Source: Actinomycetota bacterium (GTDB lineage: Bacteria; Actinomycetota; Actinomycetes; S36-B12). From it: a stretch of DNA of 55,876 bases. Below are positions 1 to 55,876 of the stretch, piece after piece (the first letter of the stretch is position 1; every line of letters begins with the position of its first letter). The notes under the pieces are model-generated. The model saw only the letters and a list, made by a program, of their open reading frames with translations. It was not told the DNA's origin and did not search any database. The stretch is taken from contig CANFTO010000002.1 in assembly GCA_947449945.1 (NCBI GenBank), positions 1-55,876 of the forward strand, read 5' to 3'. A program made the translations under genes and the position numbers.

Positions 1-542
1 AGATCAATGCAGTGATTGTTGACCGAGCTCTTCAGGGCAAGCGGGTAGTTCGCCTCAAGGGTGGCGATCCTTTTGTGTTCGGCCGCGGCTCAGAAGAAGT
101 ACAAGCGTGTATCGATGCTGGCGTCAGTGTCGATGTCGTACCTGGCATTAGTTCTGCCGTTGCTGGCCCTGCATCTGCTGGTATTCCAGTCACACACCGA
201 GGGCTGGCCAACGGATACGCGGTTATCACCGGCCATCAACTCAACGATCTGGCTGCGCTCGCTCAGGTTGATCTCACCCTGGTGGTGTTGATGGGTGTTG
301 CCACCCTTGCGCAATTGACCGACGGATTGATCACTGGTGGAAAGTCTTCGTCAACGCCTGTCGCGTTGATCGAGAAAGCATCGACTCCACAGCAACGAGT
401 AACCGTTGGAACGTTGGCAACTATCGCGTCAATCGCGACAAGCGTCGGTGTCACTAATCCGGCAGTCATTGTTATTGGCGATGTTGTCACGGTTCCGCAT
501 CTTCTGGCGGCTGAACCTACATTTGCCCGCAGCAACCACTAA
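1..542 (+). CDS. cobA: uroporphyrinogen-III C-methyltransferase (SUMT), 3' portion; the 5' end lies outside the window
   Basis: The frame is open from nt 3 (INAVIVDRALQGKRVVRLKGGDPFVFGRGSEE...VVPGISSAVAGPA...AVIVIGDVV). GGDP and PGISS motifs match the CobA/CysG tetrapyrrole methylase family. Stop at 540-542. Confidence 0.85.
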   Translation, partial: INAVIVDRALQGKRVVRLKGGDPFVFGRGSEEVQACIDAGVSVDVVPGISSAVAGPASAGIPVTHRGLANGYAVITGHQLNDLAALAQVDLTLVVLMGVATLAQLTDGLITGGKSSSTPVALIEKASTPQQRVTVGTLATIASIATSVGVTNPAVIVIGDVVTVPHLLAAEPTFARSNH

Positions 543-545
543 CTC

Positions 546-1244
546 ATGGCTGCACTCGTAGTACTCCTGGCTCATGGGAGCCCAGATCCTCGTTCAAGCG
601 CTGCAGTTGAAGATGTTGCTACGCGACTTCAGGCGTTTCTGGCAGGCCCAACTGTGCGGGTGGCCTATCTCAATCACAACTGGCCAACGTTGACTGCTGC
701 TATTGGTCGCGAGCGCGATGCTGGATCAATTCAAAATGTTGTGGTGTTGCCTCTTCTCCTGAGCAATGCATCGCATGCACTTCGCGATGTCCCTGCGGCT
801 GTTGCTGATGCTGAACGCGATCACCGCATCTCGATTGTTGTTGGTGAAACTGTGGGCCTTGATCTTTCTTTGGCCTTAGCCCTTGATACTCAAATCGCCG
901 AAGGTGCTCCCATAGTGGTGGCCTGGGCCAGTGGAAGAAGCCAGCAGGCGCAAACATCAATGCAGGAACTAGCACTGGCATGGTCAGCGCAAACGGGTCG
1001 TGAGGTGATTGCTGCGGCAGCAACTGACTCTGGGGAATTTTTGTCGACTGCTGCAGCGGACCTTCAGGGTCGCACCAACCGCCAGCCTGCCCTGGCCACT
1101 TTCACGCTCTTTCCAGGGGTGCTCGCCGACCAAGTGCAGGCTGCCGCGGATTGCCTTGGGCTGACGGCTACGACCCCACTGTTTGAGCAACCCGCGTTGC
1201 TTGAGATTCTTACCCAACGCCTTTCGCAAACCACACACGCGTAG
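546..1244 (+). CDS. sirohydrochlorin chelatase, CbiX/SirB family
   Basis: ATG lies 3 nt after the cobA stop. The N-terminal LLAHGSPDPR string is typical of CbiX/SirB chelatases, and the gene sits directly after SUMT. Confidence 0.7.
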   Translation: MAALVVLLAHGSPDPRSSAAVEDVATRLQAFLAGPTVRVAYLNHNWPTLTAAIGRERDAGSIQNVVVLPLLLSNASHALRDVPAAVADAERDHRISIVVGETVGLDLSLALALDTQIAEGAPIVVAWASGRSQQAQTSMQELALAWSAQTGREVIAAAATDSGEFLSTAAADLQGRTNRQPALATFTLFPGVLADQVQAAADCLGLTATTPLFEQPALLEILTQRLSQTTHA

Positions 1245-1291
1245 GCCGTCCGTCCACCACAATTGGGGGCGAGCATTGATGGAGGATTTTC

Positions 1292-2341
1292 GTGGATCTT
1301 GTTGAACTACGTCGCAACGATTACACCCTTGAAGATGTCAGCCAAGAGGTCCTTGTTGCCTTTGGTGATTTCTTTTCTGATCAGTGCCCTACCTCTCTCG
1401 TGCGCGAATCGCAGCCACTTGGTTTTGACCAGGGCCTCTGGGATCGTCTGGTCGAGATGGGCACCACCACGATGGGTCTTCCTGAATCCGCGGGTGGCGA
1501 CGGCGCCGGCATGGTTGAACTAGCACTCGTTGCTGAAGAATTTGGCCGGGCAATTGCACCTGTGCCTTACATCGAGCACATCGTCACTTCACGCGCTCTC
1601 GCTGCTGCGAACAACCCAGCATTGGCCGAAATCCTTTCGGGAGCTGCTGATGGTTCCCGCATCCTTGCCCTGGCAAATGCACCGCTCACACCAGGCACAA
1701 AGCAACTCGTTCCCGCAGGCGCGATTGCCAAGGATGTACTCGCACTTGCGGGCGAAGATCTTGTGTTGTTTAGCGTTGACACACCATTTGCCCATGTAGC
1801 GAATCAAGGTTCCACACCACTTGCATGGTGGGACTTCGATTCAGTAACACAGCGCACAGTGGTTGCTACCGGAGCAGAAGCGAAGCGCATCTACTCACGT
1901 GCGCACGATGAACGCATGGTGCTCACTGCAGCCGCACTCGTCGGTATTACCGAATATGCCCTGGGCCTCACTGTGGAATTCACCAAAACTCGCGAAACCA
2001 TGGGCGTACTCATTGCCACGTTACAAGGAGTCGCATTTCCACTGACTGATATCGCTACCAATATTGCGGGTGCACGCAATATTGCGCGAAAGGCTGCCTG
2101 GTACTTGGACTTCTCCCCAGACGAGCGCCCTGAATTGCCAGCAATCGCCTTGGTTTACGCCTCACAAACCGCAACACATGGCACACAACAAGCTGCCCAC
2201 TTCCAAGGAGGCTTGGGCTTCACTGTGGAAAATGACATCAGCATGTACTTCCTGCGCGCAAAAGGCTGGGGTTCCATTGCTGGCGACCCAAGTGCCCTAC
2301 TAGCAACTATTGGCGATCACGTCTTGGCTTCGGTCAAGTAG
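1292..2341 (+). CDS. acyl-CoA dehydrogenase family protein, short (349 aa) partner-type subunit
   Basis: GTG start preceded by GGAGGA (1281-1286). ACAD-like strings are present (GLPESAGGDGAG; HFQGGLGFTVENDISMYFLRAK). It lies 26 nt upstream of a second ACAD gene. Confidence 0.7.
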   Translation: MDLVELRRNDYTLEDVSQEVLVAFGDFFSDQCPTSLVRESQPLGFDQGLWDRLVEMGTTTMGLPESAGGDGAGMVELALVAEEFGRAIAPVPYIEHIVTSRALAAANNPALAEILSGAADGSRILALANAPLTPGTKQLVPAGAIAKDVLALAGEDLVLFSVDTPFAHVANQGSTPLAWWDFDSVTQRTVVATGAEAKRIYSRAHDERMVLTAAALVGITEYALGLTVEFTKTRETMGVLIATLQGVAFPLTDIATNIAGARNIARKAAWYLDFSPDERPELPAIALVYASQTATHGTQQAAHFQGGLGFTVENDISMYFLRAKGWGSIAGDPSALLATIGDHVLASVK

Positions 2342-2367
2342 TTCACGAAGAAGACAAGGAGACTCAC

Positions 2368-3582
2368 ATGGATTTCGGACTCGTAGAACTCAGTGCGCAA
2401 GATCGTGCCTTGCAGCAAGAGATTCGCGCTTTCTTGGCGGAGATCTTTACTCCTGACGTGTTCCAACATGAACATGAAACGGGCAGCGGCTTTAATCCAA
2501 AAGTTTATGAAGCCCTTGGAGCACGTGGTTGGCTGTATCCAGAACTCCCTGTTGAGCAGGGTGGTGCCGGCTTCACTCCAGTGCAAAAGCGCATCATGGA
2601 GCTTGAACTCATTCGTCAGGATGCGCGCGTCATGATGATGCAGGGAACGTCTTCGCTACCCATGGCAGCTGTGCGCAAGTACATGGATCCTGCAGTCGCT
2701 GATCCAATTCTCAAGGAATGTGCTGCAGGTCGCGCTGTGATGTGTCTTGGCTACTCGGAGCCCGACGGTGGATCAGACATCGCAAATGCCAAGGTGCGCG
2801 CTGTTCAAGACGGTGACATGTGGACCATCAACGGATCAAAAATGTGGACCACCGGTGCGCATATTTCGACCTACACCTTTTTGATCACTCGTACCGATCC
2901 CGAAGCACCAAAACATAAGGGCATCACCATGATTCTGGTGCCGTTGAAATCTGAGGGCGTCACGATTCAGGGTATTCGCACATTTAGTGGCGAACGCACC
3001 AACATCGTGTACTACGAAGATGTGCAAGTTCACGACAGCATGCGCGTGGGTGCAGTGAACAACGGTTGGACCGTGCTGCACGGACCGCTAGATGAAGAAC
3101 ACAGCATCGGCCTTGATATGAATGGCGGCCTTACCGATGTGTCAGTTGGTACTGGCATGTGTCGTGTACTTGGCTCGTCTATGAACGAGGTTGCCTCGTG
3201 GGCAAATAAGACCACAGGACCCAACGGCGATCTACTCGCAGAAGATATTCGGGTGCGCGAGCGCCTAGGTGCAGCAATGGTTGATTACGAAGCCGGCATC
3301 AGCACACCTGGTCCGATGGGTCGAGTGAAGGCCTCTGATGTCCTCGTGAAAAATGCTGCACAGCTACAGGATTTGGTTGGCACCGTCGGCCTTCTTCCGA
3401 TGAACACCGAAGGCTCTATCGGCAACGGTGACATTGAATACGCCCATCGCTTTGCTCAAGGCACTGCAACCTATGGCGGCACTGTTGAGGTGTTCCGCAC
3501 CATCATCGCGCAGCATGTACTGGGTCTACCTAAGGCTCAACTACCTGGCGCAAAGGTATTCCTGGCTGGCAAGAAGAAGTAA
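2368..3582 (+). CDS. acyl-CoA dehydrogenase family protein (404 aa)
   Basis: AAGGAG lies before the ATG. GYSEPDGGSDIANAK and WTINGSKMWTTGA match the ACAD middle domain, followed by a C-terminal helical domain (YGGTVEVFRTIIAQHVLG). Confidence 0.85.
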   Translation: MDFGLVELSAQDRALQQEIRAFLAEIFTPDVFQHEHETGSGFNPKVYEALGARGWLYPELPVEQGGAGFTPVQKRIMELELIRQDARVMMMQGTSSLPMAAVRKYMDPAVADPILKECAAGRAVMCLGYSEPDGGSDIANAKVRAVQDGDMWTINGSKMWTTGAHISTYTFLITRTDPEAPKHKGITMILVPLKSEGVTIQGIRTFSGERTNIVYYEDVQVHDSMRVGAVNNGWTVLHGPLDEEHSIGLDMNGGLTDVSVGTGMCRVLGSSMNEVASWANKTTGPNGDLLAEDIRVRERLGAAMVDYEAGISTPGPMGRVKASDVLVKNAAQLQDLVGTVGLLPMNTEGSIGNGDIEYAHRFAQGTATYGGTVEVFRTIIAQHVLGLPKAQLPGAKVFLAGKKK

Positions 3583-4551
3583 CTATGCCCGATGTGGCTG
3601 AATTGCATTGGCGGGAATAACACCTAATTTTCCGGCCTGGAAATCTTCGAAAGCTTCGACGATTTCTTCCTTAGTACTCATCACGAATGGTCCATACGCA
3701 ACCACTGGCTCACGCAACGGCTCTCCACCAATGATGAAGAGTTCGAAGTTTGGTGAACGCGATTCCTGGCTTTCACTCGCCGTGATTCGCAAGGTGTCGC
3801 CGTACACCATCACCGCTGTCTGACCTGAATGCAAAGGGCGCTGCTCTAAACCAACAGTGCCTTGACCGGCCAATGCATAAACAATCGAGTTAAAGCTGGG
3901 TGTCCAAGGAATATCAATCTGGGCACCAGGCGCAAGCGTGAGGTGCGCGATCGAAAGTGGCGTGTGTGAAATACCTGGGCCTTTGTGACCAGCAATTTCA
4001 CCAGCAAGCACACGAAGAATCGCTCCACCATCAGCGCTGGTAATCAGCGCCGAATCCTTGCCCTGAAGATCCTGATATTGCGGATCGATTCGTTTCTTGG
4101 CACGTGGCAAATTGATCCAAAGTTGCAAACCATGGAATAAGCCACCAGCTTCAACAAGTGCTGCTGGCGGAGTCTCAATATGCAAGATGCCATTGCCTGC
4201 GGTCATGTACTGCGTGCCGCCATCGAGAATGAGTCCGCCTCCGCCATTTGAATCTTGGTGGATGAATTGACCATCAATGAGGTAGGTAAAGGTTTCAAAG
4301 CCGCGATGTGGATGCCATGGAGTGCCCTTTGGTTCCCCCGGCGCATATTCAACTTCACCCATTTGATCCATGTGAATAAACGGGTCAAGGTCGGCCTGGC
4401 TGATGCCAAAGAAGGCACGCTTCACCGGGAACCCTTCTCCCTCAAAAGCTTGAGGGGCGGTGATCACGGATTTCACCTGACGCTGCTCAGCTATCGCAGA
4501 AGCCGTAGCAAGGCGAGGAAGGGTAAGCGGGTCAGCGGTGATGGCAGCCAT
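3583..4551 (-). CDS. pirin family protein (bicupin)
   Basis: HPHRGFETFTYLIDGQFIHQDSNGGGG is the pirin N-terminal cupin motif. The ORF track starts at a TTG (4587), but the ATG at 4551 has an AAGGAA RBS, so I prefer it. Confidence 0.85.
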   Translation of the reverse strand: MAAITADPLTLPRLATASAIAEQRQVKSVITAPQAFEGEGFPVKRAFFGISQADLDPFIHMDQMGEVEYAPGEPKGTPWHPHRGFETFTYLIDGQFIHQDSNGGGGLILDGGTQYMTAGNGILHIETPPAALVEAGGLFHGLQLWINLPRAKKRIDPQYQDLQGKDSALITSADGGAILRVLAGEIAGHKGPGISHTPLSIAHLTLAPGAQIDIPWTPSFNSIVYALAGQGTVGLEQRPLHSGQTAVMVYGDTLRITASESQESRSPNFELFIIGGEPLREPVVAYGPFVMSTKEEIVEAFEDFQAGKLGVIPANAIQPHRA

Positions 4552-4736
4552 GGCAGTTCCTTTCGTTAAATTTAGTTTACCGTTCAACTACATTCCCTGC
4601 AACTCTCCCCTCATTTCTTTCGCCAACTGCGGTAATCCACAGCAAAATCAAAGGGTTCTCGCATTGGCTTCACACACTTCACTGATCCGATCTGCCTTGA
4701 GTTCAACGGACACCACACACGCGAGAGGCGCCATCA

Positions 4737-6494
4737 ATGAACAGACCCATGAGCATTGGCATCTGTGCTACTGCCGTCATCGCTGGGATCACATTTCCGA
4801 ACATCCCTGCGACTGCGGTTTCGGGCCCTGGGCATCCTCCCGCTCACGCATGGTTATCCGCATCGGCACCTAATGCAATTCCGAAGCATCAACACCCACG
4901 TGGGCGTCCACCTGCGCGAAACAACATCAGAGAAACCTTCGCAGATATCTCAGACACCTATTACTCCTTTGACGGGCTCGGAAATAACAGCGATAACCCG
5001 ACATGGGGCGCCGCAGGCTCAACTCTTTTGCGCGTTGCACCCACTGGCTATTCGGACGGTGCATCATCAGCAGCTGGATCGTCTCGGCCTAGTGCTCGCG
5101 CAATTAGCAATGCCCTCAGCGCACAAGAAACGAGCATTACGAACGACCGAAACATGTCGGACTTTGTATATGTGTGGGGGCAATTCATTGACCACGATAT
5201 TGACCTGAGCGAAACCGGCACCTCTGAGCAACTAGCCATAGCTGTTCCATCTGGCGACACATGGTTTGATCCAAAATCAACAGGAATCAAACTCATTGGC
5301 CTCACGCGAAGTCTTTTCGCATCCGGTACCGGCACTAGCGCAAACAATCCACGCCAACAGGTCAACGCAGTAACTGCATTTGTCGATGGCTCCCAGGTTT
5401 ACGGCTCCAGTAAAAGTCGCGCAGATGCTCTACGCACATTTACTCATGGCTTGCTCCGCACAAGTACTGGAAACATGCTGCCGTTCAATACTGCTGGATT
5501 AGAAAATGCAAATGACTCACATGTCATGCAGGATGTGCAGCTGTATCTCGCGGGCGACGTGCGCGCAAACGAAAATCCAGATCTCATTGCAATTCAGACA
5601 ATATTTATGCGCGAACATAACCGGGTCGCTACGCAGATGCGTGCGCAGCACCCATCATGGACGGACGAACAGCTCTATCAGAGTGCTCGGCAAACTGTTA
5701 TCGGAGAAATTCAATCCATCACGTACAACGAGTTTCTTCCGGCACTGCTTGGAAGAGATGCACTTAACCAATATCGAGGCTACCAAGAGAACGTAAATCC
5801 AAGTATTGCCAACGAATTTTCAACTGCCGCGTTCCGCTTTGGACACAGTCTGCTCGATAGTGAGATCTCACGTTTGAATAATGATGGCTCGCAGGCCGCT
5901 CCATCAATTTCACTCGCGCAAGCTTTCTTTAATACTGGCGTCTTTAATCCAAGCCTGCCGAATCATGTTGGGGATATTGACACCTTCCTAAAGGCAGCAG
6001 CATCTGGCAATACCCAAGAAGTAGATCTCAAGGTTGTGAATGAACTGCGCAATATGCTCTTCGGCGCGCCCGGATCTGGCGGATTAGACCTAGCCGCCCT
6101 CAACATCCAGCGTGGCAGGGATCATGGTCTTGCCGACTACAACACCATCCGGCAATCGTATGGACTGTCTCGAGTGACCACCTTCGATCAGATCACTAGC
6201 GATCTCAAGGTTCAACAATTACTTCGCCAGCTCTACGGATCGGTGGACGCAATTGATGTGTGGGTCGGTGGCCTAGCCGAGCAACACACCCGCAACTCGA
6301 GTGTCGGGCCACTTTTCCAAAGGATTCTTGTCGACCAGTTCACGCGCTTACGCGACGGTGATCGAAACTGGTATCAAGCAGTCTTTCGGGGAGCTCAGCT
6401 TCAAGAAATTGAGAGCACTCAACTCTCCGAAGTGATTCAGAGAAATACCGCCCTCACCAGTCTGCAAAGGAACGCCTTCTTTTGGCAAGGCTGA
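4737..6494 (+). CDS. secreted animal-type haem peroxidase (peroxidase-cyclooxygenase superfamily)
   Basis: Family motifs present: WGQFIDHDIDL (distal His), RANENPDL, FRFGHSLL (proximal His), NIQRGRDHGLADYN, VWVGGLAE. The N-terminus is hydrophobic and signal-like (MSIGICATAVIAGITFPNIPATAVS). Confidence 0.85.
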   Translation: MNRPMSIGICATAVIAGITFPNIPATAVSGPGHPPAHAWLSASAPNAIPKHQHPRGRPPARNNIRETFADISDTYYSFDGLGNNSDNPTWGAAGSTLLRVAPTGYSDGASSAAGSSRPSARAISNALSAQETSITNDRNMSDFVYVWGQFIDHDIDLSETGTSEQLAIAVPSGDTWFDPKSTGIKLIGLTRSLFASGTGTSANNPRQQVNAVTAFVDGSQVYGSSKSRADALRTFTHGLLRTSTGNMLPFNTAGLENANDSHVMQDVQLYLAGDVRANENPDLIAIQTIFMREHNRVATQMRAQHPSWTDEQLYQSARQTVIGEIQSITYNEFLPALLGRDALNQYRGYQENVNPSIANEFSTAAFRFGHSLLDSEISRLNNDGSQAAPSISLAQAFFNTGVFNPSLPNHVGDIDTFLKAAASGNTQEVDLKVVNELRNMLFGAPGSGGLDLAALNIQRGRDHGLADYNTIRQSYGLSRVTTFDQITSDLKVQQLLRQLYGSVDAIDVWVGGLAEQHTRNSSVGPLFQRILVDQFTRLRDGDRNWYQAVFRGAQLQEIESTQLSEVIQRNTALTSLQRNAFFWQG

Positions 6495-6527
6495 GCAAAT
6501 ATTCCCGAAATGCCCCATAATTGACTC

Positions 6528-7157
6528 GTGTCTACTGCCGCTGACGATCCCGTTGAGCAAGCTGTGGACCGGGCTCTTAAGCCCCTACGCGATGATGCAG
6601 TGCGCGATGTCGAGGCAATCTTGGACGCAGCCCTGAAGGTTGCTGAACTCTCAAGCCCCGCGGCACCTCGGGTTGCCGACATCGTGGCTGAGGCTGGCAC
6701 CTCAAACCAAGCCTTCTATCGCTACTTCACTGGCAAAGACGATCTCATGCAGGCAGTGATGGCCCGTGGCCTTCGTCGCGTACATGCCTATCTTGAGCAC
6801 CGAATGTCAAAGGTTGATGAACCAACGAAAAAGATTGAACTGTGGATTCGTGGAATTTTGACCCAAGCCACCCACCAAACCGCCGCTCGACAAGGCGCTG
6901 CCGTCGCGGAAATTTTCGCAGTGAATAGCGGTGGCATCGATTCGAAGTCTCAGGAAGCAACTGTCGCTTTGCAAGATTTATTGATCGCCCCGCTCACTAC
7001 CCTGGGCAGCACCGACCCTGTCCGCGATGCCGCACTTATCCGCGAAGCGTCAATGGGAACAATGCGCAATCACATGAACGCCCACACCAGTCCATCCCAA
7101 GAAGACAGCGATCACCTCGTTGACTTTTGCCTGCGAGGAATCAACACCACTCAATGA
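6528..7157 (+). CDS. TetR/AcrR family transcriptional regulator
   Basis: GTG start. The N-terminal HTH reads VADIVAEAGTSNQAFYRYFTGKDDL, followed by an all-helical C-terminal domain. Confidence 0.8.
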   Translation: MSTAADDPVEQAVDRALKPLRDDAVRDVEAILDAALKVAELSSPAAPRVADIVAEAGTSNQAFYRYFTGKDDLMQAVMARGLRRVHAYLEHRMSKVDEPTKKIELWIRGILTQATHQTAARQGAAVAEIFAVNSGGIDSKSQEATVALQDLLIAPLTTLGSTDPVRDAALIREASMGTMRNHMNAHTSPSQEDSDHLVDFCLRGINTTQ

Positions 7158-7960
7158 CGAATTATGAATTAGACCGCAGTGTTGTGGTCGATGGAGCAAC
7201 TGTGCGCTACGCCGTTAATGGCCAGGGCACTCGTGATCTCTTACTTGTACATGGTGCAGGCGCGCATCAACTTTGGTTCTACCGGATGTTTGAAGCCTTG
7301 CAAAAGGATTGGCGCGTCATCACCGTTGATCTCACGGGCCACGGATTCAGTGACCATCGAGATCGCTACACAGTTGAAACCTGGGCCAATGAACTCGCTG
7401 AGATTCTTCGCACAGAAAGTTCTGAGCCTGCGCTCGTAGCCGGTCACAGCATGGGTTCACGTGTAGCTCTAGCCCTGACAGCAAACAACCCTGAACTTGT
7501 ACGTGAACTCATCATGATCGATGGGAATATTCGATCTCCTGAAGAAATTGCAATGTATTCAGACCGCAAGCCACTGCTCACTCCTAAGTACTATGCAACA
7601 AAAGAAGACGCACTTGCTCGCTTTCGCTTAGTTCCGGCCCAGTCGGAACCTGGCATGGACATACTCCTTCCCATTGCGGAATATTCAGTGGTCAAGCGCG
7701 ATCAAGGTTGGTCCTGGCGCCATGACTGGAGCACCATCACTGAGCCTTATGACGAATACATCAACTCGCGGGTGCCACTGATTAAGCAGCCAGTGACCTT
7801 TGTCTATGGAACCGATAGTCCTGTTTCAGGTAAAGATAAAGCTGACTACTTCGTTGAGATCGCGACAACTGATGTCGATGTGATTGCAATTGAAGGTGGC
7901 GGGCATCACCTCATGCTCGACCGGCCAGGCGAATGCCTCGCACTCTTTACGGGCAAATAA
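7154..7960 (+). CDS. alpha/beta-fold hydrolase
   Basis: The ATG at 7154 overlaps the TetR stop (ATGA). It has an HG oxyanion motif (LLLVHGAGAH), a nucleophile elbow (GHSMGS) and a C-terminal GGGHHLMLD. The ORF-track start at 7127 lies inside the TetR gene. Confidence 0.8.
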   Translation: MTNYELDRSVVVDGATVRYAVNGQGTRDLLLVHGAGAHQLWFYRMFEALQKDWRVITVDLTGHGFSDHRDRYTVETWANELAEILRTESSEPALVAGHSMGSRVALALTANNPELVRELIMIDGNIRSPEEIAMYSDRKPLLTPKYYATKEDALARFRLVPAQSEPGMDILLPIAEYSVVKRDQGWSWRHDWSTITEPYDEYINSRVPLIKQPVTFVYGTDSPVSGKDKADYFVEIATTDVDVIAIEGGGHHLMLDRPGECLALFTGK

Positions 7961-8915
7961 GTACTTTGCCTGTTGACTGACGAGTTGCAATAAATTCCAA
8001 CGCGTCTTTTGCCTCGTTAAGGCTAAAAACTTTGGAGATATGTGGCGACAGTCCGTCTTGGGTCATCGCATCGAGTTTCGCATCTCCTTGAGCGACCTCT
8101 TGAGGCAAATGCTCGGCAACTGTGCGAATCTCAAAGCCCTTGATGATTCCGCCTTTAAGCAATGGGAGATTTAGCGCAATCTTTGGAATCTCACCATCTG
8201 CGAACCCCACTACAACAAATCTGCCACCCCAGGCAATCGCCCGGAATGACTCTTCGGCGTACGATCCACCAACAGGGTCGATGATCAGATCAGCACCTGA
8301 GCCAGTGATCGCCTTGATGCGGTCTTTGAGATTTTCTGTCGTGTAATTGATCCCAGCGACTGCACCTAACTCCGCACAGACACGCAAACGCTCATCACCT
8401 GAAGCAACAGCGATCACCTTTGCGCCCAAACGCGTTGCAATGTCCACGCTGGCCGTACCCACGCCACCCGCAGCACCCAGGACGACTACCCAGTCCCCTG
8501 CCTTTAACTCTCCAATGGTGACGAGGGCGTGATACGCGGTGCGGTAGGTAACACTAAAAGCTGCGGCTTGATGCAAGCTAAGCCCCGTTGGTATCGGTTT
8601 GAGTGAAACCGCTTTGACAGCAATTTGCTCAGCAAAACATCCAACAAAGGATCCACCCATCACTAAATCACCAGGTTTTACATTGGTCACCTTGGACCCA
8701 ACCGAAAGCACAACACCCGCAAACTCACTGCCAGGAATGAACGGTGTTGGAATTGAGACTTGATAAAGATTTTCGATAATCAAAAGATCAGGGAAATTGA
8801 TTCCAGCGGCACGGATAGCAACTACGGCTTCATCTGGGCCTGCTACCGGGTCGGGTAACTCCTTGAGCACCAAACTTGACGGAGGACCGTATTGCTCACA
8901 AACCAAAGCGCGCAT
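7947..8915 (-). CDS. NADPH:quinone oxidoreductase / zinc-type MDR alcohol dehydrogenase superfamily
   Basis: MRALVCEQYGPP..VAIRAAGINFPD matches the family N-terminus and VLGAAGGVGTA is a Rossmann motif. This is the QOR-like family. Confidence 0.8.
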   Translation of the reverse strand: MRALVCEQYGPPSSLVLKELPDPVAGPDEAVVAIRAAGINFPDLLIIENLYQVSIPTPFIPGSEFAGVVLSVGSKVTNVKPGDLVMGGSFVGCFAEQIAVKAVSLKPIPTGLSLHQAAAFSVTYRTAYHALVTIGELKAGDWVVVLGAAGGVGTASVDIATRLGAKVIAVASGDERLRVCAELGAVAGINYTTENLKDRIKAITGSGADLIIDPVGGSYAEESFRAIAWGGRFVVVGFADGEIPKIALNLPLLKGGIIKGFEIRTVAEHLPQEVAQGDAKLDAMTQDGLSPHISKVFSLNEAKDALEFIATRQSTGKVLICP

Positions 8916-8943
8916 GTTCCTACTTTATTGATGAAAACAAGAG

Positions 8944-8974
8944 GCGGGTGGAATGTTTGAAACATTCCACCCGC
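8944..8974 (-). terminator. intrinsic terminator after the kinase-SDR-ACAD operon
   Basis: Perfect 14-bp stem (GCGGGTGGAATGTT / AACATTCCACCCGC) with a 3-nt loop. On the minus strand it is followed by CTCTTGTTTTC. Confidence 0.55.
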
Positions 8975-9005
8975 TTCTCAAAGCCGAAGTGCGTTCAGCG
9001 CATTC

Positions 9006-10310
9006 CTAGTCTTCAGGAACTGTCTGAGTGAAGACTTCTCCGAGAAGTTCAAGTTCGGCCTCGGCTTTGAGATTTGGAATCAATTCCGAAGGCCACACGC
9101 TGTCGGTTCCCTTGTACTGACGTAGCAACTGACGAGCAACGGTCACCTGGTGCACTTCGGTTGGTCCATCTGCCAAACCCAGCACAATGCCTGAGTTCAA
9201 GAATCCCATGAGTGGCAATTCATGCGAAGTACCAATGGCTCCGTGAAGATGCACTGCGCGAATACCAATTTCGGTCATCACTCGTGAGGTCTGCACCTTG
9301 ATCGCTGCAATGTCCATGCGGACCTTCTTGTAATCATTGAGCTTGTCGATCTTCCAAGCGCAGTGAAGAACAAGCAATCGGAAAGACTGCAACTCGATGT
9401 ACGTGTCAGCAATCATCTGCTGCACTGATTCCTTTTCCGCAAGCAATGTTCCCTTGGTGTAACGGGACAGTGCGCGCTCGGCCATCATGTCGAGTGCCTT
9501 TTGGCAGTTGCCTACGGTGCGCATTGCATGGTGGACGCGGCCACCACCCAGGCGAGTCTGCGCGACAGCAAATGCTTGTCCAACGCCACCAAGGATTGCT
9601 GACTGTGGAACGCGAACATTTTCATATTTGATCAGTGCTTCAGATACATCTTCTGGGCCCTCGCCAGCCATGCCGAAGTTGTACTGAATGTTGATACCTG
9701 GGGTTTCTGCAGGAACCACAAACATGGTCATGCGACTCACCACAGGAGCATCTGGATCAGTGACAGCCATTACGATGAAGAACTTGGCCCAGCGTGCATT
9801 TGATGACCACACCTTGCGGCCGTTGATCACCCAGTCATCCCCATCTTTCACTGCACGGGTGGTAAATACTCCGGGATCAGCGCCACCTTGTGGTTCGGTC
9901 ATTGAGAAGCAAGAAACGATGTCACCCTCAAGAAGTGGCTTGAGGTACTGCGCCTTTTGCTCATCAGTTCCGTAGTGAGCAAGAATCTCGGCGTTGCCTG
10001 TGTCTGGTGCCTGGGTACCAAAGATACGTGGTGCCCAACGTGATGTTCCAAGAATTTCGTTCAGCAACGCGAGTTTCAACTGGCCGTAACCCTGACCGCC
10101 AAGGTCTGGTCCAAGGTGGCAAGCCCAGAGCTTCTTATCGCGTACTTCCTGCTTCAATGGATTGATGATTGCAGCTTGCTGCGGTGTCATATCCTTGTAA
10201 ATATCATGTGGCCAAAGTAGGTCAACCTTCTTGATCTTGGTGTTGACGAACTCTTTGGTCCAGTCAAGTAGCTCTTGGAAGTCGGAATCGACCTCGAAAT
10301 CAATTGCCAT
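9006..10310 (-). CDS. acyl-CoA dehydrogenase family protein, ACAD10/11 / LvaC-like
   Basis: FSMTEPQGGADPG and WVINGRKVWSS match the ACAD middle domain. The C-terminus reads LADGPTEVH where classical ACADs have YEGT. It is the last gene of an operon with an APH-type kinase and an SDR. Confidence 0.8.
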   Translation of the reverse strand: MAIDFEVDSDFQELLDWTKEFVNTKIKKVDLLWPHDIYKDMTPQQAAIINPLKQEVRDKKLWACHLGPDLGGQGYGQLKLALLNEILGTSRWAPRIFGTQAPDTGNAEILAHYGTDEQKAQYLKPLLEGDIVSCFSMTEPQGGADPGVFTTRAVKDGDDWVINGRKVWSSNARWAKFFIVMAVTDPDAPVVSRMTMFVVPAETPGINIQYNFGMAGEGPEDVSEALIKYENVRVPQSAILGGVGQAFAVAQTRLGGGRVHHAMRTVGNCQKALDMMAERALSRYTKGTLLAEKESVQQMIADTYIELQSFRLLVLHCAWKIDKLNDYKKVRMDIAAIKVQTSRVMTEIGIRAVHLHGAIGTSHELPLMGFLNSGIVLGLADGPTEVHQVTVARQLLRQYKGTDSVWPSELIPNLKAEAELELLGEVFTQTVPED

Positions 10311-10355
10311 GTCATTCTCCTTAGGTGATGTGTAAAGTCTTTGTGGTTACGCGAT

Positions 10356-11123
10356 TTAGTACATGCCACCATCAACGCGAATAATCGCGCAGGATGTGTA
10401 GGTCGAGGCATCAGATGCGAGATAAATTGCAGCTCCAACAATTTCGTGAGGCTCACCAATGCGCTTGAGCGAAGTAGTGCTTTGCAATCCTGCAGTCATT
10501 GATGGGACATCCCACGCTTTAGAAATGTCAGTCATCATCGTTCCTGACATCAAGGTGTTCACCCGAACCGCTGGCCCGAAAGCTTTTGCAAAACCTTCGG
10601 TCATGGTGTTCAAAGCATACTTCGCACCAGCGTAAGGAATGATTGTTGGTGAAGGGCGAATTGATCCTGATGAACTCACATTGATGATCGATCCGCGGCC
10701 TGCGGCAGCCATACGTTCGCCCATGAGTGCAGTGAGGTGATACGGGCCTTTGAAGTTGAGATTCATCACGCTGTCGAACATCTGCTCAGTGACGTCTGAA
10801 TTCTTTTCGTAAATAGGTGACATGCCCGCGTTGTTTATCAATACATCAACACGACCAAAGCGCTCGTACACCGCATCAACAAACGGCTCAATCGCATCCC
10901 ATCGACCAACATGCAACCCATAAGCCATTGTTTCAACGCCAAATTTTTCAGCGATGTCATTGGCTACGGTTTCGCAGTTTTCCAGTTTGCGAGAAGCAAT
11001 CACCACATGTGCACCTGCTTGCGCGCATCCATAGGCCATTTCCTTGCCCAGCCCGCGGCTTCCACCCGTGATGACAATGACTTTGTCTTTGAGGCTGAAC
11101 AAATTGTCAAGGTAGCTGCTCAC
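10356..11123 (-). CDS. SDR family oxidoreductase
   Basis: VIVITGGSRGLG is a TGxxxGxG cofactor motif, NNAG is present, and YAGAKYAL supplies the catalytic Y-x3-K. Confidence 0.85.
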   Translation of the reverse strand: MSSYLDNLFSLKDKVIVITGGSRGLGKEMAYGCAQAGAHVVIASRKLENCETVANDIAEKFGVETMAYGLHVGRWDAIEPFVDAVYERFGRVDVLINNAGMSPIYEKNSDVTEQMFDSVMNLNFKGPYHLTALMGERMAAAGRGSIINVSSSGSIRPSPTIIPYAGAKYALNTMTEGFAKAFGPAVRVNTLMSGTMMTDISKAWDVPSMTAGLQSTTSLKRIGEPHEIVGAAIYLASDASTYTSCAIIRVDGGMY

Positions 11124-12172
11124 TTCACACCGTCCGGCATTGTTGCTGCGAGCTCAGCTGCCTTGCTCATGAGTTCGAGTACGAGTGGCCCAAATGAGGC
11201 AAGCGATGGGTTATCGATGTTGTTCTTCACGATTCGTGCATATGACATCTCAAGAACAATCGCGAGCTTCCAACGTGCCAGCACGAGGTAGTAAGGGAAG
11301 TCTTGGGTGCTGCGCCCGCTGATCTTTTCGTAGTGAGCCAAGAGATCTTCAAGCGGTGGCATGCCCTCCACATCGAGGTAGCGCATGTATTTGGAATCCG
11401 CTGCATCTGGAGCCATCGAGCCCAATGCCCATGCGAGATCCAGGAGTGGGTCACCGATCGTGGTCATTTCCCAGTCCACAACAGCGGCTAACTTGGTCGG
11501 CACCTCATTGGTGAACATGATGTTGGCGAATTGGTAATCGCCATGCATGATGCCCGGCTCCCATGAACGTGGCTTGTGCTTGTCGAGCCAGGCTGTTGCT
11601 TCTTCCAGGCCTGGCAACTCGCGGAACTTGTAGCCATCGAGGAAGGAAATCCAGCGACTGACCTGGCGATCATGGAAGTTGTCTGGGCGACCAAAACCTT
11701 CAAGGCCTTGCGCCTTCCAATCAACCTTGGCCAGCAATGCGCAGCCTTCAACTAACGCATACGCAAGTGCCGGTCGCAGACTTAAATCTGACTTGTACGG
11801 CTCTGGCCAACCATCGCCACCTGCCGGAGACCAACCGATGATCTGCTTCATCAAATAAAACGGGATACCCAAAACGTCAGCGTCTTCGCACCCAACGACG
11901 AGCTCACCATGCGGAACATCTGTTCCCTTAAGTGAGGCCAAGAAGGTCATCTCGCGCTTGATGCCATCGGCACGACCAGAATTGCGCGGTGGAATGCGCA
12001 TCACCAGGCGCTCACCACCACGATCGACGAGGTACAACTCGTTTTGGGAACCGCCTGAAATCTTGGTCAGTTCCGGAGTCTGCCCGGCGCCTGGTCGGTT
12101 AACTGAGTCCATCCAGACCGTCAGGCGCTGCAGTTCTTCTGGGGTAAATGGGTGCTTGGTATCGGTAGCCAT
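11120..12172 (-). CDS. phosphotransferase (APH/ChoK-like kinase) of the ACAD10/11 / LvaA type
   Basis: Nucleotide-loop-like string SGGSQNELYLV, catalytic loop HGDYQFANIMF and VVDWEMTTIGDPLLDLA. There is a 4-nt overlap with the SDR gene. Confidence 0.8.
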   Translation of the reverse strand: MATDTKHPFTPEELQRLTVWMDSVNRPGAGQTPELTKISGGSQNELYLVDRGGERLVMRIPPRNSGRADGIKREMTFLASLKGTDVPHGELVVGCEDADVLGIPFYLMKQIIGWSPAGGDGWPEPYKSDLSLRPALAYALVEGCALLAKVDWKAQGLEGFGRPDNFHDRQVSRWISFLDGYKFRELPGLEEATAWLDKHKPRSWEPGIMHGDYQFANIMFTNEVPTKLAAVVDWEMTTIGDPLLDLAWALGSMAPDAADSKYMRYLDVEGMPPLEDLLAHYEKISGRSTQDFPYYLVLARWKLAIVLEMSYARIVKNNIDNPSLASFGPLVLELMSKAAELAATMPDGVK

Positions 12173-12288
12173 GGGATGAGAATAGCGTTCTTATTTCCAA
12201 GAATCTTGTTCTCTGGGAAATATCTTAAGAAATTTTCACACTTCGGGCCCACGGAAGGTTCAGCCTTTGACCCACTAGTTTTACTGGC

Positions 12289-13044
12289 ATGCAGCTTGCC
12301 TTTGAATTCCTTGTCGCCATTGCGGCAGGAGTACTCGCAGGTTCAACCGGCGGTGGCGGCGGAATGCTCTTCGTACCCATTTTGATCGTGAGCGGCCTGA
12401 GCCCGGTCGCTGCCATCGCTACCAGCAACATCGGTGTGTTTGTTACTGCCGTCTCAGCCACCTTTTCAAATGCTCGGGCACGTCAGGTTCCTTGGCGCCG
12501 GGCTTTCATGATTGGCATTCCAGCCGTCGTGATTGCACCACTTGGTGCCTGGGTGGCCCATAAACTTCCTGATGCGGCGCTGCTCCTTGGCTTTGCATTA
12601 CTCAACATCATCAACGTCGTCCTCACCAATCGCCGTACTGGCGCAGCAGCTGAAGAACATGACCAACACACCAATGATGCATCGATTGCTCAAATCACGG
12701 TAACTGGTGGTTCTGGTGGATTCCTAGCTGGACTTTTTGGCATTGGTGGCGGACTCATTACGGTGCCGTTACAGATTCTTTGGCTCAATACGCCCATCAA
12801 AGTTGCCGCTCGCGTTTCACTTGCAGTCATCATGTTTTCCAGTGGCGCCGCCCTTGTGGGACACGTCATTAATAATGCAGATATTCATTGGAGTACCGGG
12901 CTGGTTCTGGGCGTAGGCGGGTTGATCGGCGCACCGATAGGCAGCAAATTACTTCGCAGAATGTCCCCAAAGGCTGCTACCCGACTACTTCAGATCGTGC
13001 TTATTGGCGTCTCGATATATGTGATCTACCGAGCGTTTACCTAG
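12289..13044 (+). CDS. TauE/SafE family sulfite-exporter-type membrane permease
   Basis: About 8 hydrophobic segments with duplicated Gly-rich strings (GSTGGGGGMLFVP; GGFLAGLFGIGGGLITVP), as is typical of TauE/SafE (DUF81). Confidence 0.8.
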   Translation: MQLAFEFLVAIAAGVLAGSTGGGGGMLFVPILIVSGLSPVAAIATSNIGVFVTAVSATFSNARARQVPWRRAFMIGIPAVVIAPLGAWVAHKLPDAALLLGFALLNIINVVLTNRRTGAAAEEHDQHTNDASIAQITVTGGSGGFLAGLFGIGGGLITVPLQILWLNTPIKVAARVSLAVIMFSSGAALVGHVINNADIHWSTGLVLGVGGLIGAPIGSKLLRRMSPKAATRLLQIVLIGVSIYVIYRAFT

Positions 13045-13052
13045 GCGAACTC

Positions 13053-13868
13053 TTAACTCGATTGTGGATCCAACAAACCTTTGACACGCGCAGCAATGAC
13101 TGCATCTTCGCGTGAGTTCACACCAAGGCTGCGATACAGCCGCAATGTTTCTTGACGAATTGTTGATTCACTGAATCCAAGTTCGCGTGCAATAGATTTA
13201 TTCGTCTTGCCATCTTGAATGCGTTCCAAGATCCGCTGTTGACGTTCAGTGAATTCAACTTCACCTTCAGGAACACTCACAAGTGTCTTTCGCGCATTAG
13301 AACCCTTAGCCATCGCAACACGCAATTCAAGCAAACTCACAATCGACGACATGAAGGGAGCGCTCGCCGGATTCTCAGGCAACGACTCTTTGAACGTCAC
13401 GATGAGCACATACTCCGGAATGTTGACGCGATTGAGTGGAGCAATGACAACTCCACCTTTGTGGTGCGTTCCAAGAACAGCTGGAACGAGCTCATCTCCC
13501 TCACTTGCATCCACGACCCAGGTTGTCCGGCCAAATGACAGGACAGAGGCCAATTCTGGGTTATTTTCAAGTGCTACTTCTGTCAGCAGCGCAGTATCAG
13601 CCACACCGTACGAAGACTTCAATTGCAAGGTACCGCGTGCATCCATGCCATACAACAGCACTTCCTCACATCCCCAAAAGTCGAATATTCGCAAGGCTAA
13701 AAGCCTTGTTAACTCATCCCAAGAAGGGTTTGCAACGAGTGCTTGGGAGAGCAACGTAAATCGTTCGATGCGATCTGGCAGTGGCTGAATTGTGGTCACA
13801 CGATCACAGTAGTCAGTATCCGGACAATTGCTAGACCTACCGCGAGCCGCGAGCCCGCACGTAATCAC
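13053..13868 (-). CDS. LuxR-family transcriptional regulator with an N-terminal GAF-like sensor domain
   Basis: C-terminal HTH: LTERQQRILERIQDGKTNKSIARELGFSESTIRQETLRLYRSLGV. The GTG at 13868 overlaps the vWA gene by 32 nt, and an alternative GTG at 13799 is possible. Confidence 0.7.
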   Translation of the reverse strand: MITCGLAARGRSSNCPDTDYCDRVTTIQPLPDRIERFTLLSQALVANPSWDELTRLLALRIFDFWGCEEVLLYGMDARGTLQLKSSYGVADTALLTEVALENNPELASVLSFGRTTWVVDASEGDELVPAVLGTHHKGGVVIAPLNRVNIPEYVLIVTFKESLPENPASAPFMSSIVSLLELRVAMAKGSNARKTLVSVPEGEVEFTERQQRILERIQDGKTNKSIARELGFSESTIRQETLRLYRSLGVNSREDAVIAARVKGLLDPQSS

Positions 13869-15786
13869 TCACAACGTAATCGCCCAGTCGATCTCCCGAG
13901 GCAGCTAACACTCGCCCACCATTGCGTCGAGCCATCTGATCTAAGAAACGCTCCAGACTTGGGTCATCGCCCAAACGGAACCAAGAAATAGGCACTCGTC
14001 GACGAGTCATTAAGTCAACCTGAGCAACGGTCAGCGCAATCGTTTCATCGCTTGGCGGCCAACTGAAGTTTGAATAGCCTTCATCATCGATGTGGGCCGT
14101 TGGCTCACCATCCGTGACCACCATGACTACTCGCTGCGCACCATGATGCTTATCCAAGAAGCGACCGGCCAGCATTAAGGCGTGATGCAGATTCGTTCCT
14201 TGGATGTAACTTGCCTCTAGGTCAGGCAATTCATGTGGTTTCACTATCTGGGCAATATTTGCGAAGGAAATGATTTCCAAGGCATCGAGTGGATAGGCAG
14301 TTTGCGCAAGTGCATGCAAAGCGAGCGCCATTGTTTTCGCCGATCGCCAAGTATCGCTCATCACCATAGAAAAAGATTGGTCAATCAACAATGCCACGGC
14401 CGCGCGAGTGCGAGTTTCGGTTTCATGTACTTCGAAATCTTCTGCAGAAAGAGAAAGGGTCGCCGAGTTACTCATGATCTTGCGATTCACAGCATTACGC
14501 ACAGTCTTCACAACATCGATCGGCTGCTCATCACCAAACTGCCACGGCCTAGTCATTCCCGTAATTTCACCCGCAGCACCAGTGCGATGCACACTGTGGT
14601 CGCCACGCGAAGAGGCATCGAGCGAAGAAAACACCTGACGCAGCGCCGTTTGACCAATGCGCCGTACTGCTTTTGGCGTGAGTTCGAGGTGGTCACCATC
14701 GCGTTGCAGAAAGCCCTCATCTTCCAATTGCTTTTGTATCTCGCGCATAGCCCGCAAATCATCAACGGCCTGGCGCCCGAGAGCCCGAGCAACAGCTGCT
14801 TCATCAATATTGTCGAGATTCGCGCGGGCATCACTGTCAGATAACTGATCCATGATCGACTCAAGATCAGCGAGCTCTGCAAGGGCTTGGGTTGCATCAG
14901 GAAGACCCAGCGGTTCATCACCGCTCATGCGTTGCTGGCCGGACCAGGAAAATTCAGGGCGCATGGTCTGAAGGTTTTCTTGAAGCCGAGACATCTCATC
15001 TTGCAAGCCCATATCCGCGAGGGCCTCCGCCATGGCTTCAGCGAGCTCTGCGCGTTGCTCTGGACTGAGGGAATCCATCATGCGCTGCATAGCCGCTGCC
15101 TGACGGGCGAGTTCATCAATGAATTCGGAGAGTGTCTCTGGAGCCTCAGGGAAAAAGTCTTTGTGCTTTTCTTTGAAGTCCTCGTAATCCTGCGAGGCAT
15201 CCTCCCCCTGCCGATGCTTTTCCAGCATGGCGTTGAGGTCTTGCATCATCTCCTTCATCGCTGCCTTTGATTCAGGAGTATTCATTTGCTTCATGCTCTG
15301 CGTCATGTTCTTGAATTGCTGATCAAGCACATCACGCTGGAGACGATCCTTTAATTGATCAAAGGATTGCTGAGCTTGAGGAGACTGCCAGTCGTAATTT
15401 GCAAGCTGCTGGACGGCACGCCCAATTTCATCAGGCACGGTGTCGAGCATCGCTTCACGAAAACGTGCGTCATCTGATGGATCAGGAAAGAGTGCTGCTC
15501 GTTCTTGAGTGAGCGCATCATCGAGCAACTGACGTAGGTCAGTGAGTAGGCCATCCATACGCCCTGACTTTTCAAGTTCTTTTCTGCGCTGCTGAGCCTT
15601 GCGGAACATGTCACGCAACCCATCACGATTGTTCACTCCGTCGCGGAACATGTCACGAAAGGCATCTGTCAGTGACTGACCATCGAGCAGACGTCGGCCA
15701 ATCTCGTCTACACCGCCGCCCGCATCAACAGGGGCGGCTAGCGGATCGGGCCCATCATGAAAGGACCCGTATTGAAATCGGCTCAT
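13837..15786 (-). CDS. vWA-domain protein with a long acidic helical N-terminal region (BchD/CobT-like architecture without the AAA part)
   Basis: C-terminal vWA domain with the MIDAS string LLIDQSFSM (DxSxS) and VVMVVTDGEPT. The ~400-aa N-terminal region is rich in E/D/Q/M. There is a 4-nt overlap with the upstream AAA+ gene. Confidence 0.8.
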   Translation of the reverse strand: MSRFQYGSFHDGPDPLAAPVDAGGGVDEIGRRLLDGQSLTDAFRDMFRDGVNNRDGLRDMFRKAQQRRKELEKSGRMDGLLTDLRQLLDDALTQERAALFPDPSDDARFREAMLDTVPDEIGRAVQQLANYDWQSPQAQQSFDQLKDRLQRDVLDQQFKNMTQSMKQMNTPESKAAMKEMMQDLNAMLEKHRQGEDASQDYEDFKEKHKDFFPEAPETLSEFIDELARQAAAMQRMMDSLSPEQRAELAEAMAEALADMGLQDEMSRLQENLQTMRPEFSWSGQQRMSGDEPLGLPDATQALAELADLESIMDQLSDSDARANLDNIDEAAVARALGRQAVDDLRAMREIQKQLEDEGFLQRDGDHLELTPKAVRRIGQTALRQVFSSLDASSRGDHSVHRTGAAGEITGMTRPWQFGDEQPIDVVKTVRNAVNRKIMSNSATLSLSAEDFEVHETETRTRAAVALLIDQSFSMVMSDTWRSAKTMALALHALAQTAYPLDALEIISFANIAQIVKPHELPDLEASYIQGTNLHHALMLAGRFLDKHHGAQRVVMVVTDGEPTAHIDDEGYSNFSWPPSDETIALTVAQVDLMTRRRVPISWFRLGDDPSLERFLDQMARRNGGRVLAASGDRLGDYVVSDYVRARGSR

Positions 15787-17207
15787 GAGGCTCCGTAGCG
15801 AATAACCCCATCAACTGCGTCTTTATCAATTCGACGGGTCAGCCACAGGCCTTCAATCGCAAACTCAACGCAGGCGGCGGCAAGACCGGATGATTCGGCT
15901 AAGTGCGGCTCAACTGTCTGCATGAGTTTGCCCAGACCTTCGAATTGACCGAGTTCACCAAGCAGCGATGCACCTGGAGTGATGTCACCCGTTTGTAAGG
16001 TGTTGCCCTCATCGAACCACTCGACAAGTGAAGTCAGCACTGGACGAATGTCATTGCCACCGAGCAGTTGGCGCCAGGTTTCAGCAGTGGCCTTGCGAGC
16101 AAGATGGATCAACAGCTCTTGCTCGCGACCCTCTTCGCTGACATCGAACTCGACCTTGCCCCGCAAGGTAGGTACAACACCCATGAGATCGCCGATCCGA
16201 GCAACGGGATCCTTCTCTCCTGTGATCGCCGAACGACGCAGCGCAGCTCCCGAGAGAGCTTCGGTGCAAGCAATAGCAAAGCGAGCTGAAACGCCACTTC
16301 GCTGATCAATAGAAGACGAGTTGCGCACTTCTGTGGTGAAGCGCGCGACCACGTCATACATGTGGTCAGGAATAACTGCTTGCACATTTGCTTCCTGACG
16401 AATCAAATCAATTTCATCATCAAGCAGGAGCGGATAGTGCGTGCGAATTTCCGCACCGAAGCGGTCCTTCAGCGGAGTGATGATGCGACCACGATTGGTG
16501 TAATCCTCAGGGTTCGCGCTCGCAACAACAAGGAGATCAAGTGGCAAACGCAAGTTATAGCCGCGCACCTGGATATCACGCTCTTCCAGCACATTCAAAA
16601 GCGCAACCTGAATGCGCTCAGCCAAGTCTGGGAGTTCGTTCATTGCGAAGATGCCGCGGTTCGTGCGTGGCACCAAGCCGTAGTGCACTGTTTCTGGATC
16701 ACCCAGGCTGCGCCCTTCGGCAACCTTGACCGGATCAACGTCACCGATGAGATCAGCGACCGAAGTATCAGGAGTTGCAAGTTTCTCGCCAAACCGTTGA
16801 CTGCGATGGCGCCATGAAACCGGGAGGTCATCACCAAGTTCAGCTGCTTGGCGGCGGCAACCCGCACAAATCGGTTCCAGCGGGTCGTCATTGATCTCGC
16901 AACCCTCGACAACCGGGATCCACTCGTCAAGCAATTGAGTCAACGTACGAATCAATCGAGTTTTGCCCTGACCGCGCTCGCCCAACAACACAAGGTCATG
17001 GCCAGCGAGAATTGATCTCTCTACCTGTGGAATTACGGTGTCTTCAAAGCCCACGATGCCGGGCAGGCTTGGTACGCCTTCACGTAGGCGAGTGAGCAGA
17101 TTTGCTTGCATCTCTTGCTTCACCGTGCGCGATTGGTACCCGGAGGCCACAAGTGCGCTGAGCGTGCGAGGAAAATCGGCTGGGACAGATGGGGCGAAAT
17201 TGGTCAC
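15783..17207 (-). CDS. AAA+ ATPase, ChlI/MoxR-like (chelatase-type motor)
   Basis: GTG start. Walker A reads LLGERGQGKT, and ASANPEDYTNRGRIITPLKDRF is the sensor/Arg-finger region typical of the ChlI/MoxR clade. A Cys cluster CEINDDPLEPICAGC is also present. Confidence 0.8.
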   Translation of the reverse strand: MTNFAPSVPADFPRTLSALVASGYQSRTVKQEMQANLLTRLREGVPSLPGIVGFEDTVIPQVERSILAGHDLVLLGERGQGKTRLIRTLTQLLDEWIPVVEGCEINDDPLEPICAGCRRQAAELGDDLPVSWRHRSQRFGEKLATPDTSVADLIGDVDPVKVAEGRSLGDPETVHYGLVPRTNRGIFAMNELPDLAERIQVALLNVLEERDIQVRGYNLRLPLDLLVVASANPEDYTNRGRIITPLKDRFGAEIRTHYPLLLDDEIDLIRQEANVQAVIPDHMYDVVARFTTEVRNSSSIDQRSGVSARFAIACTEALSGAALRRSAITGEKDPVARIGDLMGVVPTLRGKVEFDVSEEGREQELLIHLARKATAETWRQLLGGNDIRPVLTSLVEWFDEGNTLQTGDITPGASLLGELGQFEGLGKLMQTVEPHLAESSGLAAACVEFAIEGLWLTRRIDKDAVDGVIRYGAS

Positions 17208-17273
17208 CTGCTGACCGTACGGTGATCTCCGTGATCGCGCTATAGATTCGCACGGAAAACTCGAAAGGATCGC

Positions 17274-18122
17274 TTACAGCGAATTGGCGAAGACCACGAC
17301 GTTGCGCCCCTGGGATTTGGCTGAATACAGGGCTGCATCTGCACGGCGCAACGCATCATCAATGGACTCGCCAGGAATCCAAAGAGCCGCCCCTGCTGAA
17401 AATGAGGCTGGAATCTTCAGGGCATCCGTGGTGATGTCAGCTCGTGTTACGACATTTTGAAGCCGTCCCATGATGCGTTCTGCTTCATCGATTGGCGCGT
17501 TGAGCACCACGAGAAATTCGTCACCTCCCCATCGTCCAACGAAATCATTCTTGCTGATTGATCCAGCTAATCGCCCAGCAATCGCTTTGATGTAACTGTC
17601 ACCAACAAGGTGCCCATACTCATCATTAACTTTTTTGAGATTGTCCAAGTCAATAATGACGAGTGAGCGTTCTTGAGTCGATTCATATTCAAGGCGCGAA
17701 AGCAACCCTCGACGATTGAGTAACTCTGTGAGTTGGTCTGTATCAGCTAATTCACGCATCTGCGATGCGAAAGCCGCCTCTTGCAGAGCCGCCACTAATG
17801 CTTTTTCTCGCATCATTCGGAGGCGCACTGCGTAGATTGCAAGGAGTCCAACAATCGTGATGATGATCAATCGAACCGTCTGAGCTTGAGCATTCCCATC
17901 ACTTGCTAAGTGCCCGAAACTCCATGCCGATAACACCGTGATGAGGGAAATAATCGCCGTGGTCCAAATAGTGCCGAATACCGCAGCGAACATTGGAACA
18001 ACTGCCAAAACGCCTACATACGCAGTCTTGGGTCCTTCAATTGTGTCTGCGGTCAAAATGATGGCGATAAAAACTAAGGGAGCCACGATGGACAACATGA
18101 AATTCGTGGTGCTCTTACTCAT
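17274..18122 (-). CDS. membrane-anchored diguanylate cyclase (GGDEF)
   Basis: About 4 N-terminal TM helices, then a coiled linker and a GGDEF domain (LVIIDLDNLKKVNDEYGH ... RWGGDEFLVV). Confidence 0.85.
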   Translation of the reverse strand: MSKSTTNFMLSIVAPLVFIAIILTADTIEGPKTAYVGVLAVVPMFAAVFGTIWTTAIISLITVLSAWSFGHLASDGNAQAQTVRLIIITIVGLLAIYAVRLRMMREKALVAALQEAAFASQMRELADTDQLTELLNRRGLLSRLEYESTQERSLVIIDLDNLKKVNDEYGHLVGDSYIKAIAGRLAGSISKNDFVGRWGGDEFLVVLNAPIDEAERIMGRLQNVVTRADITTDALKIPASFSAGAALWIPGESIDDALRRADAALYSAKSQGRNVVVFANSL

Positions 18123-18148
18123 GTAGCCCCCTGTGCGTCCGTCAGTGA

Positions 18149-18895
18149 TTACTCATCCTCCACCGAAGTATCGGACGAATGCGATCGTTTATTTCTTAGC
18201 TCTTCAACTGTTGGAGCAGTTCCACCAAAACGAGGAGGCAGCCACCAAAGATCGTCCGTGGTATTTCTAGGATATCTTTCTATCGTCTGATCCAAAAGTG
18301 CACCCATCACAGACTTCAAATGATCGGTCTCTGTATGGACATCTGCACGCTTTTCCACATCGATAGGTTTACCAATCGTGACGCCGATCGTTTTCCCCCG
18401 GGAAAGATCTTTATGTCCATAACCAAGAATCCGCTGACCACCAAATACCGCCATCGGAATGATTGGCACCTGTGCCATCGCCGCCATGCGCACGGCTCCA
18501 CTCTTGAATGAAATGAGTTCAAAGGAACGACTCATCGTGCCTTCTGGGAAAACCCCGAGGAGCTCGCCATCCTTGAGCGCCCGAACCCCTTGGCGAAATG
18601 CATCAGAACCAGCATCGCGATTGACGGAGATATGCCCCATCGATCGCATCAGCGGACCTGCGACCGGATGCTTAAAAATTCCGTCCTTGGCCATAAATCG
18701 CACACGCCGATGTCCCACACGATCTGCGGGCAAACCAGCAAAGGCGTAATCCAAGAAACTTATGTGATTGATCGCCAGCACAGCGCCGCCCGTGACTGGG
18801 ATGTTTTCTTGGCCGATGATGTCGAATTTCAAACCAAGCGCGCCAAAAAGCCCCTTGACGGTGAAAACAAGCGGGCGATACACAAGGTCTGCCAT
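18149..18895 (-). CDS. 1-acyl-sn-glycerol-3-phosphate acyltransferase (PlsC family)
   Basis: HX4D motif NHISFLDY and the VFPEGT block. Confidence 0.8.
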   Translation of the reverse strand: MADLVYRPLVFTVKGLFGALGLKFDIIGQENIPVTGGAVLAINHISFLDYAFAGLPADRVGHRRVRFMAKDGIFKHPVAGPLMRSMGHISVNRDAGSDAFRQGVRALKDGELLGVFPEGTMSRSFELISFKSGAVRMAAMAQVPIIPMAVFGGQRILGYGHKDLSRGKTIGVTIGKPIDVEKRADVHTETDHLKSVMGALLDQTIERYPRNTTDDLWWLPPRFGGTAPTVEELRNKRSHSSDTSVEDE

Positions 18896-19008
18896 GCGAG
18901 AAGGCTAACGAAGCGGCAAGATGAGGCCATTGGTCCCCACCTGCGGGGCCAAGTTTCCCTCGTGAAGTCGATTTCGCGCTGGCAAGATGCATCATGGAGG
19001 TCATCACA

Positions 19009-19902
19009 ATGTTCCACAACCGAGTCGTCATTGGATTCGACGGAAGCACCTCGGCAGAAAGTGCCGCACGATGGGCTGCTCGTGAGGCTCAATCACGCGG
19101 GCTTGGACTGACGGTCATTCACGCCACAATCCCACCGCTGAGTAGCAGTGGGGCCTGGGGCCCTGGCGCACCGATATCTATGGATGCCATTGATGAGATT
19201 CGCGATAGTGCACAGACCTTCCTTGACACCTTCGCTTCAACCTTGCCTGCGAGCGACATACAAACGCTGGTTCAAGTTGGTTCACCAACCGGAATCTTGC
19301 TCGCAGCATCAGAATCAGCGGCACTGATTGTGGTGGGTTCACGAGGTCACGGTGGCTTCAAGGAACTCCTCCTTGGCTCGGTGAGTCAACAGTTAGTGAC
19401 GCATGCTGATTGCCCCGTCGTTGTTATTCGCGAAGAGCGCACCGTGGATGCTACGGCCGTGGTCGTAGGTGTTGATGGAAGTGCGGCATCACATGCCGCC
19501 GTTGATTTCGCTTTCGATTACGCAAGTCGCCATCATCTTTCTGTGCTTGCCATTCATGCGTGGGATGTTCCATCCTTCGACCTCATCGTGATGCCAAATA
19601 CTCCAGTACCAATTGAAATTGGCGATATCGCAGACACAGAAGTGCGCTTGGCAGCTGAACTCCTTGCTGGCTACGAAGCGCGATACCCAGATGTCACCTT
19701 GGAAACTCGTGTGATTCGCACGACCCCCGCAAATGCCATCTTGAGTGTTGAGTCAGAAGCCTCAGTCATCGTGATGGGTACCCGTGGCCATGGCGCCGTC
19801 ATAGGTTCAATCATCGGTTCTGTGAGCCATACCATCTTGCATCGAGCCAGTGTTCCCGTCATCGTGGTGACCGAAGAAGCCCACGACGACGACGCTGCAT
19901 AA
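19009..19902 (+). CDS. universal stress protein, tandem USP domains
   Basis: Two repeats of VVIGFDGS / VVGVDGS ... GSRGHGG / GTRGHGA ... PVVVI / PVIVV. The ATG at 19009 lies 8 nt after GGAGG, whereas the ORF-track ATG at 18994 overlaps that SD. Confidence 0.85.
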   Translation: MFHNRVVIGFDGSTSAESAARWAAREAQSRGLGLTVIHATIPPLSSSGAWGPGAPISMDAIDEIRDSAQTFLDTFASTLPASDIQTLVQVGSPTGILLAASESAALIVVGSRGHGGFKELLLGSVSQQLVTHADCPVVVIREERTVDATAVVVGVDGSAASHAAVDFAFDYASRHHLSVLAIHAWDVPSFDLIVMPNTPVPIEIGDIADTEVRLAAELLAGYEARYPDVTLETRVIRTTPANAILSVESEASVIVMGTRGHGAVIGSIIGSVSHTILHRASVPVIVVTEEAHDDDAA

Positions 19903-19926
19903 ATACCTCTCCACTACCCTGCTCTC

Positions 19927-20535
19927 ATGGCTAACAGTGACCGTTTGGTGTGGATTGATTGCGAGATGACCGGGCTATATCCCGAAAAGGATGAGCTCGT
20001 AGAAATTGCCGCCATCGTCACTGATGGTGAACTCAATGAACTTGATGCGGGTATCAGTTTGGTAATTAAGTGCAATGACGCTGCTTTTCAGCAGATGGAT
20101 GACTTCGTCGTCAACATGCATACTGAGTCAGATCTCATCAACGAAATTCCTCACGGAATAACTCTGGAAGCCGCGCAAGCACAGGTGTTGGCTTATGTGA
20201 TGCAGCATGTACCTGAAGCCAAGAAAGCACCGCTTGCTGGGTCAAGCGTCTACACCGATCGAGGCTTCCTTACCAAATACATGCCCGATCTCGATAACTA
20301 CTTGCACTATCGCTTGGTCGATGTTTCCAGCATCAAAGAACTCGTGCGCCGCTGGTACCCACGTACCTATTTTTCCATGCCTGAAAAGCATGGCAATCAC
20401 CGCGCACTTGGCGATATTCGCGAGTCAATTGCTGAACTCCGCTACTACCGCGAGGCAGTGTTCGTTCCTGCTCCTGGCCCAGACACCGCGGCCGCCAAGG
20501 AGATCGGCGAGCGGCATGTGGTCGATCACGGCTAA
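19927..20535 (+). CDS. orn: oligoribonuclease
   Basis: DEDDh exonuclease motifs are present: LVWIDCEMTGL, SSVYTDRGFL, HRALGDIRESI. Confidence 0.9.
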   Translation: MANSDRLVWIDCEMTGLYPEKDELVEIAAIVTDGELNELDAGISLVIKCNDAAFQQMDDFVVNMHTESDLINEIPHGITLEAAQAQVLAYVMQHVPEAKKAPLAGSSVYTDRGFLTKYMPDLDNYLHYRLVDVSSIKELVRRWYPRTYFSMPEKHGNHRALGDIRESIAELRYYREAVFVPAPGPDTAAAKEIGERHVVDHG

Positions 20536-20634
20536 CCCCTCCGACGAGGGCTGAGCCGGATTTTGGAGCCCAAGTCATGCCGCTAGTATTAGTTCTCCGC
20601 GCAAGCGGGTGAGATTGGTTTCGGCTGATTTCAT

Positions 20635-20711
20635 GGTGGGTATAGCTCAGCTGGTAGAGCGTCGCGTTGTGGTCGCGAATGTCGCGGGTTCGAGTCCCGT
20701 TACTCACCCCA
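20635..20711 (+). tRNA. tRNA-His (anticodon GTG) with encoded G-1 and CCA
   Basis: Cloverleaf folded by hand. Acceptor GTGGGTA/TACTCAC with an extra 5' G opposite C73; anticodon stem TCGCG/CGCGA with loop TTGTGGT; T arm GCGGG-TTCGAGT-CCCGT; 3' CCA. Confidence 0.95.
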
Positions 20712-20758
20712 ATGCACGACTAGGGATGATCGCGTCGACCACAGCCGCGGATTCTGAC

Positions 20759-21208
20759 CTAGGACTTGTCAGTGCGCATGCGATGAAAGTCGATGCCCGC
20801 GAATAACCAGCGGTCATCGACTTTTTCGTACGTATCGAAGTAATACCCCACACTGCGCACAGTTTTGATCGCCGGGTCCGACGGGTACTCAACATGTTCT
20901 GGGAACACTAAATAGTCACTGATGGCCCAGATCCCGCTTGCGTGGGTTTCATCCACAATCGTGATTTCACTTTGATGGCCTGCATGAAAAGTGAACACTT
21001 CACCGAGAATCCCGCGGATCTGATCGCGCATCTGTTCTTTTCCCGCGAAGGTGTAGTCGGACTCGTGATTGGTGAAATAGCAAGTCGGCGTAAAAAGTTC
21101 ACCGAACTCATCCCAAGCTTTGGTATCAACAAAGCGCCAATACTGCGCGCGCAACACACGAAGGTCTTCAATCGCTAGCAACCGGACCAGCGGATCGATA
21201 TCACTCAT
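20759..21208 (-). CDS. SnoaL-like / NTF2-fold protein
   Basis: IEDLRVLRAQYWRFVDTKAWDEFGELFT is a typical SnoaL_4/NTF2-like N-terminus. It is the last gene of the catabolic operon. Confidence 0.6.
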   Translation of the reverse strand: MSDIDPLVRLLAIEDLRVLRAQYWRFVDTKAWDEFGELFTPTCYFTNHESDYTFAGKEQMRDQIRGILGEVFTFHAGHQSEITIVDETHASGIWAISDYLVFPEHVEYPSDPAIKTVRSVGYYFDTYEKVDDRWLFAGIDFHRMRTDKS

Positions 21209-21225
21209 GAGCTACTCCTTGCGGG

Positions 21226-22263
21226 TTACTGACCTTCTTGAGCTGCATGCGCACGAGCGAGTTCAAGCGCCACATCGATAATCATGTCCTCTTGGCCACC
21301 CACAACCTTGCGGCGACCAAGTTCCAAGAGAATCTCTGCCTGACTTACGCCATAACGCTCTGCTGCCTTTTGTGAATGCAGCAGGAACGAGCCGTACACA
21401 CCGGCATAGCCAAGGATTAGCCCAGCACGGTCAATTACTTGCTGGCGCGGCATCATTGGTCGCACGATCTCTTCAGCCAAATCCATCAGAGCAAGCGGAT
21501 TCACGCCGGTTTCGATTCCGTACTTCGTACTTACCGCTGCCAAAATTTCCGTTGGGCAGTTACCCGCACCGGCACCCAAACCTGCACTCGTGCCATCAAG
21601 GTTCTTCGCGCCTTCCTCATAAGCAGCAATGGAGTTCGCAACAGCCATCGACAGGTTGTTGTGCGCATGCACACCCACAGGAATTTCAAGGGCATTTACG
21701 AGAGCATTGACCCGACGACGTACATCTTCAGTTGTCATCGCTCCTGCAGAGTCCGCGATGTAAAGCGTGTCAGCCCCATAGGACTGCATCAACAACGCCT
21801 GCTTGACGAGATCTTCAGGGGTACTCATATGCGACATCATCAGGAAGCCAATGGCTTCCATTTCTAGCTTCTTGGCAACCTTGATGTGCTGCTCAGTGAT
21901 ATCGGCTTCGGTGCAATGCACAGCGAGACGCGCGACGTTCACCCCGAGTTCCTTGACCTCACGAAGGTCATCAGCGACACCAATTCCTGGAAGCAACAAG
22001 CAGGCTATTTCGGCATTGGTGGTGGCTTCACAGGCACGGGCAATTAGCAACTTCTCGTCGACCTTAGAAAAGCCATAGTTGAAGCTTGAACCGCCGAGGC
22101 CATCGCCATGAGCAATCTCAATAACCTCAACACCCGCAGCATCAAGACCCTTAACAATGTTGATGACATCGTCTTCGGTGTATTGATGGCTAATGGCGTG
22201 TGAGCCATCGCGCAGAGTCGAGTCGATAAGGCGGAAGTCGCGATGTGTCGTTGGCGTGCTCAT
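21226..22263 (-). CDS. mhpE: 4-hydroxy-2-oxovalerate aldolase
   Basis: [17 protein letters not shown] matches the DmpG/BphI/HsaF/MhpE family N-terminus. There is a 4-nt overlap with the acetaldehyde dehydrogenase gene. Confidence 0.9.
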
Positions 22264-23174
22264 GCGTTGGCTCCTGACTTGTGAATCGAAATCGCTTCGC
22301 CTACGCGCAAAGCGGCAGCCGTCATGATGTCGAGGTTGCCTGAATACGGAGGCAAGTAATCGCCTGCACCTTCAACCTCAAGGAGGGCCACAACTCGATT
22401 AGGAACAACTCCACCCGGTGTATTGAATGGGCCGGCTTCAATTACTGGTTCATTCTTCAGGTGATAGCCGGGCACATATTTCGCCACTTCTTCAACCATT
22501 TCCAGGATCGAAGCAATCACTGCATCGTGATCTGAACCTTCAGGGAGTGCACCGAACACGGTATTGCGCATCATGATCGGAGGATCTGCAGGATTCATCA
22601 CGATGATGGCTTTCGACGTGTTGGCACCACCAATTTCACGAAGTGCAGCGCTCGTGGTCACGGTGAACTCGTCAATGTTTGCGCGAGTTCCAGGGCCTGC
22701 AGAAAGGGAAGCAATCGTTGACACCATCTCGGCATATGGCAACTCATCAATCGCGCGACGAATTGCGTAGACGATTGGTGTTGTTGCCTGACCGCCACAC
22801 GTGACCATATTGACGTTCATTGAATCCAGATGCTCATAAAGATTCACTGCGGGAATAACTTTTGGTCCACGCGCTGCAGGAGTGAGATCCACTGCGACGA
22901 TCCCGGCTTCGCGATACTTCGGTGCATTGCGTACGTGCACATACGCGCTTGTCGCATCGAAAATCATGTCAATGTTGTTGCCTGGATCAAGAACCCACTC
23001 TGGACCCTCGTGCGGAGCCAGTAGGCCAAGGCCCTTGGCGCGCTTAAGTCCATCACTTTCAGGATCAATACCTACAAGTGCGACCAGATCCAAAACATCA
23101 GAGCGAAGCATTTTGAACATCAGGTCAGTGCCGATATTTCCTGACCCCAGGATTGCGCAGCGCATTTTCTTCAT
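22260..23174 (-). CDS. mhpF: acetaldehyde dehydrogenase (acetylating)
   Basis: [14 protein letters not shown] is the N-terminal Rossmann motif and VTCGGQAT contains the catalytic Cys. DmpF/BphJ/MhpF family. Confidence 0.9.
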
Positions 23175-23180
23175 GAATGC

Positions 23181-23969
23181 TTACTTCACTTCCACTGTGA
23201 TTGAACCAAGACGATCAAACTCTGCGGTGAATGAGTCACCCGAAGACGCAGGAACCATCGCATGCAATGCGCCGGTCATGATGACCTGACCGGCCTTGAG
23301 TACGACACCCATCGGAGCCAATGTGTTGGCGAGCCAGGCAACAGTGGCCAACGGGTCACCCATGGCTGCAGCTCCGGCGCCAGTAGCGAGCACTTCGCCG
23401 TTCTTAGAAAACACCATGCCGATGTGTCGAGGATCGAAACCTTCAATAGGAACAACCTTGCCGCTCAACGCGATCGCGCCACCACTTGCAAGATCCGCAA
23501 CCGTGTCGGCAAGTTTGATTTTCCAGTCAACAATGCGCGAATCGACGATTTCCAGTGCCGCAGAAAGCCCCACGGTTGCATCGCGAACATCGTCCACTGT
23601 GCAATCAGGTCCACTCAGATCCTTTCCAAGAATCAAGCCAATTTCGCCTTCGATACGAGGCGCAATGAACTGATCGCGTGGAATCGTGGATCCATCCTTG
23701 AAAATTCCCGATTCAAATATTGGACCAAAGTCAGGCTGATCAATACCGAGCAGTTCCTGCATTGCCTTTGACGTAAGACCCAACTTGTATCCAGTTATGA
23801 CTTCACCGTTGGAAATCAGCTTCTCCACCAAACGTTGCTGAATCTCGTACCCGTCAAGCATGCCAAGTCCAGGAGCATCATCGGTGAACGCAGCGATGGC
23901 TTGCTTGGTTTGCCGAGCTTCGTACAAAGCATCGGCGTGCACTTGAGCCTGTTCGGCATTGATGGTCAT
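23181..23969 (-). CDS. mhpD: 2-keto-4-pentenoate (2-oxopent-4-enoate) hydratase
   Basis: FAH-fold hydratase strings (GYKLGLTSKAMQ, PRIEGEIGLILG). It sits immediately upstream of the dehydrogenase/aldolase pair. Confidence 0.85.
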   Translation of the reverse strand: MTINAEQAQVHADALYEARQTKQAIAAFTDDAPGLGMLDGYEIQQRLVEKLISNGEVITGYKLGLTSKAMQELLGIDQPDFGPIFESGIFKDGSTIPRDQFIAPRIEGEIGLILGKDLSGPDCTVDDVRDATVGLSAALEIVDSRIVDWKIKLADTVADLASGGAIALSGKVVPIEGFDPRHIGMVFSKNGEVLATGAGAAAMGDPLATVAWLANTLAPMGVVLKAGQVIMTGALHAMVPASSGDSFTAEFDRLGSITVEVK

Positions 23970-24017
23970 GCTGCTCCTCGATCGATCGGTAGTTCAGGTC
24001 TCATTATTCGGCACGGG

Positions 24018-24281
24018 TCAGTGCGCGTGCGGTTCGCCTCGTAGCTGCGCTTTAGCGTAAGCACCGACTGCTAACCATTCGGTGCGCATTTCGGGTGTAG
24101 CGATGACAAAACTGGCCAGCTCCAGCGGATCAAGGTACGCAACCTCGTGAGTTTCTAAATCCTCAATCAGGAGCCGTGGACTTTTCCCTGCCCGATCAAT
24201 GGCAACGCGAACCGCAGCAAATTCGTTCCACACAACCTCTTCTGGCTTGTCGGTGATGCCAAGGGTCCAGTTATTGCTCAT
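24018..24281 (-). CDS. hypothetical protein (87 aa) embedded in the operon
   Basis: Its ATG overlaps the CoA-ligase stop by 4 nt (ATGA), which suggests translational coupling. I recognise no family. Confidence 0.4.
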   Translation of the reverse strand: MSNNWTLGITDKPEEVVWNEFAAVRVAIDRAGKSPRLLIEDLETHEVAYLDPLELASFVIATPEMRTEWLAVGAYAKAQLRGEPHAH

Positions 24282-25837
24282 GAGGGAGTGTCCTCTGCAA
24301 CAACCTTCTTCAGCTCGCTCTTGAGAACCTTGCCTGCACCGCTCAGTGGGAAATCGGTGTGCGTAGTGAAACCACGTGGTTGCTTGTAACCGGCAAGTTC
24401 AGCTCGACACAGATCCTTAATCTCTTGCTCAAGTTGGGCTTGATCGCCACTCCATTGCGATCGAACCACCACAGAAACATGGGGGCTTTCACCCCATTCT
24501 GGGTGCGGCATGCCAAACACTGCAACGGACTCAACACCTGGGTGCCGCGCAACAACTCGTTCAAGCTCTGCTGGGTAGATATTGAAGGCACCGCTAATGA
24601 TGAGGTCGTTCTTGCGATCAACAAGGAACAGATAGCCATCTTCATCCCGATAAGCGATGTCATTGGTGAATAAGGTGTCGCCGCGGAATCGATCCGCTGT
24701 TTCTTCTGGACGATTCCAGTAACCCGGGCTCACCGCTTCTGATCGCAGGGTGATTTCGCCAACCTCACCAGGTGCGCATTCCTTGCCATCGTCATCAACC
24801 ACTGCAATTTCTGCATACATCGACTCACGACCACATGAATTGACTCGTGAGACGTCGCCAAGAGCAATCTGTCGGTGATCTTCAGGTGACAACATCGTGA
24901 CGAAACCGCCAACTTCAGACTGGCCGTAGCGTTGCCAAAGATCACAACCGAGCAGTTCGAGCGCACTCTCAATGAGCGGAGCAGACGCTGGAGCCGATCC
25001 ATAGCCAATGCGCGTCAAAGAAGAGATATCGACTTTTGGTCGCTCCTCTAAATATGACACCACGCGCTGCAACATCGTAGGCACCATGATTGTTGAGGTA
25101 ATGCGGTATTTCTCAACAGTTGCAAGCACTTCTGGCACTTCAAACTTTGGCATGATCACCATGGTTTGGCCTTGATACGCCCAAGAAAGTGTGCGGAAGG
25201 CTCCACCAGAGGTGAAGAAGGGTGTAACGGCGATGTAGCGATCGTCATGGCGACTGCGATCCATGACAACTTGATCAACACAGCCTGCCAACATCGTTCG
25301 ATGCGTATGCATCACTGCTTTTGGTAGTCCAGTTGTTCCTGAGGTGTAGATAAACGCGCGCAAATCATCTGGCTTAAGATCACTTGGTGTTGGATCTCCA
25401 GCAGACGCAGCAAGAATTGCTCGCTCATAATCAGGAGCTGCTCCTGCACCATCAATCTCCAACGCGATTGTGATATCGCTGTTTCCGGCTATCACCGCTG
25501 TTGCCGCTTCGGCAACAGATCCATGGAAGATCAACGCCTTTGCGCCACTGTCTTGTGCCTGGTACTCAAGTTCAGCGGGAGCCAAACGCACATTGAGGGG
25601 CACAAGCACGAAACCTGCTTTGGACAAACCAAAGGAGATCTCTGGCCACTCAAGGGTGTTTGGCGCGAACATGGCAACGCGATCACCTGGTTGCAGTCCG
25701 GCATTGCGCAAGTAGGAGCCAATTCGGTTAGCTCGGTCATTGACGGCAGACCACGTCAACTCTCGACCTTCACAAATAATTCCAACTTTGTTTGGGTAAC
25801 GACGAGCATTCAGGCGTGGAATATCACCAACGAGCAT
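24278..25837 (-). CDS. AMP-forming acyl/aryl-CoA ligase (ANL family)
   Basis: AMP-binding motif IYTSGTTGLPKAV, plus YGQSE and a C-terminal GKVLKSELK. The ATG at 25837 has an AAGGA RBS, and the longer ORF-track start (25882) lies inside the upstream gene. Confidence 0.85.
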   Translation of the reverse strand: MLVGDIPRLNARRYPNKVGIICEGRELTWSAVNDRANRIGSYLRNAGLQPGDRVAMFAPNTLEWPEISFGLSKAGFVLVPLNVRLAPAELEYQAQDSGAKALIFHGSVAEAATAVIAGNSDITIALEIDGAGAAPDYERAILAASAGDPTPSDLKPDDLRAFIYTSGTTGLPKAVMHTHRTMLAGCVDQVVMDRSRHDDRYIAVTPFFTSGGAFRTLSWAYQGQTMVIMPKFEVPEVLATVEKYRITSTIMVPTMLQRVVSYLEERPKVDISSLTRIGYGSAPASAPLIESALELLGCDLWQRYGQSEVGGFVTMLSPEDHRQIALGDVSRVNSCGRESMYAEIAVVDDDGKECAPGEVGEITLRSEAVSPGYWNRPEETADRFRGDTLFTNDIAYRDEDGYLFLVDRKNDLIISGAFNIYPAELERVVARHPGVESVAVFGMPHPEWGESPHVSVVVRSQWSGDQAQLEQEIKDLCRAELAGYKQPRGFTTHTDFPLSGAGKVLKSELKKVVAEDTPS

Positions 25838-25850
25838 GTTCTTGAGTCCT

Positions 25851-26324
25851 TTAGATAATGAAAGCGACGGTGCGAATGGCATCTTCGTTGTTGACCAACA
25901 GTGCAGTCTTTTTCACGAGCTGCAAACCATCAGCTGTGCGACGAACGGTGTAGAGGTAGCGACCAGCCCATACATGTGTGCCATTGCGATGTTCGTACAA
26001 CACGAAGTTGGCACCAATATTGACGTCATCGCCTTGTTCGCCGAGCACTTCAAGGTTGCTGAGCATGCGGCGCATCTTCGATGGCGGGCTTTGTGAATAG
26101 CGGCGACCCGTTTTCAACTGAGCTAAACGGCTATGAATACGACTGCGATTGTCATAGATATATGAAACGTCTACCGAAGGATCTGAGTCGTCTTTGGTAG
26201 GCAACCAATAAATCGCATCGTCAGCCCACAGCGACTCCCAGTCGTCATAACGACTTTCATCCGCGTAGCGAGCTTCCAAGTACAGGAAGGCTGCAATGTC
26301 ATCGGGAACATGAGTGTTTGTCAT
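25851..26324 (-). CDS. aromatic ring-hydroxylating oxygenase, beta (small) subunit
   Basis: The string FLYLEARYADESRYDDWESLWADDAIYWLP fits the RHO small-subunit (NTF2-like) family. The start overlaps the alpha-subunit stop (TAATG). Confidence 0.8.
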   Translation of the reverse strand: MTNTHVPDDIAAFLYLEARYADESRYDDWESLWADDAIYWLPTKDDSDPSVDVSYIYDNRSRIHSRLAQLKTGRRYSQSPPSKMRRMLSNLEVLGEQGDDVNIGANFVLYEHRNGTHVWAGRYLYTVRRTADGLQLVKKTALLVNNEDAIRTVAFII

Positions 26325-27619
26325 TACGCCTGATCCTCTGTCATGAGTTCCTTATAGTGCACCCACATGGCGCGCTGGGTGGTTTCTGAGGTGCGGTCGT
26401 ATGAAGTTAGGCCCTTATCTTCCTGAACTTCTGAACTGAATCCGCGTGAAAGCAGCGCCCATTCAGGCTGCTTAGCCGCCAATCCAGCTTGGTTGCGCTC
26501 TCCCATCTCACCATCGTCAGCAATTAAGAATCCTGCTGGCCCCATGGCACCTTCAGCATTACGAAGAATGCGTGCATTAATTTCTTCTCCACCCGCAATG
26601 TGAATAGGTGCGGTGTATTGAATGGATTCATTCGCGGCAACTGGCTCAACCATGATTACGTGCATTTCAGCAAGGAAGAGGTTTGGCCAAATAAATGTAT
26701 GTGGAGGGCCATCAACAAAACGCTTGTGTGTTTCATCAGCGCCAACCGCTGCTTCCATCGCCGCTACGTACTTGGCCATTTTTTCACGAGGGGTGCGCTT
26801 GAACCAAATGAATTCAGCATCTTGCGCCTGGTATTCACGTGAGTAATCGACTTCGTTGTGGCCGCCACCAAGATCGCGAGTCGCAACCAACAATTCGTCA
26901 GACGCATAGTCAACTTTGGCCGGCATGATTGCCTTATAGACCGACTCATGCGTGAAGAGGGGGTGGTATCCATCAACCTGTGATTCGTTCACGATTTTCC
27001 AGTTTGCTGCTGACCTGTGCTTCATCCAGCCACCTCGCAATTCAATGCGACCTTCTGGCGAAAGGCTCAATAGGCGATCAATAGGTCCCTTTGCCCGACC
27101 GATGTAATCATCGAAGCTTCCAGCGTTTCCATAAAGGTTGGCGAAGATGAATCCACCGTAGATTTCAACTTGATGCGCTTGAGCCATCCCCAGCTCTGAT
27201 CGCATTTCAGCCATTTCTTGGTCGTAGCCCTCACGGAATGGAACACCCTGCAAGCGGCCATCGTTGGCGTACGTCCAACCGTGATACGGGCAACGGAAGA
27301 GTGCGGCGTTACCGGAATCTGCACGGCACAACATATTTGCTCGGTGGGTGCAGCGGTTGAGCAGCACGCGAACCACTTCATCCTTTCCGCGAGCAACAAT
27401 GACTGGCTGACGGCCGATACGGCGAGTGAGGTAGTCACCCTTCTCAGGGATCTCACTGTCATGACCAACAAAGACCCATGCGTTCTCAAACAACGCGGTC
27501 ATTTCAAGGTCGAAAATAGCTGGATCGGTGTATAGCGATCCATGGATTCGATCATGCTGAATAAGCGAAGCAATATCGATCGAAGATGCGCGATCCATTT
27601 GTGCTGTCATCTCTGTCAA
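26324..27619 (-). CDS. Rieske [2Fe-2S] aromatic ring-hydroxylating oxygenase, alpha subunit
   Basis: Rieske motif CTHRANMLC...CPYHGW and mononuclear-iron motif DGYHPLFTH. There is a 4-nt overlap with the upstream DUF35 gene. Confidence 0.9.
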   Translation of the reverse strand: MTEMTAQMDRASSIDIASLIQHDRIHGSLYTDPAIFDLEMTALFENAWVFVGHDSEIPEKGDYLTRRIGRQPVIVARGKDEVVRVLLNRCTHRANMLCRADSGNAALFRCPYHGWTYANDGRLQGVPFREGYDQEMAEMRSELGMAQAHQVEIYGGFIFANLYGNAGSFDDYIGRAKGPIDRLLSLSPEGRIELRGGWMKHRSAANWKIVNESQVDGYHPLFTHESVYKAIMPAKVDYASDELLVATRDLGGGHNEVDYSREYQAQDAEFIWFKRTPREKMAKYVAAMEAAVGADETHKRFVDGPPHTFIWPNLFLAEMHVIMVEPVAANESIQYTAPIHIAGGEEINARILRNAEGAMGPAGFLIADDGEMGERNQAGLAAKQPEWALLSRGFSSEVQEDKGLTSYDRTSETTQRAMWVHYKELMTEDQA

Positions 27620-28044
27620 CCTTTCACTGCGGTGTTGATGATGCGTGGGATGTTTTGGGTGCCAACGCGAACAAATTCAAGACGGACTTCTGTACCTGGG
27701 GCCATTGGTGTGTCGGAAACTGTGCTCGTGGACACGATGATGCGATGCCCAGAATTCAGCGATACTTCAATGACTGGATAAGCCGCATCTTGCTTCACAT
27801 AACGAGCGTCGACGCGATTCATCATGATGGAAACTGTGACTCGACCTGCAGGATCAACTGCCTCCCATACGCGTTCTTGGTGTGCACATTCATCGCAATG
27901 CAGTTGATCAAGATCAAGCGGATGCTTACACGCTGCACAAAATGGCAGCACGAGCATGCCTTCAGCTGAACCGGCCAAGTATTCAGTCAGTGGAGCGACG
28001 TCACTCGGTGCAGCTGATTCGTGAAGGAGCCAGTCGATGGTCAT
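27616..28044 (-). CDS. DUF35 protein (Zn-ribbon + OB fold), partner of SCPx-type thiolases
   Basis: Four-Cys ribbon CAACKHPLDLDQLHCDEC followed by an OB-like C-terminal half. It overlaps both neighbouring genes by 4 nt. Confidence 0.8.
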   Translation of the reverse strand: MTIDWLLHESAAPSDVAPLTEYLAGSAEGMLVLPFCAACKHPLDLDQLHCDECAHQERVWEAVDPAGRVTVSIMMNRVDARYVKQDAAYPVIEVSLNSGHRIIVSTSTVSDTPMAPGTEVRLEFVRVGTQNIPRIINTAVKG

Positions 28045-29198
28045 TGCTGTACTCCCATCACGAGTGCGTTCACGCTTTCAAGACGGCCACCAACAGACAC
28101 AACCATTGAAGTACCGGCATCGGCAATCTGACGGTTGCCACCCTGGCCGCGTAGCTGGGTAACTGCCTCAATTAGTGGGGTCGCACCCTGTAAGTAGAAC
28201 CCAGAAATTTGGCCACCGCCAGTATTTATTGGCAATGATCCGCCATGTCGCGTGTTTCCAGCCGCGATGAAGCTTCCTGCTTCCCCTGGCCCGACAACTC
28301 CCAACTCTTCCATCATGACCAGCGGAACGATCGTGAAAGCGTCGTAAATTTGAAGATTATCAATCGCGTCGACGGTCGTGCGTGCCTGCTTGAGCGCATC
28401 CGTAAACACCTCAGCAGCACCAACTGGGCGCCACGGAGAATGCGGTGCATGACGACGGCGCATAGTGTGACGCTGGGCCATGCCCCGAACGAATACCGGA
28501 TTCAGTGAATTCGATGAGTTCGGCTTGGAAACGATGAATGCCGCAGCGCCACTGACTGGTCGAGCGCAGTCAAGGCGACGAAGTGGAGCCGCGACAAGAG
28601 GTGCCTCATCATATTTTTCACGAGTCAGTGGTTCTCGAATCCAAGCAAGTGGATTCTCTACTGCCCATGAGCGCTGTGCTTGCGCAACAGCGAACAGGTC
28701 ATCGACACCTGCGTTGCGTTCGACAAAGTAGTGCTGTGCGATGAGGGCGTAAGCCGCTACTGCTCCGAGCATTCCTCCTGCACGTTCAAGTCCGCGGTAG
28801 CCAGTGTCTCCACCCATGCTTGCAAAGGCAGCTCCTGACGGAGCATTGGGCGAGATTGCTGCATCGGCGAAAACCACCACGATGTTGTCAGCTTCGCCAG
28901 CGTTGACCATGTCCGTTGCTTGCTTAAGCAACACCGACATCGTGGTGCCCTTTGACTCAAGTTCGTACAAAACCTTGAGCGTGCCAAAAGCTCCACGTCG
29001 CGAAAGATCTAGAGTGAGGTGATCGTCAGCAATCAGTTCATTTTGATTGATCAGCAACCCGTCGATTTCTCGAAGATCTAAACCAGCTTCTTGCGCAGCC
29101 ATTGAAATAGCTGACAGAGCATTGCCAGTTGCATCCGGGATTTCTTTCGGACCACAAATGACAACGCCCATCCCAGTGATGGCTGCGGATTGACTCAT
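28041..29198 (-). CDS. SCPx/Ltp-type thiolase-like protein (possibly a lyase rather than a thiolase)
   Basis: Thiolase-fold length and strings (ITGMG, LDCARPVSGAAAFIV, INTGGGQISGFYLQGATP). I cannot find a nucleophilic Cys motif at the expected position (ELESKGTTMSVLL). Confidence 0.75.
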   Translation of the reverse strand: MSQSAAITGMGVVICGPKEIPDATGNALSAISMAAQEAGLDLREIDGLLINQNELIADDHLTLDLSRRGAFGTLKVLYELESKGTTMSVLLKQATDMVNAGEADNIVVVFADAAISPNAPSGAAFASMGGDTGYRGLERAGGMLGAVAAYALIAQHYFVERNAGVDDLFAVAQAQRSWAVENPLAWIREPLTREKYDEAPLVAAPLRRLDCARPVSGAAAFIVSKPNSSNSLNPVFVRGMAQRHTMRRRHAPHSPWRPVGAAEVFTDALKQARTTVDAIDNLQIYDAFTIVPLVMMEELGVVGPGEAGSFIAAGNTRHGGSLPINTGGGQISGFYLQGATPLIEAVTQLRGQGGNRQIADAGTSMVVSVGGRLESVNALVMGVQQ

Positions 29199-29200
29199 AG

Positions 29201-30037
29201 CTACTTGCCTGCCTTGCTGAGGAAGTCAGTCGCAAGGGCGGTGAAATCAGCCGCGCGTTCGATCTGCACCCAGTGACCTGTATGTGGGAAAACATGAAGC
29301 TGCGCATCATCGATTGATTGCAACAACGTCATCGAACTTTCCAATGGGATGACCTGATCTTCTCGACCGTGAACCAACAACGTTGGATGTGCCACTCGAG
29401 CAAATTGCGATGGGTTCAGTGCCAGCAGTTCAATCCACTGCTGACGAGGTGCTGGGAAGAGAGACTCCCAGCGATCCTGTGCACCTTCTTTGATTGACGC
29501 TTGGTAACGCAATTCTCCAAGGTTTGCGGGCAACAGACTTCGGTCATACGTGAAGATCTCGAGGAGATTTTCCATTGCTTCAACCGATGGTTCATAACCC
29601 CACACGGCATCGAGACCGTCAGTCAGCTCAAAGGAAGCACCGACGCTGCCCATCAGCACAAGGCGATTAACCATCTCTGGATAGGTCGATGCAAACCAAA
29701 GTGCGAGCGCTCCGCCAAAGGAGTTGCCAATAATTGAAACCTTGGCTACACCGAGTTCATCAAGAAAGGTCTTGATATGGCGAACCCAGTCATCAGTGCG
29801 TGGAACGACGTTGCCATCGATTTCGGTGAAACCAAAACCTGCAACGTCAGGAGCAAGCACCCGGAACTGCTTTGCCAGCTCGGGCAAAATCAAACGCCAA
29901 TTTGCGTAGGCACTCACGCCAGGGCCTGATCCATGAATCAACAACACCACGTCACCTTCACCACCATCGTGATAATTGGTGGTGAAGGTGTCGTGACGAA
30001 GACTTAACCCAATTTCTGGGTTGGTTGGTGCATTCAC
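29201..30037 (-). CDS. meta-cleavage product (C-C bond) hydrolase, MhpC/BphD/HsaD type
   Basis: LLIHGSGPGVSAYANW, nucleophile elbow GNSFGG and C-terminal HTGHWVQIE are typical of MCP hydrolases. Confidence 0.85.
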   Translation of the reverse strand: MNAPTNPEIGLSLRHDTFTTNYHDGGEGDVVLLIHGSGPGVSAYANWRLILPELAKQFRVLAPDVAGFGFTEIDGNVVPRTDDWVRHIKTFLDELGVAKVSIIGNSFGGALALWFASTYPEMVNRLVLMGSVGASFELTDGLDAVWGYEPSVEAMENLLEIFTYDRSLLPANLGELRYQASIKEGAQDRWESLFPAPRQQWIELLALNPSQFARVAHPTLLVHGREDQVIPLESSMTLLQSIDDAQLHVFPHTGHWVQIERAADFTALATDFLSKAGK

Positions 30038-30603
30038 GAATTTGCCACAATCTGAGCATGTGATTCAAAGGCGCGAGCCATGTGCACAACTTCACTTGCA
30101 ACCATGCGGAGACCTTCTTCGGCGCCAGCCACTCCGGTTCCGCCTTCATCGGTTGCTGTGTTGACGACACAGCCATATGGCGTTGGCCATCCACGAAGCG
30201 CATGAACAATCATGCGAATCGTGGAGAGGGTGTTCACCGCTGCTTGGTAACCCTTAGCTACAGCGATGCTGCCAACGGGAATACCGGCAAAGTAGGAGCG
30301 CTCATCGCGCGCCATATCTTCCGTGTAATCCAATGCATTCTTGAGCATTCCAGAAATCGAGCCGTGATACGCCGCGGCAGAAATGATGATTCCGGAGGCC
30401 GCACGCATAGCCTCAACGAATTCCTTGGCTTCAGGAGTTCGATCCGGATCTGTTGGGTCATACATTGGCAACTTCTTCAACAGGTCACCTGAGAAAATCT
30501 TGACCTCTGCACCCTGTCGCTGTGCTTCATCCAGTGCTATGCGCAATGCGCCATCACTTGATGAAGTTGGACTCACTGTGCCGCCAATACCGACGATCAA
30601 CAT
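30034..30603 (-). CDS. NAD(P)H-dependent FMN reductase
   Basis: Flavodoxin-like fold. The N-terminus MLIVGIGGTVSPTSSS and the AAYHGSISG string fit the FMN_red family. Confidence 0.8.
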   Translation of the reverse strand: MLIVGIGGTVSPTSSSDGALRIALDEAQRQGAEVKIFSGDLLKKLPMYDPTDPDRTPEAKEFVEAMRAASGIIISAAAYHGSISGMLKNALDYTEDMARDERSYFAGIPVGSIAVAKGYQAAVNTLSTIRMIVHALRGWPTPYGCVVNTATDEGGTGVAGAEEGLRMVASEVVHMARAFESHAQIVANS

Positions 30604-30639
30604 AAACGTTTCTGCTTTCTTTGTGTTTTGCGGTTGAGA

Positions 30640-31800
30640 TCAGAATGATTTTCTAGAGTCGTAGTTCGCAATTGCTTGACGAACTGCATTCGCACCGAGC
30701 TCACGACCCTCATCGAGGAATTCGAAGAAGCCATTCTGTGAGTCAATCTTGCGCTTGCTTTGGCGATTGACCTCAGGGATAACGTACTCAGCAAAGAGTT
30801 CGAAGGAACGCTTGGTTGCCTCAGGGTTAGCCCACTCGTGACCCATGAGCATGTAGGTGCCGAAACCACCAGTTTGCTCCTGGAGGCGAAGAATCTGCTG
30901 AACAGCGTCATCTGGCGTACCGATGATGCCTGCACCTGATTCCTGAACCATTTGAATCGAGGTCTTGCCTTCTTGGTAACGGGAAGGCTTGTTAAGCGCA
31001 GCTGCCCACACTTCGGTGATTCGAAGCCACTGAGCAACCATCTCGTCCATGCCGTAGCCGACATCCTTTTCAGCCTGCTCACGCGTTTCAGCGATGTGCA
31101 TTGGGCCAACAAGGCGCCAGTTCTCGCGCTGTGGCTTTGGCTGACCGTAACGCTCTGCAGCTTCTTCTGCGATTGACATGTGATTTGCGAGTGCTGCGAA
31201 GCCACCTTCCGTGGTTGCAGCGGTTGAGATCATCGACAGGTTGTGCTTGCCGGCAAGTGCTGGTCCTGATGGTGAAACCACACACACGGTTGCGATTTCA
31301 AAATCGGTCATTGGCTTGAACTGCAGGATTGCTTCGTTCAATTCGAACCAGTCAGTCTTCATGGTTACTGGCTCATCTGTGCGCAGCAATTGCATGATCG
31401 CGTCAAGGCACTCTTCCATGCGGCGACGTTGGTCATTTGGGTGAATACCCATCATGAGTGCGTCTTGTGGCAATGCGCCTGGTCCAACGCCCATGAGCAA
31501 ACGGCCGTTGGTGAGGTGATCAAGCGTTGCATAACGCTCGGCGGTCAAGAATGGGTTGTGGTACGCGAGTGAAACGACGCCTGAGCCCAGAATGATGCGC
31601 TCTGTGCGACGTGCAGCAGCCGCGATGAATAGGTCAGGTGCAGGAATTAACTCCATACCGCCTGAGTGGTGCTCACCGAACACAACCTCATCGAAGCCCA
31701 AGTAATCCAGGTGCTCGATCAAGTCAAGGTCACGGTGCAATGCACGCGTGGTATTTGCCCTTGCCGAATGGAAAGGAGAAAGGAATAAACCGAATCTCAT
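30640..31800 (-). CDS. LLM-class (luciferase-like) flavin-dependent monooxygenase, LimB-like, copy B
   Basis: MRFGLFLSPFH...FGEHH...GVGPGALP...IIGTPDD...GGFGTY are TIM-barrel LLM strings. It is a paralogue of 34463-35662. Confidence 0.8.
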   Translation of the reverse strand: MRFGLFLSPFHSARANTTRALHRDLDLIEHLDYLGFDEVVFGEHHSGGMELIPAPDLFIAAAARRTERIILGSGVVSLAYHNPFLTAERYATLDHLTNGRLLMGVGPGALPQDALMMGIHPNDQRRRMEECLDAIMQLLRTDEPVTMKTDWFELNEAILQFKPMTDFEIATVCVVSPSGPALAGKHNLSMISTAATTEGGFAALANHMSIAEEAAERYGQPKPQRENWRLVGPMHIAETREQAEKDVGYGMDEMVAQWLRITEVWAAALNKPSRYQEGKTSIQMVQESGAGIIGTPDDAVQQILRLQEQTGGFGTYMLMGHEWANPEATKRSFELFAEYVIPEVNRQSKRKIDSQNGFFEFLDEGRELGANAVRQAIANYDSRKSF

Positions 31801-31846
31801 TGCGTGACACTCCTTTGTAGAGATGGAACTTTGCTGGCGTTGTTAC

Positions 31847-32716
31847 TCATTTGCTATTCCCGACTGCGCTCACCGCAACACCCATGCCGGTGATCCATTC
31901 AGGGATAGGTACATAGGTGAATCGACCAGCTGAGGCGCCTGCGGCTGCCCAGGCTGCGACCCACGTGCGAATTTCGTGCGTTCCTGAGCCCACCGAAGTG
32001 AGTTCAGGATCTTGATATTCGCGTAAAACAGACCAATTGCTGGTCGTTAAAGCCTCGAGGAACTTCTCATCCCATGGAGCGTTCACATACTTCGCTGCAT
32101 CCAGAACTGATTTGCGCGCAATCGCTTCGCGTTCTTCCGAAGGCAAAGCTCGCACTTCAGCGCTCATTGACGGCGGTTGATGTGAGAGGCCACCTGAGCC
32201 AAGGAACAACACCCGCTTATTGGTTGTTGCCATGAAGGCTCCAACAGCCTGAGCCAGATCAATTGCTCGTGAGACTGACGTACGTGGCATTGATGCGCAG
32301 TTCAACACGATGGGAATCACTGGGATTGCATCAAGTGCGCTGAATAACTGCATGAATGTTTGTCCGAAGCCATGATCGATACGAACCTCGCTACCAACAG
32401 CGACATCGAAATCATGACTCAACAGGTGCGCAGCTAGCTGGTCTGCGAGTTCAGCTGGAACCACATACGGATCTTCTGGGGTTCCCCAGTCACCGAATCC
32501 AATCGCCGATGTTGCAATCGTGATCGGTGGCACGATTCCCTGAAGCGCCCGGAAATGATCGGGCCCAAAGAACACTACGAGTTCAGGATCAAAGGCTTGA
32601 ATCGTTGCCTTGACTTCCTCGATTGCATGAAAGAAGGTCGCGCCAGCCTCGCCAGCATCAACATTATCCAACAACGGGCTATGCGAAGCACAAACGCTTA
32701 AGAACTTTGCACTCAT
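31847..32716 (-). CDS. mhpB: class III (LigB/MhpB-type) extradiol catechol dioxygenase
   Basis: CASHSPLL, FFGPDHF, RIDHGFGQ, LFLGSGGLSHQPP, THEIRTWVAA and IPEWITG are strings I associate with 2,3-dihydroxyphenylpropionate 1,2-dioxygenase-type enzymes. Confidence 0.85.
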   Translation of the reverse strand: MSAKFLSVCASHSPLLDNVDAGEAGATFFHAIEEVKATIQAFDPELVVFFGPDHFRALQGIVPPITIATSAIGFGDWGTPEDPYVVPAELADQLAAHLLSHDFDVAVGSEVRIDHGFGQTFMQLFSALDAIPVIPIVLNCASMPRTSVSRAIDLAQAVGAFMATTNKRVLFLGSGGLSHQPPSMSAEVRALPSEEREAIARKSVLDAAKYVNAPWDEKFLEALTTSNWSVLREYQDPELTSVGSGTHEIRTWVAAWAAAGASAGRFTYVPIPEWITGMGVAVSAVGNSK

Positions 32717-33591
32717 TGATGAGCCTCCACATATTCAGTGACGATCGCGTTGAACGATTCTGGTTGTTCCCACTGCGGCCAATGACCTGCATCGTCAATA
32801 ACTTTGAGTTCACCCTGTGGAGTGATTTCAGCAGCACGCTGGGCACCCTTGACTGATCCACCTGGATTGTGTTCGCCCCATAGGTACAACACCGGAACAC
32901 TGATCGATGCCAAGAGCTCAGGTGTCAGGCCAAACTTCACTCGCCCTGGTGAGTCATACGGAATCATCTGATGTAAAGCAGGGATGAGTTCGGGAGCACC
33001 TGGTTGTGAATACAACGCCAAGCGCAGGTCGACGAGTTCTTCTGGGCAACGATCAGTGTTGTGGAACAGGGTATGCAGACGATTGCGCACCGTGTCGCGA
33101 TTCAGTGTTGCTAATTCATCATTGGCTTTCTTCCAGGAATCACGATCTTTGGCCTCATTCGCCGGCTGACCTTCAGGCCAACGGAACACTGCACCAGTTG
33201 CATTCACAACACACGTCACTCGCTCAGGGCTTTCAATCGCTAACCATGAAGCTACCCAGGCACCAAGCGACAAACCTACGAAAGCGGCTTTCTTAATATC
33301 CATAACATCCATCAGGTCACGTACTTGTTGGACGTAATCTGGGATCAAGTAATCGATATCGGTTCGCTTATCGCTCAGACCATGTCCAACAAAGTCAAAG
33401 GCAATGACGTGGAAGTTTTTTGCTAATGCATTGAAGTTTTTTGCCCATGCTTCTGCGTGACCCCCTGTGCCATGAAGTAAGAAAATGGCAGGGCCACTTC
33501 CTGCTTCAATGCATCGGGTGCGAGTCCCCTTCGCATCTCGATACACCACTTCGGTGCCTAACATCATGTTCCACAATGTTGAATGACTCAT
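32713..33591 (-). CDS. alpha/beta hydrolase, second MCP-hydrolase-like enzyme
   Basis: FLLHGTGGHAEAW, nucleophile elbow GLSLGAW and C-terminal DAGHWPQWEQPE. It overlaps both neighbouring genes by 4 nt. Confidence 0.8.
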   Translation of the reverse strand: MSHSTLWNMMLGTEVVYRDAKGTRTRCIEAGSGPAIFLLHGTGGHAEAWAKNFNALAKNFHVIAFDFVGHGLSDKRTDIDYLIPDYVQQVRDLMDVMDIKKAAFVGLSLGAWVASWLAIESPERVTCVVNATGAVFRWPEGQPANEAKDRDSWKKANDELATLNRDTVRNRLHTLFHNTDRCPEELVDLRLALYSQPGAPELIPALHQMIPYDSPGRVKFGLTPELLASISVPVLYLWGEHNPGGSVKGAQRAAEITPQGELKVIDDAGHWPQWEQPESFNAIVTEYVEAHQ

Positions 33592-34454
33592 GCGGCAATC
33601 CCTGACAACACAGTGGTTTGATATTCCTCAATCCGGTCCGAGAAGGCATTGAGGTCACCATCCCAAACTGAAAGAAATACGCGATCGACGCCAATGTCAT
33701 TGAGCTCCTGCAACTGCTCAAGAGTTGCTGGAGCAACCATCGTGATTTCTATGTCACTTGGATTTTTACCAGTACGTTCGCATTCATCGGCAATTCGTTG
33801 CTTAACCTTGCGAACTTCATCAGCACTTGAGCGCATGAGATGCATACCCGCTCCAAAACGCACGGCGCGACGAACAGCTGCCTCAGAGATTCCACCAATG
33901 ACCAGTGGAATCGACTTCGTTTCGGGCTGCGGAGTGCAATACATATTTTCAAAACTGACGAATTCGCCCTTGAACGTGGCCGGCGATTGAGCCCAAAGAG
34001 CAGTCATCGCTTCGAGGTATTCATCTGCACGTGCACCTCTACGAGCAAACGGCACGCCCACCGCATCGAATTCTTCAGACAACCATCCAAGACCTAAGCC
34101 AAGGATGATGCGTCCGTTCGATAACCGATCCAAGGTTGCCATCTGCTTAGCAAGCACGACTGGATTGCGAATCGGAAGAATCACAACGCCGGTCGCCAAC
34201 TTGATTTTGCTTGTTGAAGCTGCGAGATAACTCATCCACACGATCGGATCAGGGAGATCGTCGTTGCCCGTGAGCCCCATTCTTCCGCTGGAATCAAATG
34301 GGTAGACAGAGTCGTACGAGGCAGGAACCACTACATGTTCCACCATCCACAGCGACTCACAATTATGAGCCTCTGCGATGGCACCAAGCTGCGCAACGTA
34401 GTCAGGGTCAGATGCACCCTTACCCGTTGGAACTCGAGATACCCCAAACTTCAT
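33588..34454 (-). CDS. LLM-class oxidoreductase, probably F420-dependent
   Basis: The 288-aa short LLM form carries strings (LWMVEHV, LDRLSNGRIILGLGLGW, PLVIGG) that are typical of actinobacterial F420-dependent LLM reductases. Confidence 0.65.
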   Translation of the reverse strand: MKFGVSRVPTGKGASDPDYVAQLGAIAEAHNCESLWMVEHVVVPASYDSVYPFDSSGRMGLTGNDDLPDPIVWMSYLAASTSKIKLATGVVILPIRNPVVLAKQMATLDRLSNGRIILGLGLGWLSEEFDAVGVPFARRGARADEYLEAMTALWAQSPATFKGEFVSFENMYCTPQPETKSIPLVIGGISEAAVRRAVRFGAGMHLMRSSADEVRKVKQRIADECERTGKNPSDIEITMVAPATLEQLQELNDIGVDRVFLSVWDGDLNAFSDRIEEYQTTVLSGIAA

Positions 34455-34462
34455 TGGACGAC

Positions 34463-35662
34463 CTACTCGCCACTCTTTGGCTTGTAGTTCGGATCAGCCG
34501 CGCGTTCATCAGCGAATTGCTGACGAGCCTTCTCGCGTGCTGCGAGCACCCCAGGAGTGAGATCCGGACGTCGCTGAATCGCGTACTCCTCTGCCTTGAT
34601 CATCCACTCGGTACTGCCGGTGAAGTGCGGAATCACTTCATTTGCGAACAGTTCATATGACTTCAAGGTGTTCACTCGATTGGCCCACTCATGTGCCCAG
34701 AGCAAATAGGTGCCGAAACCACCAGCTTGTTCATACAAGCGCTCAATCTGCGCGATGGCCATTTCCGGAGTGCCAATGATTGCGAAACCTGATGCGACCA
34801 GGGTCTTGGCCCATGAACCATCAACTAAACCTGATGCAGGGAGAATTGGCAGCGTGCTGACGTCCTTCATGTAGTACGCCCACTCTTGGATGCCTTGTTC
34901 AACATCTGCGTAAGCCTGCTCTTCAGTTTCAGCAAGGTACATCGGGCCAACCATGCGCCACTGGTCACGGGAAACAGGAGTGCCATAACGCTCTGCCTGC
35001 TCTTCCATAATGTCCCAGTGCTCGGCAAGCACGTTGAAGCCTGCTTGCTGGGTTGCATTCATGGACAGCAACGTTGCACCGAGGCGACCTGCAAGACGTG
35101 GACCGTTTGGCGAGATCGTTGCTGCGATCGCAACGTCAATGTCTTTGCCGTTGTATGGCTTGAGCTGCAATGCAGCGCCGTTGAGTTCGAACCAGTCGGT
35201 CTTCATTGTGACGCGCTCGCCACGAATAAGCGCCATGATGGCTTCAACTGACTGCTCCATCATTTCGCGCGTATTCAGCGTGCTGATGCCCATAGCTTCT
35301 GCGTCATATGGGAGTGCGCCTGGGCCGACACCCAACATGATGCGACCATGCGAAAGGTGGTCGAGCATCATGAAGCGCTCAGCCACGTTGAATGGGTGGT
35401 GGTAAGGAAGCGACACCACACCGGCCCCTAGTTTGATTCGTGTGGTGCGTGCAGCCACGTACGAAAGGAATACATCGGGAGACGCAACGAACTCCCAGCC
35501 TGTTGAGTGATGCTCACCCATCCAGGCCTCATCGAAACCAAGGCGATCCATGTGCTCAATGAGCTCAACATCGCGTTGGAGCGCGAGCGTTGGACTCTTG
35601 CGGCTTGAGTGCACTGGGGAAATGAATGTTCCGAACTTCATGCGGCCAGTTGGCTTCGACAT
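34463..35662 (-). CDS. LLM-class flavin-dependent monooxygenase, LimB-like, copy A (first gene of the operon)
   Basis: ATG preceded by AGGAG. MKFGTFISPVH...MGEHH...GVGPGALP...MKTDWFEL...IIGTPE...GGFGTY. Confidence 0.8.
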   Translation of the reverse strand: MSKPTGRMKFGTFISPVHSSRKSPTLALQRDVELIEHMDRLGFDEAWMGEHHSTGWEFVASPDVFLSYVAARTTRIKLGAGVVSLPYHHPFNVAERFMMLDHLSHGRIMLGVGPGALPYDAEAMGISTLNTREMMEQSVEAIMALIRGERVTMKTDWFELNGAALQLKPYNGKDIDVAIAATISPNGPRLAGRLGATLLSMNATQQAGFNVLAEHWDIMEEQAERYGTPVSRDQWRMVGPMYLAETEEQAYADVEQGIQEWAYYMKDVSTLPILPASGLVDGSWAKTLVASGFAIIGTPEMAIAQIERLYEQAGGFGTYLLWAHEWANRVNTLKSYELFANEVIPHFTGSTEWMIKAEEYAIQRRPDLTPGVLAAREKARQQFADERAADPNYKPKSGE

Positions 35663-35828
35663 GCCGGTATCTCCTAATTCGATGGTGACTGAGTGGTGCG
35701 AGAAAAGCGTGGGGTAATCCCTGACCTAATTCCGAGGCTGGCAAACGAAGGCAAAGCTCGGCGTTGCAAGGCAGCAACGAACACGTGCTCAACTCCCTTC
35801 GGACCAGCTCCGGAACGTGAACTTCGCC

Positions 35829-35845
35829 CGACAAAAGTTTTTTCG
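35829..35845. promoter_or_regulatory. candidate TetR operator (17-bp near-perfect palindrome) in the divergent control region
   Basis: In CGACAAAAGTTTTTTCG, 7 of 8 positions pair around a central G. A second, imperfect inverted repeat GTTCATTgagtGAATGGAAC lies at 35855-35874. Confidence 0.3.
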
Positions 35846-35935
35846 CCGACACTTGTTCATTGAGTGAATGGAACGTATGATCTCGCGCACGCGTTGTCAA
35901 TGGTTTTGCCCAACAAAGATGGAAGGGATGCGGTA

Positions 35936-36577
35936 ATGACCACTGTTCCCTCCCCTGTCGCAGGGATTGCCCAGGCTCGAGCAAGCAAGCGTGGCCCCAT
36001 TCGCGAAGCCCAAAAAGAACTCACCCGCCGGCGCCTGATGGATGCGGGCCTGGAGATCTTCAACGAAAAAGGCTTCGATGCCGCGACGGTGGAAGAAATT
36101 ACTGAGCGTGCCAATGCGGGACGAACCACCTTTTACTCACATTTCACCAGCAAATCTGACATTGCTGTGGCCATTGCGGTCTCAGAAACCGTCGAGCTCA
36201 ACGCTTCCGTCTCAGCCCTTGGCCGAACCGACCCTTTTGAACCAACCTCGCTACAGGACTGGCTAGATGATCTTGAAGCTAGGTTCCGTGAAGATGCCAT
36301 GCTGGTCACCCTGGTCATGCTCCATACCGAAGTCGCGCAAGAGTTCTTGCACGTGCAGGAGGCAACGGCCCGCAATGCACTGGATGGCTGGCTAGAAGCA
36401 GGCTTGGTTCCCGAGATCGAGGATCCACTCGAACAAATACGGTTACTACTGCTGCTCGTCAATCGCTGGATGTATCTCTACGTGACGCAGGGTTTGCCGG
36501 TGCCATCAGGAAGTCGAGAGGGTCTGTTGCTCTTTGTTCAAACACACCTTGCAACAGTGTTTGCGAACCCAGCATGA
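35936..36577 (+). CDS. TetR/AcrR family transcriptional regulator (divergent from the catabolic operon)
   Basis: HTH FNEKGFDAATVEEITERANAGRTTFYSHFTSKSDI. The ATG at 35936 follows GGAAGGG, and the ORF track begins at a GTG at 35864. Confidence 0.75.
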   Translation: MTTVPSPVAGIAQARASKRGPIREAQKELTRRRLMDAGLEIFNEKGFDAATVEEITERANAGRTTFYSHFTSKSDIAVAIAVSETVELNASVSALGRTDPFEPTSLQDWLDDLEARFREDAMLVTLVMLHTEVAQEFLHVQEATARNALDGWLEAGLVPEIEDPLEQIRLLLLLVNRWMYLYVTQGLPVPSGSREGLLLFVQTHLATVFANPA

Positions 36578-37305
36578 CCAATAACCGTCGCACCGCCGCG
36601 GTCGTCACCATCGGCAATGAAATTGTTGAAGGACGCATTGCAAATGAAAATTGCATGTGGTTGTCACAACAACTCATAGAGCAGGGCTACTGGCCGCGCA
36701 TCAACATCACAGTTCCTGACGAAGAGGCACTCATTGTTGATCTGTTGACGATGGCCGCTCGATCATCTGATGTCGTACTCGTTAGTGGCGGACTTGGTTT
36801 TACGCCAGATGACATCACTCGCAATGCAGTGGCCCGAGCCTTCGAATGCGATCTTGAAGTGAACGAAACCGTTGCCTCCGAAATGGCCAGCCTGTGTTCT
36901 TGGGCAACGCCTGACCTTGCTCGCAAGGTTGCAACTTTCCCTGTAGGTGCAACGCCAATTTATTCACCTTGCGGTGGAACACCAGGTTTTCGCATTCACA
37001 ATGTTGTGGTGCTTCCAGGTGTGCCCACTGAAATGCGGAGCATGTTCGCGGTGCTTAATCTCCCTGTCACGGGAACAGTTATTTCATCTCGCACCCTGAC
37101 GTTTGAAACAACTGAGGATCAAATTCTGGAAGTGTTACATGCGTTCGAAGGTGAGCATCCGGACGTGCGCCTGGGGTCATACCCAAGCTTCCACGCCACT
37201 ATGCCACTGGTAGAAATTGTGGTGACCTCCCATTCCACCCCAGCACTTAATGCCGGGGTGGAATGGCTATCGGCACAAATGTTGCCGAAAGTTGCTACAG
37301 CGTAA
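36574..37305 (+). CDS. CinA-like / MoCF-binding domain protein (no PncC deamidase domain)
   Basis: AAVVTIGNEIVEGRIANENCMWLSQQL and VLVSGGLGFTPDDIT are CinA N-terminal domain strings. The ATG overlaps the TetR stop (ATGA). Confidence 0.7.
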   Translation: MTNNRRTAAVVTIGNEIVEGRIANENCMWLSQQLIEQGYWPRINITVPDEEALIVDLLTMAARSSDVVLVSGGLGFTPDDITRNAVARAFECDLEVNETVASEMASLCSWATPDLARKVATFPVGATPIYSPCGGTPGFRIHNVVVLPGVPTEMRSMFAVLNLPVTGTVISSRTLTFETTEDQILEVLHAFEGEHPDVRLGSYPSFHATMPLVEIVVTSHSTPALNAGVEWLSAQMLPKVATA

Positions 37306-37310
37306 TTCGT

Positions 37311-37868
37311 TTAGAGATCGCTCACTTTTCGAAGTGTGTGTCGATCCGTATGCGCGAATGGCTCATTGAATTCCTTCATATTGAGCATGGTCACCTGATC
37401 ATATGAAAATGTTCCATCCCCAACGGTAATCGTCACTTCATATGTGCGACTGCTTGCGTTCTTGGCAAGGTATTGATTTTCACCAATCGCATACCGTTCA
37501 TCGCCGATTGCAGCCTTCATTGTCCAGTGCTTCGAATCAGCCGTTGTCACACCGCCGGCAAGCACAGAGATTCCACGAGGAACAACAAAGCCCTTCATCA
37601 CTTCACCGGTTGCTGCATCCCAAAGCCAGTAACCCACTTCAGTGTGAAATGGGTTTTCCTCATCATCACGCCACATTGCAGACTTGTAATCAAGTCCGTA
37701 CAAGACCTGTGAACCATTGTCGACTGGGCCAAATGGCTTCATCGTGCACTTCTCGCGGTAATCAGTATCAAAGACAACGTTTTTACTGTGTTTGAATGCG
37801 CGATCGACTCCGCCTTCGCCTTCCCATTCACCTGCAAGACCTGCCAGTGGGCCCCATTCATTACTCAT
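37311..37868 (-). CDS. lipocalin/nitrobindin-like beta-barrel protein (DUF1794-like); tentative call
   Basis: The N-terminal LAGLAGEWEGEGG string and the alternating beta-strand pattern resemble haem-binding beta-barrel proteins. This is a by-eye judgement only. Confidence 0.45.
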   Translation of the reverse strand: MSNEWGPLAGLAGEWEGEGGVDRAFKHSKNVVFDTDYREKCTMKPFGPVDNGSQVLYGLDYKSAMWRDDEENPFHTEVGYWLWDAATGEVMKGFVVPRGISVLAGGVTTADSKHWTMKAAIGDERYAIGENQYLAKNASSRTYEVTITVGDGTFSYDQVTMLNMKEFNEPFAHTDRHTLRKVSDL

Positions 37869-37915
37869 GTCGACTCCCTATCGATTCTTGGTCAATCAGA
37901 TCTCGTGCAACACTC

Positions 37916-38539
37916 TTAGAGATAGCGAACCACAATCATTGCTCCGATGACCACAAATATGACTACGACTATGTATTGGTCAAGCCAGGCATCAAGCCAT
38001 CGAGTGAGTCGTGCATGTAAGCCCTCACTCAAGCCAAACGTGTTGCGATAAATGTTGACCCGAGTCATCGATGCGAACACCATGGTCGTGGTTACAGTCA
38101 CCAACAAGCACCATGGACACAAGGCACCAATATTGAAGTAGGCCTGGTAGAGCAACCAATAGGCGAACACCAATCCGGCGGTGTACACAACCCAAGCTGC
38201 ATTCATGAACCAGCGAGGGAACACCACGCCAGCAAGGGACGCTAAGGCGATCGTGATCACCACAGGCTCCGCAATGAGACCTAAGAATGCATTGGGAAAA
38301 CCAAGTAAAGACGCCTGCCAAGAGGCACCAACCACACTGCAGGAAATTTTGGCACTGATATCGCAGGAAAACACTGCGTTGGGGTTGGCAGCCAAGGTAA
38401 TGGCTTCGGCGGAGAGCACCAATGATGCGATCAGTGAAAGTAGCGAAGAGACCAACATTTCACTGAAGGCTCCGATGTGGCGAGCCTTTTTCGCAATCGG
38501 ACTGAACACCGAGCTTTCAACCAACGCTTCTGCGGACAT
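37916..38539 (-). CDS. vitamin K epoxide reductase (VKOR) family membrane protein
   Basis: Loop Cys pair (FSCDISAKISCSVV) and an active-site CxxC inside a TM helix (ALCPWCLLV). Four or five TM helices. Confidence 0.75.
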   Translation of the reverse strand: MSAEALVESSVFSPIAKKARHIGAFSEMLVSSLLSLIASLVLSAEAITLAANPNAVFSCDISAKISCSVVGASWQASLLGFPNAFLGLIAEPVVITIALASLAGVVFPRWFMNAAWVVYTAGLVFAYWLLYQAYFNIGALCPWCLLVTVTTTMVFASMTRVNIYRNTFGLSEGLHARLTRWLDAWLDQYIVVVIFVVIGAMIVVRYL

Positions 38540-38550
38540 GAGTGAAGTAT

Positions 38551-40062
38551 CTATCGCGCTGTCGGCATATCAAAGGAGGCACCCAGTGCATCTTGTGGCC
38601 AGCGGGCTGTCACGACCTTGCCACGGGTATAGAAATGCACGCCTTCAGGACCATGCATGTGGTGTTCGCCAATGAGTGAGTCTTTCCATCCGCCAAATGA
38701 GTGATAGGCCATCGGCACAGGAACAGGCACATTTACTCCAACCATGCCCACGTGAACTCCGCGAATGAATGCACGGGCAGCTGCTCCACTGTTGGTGAAC
38801 ACTGCTGTTCCATTGCCGTATGGATTCGCGTTGATAAAAGCGATTGCCTCATCGAGCGTGTCTACTCGCACTACGGCTAACACTGGACCGAATACTTCTT
38901 GTTGATACACATCCATCGATGAGGCAACACCATCAATCAACGTTGGGCCGACAAAGAAGCCTTGCTCAAAACCAACAACTGAAATTTCTCGACCATCGAC
39001 GCGAACTTGCGCCCCTTGATCTTGAGCCGAAGCAATCAGATCAACAATGCGTTGCTTTGCATGCGCCGTGACCACCGGCCCCATCTCAACCCCGGCGTCG
39101 CGTCCAGAACCAACGCTGATTGCACGCGCTTGTGAATCAAGTTGTTCCACGAGTTCATTCGCTGCGGCACCAACCGCGACTGCAACTGAAATAGCCATGC
39201 AACGCTCGCCGGCCGAGCCAAAGGCAGCTGCAGTGAGGTGACTTGCGGCAAATTCGAGGTCTGCGTCTGGGAGCACAACCGCGTGATTCTTTGCACCGCC
39301 AAGAGCCTGAACTCGTTTGCCAGCAGCAGTTGCACGCGCATGAATATGCCGGGCAATTGAAGTTGAACCCACGAACGAGACAGCGGAAATTCCAGGATGA
39401 TCCAAAATTGCGTTGACAGTTGATGCGTCACCTTGCACCACGTTGAAGACACCGTCTGGCAGGCCAGCCTCTTTCCAAAGCCGCGCGAGCATGAGCGAAG
39501 CGGACGGATCTCGCTCACTTGGTTTCAAAATAAAGGTGTTCCCGGTTGCAATCGCAATTGGGAACATCCACATGGGAACCATCGCAGGAAAGTTGAACGG
39601 CGTAATTCCAGCAACTACTCCAAGTGGTTCCCGATATGAGTAACTATCGACATCCGCGGAAACCTGATCAGAAAATTCACCTTTCAGTACTTGTGGAATA
39701 CCGCAGGCGAATTCAACAACCTCTAATCCTCGCTGCACTTCACCAAGCGCGTCAGAAAGCACCTTGCCGTGTTCATCAGTGATGAGTTCAGCGAGCTCTT
39801 GTGCTCGTGCATTCACCAACTCACGAAATGCGAAGAGCACCTTGGTGCGGCGACTCAACGACGACTGACCCCACTCCTCAAAGGCACGGGCAGCGCATGA
39901 AACTGCGGCATCGACATCCGCGGAGCTACCAATCACAACCTGCGCCTGTTGCTGACCTGTCGCCGGGTTGTACACGGAAGAAGTGACTGATCCAGAGCTT
40001 GGCTTTAGCGCCCCATCAATCCAGTGCTCAATGCTTCGCACGTACGCCTCCTGCATAATCAT
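38551..40062 (-). CDS. mmsA: CoA-acylating methylmalonate-semialdehyde dehydrogenase
   Basis: IEHWIDG N-terminus, FPIAIATGNTFILKPSERDP and catalytic Cys in GERCMAIS. Length ~500 aa. Confidence 0.85.
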   Translation of the reverse strand: MIMQEAYVRSIEHWIDGALKPSSGSVTSSVYNPATGQQQAQVVIGSSADVDAAVSCAARAFEEWGQSSLSRRTKVLFAFRELVNARAQELAELITDEHGKVLSDALGEVQRGLEVVEFACGIPQVLKGEFSDQVSADVDSYSYREPLGVVAGITPFNFPAMVPMWMFPIAIATGNTFILKPSERDPSASLMLARLWKEAGLPDGVFNVVQGDASTVNAILDHPGISAVSFVGSTSIARHIHARATAAGKRVQALGGAKNHAVVLPDADLEFAASHLTAAAFGSAGERCMAISVAVAVGAAANELVEQLDSQARAISVGSGRDAGVEMGPVVTAHAKQRIVDLIASAQDQGAQVRVDGREISVVGFEQGFFVGPTLIDGVASSMDVYQQEVFGPVLAVVRVDTLDEAIAFINANPYGNGTAVFTNSGAAARAFIRGVHVGMVGVNVPVPVPMAYHSFGGWKDSLIGEHHMHGPEGVHFYTRGKVVTARWPQDALGASFDMPTAR

Positions 40063-40066
40063 CGGT

Positions 40067-40291
40067 ATGCCCGCTTCGTCACGTCCTTTGACGCAGCCGC
40101 ACCCTGATCGGTTGCCACCTGACCATGAGCACTACGAAGAAATCATCCTCTGCCATAGCGCCGCCCTTGCGCGCGGGGATGCCGGTTACCTGGACCCCAC
40201 AAATGGATTGTTTGTCATGACAGCTGCAGCCCACCTCGATCGAGGAAAGTGCTGCTCCAACGACTGCAGGCACTGCCCTTATGTGGCGTAG
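40067..40291 (+). CDS. small Cys-rich protein, DUF5522-like
   Basis: The C-terminal string RGKCCSNDCRHCPY matches what I recall of DUF5522. The ATG at 40067 is used, because the ORF-track TTG at 39968 would run antisense through the mmsA start. Confidence 0.5.
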   Translation: MPASSRPLTQPHPDRLPPDHEHYEEIILCHSAALARGDAGYLDPTNGLFVMTAAAHLDRGKCCSNDCRHCPYVA

Positions 40292-41771
40292 GTCAACTCT
40301 GGCAATCACGTTTGCCGGAGTTCTCGCATTGCCACTTGCACCTGTTGTTGCTGCGGGTCCAAACGTGGTGGCTAAAGGCTCGTGGTCCATGGTGGAGATG
40401 ACTAAGGATGTCAACCACGACGGAGTCATTGACGGCGACGGTGGAGTCCCTAAATCAGGAGCACTTTCGCTGACCCCATCGAAACAGATCGTTGGCACGG
40501 GAAACCACATTGCGCAACCGAATGAACGACTCATCGGTGGCACTCTGTCTTGGTACCTCTCGCCCGCAGGCTTCCCTGTATCACTCAATGCGTGCGCTTC
40601 AACTGGCGATTCATATCAATGGACTTTGCGGAACTCCGCTCATCAAGTCGTCGCTGCGTTGGTCAAAAAGCCACTCACTTCAAAAACCTGCCGCACTCGA
40701 GTGACTCTCCCCGAAGGCGACTACACCTTCACGCTCAATGTCTGGACTGGATCACACATCAGTTCAATCGATCTTCCGGCCCGAGTGAATAACATCGTCT
40801 TCTTAAGTCTCGGTGATTCTTATGCATCTGGCGAAGGTAACCCTCGCAATGTGGACGCATGGATCACGCAGGGCGGGCTTTTTTCCACCTTCACTCCATA
40901 CTGGGATGAATCCGGGTGCCATCGCAGTGTGCGTGGAGCACCCGCGTTGGCGGCACTTGCGCTTGAAAAGGTATCGCCACAAACGTCCGTCACGCTCGTT
41001 GACGTCTCTTGCAGTGGCGCAACGATTCGACAAGGAATCTTGGGCACACAACCGGGAACCTCTCAATCCCAAGTTGCACTTGCAAAGACAATTCTGGGGA
41101 ATCAAAGCGTTGACGTCATCTCACTATCCATCGGCGGGAATGACGTCGGGTTTGGGTCTGTTCTGAACTCTTGTTTCACGACAGCCAACTGCCCACTGGC
41201 CAAACCAAGTGCTGGCCCACTGCAGAACTACCCAACGCTGAATGCAGGAGTCAGTGACCAAACAACAAAACTTGCAAATGCTTACGCCGATGTAGCGAAC
41301 TGCTTGGCAGGAAAGACCTGCACGAATGCACCGACTCTCTCCCCAACTGCATCCGTTCTTCCTACGTTGTACCCAGACATCGCCCGTAATAGCAATGGCA
41401 GCATCTGTTCATATCTGACTATGACTCAAGAAGATTTCAGTTGGGCTCGATCATCAATGCTGAATCCAGCACCGCCAACATCAGTTACGTATCGGACATC
41501 AGCACAAACATCTGTTGCGCTTCCCGTGAGTTCATCCTTGAATCAACAGATCAGCAACACGGTGAACCTGGGATGGAAACCGGTTACTGCGAGCTGGACC
41601 CGCTCAGGTGATTCACCTATTGGTCACGGCATCTGCGCAGGTTCACAAAGTTGGGTCTTTGGCGTACAACTTGGAGGATCAATGGTGGGCGCCGCTTTTC
41701 ATCCAAATCCCACGGGTCAAACCCAGATCGCCGCCTCCATCGTTGAGGCAGCCAAATTGGCCACTGCCTAG
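40281..41771 (+). CDS. secreted SGNH/GDSL hydrolase with an extra ~170-aa N-terminal domain
   Basis: Signal peptide MWRRSTLAITFAGVLALPLAPVVAAG. Block I FLSLGDSYASGEG, block III SIGGNDVGF and a C-terminal FHPNPTG His. Many Cys residues, consistent with an extracytoplasmic location. Confidence 0.75.
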   Translation: MWRRSTLAITFAGVLALPLAPVVAAGPNVVAKGSWSMVEMTKDVNHDGVIDGDGGVPKSGALSLTPSKQIVGTGNHIAQPNERLIGGTLSWYLSPAGFPVSLNACASTGDSYQWTLRNSAHQVVAALVKKPLTSKTCRTRVTLPEGDYTFTLNVWTGSHISSIDLPARVNNIVFLSLGDSYASGEGNPRNVDAWITQGGLFSTFTPYWDESGCHRSVRGAPALAALALEKVSPQTSVTLVDVSCSGATIRQGILGTQPGTSQSQVALAKTILGNQSVDVISLSIGGNDVGFGSVLNSCFTTANCPLAKPSAGPLQNYPTLNAGVSDQTTKLANAYADVANCLAGKTCTNAPTLSPTASVLPTLYPDIARNSNGSICSYLTMTQEDFSWARSSMLNPAPPTSVTYRTSAQTSVALPVSSSLNQQISNTVNLGWKPVTASWTRSGDSPIGHGICAGSQSWVFGVQLGGSMVGAAFHPNPTGQTQIAASIVEAAKLATA

Positions 41772-41797
41772 GCTGTTATAGTTTCCCCTCGCAATAC

Positions 41798-41873
<76 letters not shown>

Positions 41874-41888
41874 CGTTCGACTGGAAAA

Positions 41889-41914
41889 ACCTCACTCTTT
41901 CGAGTGGGGTTTTT
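41889..41914 (+). terminator. intrinsic terminator after tRNA-Lys
   Basis: 9-bp stem ACCTCACTC / GAGTGGGGT (one G-U pair), loop TTTC, followed by TTTT. Confidence 0.5.
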
Positions 41915-41965
41915 GTAGTTTTTGGCCAGATATCGCCCACCCTGCGACCCCGATACGCTTTCCAT

Positions 41966-42505
41966 GTGAACACCAAGCGCCATGCAACTCCAGGCTCTCT
42001 GCGTCTGTTTCGTGGCGCCGTGCTCACATCGGCAATGCTGGCACTCACCACAGCGGTCCACACCCAAGTTCACGGCGCCTTGCCCAGCATCGGAACCTTG
42101 GTCATGATCACGCCACTGGTCCTTGTTCTCAGCACGCTGTTTCTAGGCCGCCAACGTGGCTACGGGTTGCTCATTGCCTACAGCGTGGGCACTCAGGCCC
42201 TACTGCACACGCTCCTGACAGTTGGCGCTGGCCACGGCTCCCATCACGACTCGCTCCTACCATCAACACCAATGCTGCTCGGGCACCTTGGTGCCGCCAT
42301 GCTGACCGCTCTGGTGTTGGCCCGTGGCGAAGCTGTGTTAAATCGATGGGTAGAACTCCTACGAACTGCACTCTTTCGTGGCTTCACTCTTTCGTTGCCT
42401 GTGCGACCAGCCCATCGCGGATTATTCGGCGAAGTTCGCACGATTCTTACCTCGTACGACCTCGACCACGCGATTCATCGTCGTGGCCCTCCAATAGTGA
42501 TCTGA
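41966..42505 (+). CDS. hypothetical membrane protein with a His-rich loop (first gene of the copper cluster)
   Basis: Three or four TM helices, a GAGHGSHHDS loop and a C-terminal HRRGPP. The start is uncertain (GTG 41966 or ATG 42035). I recognise no family. Confidence 0.45.
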   Translation: MNTKRHATPGSLRLFRGAVLTSAMLALTTAVHTQVHGALPSIGTLVMITPLVLVLSTLFLGRQRGYGLLIAYSVGTQALLHTLLTVGAGHGSHHDSLLPSTPMLLGHLGAAMLTALVLARGEAVLNRWVELLRTALFRGFTLSLPVRPAHRGLFGEVRTILTSYDLDHAIHRRGPPIVI

Positions 42506-42579
42506 AACTCATTCGCGTCGGCGCCCATGCGTTGGCGCTTCCTTTGAATTCTCACGTTTACTTTTGGAAGGTTTTATCA

Positions 42580-43308
42580 ATGCGTAACAATGTTCGTAAG
42601 ACAGCTATCCGTTCAATTGCCGTTACCGGTGCACTCATCGCTGGTGCAGTCGTCCTTGCAAATCCAGCAAGCGCGCACATGGGTGTTGACACTCACGGAG
42701 CAACATTGACTGCAGGCAAGGGTGCCACGATTTTCTTGCGCCCAGGTCACGGTTGCATGGGCGATGCAACCAACACCATCACTGTCACAATTCCCGAGGG
42801 TGTCACTGGTGTGAAGCCACAGCAAAAAGCGGGTTGGGTAACAACCAGCACTCCGACAACTGTTTCTTGGAGTGGCGGCGCATTACCGGATGATCAGTTT
42901 GATGACTTTGGAATCAAGCTCACGTTTCCAAAACTCCCAGCTGGCCAAACCTCAGGTCCGGTCTACTTCAAAACTGTTCAGGTCTGCGATGCCGAAATTA
43001 AGGTAAAGAAGTCTGGTAAAGATGCCACAGTGACCGGAACATTGCCATCTTCGGCAGGTAAAAGTGCTGCTCTTTTCGTCGACGGAATTCCGTTGACTAA
43101 GCGCGATATCGCAATCGGTGCAGACGGATCATTCACGTTGAAGACATCATCAGCAAAAATTAAGGATGGCGCGAACGTCACTGCCAAGGTTGACGGACGT
43201 TTGGTTGGCAACTCAATGGCTGGCCAAGAAGCCTGGATCGAAACTCCAGTTGCTGGATCGACAGCAAGCCTGGCTTCGCCTGCACCTTCAGTGACGATAA
43301 CCGCGTAA
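42580..43308 (+). CDS. YcnI/DUF1775 family copper-binding protein (secreted)
   Basis: ATG at 42580 after GGAAGG. Signal peptide ending in ASA, then a mature N-terminal His (HMGVDTHGA). DUF1775 strings: FLRPGHGC, AGWVTT, DDFGIKLTFP, EAWIE...PAPSVTI. Confidence 0.8.
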   Translation: MRNNVRKTAIRSIAVTGALIAGAVVLANPASAHMGVDTHGATLTAGKGATIFLRPGHGCMGDATNTITVTIPEGVTGVKPQQKAGWVTTSTPTTVSWSGGALPDDQFDDFGIKLTFPKLPAGQTSGPVYFKTVQVCDAEIKVKKSGKDATVTGTLPSSAGKSAALFVDGIPLTKRDIAIGADGSFTLKTSSAKIKDGANVTAKVDGRLVGNSMAGQEAWIETPVAGSTASLASPAPSVTITA

Positions 43309-43322
43309 GGGATACTGAAAAT

Positions 43323-43970
43323 ATGCGTAAAGCCCTCGTGGCTGTAGTGCTGGGTTCACTGGTTCTCCTAGTGAACCCAGCATCTGCATCAGCCCATGCC
43401 GATCTGAATTCAAGTGTGCCAATCAATGGCGCGGTGATTTCTCGCGCCCCTGACAAGGTTGTGCTGACATTCAGCGAACCAGTCGAACTTCAAAGTGCTC
43501 AACTGTTCAACAGCGCGGCAAAACTCATATCAAGCAATGCAAAAATCTCAGGTTCTTCGCTCACGATTACGCCCACTGCAGCTCTTTCTGCTGGCACCAA
43601 CGTCGCTCAATGGGCAGTGAAGTCTGATGATGGACACGTGGTGAGCGGAGCTATCGCATTTGTTATAGGTAAGGCCGTCAAGCAATCAACGGTAACCGCA
43701 ATAAAGACCATGCCTGTTGTCAGTACCTCACTTAACGGCAATCACGTTGGTCAACTTGTTCTCACCATGACCTCGGCATTAACCAGCGGCGAGATCGAGT
43801 GGACAAACCCAGCACTTGCAGGCCCCATCACTTGGCGAGCAACCGGCAATGGCAAGAAAGTAACGTCTAATGGTGTTCTGCCATTTCCTGGCAACTGGAC
43901 CATGAGCGCAACCTTGGTGGGTAAAGGTGGCAGCGTGCTCATCACTACGGGAACGGTGAACCTTGTTTAA
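43323..43970 (+). CDS. CopC-domain protein with an extra C-terminal beta-rich domain
   Basis: Signal peptide ending in ASA-H, then HADLNSSVPINGAVISRAPDKVVLTFSEPVE and SDDGHVVSGAIAFVIG, the CopC Cu(II)-site pattern. Confidence 0.75.
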   Translation: MRKALVAVVLGSLVLLVNPASASAHADLNSSVPINGAVISRAPDKVVLTFSEPVELQSAQLFNSAAKLISSNAKISGSSLTITPTAALSAGTNVAQWAVKSDDGHVVSGAIAFVIGKAVKQSTVTAIKTMPVVSTSLNGNHVGQLVLTMTSALTSGEIEWTNPALAGPITWRATGNGKKVTSNGVLPFPGNWTMSATLVGKGGSVLITTGTVNLV

Positions 43971-44484
43971 GTTCTGTGTTCGCGTATTGGCTACTGCACT
44001 TCTTGCTCTTGGCCTGGTGCCGCTCGCCGCTTCCGCTAGTCAGGCGCATTCGCAGTTGGTTTCGTCAACACCCACGAATGGTGCAACACTGGCTACTGCC
44101 CCGACACAAGTCTCGTTCACTTTTGATGAAAATCTCTTGCCCGATCTCGACACTATTTCCATCAATACTGAACTTGGTGAAAACGTGGCGAGCAAGCAGA
44201 TTGAGCCAGTCGCCAACAGCCTGTCTATCCCATGGCCAAGCACGATTACTTCAGGTACATACCAAGTGGCCTATCGAATAGTCTCCGGCGATGGCCATCC
44301 AGTGACTGGTGCGATCACGTTCACGATAGGGACAGCATCAGCCTCGCCCAATGTCACAAAGGACGTCACACAAACTCAGGATGGTCCACCAACAGCCACG
44401 ATTCTTTCCGTAGTGGCATTCATCGCGGCAATGGTTTCAATCGGCCTCATCGTGATGTTGGCCAGGCGCGGTAAGGAGTCGTAA
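43963..44484 (+). CDS. CopC-domain protein with a C-terminal membrane anchor
   Basis: AHSQLVSSTPTNGATLATAPTQVSFTFDENL and YRIVSGDGHPVTGAITFTIG, with a C-terminal TM helix (ILSVVAFIAAMVSIGLIVML). There is an 8-nt overlap with the preceding CopC gene. Confidence 0.8.
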   Translation: MFKFCVRVLATALLALGLVPLAASASQAHSQLVSSTPTNGATLATAPTQVSFTFDENLLPDLDTISINTELGENVASKQIEPVANSLSIPWPSTITSGTYQVAYRIVSGDGHPVTGAITFTIGTASASPNVTKDVTQTQDGPPTATILSVVAFIAAMVSIGLIVMLARRGKES

Positions 44485-44555
44485 GTTTCACCCATTTCCT
44501 TGCGAAAATTCTCGTTCCCCACACAATTACGGCCTTCTGAGCCTTATGGTCAGGC

Positions 44556-44771
44556 ATGCAGACTCAATCGTGGCCACATAGAAGGCCTCAAAACCTGTTG
44601 ATCGGGATCGCTTTCGCTCTCCTTGGAGTTGCTTTAATTTTTCAAGCGGTTCGCTACATTGGAGATGGAGTGGGAGGGCTTGTTCCATTCCTGATGCTGC
44701 TCGGTGGGCCAGCTCTCTCTATTTATTACATTTGGTTTTTCAATTTCTATGAAGAAGATTCTGCGGATTAA
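44556..44771 (+). CDS. possible small two-TM membrane protein (71 aa)
   Basis: It has two clear hydrophobic helices and is followed by a strong terminator. No family is recognised and I found no clear RBS. Confidence 0.35.
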   Translation: MQTQSWPHRRPQNLLIGIAFALLGVALIFQAVRYIGDGVGGLVPFLMLLGGPALSIYYIWFFNFYEEDSAD

Positions 44772-44787
44772 CACTGCGACTACAAAC

Positions 44788-44831
44788 AAAAGATGGTCGG
44801 CACTTTCATATCAAAGTGCCGACCATCTTTT
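44788..44831. terminator. bidirectional intrinsic terminator between convergent genes
   Basis: Perfect 19-bp stem (AAAAGATGGTCGGCACTTT / AAAGTGCCGACCATCTTTT) with a 6-nt loop. The A-run and T-run flanks would let it serve both strands. Confidence 0.75.
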
Positions 44832-44837
44832 TGATAA

Positions 44838-45668
44838 TTAACTCGAGGAAGGTGCTGCCTTGAATTCCTGAGTTGCGAACGAATCATCGTCTGCAAAGCT
44901 CTTCTCACGAGCGATCTTGTAAATCAAAAGACCGAATGCGCATTTGGCTAAAATATCGGCAATTGAATATCCCACCTGGCGGTAGACGAATGAGTCCGCA
45001 CCGTCCCAGCCAAACATTGGGAACATGTATGAAATTGGATACACGCCCCATGTTGCGAGAAGTAGCCAACGAAGACCACTGAGGTCCTTGCCTACTTGGT
45101 TCGGTTGGGACTTGGCGGCACGATTGAGCTCTACGAAAAGTACGAAGAGAATGTAGAGGAACGGAATCGTTGAAAGGGCTCCCCACACGGCCTTTACGCC
45201 ATTGTCCGATGCAAGTTCACCTGGGTATCCAAGAATGATCATCAATGCAGAAGCTGGGATCAACTTCAGTAGAAGTGACTTGCGAACCTTCGGGGCCAAT
45301 GCAAGCACGGCAATGGTTTCGAAGAGCAAAAGCGGCACAGTGAGCAGCCAGTCAACGTAGCGATAGCCCTCGTTGAAGCCTGCACCATTCACGAGTGCGT
45401 ATTTCATTCCATCGGCAGATGCAGCCAGCTCACCGGCGTCGATTGAGACATAACCCTCGGTGAATGAATTGAAAATTCGGTAATAGTGGTATGCAGCAAT
45501 GAGGCAGACCATCGCTGAAACCACGAGTGCCTGACGGTACCGAGGTAATACACGGCCCTGTACAACCAATAAAAACACGAAGGTTGCCAACATTGCAGCT
45601 AACGCGAACGATAAAACGTTATAGACAGTTTGATACTGGGAATACGACAGTTCTAAAACGGAACTCAC
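44838..45668 (-). CDS. type-1 microbial rhodopsin, xanthorhodopsin/actinorhodopsin clade, outward proton pump (DTE motif)
   Basis: RYVDWLLTVPLLLFE gives D106/T110/E117 with L114. Also AAYHYYR (His61), LGYPGE, LSTIPF, LLLATWGVYPISYM and GYSIADILAKCAFGLLIY (D238, Schiff-base K242). GTG start 6 nt after GGAGG. Confidence 0.92.
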   Translation of the reverse strand: MSSVLELSYSQYQTVYNVLSFALAAMLATFVFLLVVQGRVLPRYRQALVVSAMVCLIAAYHYYRIFNSFTEGYVSIDAGELAASADGMKYALVNGAGFNEGYRYVDWLLTVPLLLFETIAVLALAPKVRKSLLLKLIPASALMIILGYPGELASDNGVKAVWGALSTIPFLYILFVLFVELNRAAKSQPNQVGKDLSGLRWLLLATWGVYPISYMFPMFGWDGADSFVYRQVGYSIADILAKCAFGLLIYKIAREKSFADDDSFATQEFKAAPSSS

Positions 45669-45788
45669 GACCGGCCTCCATTGATACTGCTGCTGTATGA
45701 ATCACGGACCACTGCCCTCGACAGCGGTAGGTGGAAGTACACACCCAAAAGCGAAGTGCCGCTCGCGAAACAATGAAATCAATAAAAT

Positions 45789-45819
45789 GGCGATTCAAGG
45801 CAAAATGTCACAAATCGCC
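45789..45819 (-). terminator. weak candidate terminator after the carrier-protein gene
   Basis: 7-bp stem GGCGATT/AATCGCC with a 17-nt loop. On the minus strand it is followed by a T-rich run (ATTTTATTGATTTCATTGTTT). Confidence 0.25.
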
Positions 45820-45854
45820 GTGTTCAATATCGAACTTGCTGACACCAAGGAGAG

Positions 45855-46133
45855 TTAGCAGCCACCAGCAACGGCAGGAATGATCGAGATTTGCGCGCCA
45901 TCGGCGGTTGGTGAGTTCAAGCTGTCAATGAAGCGCACATCGTCATCATTGATATAGATGTTGACGAAGCGACGAAGCGCACCATTGTCATCAAGTACAC
46001 GTGCGGCGATGCCTGGGAACTGTGCTTCAAGGTCGTTGATCACTTCCTGAAGGGTTGCACCAGTTGCAGTCACCTCTGCCTCGCCACCGGTGTAGGTGCG
46101 AAGAATGGTTGGGATGCGAACGGTTGCGCTCAT
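45855..46133 (-). CDS. metO: MoaD/ThiS/CysO-family sulfur-carrier protein ending in GGC (MetO-like)
   Basis: VRIPTILRTYTGG...FVNIYINDDDVRF...IIPAVAGGC. It is a close paralogue of the CysO at 55030-55302. The ATG overlaps the stop of the ThrC-like gene (ATGA). The final TGC Cys codon followed by TAA was checked on the DNA. Confidence 0.8.
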   Translation of the reverse strand: MSATVRIPTILRTYTGGEAEVTATGATLQEVINDLEAQFPGIAARVLDDNGALRRFVNIYINDDDVRFIDSLNSPTADGAQISIIPAVAGGC

Positions 46134-47413
46134 GATGTGATCTCCTTGTAAGCAGCTTCGAAATCGTCGTATGACGGTGAAACAGTGATCGTTGGTCCAG
46201 AGGTTGGTGCAACAGCGTCAAGTGTCTTGAGGCCATCACCGGTATTGAGCAGCACAACTTCAGCTGCAGGATCGATTAATCCTTCACGCAGGAGCTTGCG
46301 GTACGTGCCGACGACTACCCCGCCTGCCGTTTCGCCAAAGATGCCTTCAGTTTCAGAAAGCAACTTGATGCCTTCAATAACTTCTTCATCAGTGACGTCA
46401 GCAAGAGCACCTTGCGTGCGGCGTACGACGTCCAATGCATACGGGCCGTCTGCTGGGTTACCAATCGCAAGTGACTTCGCGATGGTGTCTGGCTTGACTG
46501 GTTTGATGAAATCTTGTCCAGCAGCAAAGGCTTGCGATACTGGTGAACAGCCTGTTGCCTGAGCACCATAAATCTTGTAATCATGATCACTCACCAGACC
46601 AAGATCAACAAACTCACGGAATGCCTTATCGACCTTGGTCAACAGCGATCCGGAAGCAACTGGTGATACCACTGCATCAGGAAGACGCCAGCCCAGTTGT
46701 TCTGCGATTTCGTAACCAACAGTCTTGCTGCCCTCCGCGTAGTAAGGGCGAAGGTTGACGTTCACAAAACCCCAGTTACGTGATGCAGCAACTTCAGTAC
46801 ACAAACGGTTGACGTCGTCGTAGTTACCGCCGATAGCAACGAGTACACCGCCATACACAGCGGTGGTCACAATCTTTCCGGCTTCAAGGTTGGAAGGAAC
46901 AAACACCACTGACTTCAAACCTGCGCGAGCAGCAGCCGCTGCCACAGCATTTGCAAGGTTGCCTGTTGAAGCACAAGCAATAGTTTCAAAGCCAAGGCGG
47001 CGTGCATTTTCTAGTGCAACGGCAACAACGCGATCCTTGAAGGAGTGCGTTGGGTTACCTGAGTCGTCTTTCACCCACACCGTTTTTGCACCAAGCGCAG
47101 CCGCGAGGTTGTCAGCCTTGACCAACTTCGTGAGCCCAGGTTGTAGGCCTGGACGATGTCCTGCACCTGGAATCACAGGAAGTAATGCTTCATAACGCCA
47201 CATTGAAAGTGGGCCAGCTTCAATTGCTTCGCGGGTGAGCCCACGAGCTTCGTAGGCCACTTCAAGTGGACCAAAGCATTCGAAGCAGGCGTAGCTGGCA
47301 TCCAATGGATACAGCGCACCGCATTCGCGACACTTCAGGGCGTGGGCAGCACCAAGTTCAGGGTTGGTACCCAAAGTTGCAGTCATATGTACGAGGCCTT
47401 CCTTCTCGCTCAT
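46130..47413 (-). CDS. metM: threonine-synthase-family PLP enzyme with an N-terminal Zn ribbon (MetM-type, predicted homocysteine synthase)
   Basis: Ribbon CRECG...CFEC and PLP-lysine motif NPTHSFKDR. It is preceded by a SAM-I riboswitch and translationally coupled to a sulfur-carrier gene. Confidence 0.75.
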   Translation of the reverse strand: MSEKEGLVHMTATLGTNPELGAAHALKCRECGALYPLDASYACFECFGPLEVAYEARGLTREAIEAGPLSMWRYEALLPVIPGAGHRPGLQPGLTKLVKADNLAAALGAKTVWVKDDSGNPTHSFKDRVVAVALENARRLGFETIACASTGNLANAVAAAAARAGLKSVVFVPSNLEAGKIVTTAVYGGVLVAIGGNYDDVNRLCTEVAASRNWGFVNVNLRPYYAEGSKTVGYEIAEQLGWRLPDAVVSPVASGSLLTKVDKAFREFVDLGLVSDHDYKIYGAQATGCSPVSQAFAAGQDFIKPVKPDTIAKSLAIGNPADGPYALDVVRRTQGALADVTDEEVIEGIKLLSETEGIFGETAGGVVVGTYRKLLREGLIDPAAEVVLLNTGDGLKTLDAVAPTSGPTITVSPSYDDFEAAYKEITS

Positions 47414-47530
47414 CTGTCCTGGTGTTACAGGTCGGAGTTGGCACCGAACTTTGATGGGCCTCGCAAGCGAGTTATCAAATAGGTTGCCGGGGCTTCAACG
47501 GGCCGTATCCCTCTGCCCCTCTGGATGAGG
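47409..47530 (-). promoter_or_regulatory. SAM-I (S-box) riboswitch, translational type
   Basis: Minus-strand RNA: CUCAUCCAGAGGGGCAGAGGGAUACGGCCCGUUGAAGCCCCGGCAACC...GGUGCCAACUCCGACCUGUAACACCAGGACAGAUGAG. It shows the S-box core strings, P2 GGGGC/GCCCC, and P1 CUCAUC/GAUGAG whose 3' strand contains the ATG. Confidence 0.85.
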
Positions 47531-47548
47531 TATTCAGTTATGAGGCAA

Positions 47549-47577
47549 ACCTTACCTGCAGGTAATGCAGGCTTCAA
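47549..47577 (-). promoter_or_regulatory. candidate sigma-70-type promoter for the riboswitch transcript
   Basis: On the minus strand: TTGAAG, a 17-nt spacer, then TAAGGT. This places the transcription start ~10-15 nt before riboswitch P1. Confidence 0.3.
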
Positions 47578-47593
47578 ATTCAGGGCTGTGAAT

Positions 47594-47860
47594 TTACTTG
47601 TGGCGCCGGGTCATGAACTTCAGACCGACCACGCTTGCCAGAACGCCAGCAGTGACAGCCGCGCGCTTTGGCCTTATCCCGCCAAATTCGTCAGTGAAGA
47701 TTCCGGTGATGGCACCTAGGCCACGCTTGCGTAAGGAAGCTGGGCTGAGCTGTTCCTTGAGATCGTCGACCGAGGCCAATAACTCAGCTCGAGCCGCGGT
47801 AATTTCCGCGACGAGTGCATCGATCTGAGGATCGTTGCCGTGTTCTGCATGTGGGGCCAC
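47594..47860 (-). CDS. DUF3618-like small protein with a C-terminal TM helix
   Basis: The N-terminal helix DPQIDALVAEITAARAELLASVDDLKEQL resembles DUF3618, and there is a C-terminal hydrophobic segment. GTG start. Confidence 0.5.
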   Translation of the reverse strand: MAPHAEHGNDPQIDALVAEITAARAELLASVDDLKEQLSPASLRKRGLGAITGIFTDEFGGIRPKRAAVTAGVLASVVGLKFMTRRHK

Positions 47861-47907
47861 CTGCTCACACTAGACGGACCCCTTGGGGGTGTGGCAAATG
47901 TGAGCAG
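47861..47907. promoter_or_regulatory. structured element abutting the DUF3618 start codon
   Basis: Perfect 9-bp inverted repeat CTGCTCACA...TGTGAGCAG. It encloses a 29-nt loop that contains its own ACCCC-TT-GGGGT hairpin. Confidence 0.3.
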
Positions 47908-47923
47908 TCAGGACTCGCGCTTT

Positions 47924-47942
47924 ATTGCAAGTCTTTTGCAAT
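47924..47942. promoter_or_regulatory. candidate metalloregulator operator upstream of the metal ABC importer
   Basis: AT-rich 7-5-7 palindrome ATTGCAA-GTCTT-TTGCAAT, ending 28 nt upstream of the SBP start codon. Confidence 0.3.
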
Positions 47943-47970
47943 TAATACCCGTTGTCATTAAAGTTCAGAT

Positions 47971-48993
47971 GTGAAATTTCACCTCCCGCAATTTGGCGCT
48001 GGCTTAGGTGCCCTTGCACTCCTCTTAAGCGGTTGTGGCTCAGATTTCGGTTCTGCCGCCACCGCGGCCAACCCCCAAACTGACGGCAAGCTCCTCGTGG
48101 CCACAACGGTTTCACCCATAACCTCCATTGCTTCAAGTATCGGCGGTAACAAGGTCGATATTGAAGGCATCGTTCCCGAGGGTACGAACAGCCATACGTA
48201 TGAACCAGCTCCTCAAGTTGCCGAGTTGCTCAGCAAGGCTGACATTGTGTTCGTGAACGGCCTCAAGCTCGAAGATCCAACTGCCGAACTCGCCAAGGCG
48301 AACATGAAATCTGGTGCGAATCTCATTGAGATTGGAACAACCGTTCTTCCAGAGTCGGAATACATCTACGACTTCTCCTTCCCAAAGGCTGAAGGTAAGC
48401 CAAATCCTCACCTGTGGACCGACCCTCTGTACGCAGCCAAGTACGCGACTGTGATTCGCGATGCCTTTATTAAGCGCGATCCAAAGCATGCTGATTACTA
48501 CTCAGAAAACTTCGTGCGCTTCGACAAGAAAGCAACGGAACTTGCCAATGCTCTTCGCAAAGATCAGGCCACTGTTCCCGCAGGAAATTTGAAGCTGCTG
48601 ACCTACCACGATGCCTACGCATACTTTGCAAAGGATTTTGGATGGAATGTGATCGGCGCAGTGCAGCCCAAGAACTTTTCAGATCCCACTCCTGCTGAAG
48701 TGGCAGCGCTGATTGAGCAAGTGAAACGTCAAAAAGTGCCAACAATTTTCGGGTCAGAGGTATTTCCATCAACGGTACTTGAAGAAATTGGTCGTGCAAC
48801 GGGCGCCAAATACGAAGCCTCACTTCGCGACGACGATCTACCAGGTAACCCAGGAGAAAAAGATCACTCCTGGTTGGGTCTGATGAAGTACGACTACATC
48901 ACCATGATCAAGGGCTTAGGCGGTACCACAAAGAACCTTGAAGCAGTATCAACTGCTACAGGGAAAACAGACTCTGCGAAGTACCCACAATGA
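47971..48993 (+). CDS. metal (Mn/Zn/Fe) ABC transporter substrate-binding lipoprotein, TroA/ZnuA cluster-9 family
   Basis: Lipobox LLLSGC, plus NPHLWTDP and LLTYHDAYAYFAKDFG. There is no His-rich Zn loop, so the metal specificity is open. Confidence 0.85.
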   Translation: MKFHLPQFGAGLGALALLLSGCGSDFGSAATAANPQTDGKLLVATTVSPITSIASSIGGNKVDIEGIVPEGTNSHTYEPAPQVAELLSKADIVFVNGLKLEDPTAELAKANMKSGANLIEIGTTVLPESEYIYDFSFPKAEGKPNPHLWTDPLYAAKYATVIRDAFIKRDPKHADYYSENFVRFDKKATELANALRKDQATVPAGNLKLLTYHDAYAYFAKDFGWNVIGAVQPKNFSDPTPAEVAALIEQVKRQKVPTIFGSEVFPSTVLEEIGRATGAKYEASLRDDDLPGNPGEKDHSWLGLMKYDYITMIKGLGGTTKNLEAVSTATGKTDSAKYPQ

Positions 48994-49775
48994 CCGGCAT
49001 CGGCGTTGGGCCCGAACTCATAGAACTCAATGACGTCACCGCTGGCTACACGCACCACCCGGTACTTTCACATGTGAACTTCCATGTTCATGAGGATCAG
49101 TTCACCGGCATTGTTGGTCCTTCAGGCGCAGGTAAAACAACACTCTTGCGCCTTTTACTTGGAACATTAAAGCCAATGAGTGGGGTCATTGAAAAGAGCA
49201 GCGACCTGCGCATCGCGTATGTCCCTCAGCTTGAAACTGTGAGTTGGAACTTCCCCATCACAGTAGAAGAATGCGTGTTGATGTCACGCAAGTCCGCGAA
49301 TCTTTTACCTTGGGCAAGCAAATCAGAAAAGCAAAGCGTTTACTCGGTACTTGATCGCCTGAGCATCTCCGATCTAGCAAAGCGCCACATTCGTGAATTG
49401 TCAGGCGGACAACAACAGCGAATGTTTTTGGCACGCGCACTCCTGCGTCAACCTCAAATCATGTTGCTCGATGAACCAACAAGCGGCGTGGACGTAGCTA
49501 CTCGACATGACGTTCTCCATTTACTTGCGGACCTTCACGAAGAAGGCATCGCGATCGTGCTGACCACCCATGACCTCAATGGCATTGCTGCACATCTACC
49601 CCACCTAGTGTGCGTGAAACAAAGAATCGTCGCATCAGGTTCCCCTGCTGATGTCATGAACCCGGAAGTTCTCGAACAGACTTTCGGTGCCCGCATGGAG
49701 GTTCTCGAACACTTAGGCATGCGCATTGTTGTTGATGAAGCTCCGCATGGCGGCTCTATGCGAAGTGCGGGCTGA
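48990..49775 (+). CDS. metal ABC transporter ATP-binding protein
   Basis: Walker A GPSGAGKTT, signature LSGGQQQR and Walker B MLLDEPT. There is a 4-nt overlap with the SBP gene. Confidence 0.9.
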   Translation: MTGIGVGPELIELNDVTAGYTHHPVLSHVNFHVHEDQFTGIVGPSGAGKTTLLRLLLGTLKPMSGVIEKSSDLRIAYVPQLETVSWNFPITVEECVLMSRKSANLLPWASKSEKQSVYSVLDRLSISDLAKRHIRELSGGQQQRMFLARALLRQPQIMLLDEPTSGVDVATRHDVLHLLADLHEEGIAIVLTTHDLNGIAAHLPHLVCVKQRIVASGSPADVMNPEVLEQTFGARMEVLEHLGMRIVVDEAPHGGSMRSAG

Positions 49776-49776
49776 C

Positions 49777-50655
49777 ATGGAAACCTTGCTCGAACCACTG
49801 CAGTACGCCTTTTTTCAAAAAGGATTGTTTGTCGCGACACTCTCCGGCGCGCTCCTCGGATTCATTGGCGTTTTCATCGTGTTGCGTGGAATGAGCTATA
49901 TCGGCCACGGACTTTCACACTCGATATTTGGCGGCTTCGCTGCGGCCCAACTCTTTGCTTCGAGCTTCTACATTCTTGGAGCCGGCATCTGGGGTATCGC
50001 CTCAGCACTTGCCATTACTTCAGTAACCAAGCGCAGCAGACTTGGTGCCGATGCTGCGATTGGTGTTATCACCACTGCTTCGTTTGCTCTTGGAGTTGCC
50101 CTTTTTGCCAAATTCGGAACCAGCGGACCGTCTTTTGAAAATGCTCTCTTTGGCAGCATTCTTGGTATCAGTGCTGAGCAAATCATTGGCTTGATCGCGG
50201 TGTCTGTGCTCACCGGAGCATTTGTGTTCTTTCGTTATCGCGCACTGTTGTTCAGTACTTTCGATCCAGATGTAGCTGACGTTTCAGGCATCAAGGTTTC
50301 CAGAATTGAAGCCATGCTCATGATCGTGTTGTCGCTTTCTATCTTGGCCACACTCACCGTCATCGGCGTGACTCTGGTCGCAGCTATGTTGGTGATTCCT
50401 GCCGTGATTGCCCGCATGTTGACTGATTCATTCGGACGTATGCTGAGTTACAGCACGATCATTGGCGCTTTTAGCGGTCTGGTGGGTATGTATCTGAGCT
50501 ACTACGCAGGCGTTCCATCGGGAACGATGATTGTGCTCGTTGGAGCAGCGCTGTTCTTGATTGTGCTTGCCATCACCGGCACTCGCGGACTACGCAGATC
50601 TGCAGGGTTAGATTCACATACCGATGCTTCGGCACTTGCACCACTTTCTCGCTAA
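49777..50655 (+). CDS. metal ABC transporter permease (ABC-3 family)
   Basis: The ATG at 49777 lies 1 nt after the ATPase stop. The protein has 8-9 TM helices. The ORF-track start at 49726 lies inside the ATPase gene. Confidence 0.85.
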   Translation: METLLEPLQYAFFQKGLFVATLSGALLGFIGVFIVLRGMSYIGHGLSHSIFGGFAAAQLFASSFYILGAGIWGIASALAITSVTKRSRLGADAAIGVITTASFALGVALFAKFGTSGPSFENALFGSILGISAEQIIGLIAVSVLTGAFVFFRYRALLFSTFDPDVADVSGIKVSRIEAMLMIVLSLSILATLTVIGVTLVAAMLVIPAVIARMLTDSFGRMLSYSTIIGAFSGLVGMYLSYYAGVPSGTMIVLVGAALFLIVLAITGTRGLRRSAGLDSHTDASALAPLSR

Positions 50656-50685
50656 TCAAACACTCATACGGTTTAGAGTGCTCCC

Positions 50686-51150
50686 ATGGCACTTGCACCC
50701 AAAGACACCGCTCCAGCGTTCGCCCTAAAAAACGATGCTGGTGAGACAGTTCGGCTTTCCCAATTCAAGGGCAAGCGGGTCATCCTGTATTTCTATCCCG
50801 CTGCGATGACACCTGGATGCACGAAGCAAGCCTGCGATTTCACCGATAACTTCAAACTATTCAGCAAGCTTGATTACGTCGTGATTGGCATTTCGCCAGA
50901 TAAGCCAGAGAAACTTGCCAAGTTCCGTGAACGCGATGATCTCAACATCATCTTATTGTCCGATCCAGAAAAGGAAGTCCTGACGAAATACGGAGCTTTC
51001 GGCGAAAAGAAGCTCTACGGCAAGACCGTGGTCGGCGTTATCCGCTCAACCTTCGTTATCAGCCCATCCGGCAAGATTGAAACGGCTCTGTACAACGTAA
51101 AAGCCACTGGACATGTGGCAAAACTGATCCGCGATCTCGAACTCGGATAG
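50686..51150 (+). CDS. bcp: thioredoxin-dependent thiol peroxidase (peroxiredoxin Bcp)
   Basis: FYPAAMTPGCTKQACDF contains the peroxidatic and resolving Cys motif. Confidence 0.9.
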   Translation: MALAPKDTAPAFALKNDAGETVRLSQFKGKRVILYFYPAAMTPGCTKQACDFTDNFKLFSKLDYVVIGISPDKPEKLAKFRERDDLNIILLSDPEKEVLTKYGAFGEKKLYGKTVVGVIRSTFVISPSGKIETALYNVKATGHVAKLIRDLELG

Positions 51151-51178
51151 CACGCCGTAAGATTCATCTGCACTCCTC

Positions 51179-51263
51179 GCGGGAGTGGTGGAATTGGCAG
51201 ACACGCAGGTCTTAGGAACCTGTGTCTTCGGACGTAGGGGTTCAAGTCCCCTCTCCCGCACCA
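51179..51263 (+). tRNA. tRNA-Leu (anticodon TAG), long variable arm, encoded CCA
   Basis: Acceptor GCGGGAG/CTCCCGC; anticodon stem CAGGT/ACCTG with loop CTTAGGA; variable arm TGTCTTCGGACG; T arm GGGG-TTCAAGT-CCCC; ACCA end. Confidence 0.95.
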
Positions 51264-51267
51264 AGCA

Positions 51268-51903
51268 CTAGGGCAATGGCTCTAGTGCTTTTTTGGCTTC
51301 TGGAATCAATTGCGCAATAACCGGAGCAAGCGCCTGGAGCGCGCGACCACGATGACTGATCGCATCTTTCTCATCGTCTGACATTTGCGCCGTTGTTACT
51401 TGATACCCAAGCGGCATGAAAATTGGGTCATAACCAAACCCATTCGAACCTCGAGGCTCAGTAATGACCACTCCATCAAGTGTTCCTTCGACAACCCGCT
51501 CATCACCCTCTGGTGTCACGATCGCAGCCGCGCAATGGAAAGCGGCACCTCGACGGTTAGCCGGAACATGATCGAGTTGCGCAATAAGCAATGCAAGATT
51601 TGCAGCATCAGCACCGTGCGTGCCAGCCCAGCGTGCCGAATAAATTCCGGGCATTCCGTTTAACGCATCGACAGCAATCCCGGAGTCATCTGCGATTGCC
51701 GGCAATCCAGTAAACGCGCAAATCTCACGCGCCTTCAGCAGTGCATTAGCAGCAAACGAACTTCCGGTCTCATCCACATCTGGAAGGTCAGGGAATTCCT
51801 GAGTGCCAACAAGATCGATATCGAGTCCAACTTGCTCAAGAATGCGACGCAACTCGATGAGCTTGTGTGCATTCTTACTTGCTAAAACCATACGAACTGT
51901 CAT
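51268..51903 (-). CDS. rdgB: dITP/XTP pyrophosphatase (RdgB/HAM1)
   Basis: Strings MVLASKNAHKLIEL, DDSGIAVDALNGMPGIYSARW and GFGYDPIF. Confidence 0.9.
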   Translation of the reverse strand: MTVRMVLASKNAHKLIELRRILEQVGLDIDLVGTQEFPDLPDVDETGSSFAANALLKAREICAFTGLPAIADDSGIAVDALNGMPGIYSARWAGTHGADAANLALLIAQLDHVPANRRGAAFHCAAAIVTPEGDERVVEGTLDGVVITEPRGSNGFGYDPIFMPLGYQVTTAQMSDDEKDAISHRGRALQALAPVIAQLIPEAKKALEPLP

Positions 51904-51916
51904 GACTTCGTCCGAT

Positions 51917-52648
51917 CTAAAGCGCTAAAGCCTCACGCTGCATACGCGTGAGATCTGCACAGCCTTGTGTACCCAGTGCCAACAAGACATCAAGTTCAGC
52001 GCGATCAAATGGTGCACCTTCAGCTGTCCCTTGAACTTCGATAAAGCGGCCATCGCCAGTCATCACAATGTTCATGTCAGTTTCAGCGCGTACATCGTCG
52101 TCATAGTGAAGATCAAGGCGTGGAACACCATCAATAATGCCAACACTCACTGCAGCCACAGAATCAGTGAATGGATTACTCGAGAGGTACTTCTTCTCTA
52201 AACCCCAAGTCACAGCATCGGCAAGTGCAACATAAGCACCAGTGATTGCCGCAGTGCGAGTGCCCCCATCAGCCTGCAAAACATCGCAGTCAATGACGAT
52301 CGTGTTCTCGCCTAGCGTCGACATGTCGACCACCGCGCGCAAACTACGCCCAATCAAACGGGAAATCTCGTGGGTGCGCCCGCCAAGCTTGCCTTTGACA
52401 GACTCGCGGTCATTGCGCTCATTGGTTGCACGAGGAAGCATCGCGTACTCAGCGGTTACCCAGCCTTTGCCACTTCCTTTGAGCCAGCGTGGAACTCCTG
52501 GAGTGAATGACGCCGTGCACAGGACTCGTGTGCGACCAAAGGAAACCAAGGTTGATCCCTCAGCTTGCTCAAGCCAGCCACGCTGGAACGTAACTGGGCG
52601 AAGTTCTTGATCGGCACGGCCATCGGAGCGAGGGGTAACAGAAGTCAT
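51917..52648 (-). CDS. rph: ribonuclease PH
   Basis: [46 protein letters not shown] and [15 protein letters not shown] prefer the ATG at 52648 over the TTG at 52678, but the start is not certain. Confidence 0.9.
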
Positions 52649-52689
52649 GGGACAGAACTCTATTAGGCGCTTACTCAACGCCTATATTG

Positions 52690-53484
52690 CTAGCCGAAAT
52701 GGCCGACGGAACCAATCTCTGGCCCCAAGAAACGGCGCCCTAGATGTTCAAAACTTGCTGGATCGCCAGTTGCACTGAATTGATGCACAGGTTGAGGCAA
52801 TTCAGGGTCACGAAGGAGGTCATTCGCGACCAAGGTGCGATACACATCTTTTGCTGTTTCTTCTGCACTTGAAACCAAGGTCACATGTTCACCCATCACA
52901 TATGAAAGCACGCCGGTCAGCAGCGGATAGTGTGTACAACCCAACACCAAAGTGTCGATGTCCGCTTCTTGCAACGGATCTAAATACTCATGTGCAACTT
53001 CGAGTAACGAAGTCCCTGACGTTCGACCCGCTTCAACAAACTCAACGAAGCGCGGGCACGCCGCAGAAATGATTTCCAGATTTGGTGCCGCCGCAAAGGC
53101 ATCGTCATATGCGCGTGAGGTTATGGTCATCTCAGTGCCAATTACTCCGATGCGCCCATTACGTGTTGCCGCAGCAGCACGCCTCGCAGCTGGATGCACT
53201 ACTTCAATAACTGGAACGTCGTAACGTTCACGCGCATCACGTAAGGTTGCAGCACTTGCAGAGTTGCAAGCAATGACCAGCAACTTCACCCCATCTGCAA
53301 CGAGACGATCCATGATTTCAAGAGCAAATTGACGAACTTCTGCAATCGGGCGCGGGCCATAGGGTCCGCGCGCTGTGTCCCCCACATACAAGACAGGCTC
53401 GTGTGGCAACTGATCGAGAATGGCCCGAGCAACAGTTAAGCCACCGACTCCAGAGTCGACGATGCCAATCGGTGCGTCTGCCAT
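52690..53484 (-). CDS. murI: glutamate racemase
   Basis: Strings [21 protein letters not shown] and LGCTHYPLL. Confidence 0.9.
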
Positions 53485-53594
53485 AACCCCCTAAGCCTAC
53501 GGCGCGGTTGCGCGTAAATATGTCACTGATCCCTACGCTGTTGCTCAACCAGCCGCCCGCGTCCAAGGAGCGGGCGCTAACCCGAAGGAAATAC

Positions 53595-54008
53595 ATGTCA
53601 ACACCTACCAGCCCTTCCCGCCCATTCGGCGTCCTGATCGTCGCCGTTCTTCTGGTAATCGCAGCGGTTTTCAACCTCTGGATGGGTTTCCTCGCCATTT
53701 TTTCAAGCTTTGGTGAAAACCCAGCTTGGGAAGATATCTACGGCGCTTCACACACCATCGGCACCTTCCAGCTTTGGATGTTTGGCCTTCTGTCAATCTT
53801 CCTTGGCCTTATCTACATGTGGTTGATGCGTATGACGATGATCGGTTCAGCAACTGCTCACACCATCATCAGCATGTTCATGGTCATCAACATCGTGTTC
53901 GGCTTCTTCCGCCTTCCATTCGGCTGGGCTTCAATCATCATCAGCCTGCTCGTGCTCCTTATGGTCAACACCAAGGGCGCAGTGGAATGGTTCAAGCAAA
54001 CCGCGTAA
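53595..54008 (+). CDS. hypothetical four-TM membrane protein
   Basis: The ATG at 53595 follows AAGGAA. There are four hydrophobic helices and a strong terminator follows. No family is recognised. Confidence 0.5.
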   Translation: MSTPTSPSRPFGVLIVAVLLVIAAVFNLWMGFLAIFSSFGENPAWEDIYGASHTIGTFQLWMFGLLSIFLGLIYMWLMRMTMIGSATAHTIISMFMVINIVFGFFRLPFGWASIIISLLVLLMVNTKGAVEWFKQTA

Positions 54009-54020
54009 TTTTCTTCAAAA

Positions 54021-54055
54021 GAAACTGGGCTGTCGCATCGCGACAGCCCAGTTTC
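54021..54055. terminator. bidirectional intrinsic terminator
   Basis: Perfect 16-bp stem GAAACTGGGCTGTCGC / GCGACAGCCCAGTTTC with a 3-nt loop. It is followed by TTTTTTATTT on the plus strand and by TTTTG on the minus strand. Confidence 0.75.
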
Positions 54056-54070
54056 TTTTTTATTTCAAGA

Positions 54071-55302
<1,232 letters not shown>

Positions 55303-55404
55303 GACAACTCCCATCAGTCGGAACGAGTTTCCGCTACAACCTCACGATAGGGCCGCGTTTTCCTGCTGACTACTACAAAATTCCTAGTTGCCAAGGCTTT
55401 GCAG

Positions 55405-55821
55405 TTAGAGGACCTCGACCGGCTCCTCGGTCACTTCGCCATCCACGATTCGGTACGAACGAAACTCCACTGGCCCAGGCTCTTGCCCATGCTCCCGTGT
55501 GGATATCAGCACGTAATGCGCCCCTGGTTCCCCAGCCAACGTCACATCAGTTCGCGATGGATAGGCCTCTGTGGCGGTATGTGAGTGATAGATAACGACC
55601 GGCTCTTCGTCGCGATCATCCATCTCCCGGTACAGCTTGAGTAGATCACTTGAATCAAACTCGTAGAAGGTGGTCGAGCGCGCAGCATTGATCATGGGAA
55701 TGAATCGCTCAGGTGAATCACTGCCCGCCGCACCAGCCACAACACCACAGGCTTCATCAGGATGATCCGCCTTGGCATGTCCAACAATCTGGTCCACCAG
55801 TGTCTGAGAAATTTGAAGCAC
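55405..55821 (-). CDS. mec: JAMM/MPN+ metalloprotease Mec (CysO-cysteine peptidase)
   Basis: The Glu in PDEACGVV and the JAMM motif HSHTATEAYPSRTD (HxHx7Sx2D). It lies upstream of cysO-cysM. Confidence 0.85.
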   Translation of the reverse strand: MLQISQTLVDQIVGHAKADHPDEACGVVAGAAGSDSPERFIPMINAARSTTFYEFDSSDLLKLYREMDDRDEEPVVIYHSHTATEAYPSRTDVTLAGEPGAHYVLISTREHGQEPGPVEFRSYRIVDGEVTEEPVEVL

Positions 55822-55876
55822 CGGGAAATCCTACGGCAGCATGATTTGAACAAGTGACTCTTGTAAATACGTGAGC

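What the first reader, a model, noticed from the sequence alone, without database searches (positions are those of the whole stretch)
45855..45863. The Met-pathway carrier is encoded with a C-terminal Cys cap (…AVAGG-C)
Carriers of this family must expose a Gly-Gly carboxylate for adenylation and thiocarboxylation. CysO at 55030-55302 ends ...PAVAGG-stop, but its paralogue here ends ...PAVAGGC-stop. I verified the TGC codon and the following TAA on the DNA. A GG-Cys amide is the same structure as the CysO-cysteine adduct that the JAMM protease Mec hydrolyses in the M. tuberculosis cysteine pathway. The precursor therefore looks like a genetically encoded mimic of Mec's natural substrate. Mec (55405-55821), the only JAMM protease in the window, could mature it. 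That would make methionine-carrier activation dependent on the cysteine operon and release one Cys per maturation. Capped carriers trimmed by JAMM proteases are known elsewhere, for example QbsE in quinolobactin synthesis and HcyS in Wolinella.
Basis: partly seen in the sequence, partly recalled or inferred. Interest (0 to 1): 0.65.

Follow-up and report, generated by a model that had tools for sequence, protein, structure and literature searches.

The report
Cysteine-capped methionine sulfur carrier (MetO)
A small sulfur-carrying protein used to make the methionine precursor homocysteine is made with one extra cysteine that must be clipped off before it can work; this was already described in Streptomyces in 2024 and is common among related bacteria, so it is real but ordinary.

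Summary
The 92-aa ThiS/MoaD-family ORF at 45855-46133 (-) ends ...PAVAGG-Cys-TAA. Its paralogue CysO (55030-55302) ends at GG. The codon is not an assembly error. Contigs from independent lake metagenomes are identical there, and the 12 closest protein clusters and 52 of 80 genomes carry the same cap.

The gene is the second gene of a SAM-riboswitch-metM-metO operon. This is the O-phosphohomoserine/thiocarboxylate route to homocysteine described in Streptomyces albulus (Hasebe et al. 2024). According to GapMind 2026, that work found that the JAMM hydrolase Mec acts as a "[MetO]-L-cysteine hydrolase" needed to mature MetO.

New here:
- The cap is the majority state: 53 of 81 metM-metO loci, counting the window.
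- It has switched with plain GG about 13 times, apparently through a 3-nt indel (GGC-TGC-TGA versus GGC-TGA).
- Where present it is always Cys in these genomes; some Nanopelagicales metagenome relatives have Ala.
- Mec-linked CysO-type carriers are also often capped (25 of 62), with many different tails.

Cleavage by this Mec is inferred, not shown. The genome-wide search for other JAMM proteases and for MoeZ could not be run. Verdict: already known, low interest.

The parts
45855..46133 (-). metO: a 92-aa ThiS/MoaD-type sulfur-carrier precursor ending ...IIPAVAGG-Cys. The TGC codon is at 45858-45860 and the TAA stop at 45855-45857.
   Evidence: It is 73-87% identical to carriers that follow MetM in 80 genomes.
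46130..47413 (-). metM: a threonine-synthase-family PLP enzyme with an N-terminal CxxC...CxxC ribbon, the predicted MetO-thiocarboxylate-dependent homocysteine synthase. Its stop overlaps the metO start (ATGA).
   Evidence: PF00291 at 1.5e-71 and TIGR00260 at 267 bits. It is 60-67% identical to the MetM homologues next to MetO in Streptomyces, Kitasatospora and other non-Nanopelagicales genomes, and 90-92% to the two Nanopelagicales loci. The overlap is shown.
47407..47531 (-). SAM-I riboswitch aptamer leading the metM-metO operon. It reaches the annotated ATG of metM.
   Evidence: RF00162, 74.4 bits, E 1.2e-15. The same element lies upstream of metM in 18 of 18 related loci tested.
55405..55821 (-). 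mec: a JAMM/MPN metallohydrolase with E23, H79-S-H81, S89 and D92. It is the predicted enzyme that removes Cys92 of MetO and hydrolyses CysO-Cys.
   Evidence: PF14464 at 4.3e-29. It has the only JAMM motif in the window.
55030..55302 (-). cysO: the uncapped paralogue of the carrier, ending ...PAVAGG-stop.
54071..55018 (-). cysM: a CysO-thiocarboxylate-dependent cysteine synthase homologue, third gene of mec-cysO-cysM.
   Evidence: TIGR01136 cysKM at 350 bits, above its cutoff.

Best explanation
The gene encodes the precursor form of MetO, the sulfur-carrier protein of the MetM/MetO route from O-phosphohomoserine to homocysteine. The operon (SAM riboswitch, metM, metO) switches off when SAM is plentiful. 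MetO is translated as ...Gly-Gly-Cys. The JAMM zinc hydrolase Mec is encoded 9.3 kb away in the mec-cysO-cysM operon. Its normal substrate is the chemically identical CysO-Gly-Gly-Cys amide, and it removes the terminal Cys from MetO to expose the Gly-Gly carboxylate. A MoeZ-type E1/rhodanese enzyme, not in this window, then adenylates and thiocarboxylates MetO. MetM uses the thiocarboxylate to replace the phosphate of O-phosphohomoserine.

What is shown here: the anatomy, the orthology to the Streptomyces-type loci, the intact JAMM site, and the distribution of the cap. What is taken from the literature: that Mec acts as a [MetO]-L-cysteine hydrolase in S. albulus. What is inferred: that this Mec does the same here.

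The cap itself looks like a cheap, dispensable feature. It toggles with plain GG by a 3-nt in-frame indel at GGC-TGC-TGA. It probably costs little because a Mec-type hydrolase is needed in these cells anyway. By analogy with CysO-Cys and with Wolinella HcyS-homocysteine, Mec may also be needed to release homocysteine from MetO in every cycle; that analogy rests on my own knowledge and was not tested.
For: 1. The anatomy is ThiS-family carrier, ThrC-like PLP enzyme and SAM riboswitch.
2. All 80 genome loci found with the carrier have a MetM homologue immediately upstream, and 18 of 18 tested have the SAM riboswitch. This matches the S. albulus metM/metO arrangement with its upstream SAM riboswitch (PMC12172450).
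3. GapMind 2026 lists MetO, '[MetO]-L-cysteine hydrolase (Mec)', MoeZ and MetM as experimentally supported in Streptomyces, and says Mec is required for maturation of the MetO terminus.
4. Mec hydrolyses the CysO-cysteine adduct in M. tuberculosis.
5. The window's Mec has the complete JAMM motif and is the only such ORF in the window.
6. The gene order mec-cysO-cysM followed by murI, rph and rdgB matches what I recall of the M. tuberculosis rv1334-rv1341 block.
7. Of 81 metM-metO loci, 53 end GGC, 27 end GG and 1 ends GGGS, with about 13 state changes on the tree.
8. Over 6.4 substitutions per site of tree length in the GGC state, the cap residue is never replaced. This fits a cap that must remain removable.
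9. The junction reads GGC TGC TGA in 45 of 54 capped loci and GGC TGA in 25 of 27 uncapped loci. None of the 27 uncapped loci has a second stop codon behind the stop.
Against: - There is no biochemical evidence for this organism.
- The primary paper (PMC11497804) is not held, and the S. albulus MetO sequence could not be retrieved. That the characterised MetO ends GG-Cys rests on the enzyme name and one sentence in GapMind, which writes 'N terminus', presumably in error.
- Another JAMM protease or a carboxypeptidase elsewhere in the genome cannot be excluded, because the genome search was shut.
- MoeZ was not found among the 10 ORFs of 334-434 aa that were scanned, so the activating step is inferred.
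- CysO-type carriers next to Mec carry many different caps. Strict Cys specificity of Mec-family enzymes is therefore not a given, and the constancy of Cys could partly reflect how the cap arises by mutation.
Confidence: 0.8

Rival explanations
1. The cap has a regulatory or gating role. The encoded Cys is kept by selection so that methionine synthesis starts only when the cysteine operon (and thus Mec) is expressed, or so that nascent MetO is protected from premature adenylation or mis-conjugation.
For: Where a cap is present in the 81 loci it is always Cys, with no replacement over 6.4 substitutions per site. Whole clades keep it, for example Kitasatospora 6 of 6 and one Streptomyces clade 14 of 14. 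Mec lies in a separate operon from metO. In M. tuberculosis that operon is stress-regulated.
Against: The cap was lost or gained about 13 times, and at least 6-7 of these are forced by well-supported branches. GG and GGC forms coexist within single 90%-identity clusters and within the Nanopelagicales trio. The riboswitch and operon are identical in both forms. A carrier is recycled, so the cap acts once per protein lifetime.
Confidence: 0.1
2. The cap is removed by an enzyme other than this Mec, such as a second JAMM/MPN protein or an unspecific carboxypeptidase encoded elsewhere in the genome.
For: Only 56 kb of the genome could be examined. None of the 80 metM-metO loci has a JAMM gene within 4 kb, so there is no dedicated neighbour to point to.
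Against: In Streptomyces the enzyme assigned to this step is Mec itself. GG-Cys is Mec's natural substrate structure. Nanopelagicales genomes are streamlined, which makes a redundant second JAMM protease less likely; this last point is inference.
Confidence: 0.07
3. The terminal Cys is retained and takes part in the chemistry, for example as a persulfide acceptor or through an N-to-S acyl shift at Gly-Cys that yields a thioester without an E1 enzyme.
For: Cys92 is the only thiol in the protein. No E1 enzyme is encoded in the window.
Against: A third of orthologous carriers (27 of 81) lack the Cys altogether, and some relatives have Ala instead. Their core and operon are otherwise the same. The published pathway uses MoeZ.
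Confidence: 0.03

Closest known systems
MetM/MetO/Mec/MoeZ thiocarboxylate route from O-phospho-L-homoserine to homocysteine, Streptomyces albulus (Hasebe et al. 2024, Appl Environ Microbiol 90:e01247-24; summarised in GapMind 2026, PMC13759103)
   Same: The operon has the same SAM riboswitch-metM-metO layout. MetM is a ThrC homologue, 60-65% identical to the MetM homologues in the Streptomyces loci. MetO is 71-76% identical to the MetO proteins in the Streptomyces loci. The carrier is matured by the [MetO]-L-cysteine hydrolase Mec. The GG-Cys terminus is shared with 52 of 80 genomes, most of them Streptomyces.
   Different: The host is a streamlined freshwater Nanopelagicales actinobacterium, not a Streptomyces. 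Nothing has been tested biochemically here. MoeZ was not located.
CysO-CysM-Mec(+)-MoeZ cysteine pathway of Mycobacterium tuberculosis (Burns et al. 2005, as described in PMC8280819 and PMC3227635)
   Same: The same carrier family is involved (MetO versus Mtb CysO, E 4.7e-27). The same JAMM hydrolase class is involved. The encoded GG-Cys amide equals the CysO-Cys adduct that Mec cleaves. The window also holds a syntenic mec-cysO-cysM-murI-rph-rdgB block.
   Different: In M. tuberculosis the Gly-Gly-Cys species is a catalytic intermediate made by CysM, not a translated precursor. CysO itself ends at GG.
QbsE/QbsD (thioquinolobactin, Pseudomonas fluorescens), CxnE/CxnF (chuangxinmycin) and HcyS-Ala/HcyD (Wolinella succinogenes)
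   Same: These sulfur carriers are translated with residues after GG (CF; a decapeptide; Ala), and a JAMM protease trims them before E1 activation (for QbsE and CxnE; HcyS from my own knowledge).
   Different: In those systems the protease is encoded beside its carrier. Here the carrier borrows the hydrolase of the cysteine operon, and the cap is a single Cys.

Membership tests
MetM/MetO homocysteine pathway (Streptomyces type) | A ThiS/MoaD-fold carrier with a C-terminal Gly-Gly, encoded directly after a ThrC-family PLP enzyme | tested here: met
   PF02597 and PF00291/TIGR00260 hits. There is a 4-nt ATGA overlap. The same pair occurs in 80 of 80 related loci.
MetM/MetO homocysteine pathway (Streptomyces type) | A SAM riboswitch upstream of metM | tested here: met
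   RF00162 at 74.4 bits, 47407-47531. It is reported for S. albulus (PMC12172450) and found in 18 of 18 loci tested.
MetM/MetO homocysteine pathway (Streptomyces type) | Sequence orthology to the characterised S. albulus MetM and MetO | tested here: inconclusive
   The S. albulus sequences themselves were not retrievable. Identity to many other Streptomyces metM-metO pairs is 60-65% for MetM and 71-76% for MetO.
MetM/MetO homocysteine pathway (Streptomyces type) | Mec hydrolase and MoeZ E1/rhodanese present in the genome | tested here: inconclusive
   Mec is present in the window. MoeZ was not found among the 10 ORFs of 334-434 aa scanned in the window. The genome search was shut.
MetM/MetO homocysteine pathway (Streptomyces type) | Homocysteine formation from O-phosphohomoserine plus MetO-thiocarboxylate | not testable with these tools
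   This needs an enzyme assay.
Mec / JAMM (MPN+) metallohydrolases | The E-x(n)-H-S/T-H-x7-S-x2-D zinc site | tested here: met
   E23, H79-S-H81, S89 and D92. PF14464 at 101 bits.
Mec / JAMM (MPN+) metallohydrolases | Gene order mec-cysO-cysM, as in M. tuberculosis rv1334-rv1336 | tested here: met
   ORFs at 55405-55821, 55030-55302 and 54071-55018, all on the minus strand. The operon is described.
Mec / JAMM (MPN+) metallohydrolases | Hydrolysis of the carrier-Gly-Gly-Cys amide bond | not testable with these tools
   This needs an in vitro cleavage assay or intact-mass measurement.

The most novel reading that the evidence does not exclude
The single-Cys cap may be more than a tolerated by-product. 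It may be kept by selection as a checkpoint. New MetO would become competent only where Mec is active, tying the start of methionine synthesis to expression of the cysteine operon, which is redox-responsive in M. tuberculosis. This could matter in a streamlined lake bacterium that may depend on scarce reduced sulfur. The one observation in its favour is that the cap residue is never replaced over long evolutionary distances, even though the whole codon is often lost.
Probability: 0.1. Interest if true: 0.45.

Novelty: already known. Interest (0 to 1): 0.15.

Why it matters
The practical value is for annotation. The gene pair is labelled 'threonine synthase' and 'MoaD/ThiS family' or 'ubiquitin-like small modifier protein 1' in public records. 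It is in fact a methionine-pathway module, found here in one of the most abundant groups of freshwater bacteria. The survey adds two small points to the published picture. First, the GG-Cys precursor is the commonest form of MetO, but it is freely interchangeable with plain GG. Second, capped carriers are just as common next to Mec in cysteine operons. Mec-type hydrolases should therefore be viewed as general C-terminal trimmers of these carriers. No open question becomes newly testable.

Tried and rejected
- **Assembly or sequencing error.** Rejected. Independent runs give identical contigs, and the cap is conserved in relatives.
- **Reading the primary paper.** PMC11497804 is not held.
- **Retrieving the S. 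albulus MetO tail.** A look-up of 10 Streptomyces sequences across six 90% clusters did not list S. albulus.
- **Whole-genome search for further JAMM genes and MoeZ.** The tool was shut. The window's 10 ORFs of 334-434 aa are acyl-CoA dehydrogenases, a thiolase, luciferase-like monooxygenases and similar, not ThiF/rhodanese proteins.
- **Nonsense mutation TGC to TGA as the route from GGC to GG.** Rejected for the 27 GG loci, because none has a second stop directly after its stop.
- **Proving the indel by aligning downstream DNA of sister pairs.** The intergenic DNA diverges too fast. Only a shared TCG after the stop in one Streptomyces group is suggestive.
- **Strict Cys specificity of Mec as the reason for the constant Cys.** Weakened, because the caps on Mec-adjacent CysO-type carriers are diverse.
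- **A terminator after metO.** Only one weak terminator-like site was found (45766-45751), no more than chance expects.

Full report
**Observation**

On the minus strand, the ORF at 45855-46133 encodes a 92-aa protein, MSATVRIPTILRTYTGG...ISIIPAVAGGC. Its last codons are GGT GGC TGC TAA. It belongs to the ThiS family (PF02597, E 1.7e-16). It is 62% identical to the second carrier in the window, at 55030-55302 (-), which ends ...PAVAGG-stop. Against solved structures, the best match is M. tuberculosis CysO (3DWG chain C, E 4.7e-27). The two align from residue 1 to the Gly-Gly, where CysO ends, so Cys92 is one residue past the canonical terminus. Cys92 is the only cysteine in the protein.

The codon is not an artefact:
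- Contigs from two independent lake-metagenome runs match this stretch with no differences.
- The 12 closest protein clusters (87-98% identity) all end GGC.

**What the gene is**

Directly upstream, overlapping by ATGA, lies a 427-aa threonine-synthase-family PLP enzyme (PF00291 at 1.5e-71; TIGR00260 at 267 bits). In front of that lies a SAM-I riboswitch (RF00162, 74.4 bits, 47407-47531).

A scan of one genome per GTDB species with an alignment of carriers returned 80 loci:
- Every one has a MetM homologue (60-92% identity) immediately upstream of the carrier.
- None has a Mec or CysM gene within 4 kb.
- All 18 loci tested have the SAM riboswitch in the same position.

The hosts are Streptomyces, Kitasatospora, Nocardiopsis, Yinghuangia, Nocardioides and Nanopelagicales. 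The window's closest relatives are Candidatus Nanopelagicales MAGs from lakes.

This is the metM-metO module described in Streptomyces albulus by Hasebe et al. (2024). MetM converts O-phospho-L-homoserine to homocysteine, using MetO-thiocarboxylate as the sulfur donor, and a SAM riboswitch precedes metM (PMC12172450; GapMind 2026).

**The cysteine operon**

At 54071-55821 (-) lie mec, cysO and cysM:
- Mec is a JAMM protein (PF14464, 4.3e-29) with E23, H79-S-H81, S89 and D92.
- CysO ends at GG.
- CysM scores 350 bits against TIGR01136.

After an unassigned ORF on the opposite strand come murI, rph and a Ham1/rdgB gene. This matches what I recall of the M. tuberculosis rv1334-rv1341 block, whose mec-cysO-cysM genes are described in PMC8280819. 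In that pathway CysM makes a CysO-cysteine adduct, and Mec hydrolyses it. A six-frame motif scan finds no other JAMM site in the window.

GapMind 2026 lists four steps for the Streptomyces pathway, each marked as having experimental evidence: MetO, '[MetO]-L-cysteine hydrolase (Mec)', MoeZ and MetM. [quoted passage not shown] I take 'N terminus' to be a slip for C terminus, given the enzyme's name. I could not read the primary paper, and I could not retrieve the S. albulus sequence. This link therefore rests on the secondary source. The precedent of QbsE (GG-CF) trimmed by the JAMM protease QbsD, and of CxnE/CxnF, is confirmed in PMC5925218. HcyS-Ala/HcyD is from my own knowledge.

**How common is the cap?**

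| Data set | Ends GG | Capped |
|---|---|---|
| 81 metM-metO loci (80 genomes plus the window) | 27 | 53 GGC, 1 GGGS |
| 120 closest protein clusters, mostly freshwater metagenomes | 70 | 36 GGC, 13 GGA (1 more ends GS) |
| 122 representatives of 50% clusters that carry the motif | 37 | about 42 with 1-3 extra residues (C, R, A, AA, AR, S, CF...), 13 with 4-10 |
| 62 complete carriers directly downstream of a Mec homologue in metagenome contigs (CysO type) | 37 | 25 (AR, AS, Met-X, N, C, and tails up to 21 residues) |

In the third row, longer 'tails' are mostly fusions or miscalled ORFs. Caps are thus ordinary in both paralogue types. In this window, MetO happens to be capped and CysO does not.

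**How the cap evolves**

A maximum-likelihood tree of MetM plus the MetO core needs 13 changes of tail state, and at least 6-7 of them are forced by well-supported branches. Among the three Nanopelagicales loci, two end GGC and one ends GG. Single 90%-identity clusters of Streptomyces MetO contain both 91- and 92-aa members.

At the DNA level:
- Capped genes read GGC TGC TGA in 45 of 54 cases.
- Uncapped genes read GGC TGA in 25 of 27 cases.
- None of the 27 uncapped genes has a second stop directly behind its stop.

The switch is therefore best explained by gain or loss of one GCT/CTG/TGC unit, not by a nonsense mutation. This is inference; the flanking DNA diverges too fast to prove it.

The GG-Ala relatives read GGC GCG TGA. 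Synteny with cysO-cysM about 8 kb away is kept in both GG and GG-Ala relatives.

Along 6.4 substitutions per site of tree length reconstructed as GGC, the Cys is never replaced by another residue. If the position evolved at the mean protein rate, the chance of this would be about 0.002. This is a rough figure that depends on the parsimony reconstruction. It suggests that a cap is tolerated only if it stays removable. The diverse caps on CysO-type carriers mean that strict Cys specificity of Mec-family enzymes cannot be assumed.

**Mechanism proposed**

1. When SAM is low, the riboswitch allows expression of metM-metO.
2. MetO-GGC is trimmed by Mec to MetO-GG.
3. A MoeZ-type enzyme elsewhere in the genome adenylates and thiocarboxylates it.
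4. MetM couples it with O-phosphohomoserine.

By analogy with CysO-Cys and HcyS-homocysteine (my own knowledge), the product may first be a MetO-homocysteine amide that Mec must also hydrolyse. If so, the pathway depends on Mec with or without the cap. That would explain why the cap is nearly free and comes and goes. Steps 2 to 4 are inferred for this organism.

**Limits**

The genome search and the fetch from genomes were shut. I therefore could not test whether Mec is the only JAMM protein in the genome. I also could not locate MoeZ or compare cap state with Mec presence across complete genomes.

**Verdict**

However, the system and the role of Mec are already described, and the cap is widespread and labile. 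Interest is low.

Noticed in passing
window 44838-45668 (-): A rhodopsin gene (PF01036, 2.1e-39) lies directly downstream of metO. It is probably an actinorhodopsin-type proton pump, which fits a freshwater Nanopelagicales host. In the GG-Ala relative L081 this position holds a two-domain rhodanese plus a DUF1416 gene. In the GG relative L083 the CopC genes follow directly.
   Followed up: partly
window 47407-47531 (-): The SAM riboswitch match runs up to and over the annotated ATG of metM (47413-47411), and no separate terminator-like expression platform was found. A relative's MetM is called 9 residues shorter (418 aa in L083), so the true start codon is uncertain.
   Followed up: no
window 51268-55821 (-): The block mec-cysO-cysM, murI (52690-53484), rph (51917-52678) and rdgB/Ham1 (51268-51903) keeps the gene order I recall for M. 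tuberculosis rv1334-rv1341. A 166-aa ORF with no Pfam hit (53508-54008, +) sits between cysM and murI.
   Followed up: partly
loci L085-L164 (metagenome contigs with Mec homologues): Of 62 complete CysO-type carriers encoded just after Mec, 25 carry C-terminal extensions beyond GG: AR x5, AS x4, Met-X x5, N, C, and nine longer tails of 3-21 residues. The Met-X caps (ATG NNN stop) come with unusually large Mec-carrier gaps (234-1388 nt). They may reflect overlap with the start of the next gene.
   Followed up: partly
window 45858-45863 and loci L001-L080: The junction GGC-TGC-TGA contains a two-copy GCT unit, while uncapped genes read GGC-TGA. This looks like a slippage-prone microsatellite that toggles the one-residue cap.
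   Followed up: partly
window 41966-44484 (+) and 47971-50655 (+): A YcnI/DUF1775 gene and at least one CopC-domain gene (copper handling) lie on one side of the metM-metO operon. A ZnuA / ABC-ATPase / ABC-3 metal importer plus a Bcp-type peroxiredoxin (50686-51150) lie on the other side. The same neighbours recur in relatives L081-L084.
   Followed up: no
public annotation of homologues: MetO orthologues are named 'ubiquitin-like small modifier protein 1', 'molybdopterin synthase sulfur carrier subunit' or 'Sulfur carrier protein CysO'. The window's MetM scores above the cutoff of the NCBIfam threonine synthase model TIGR00260 (267 vs 167 bits). This points to systematic misannotation of a methionine pathway.
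   Followed up: no
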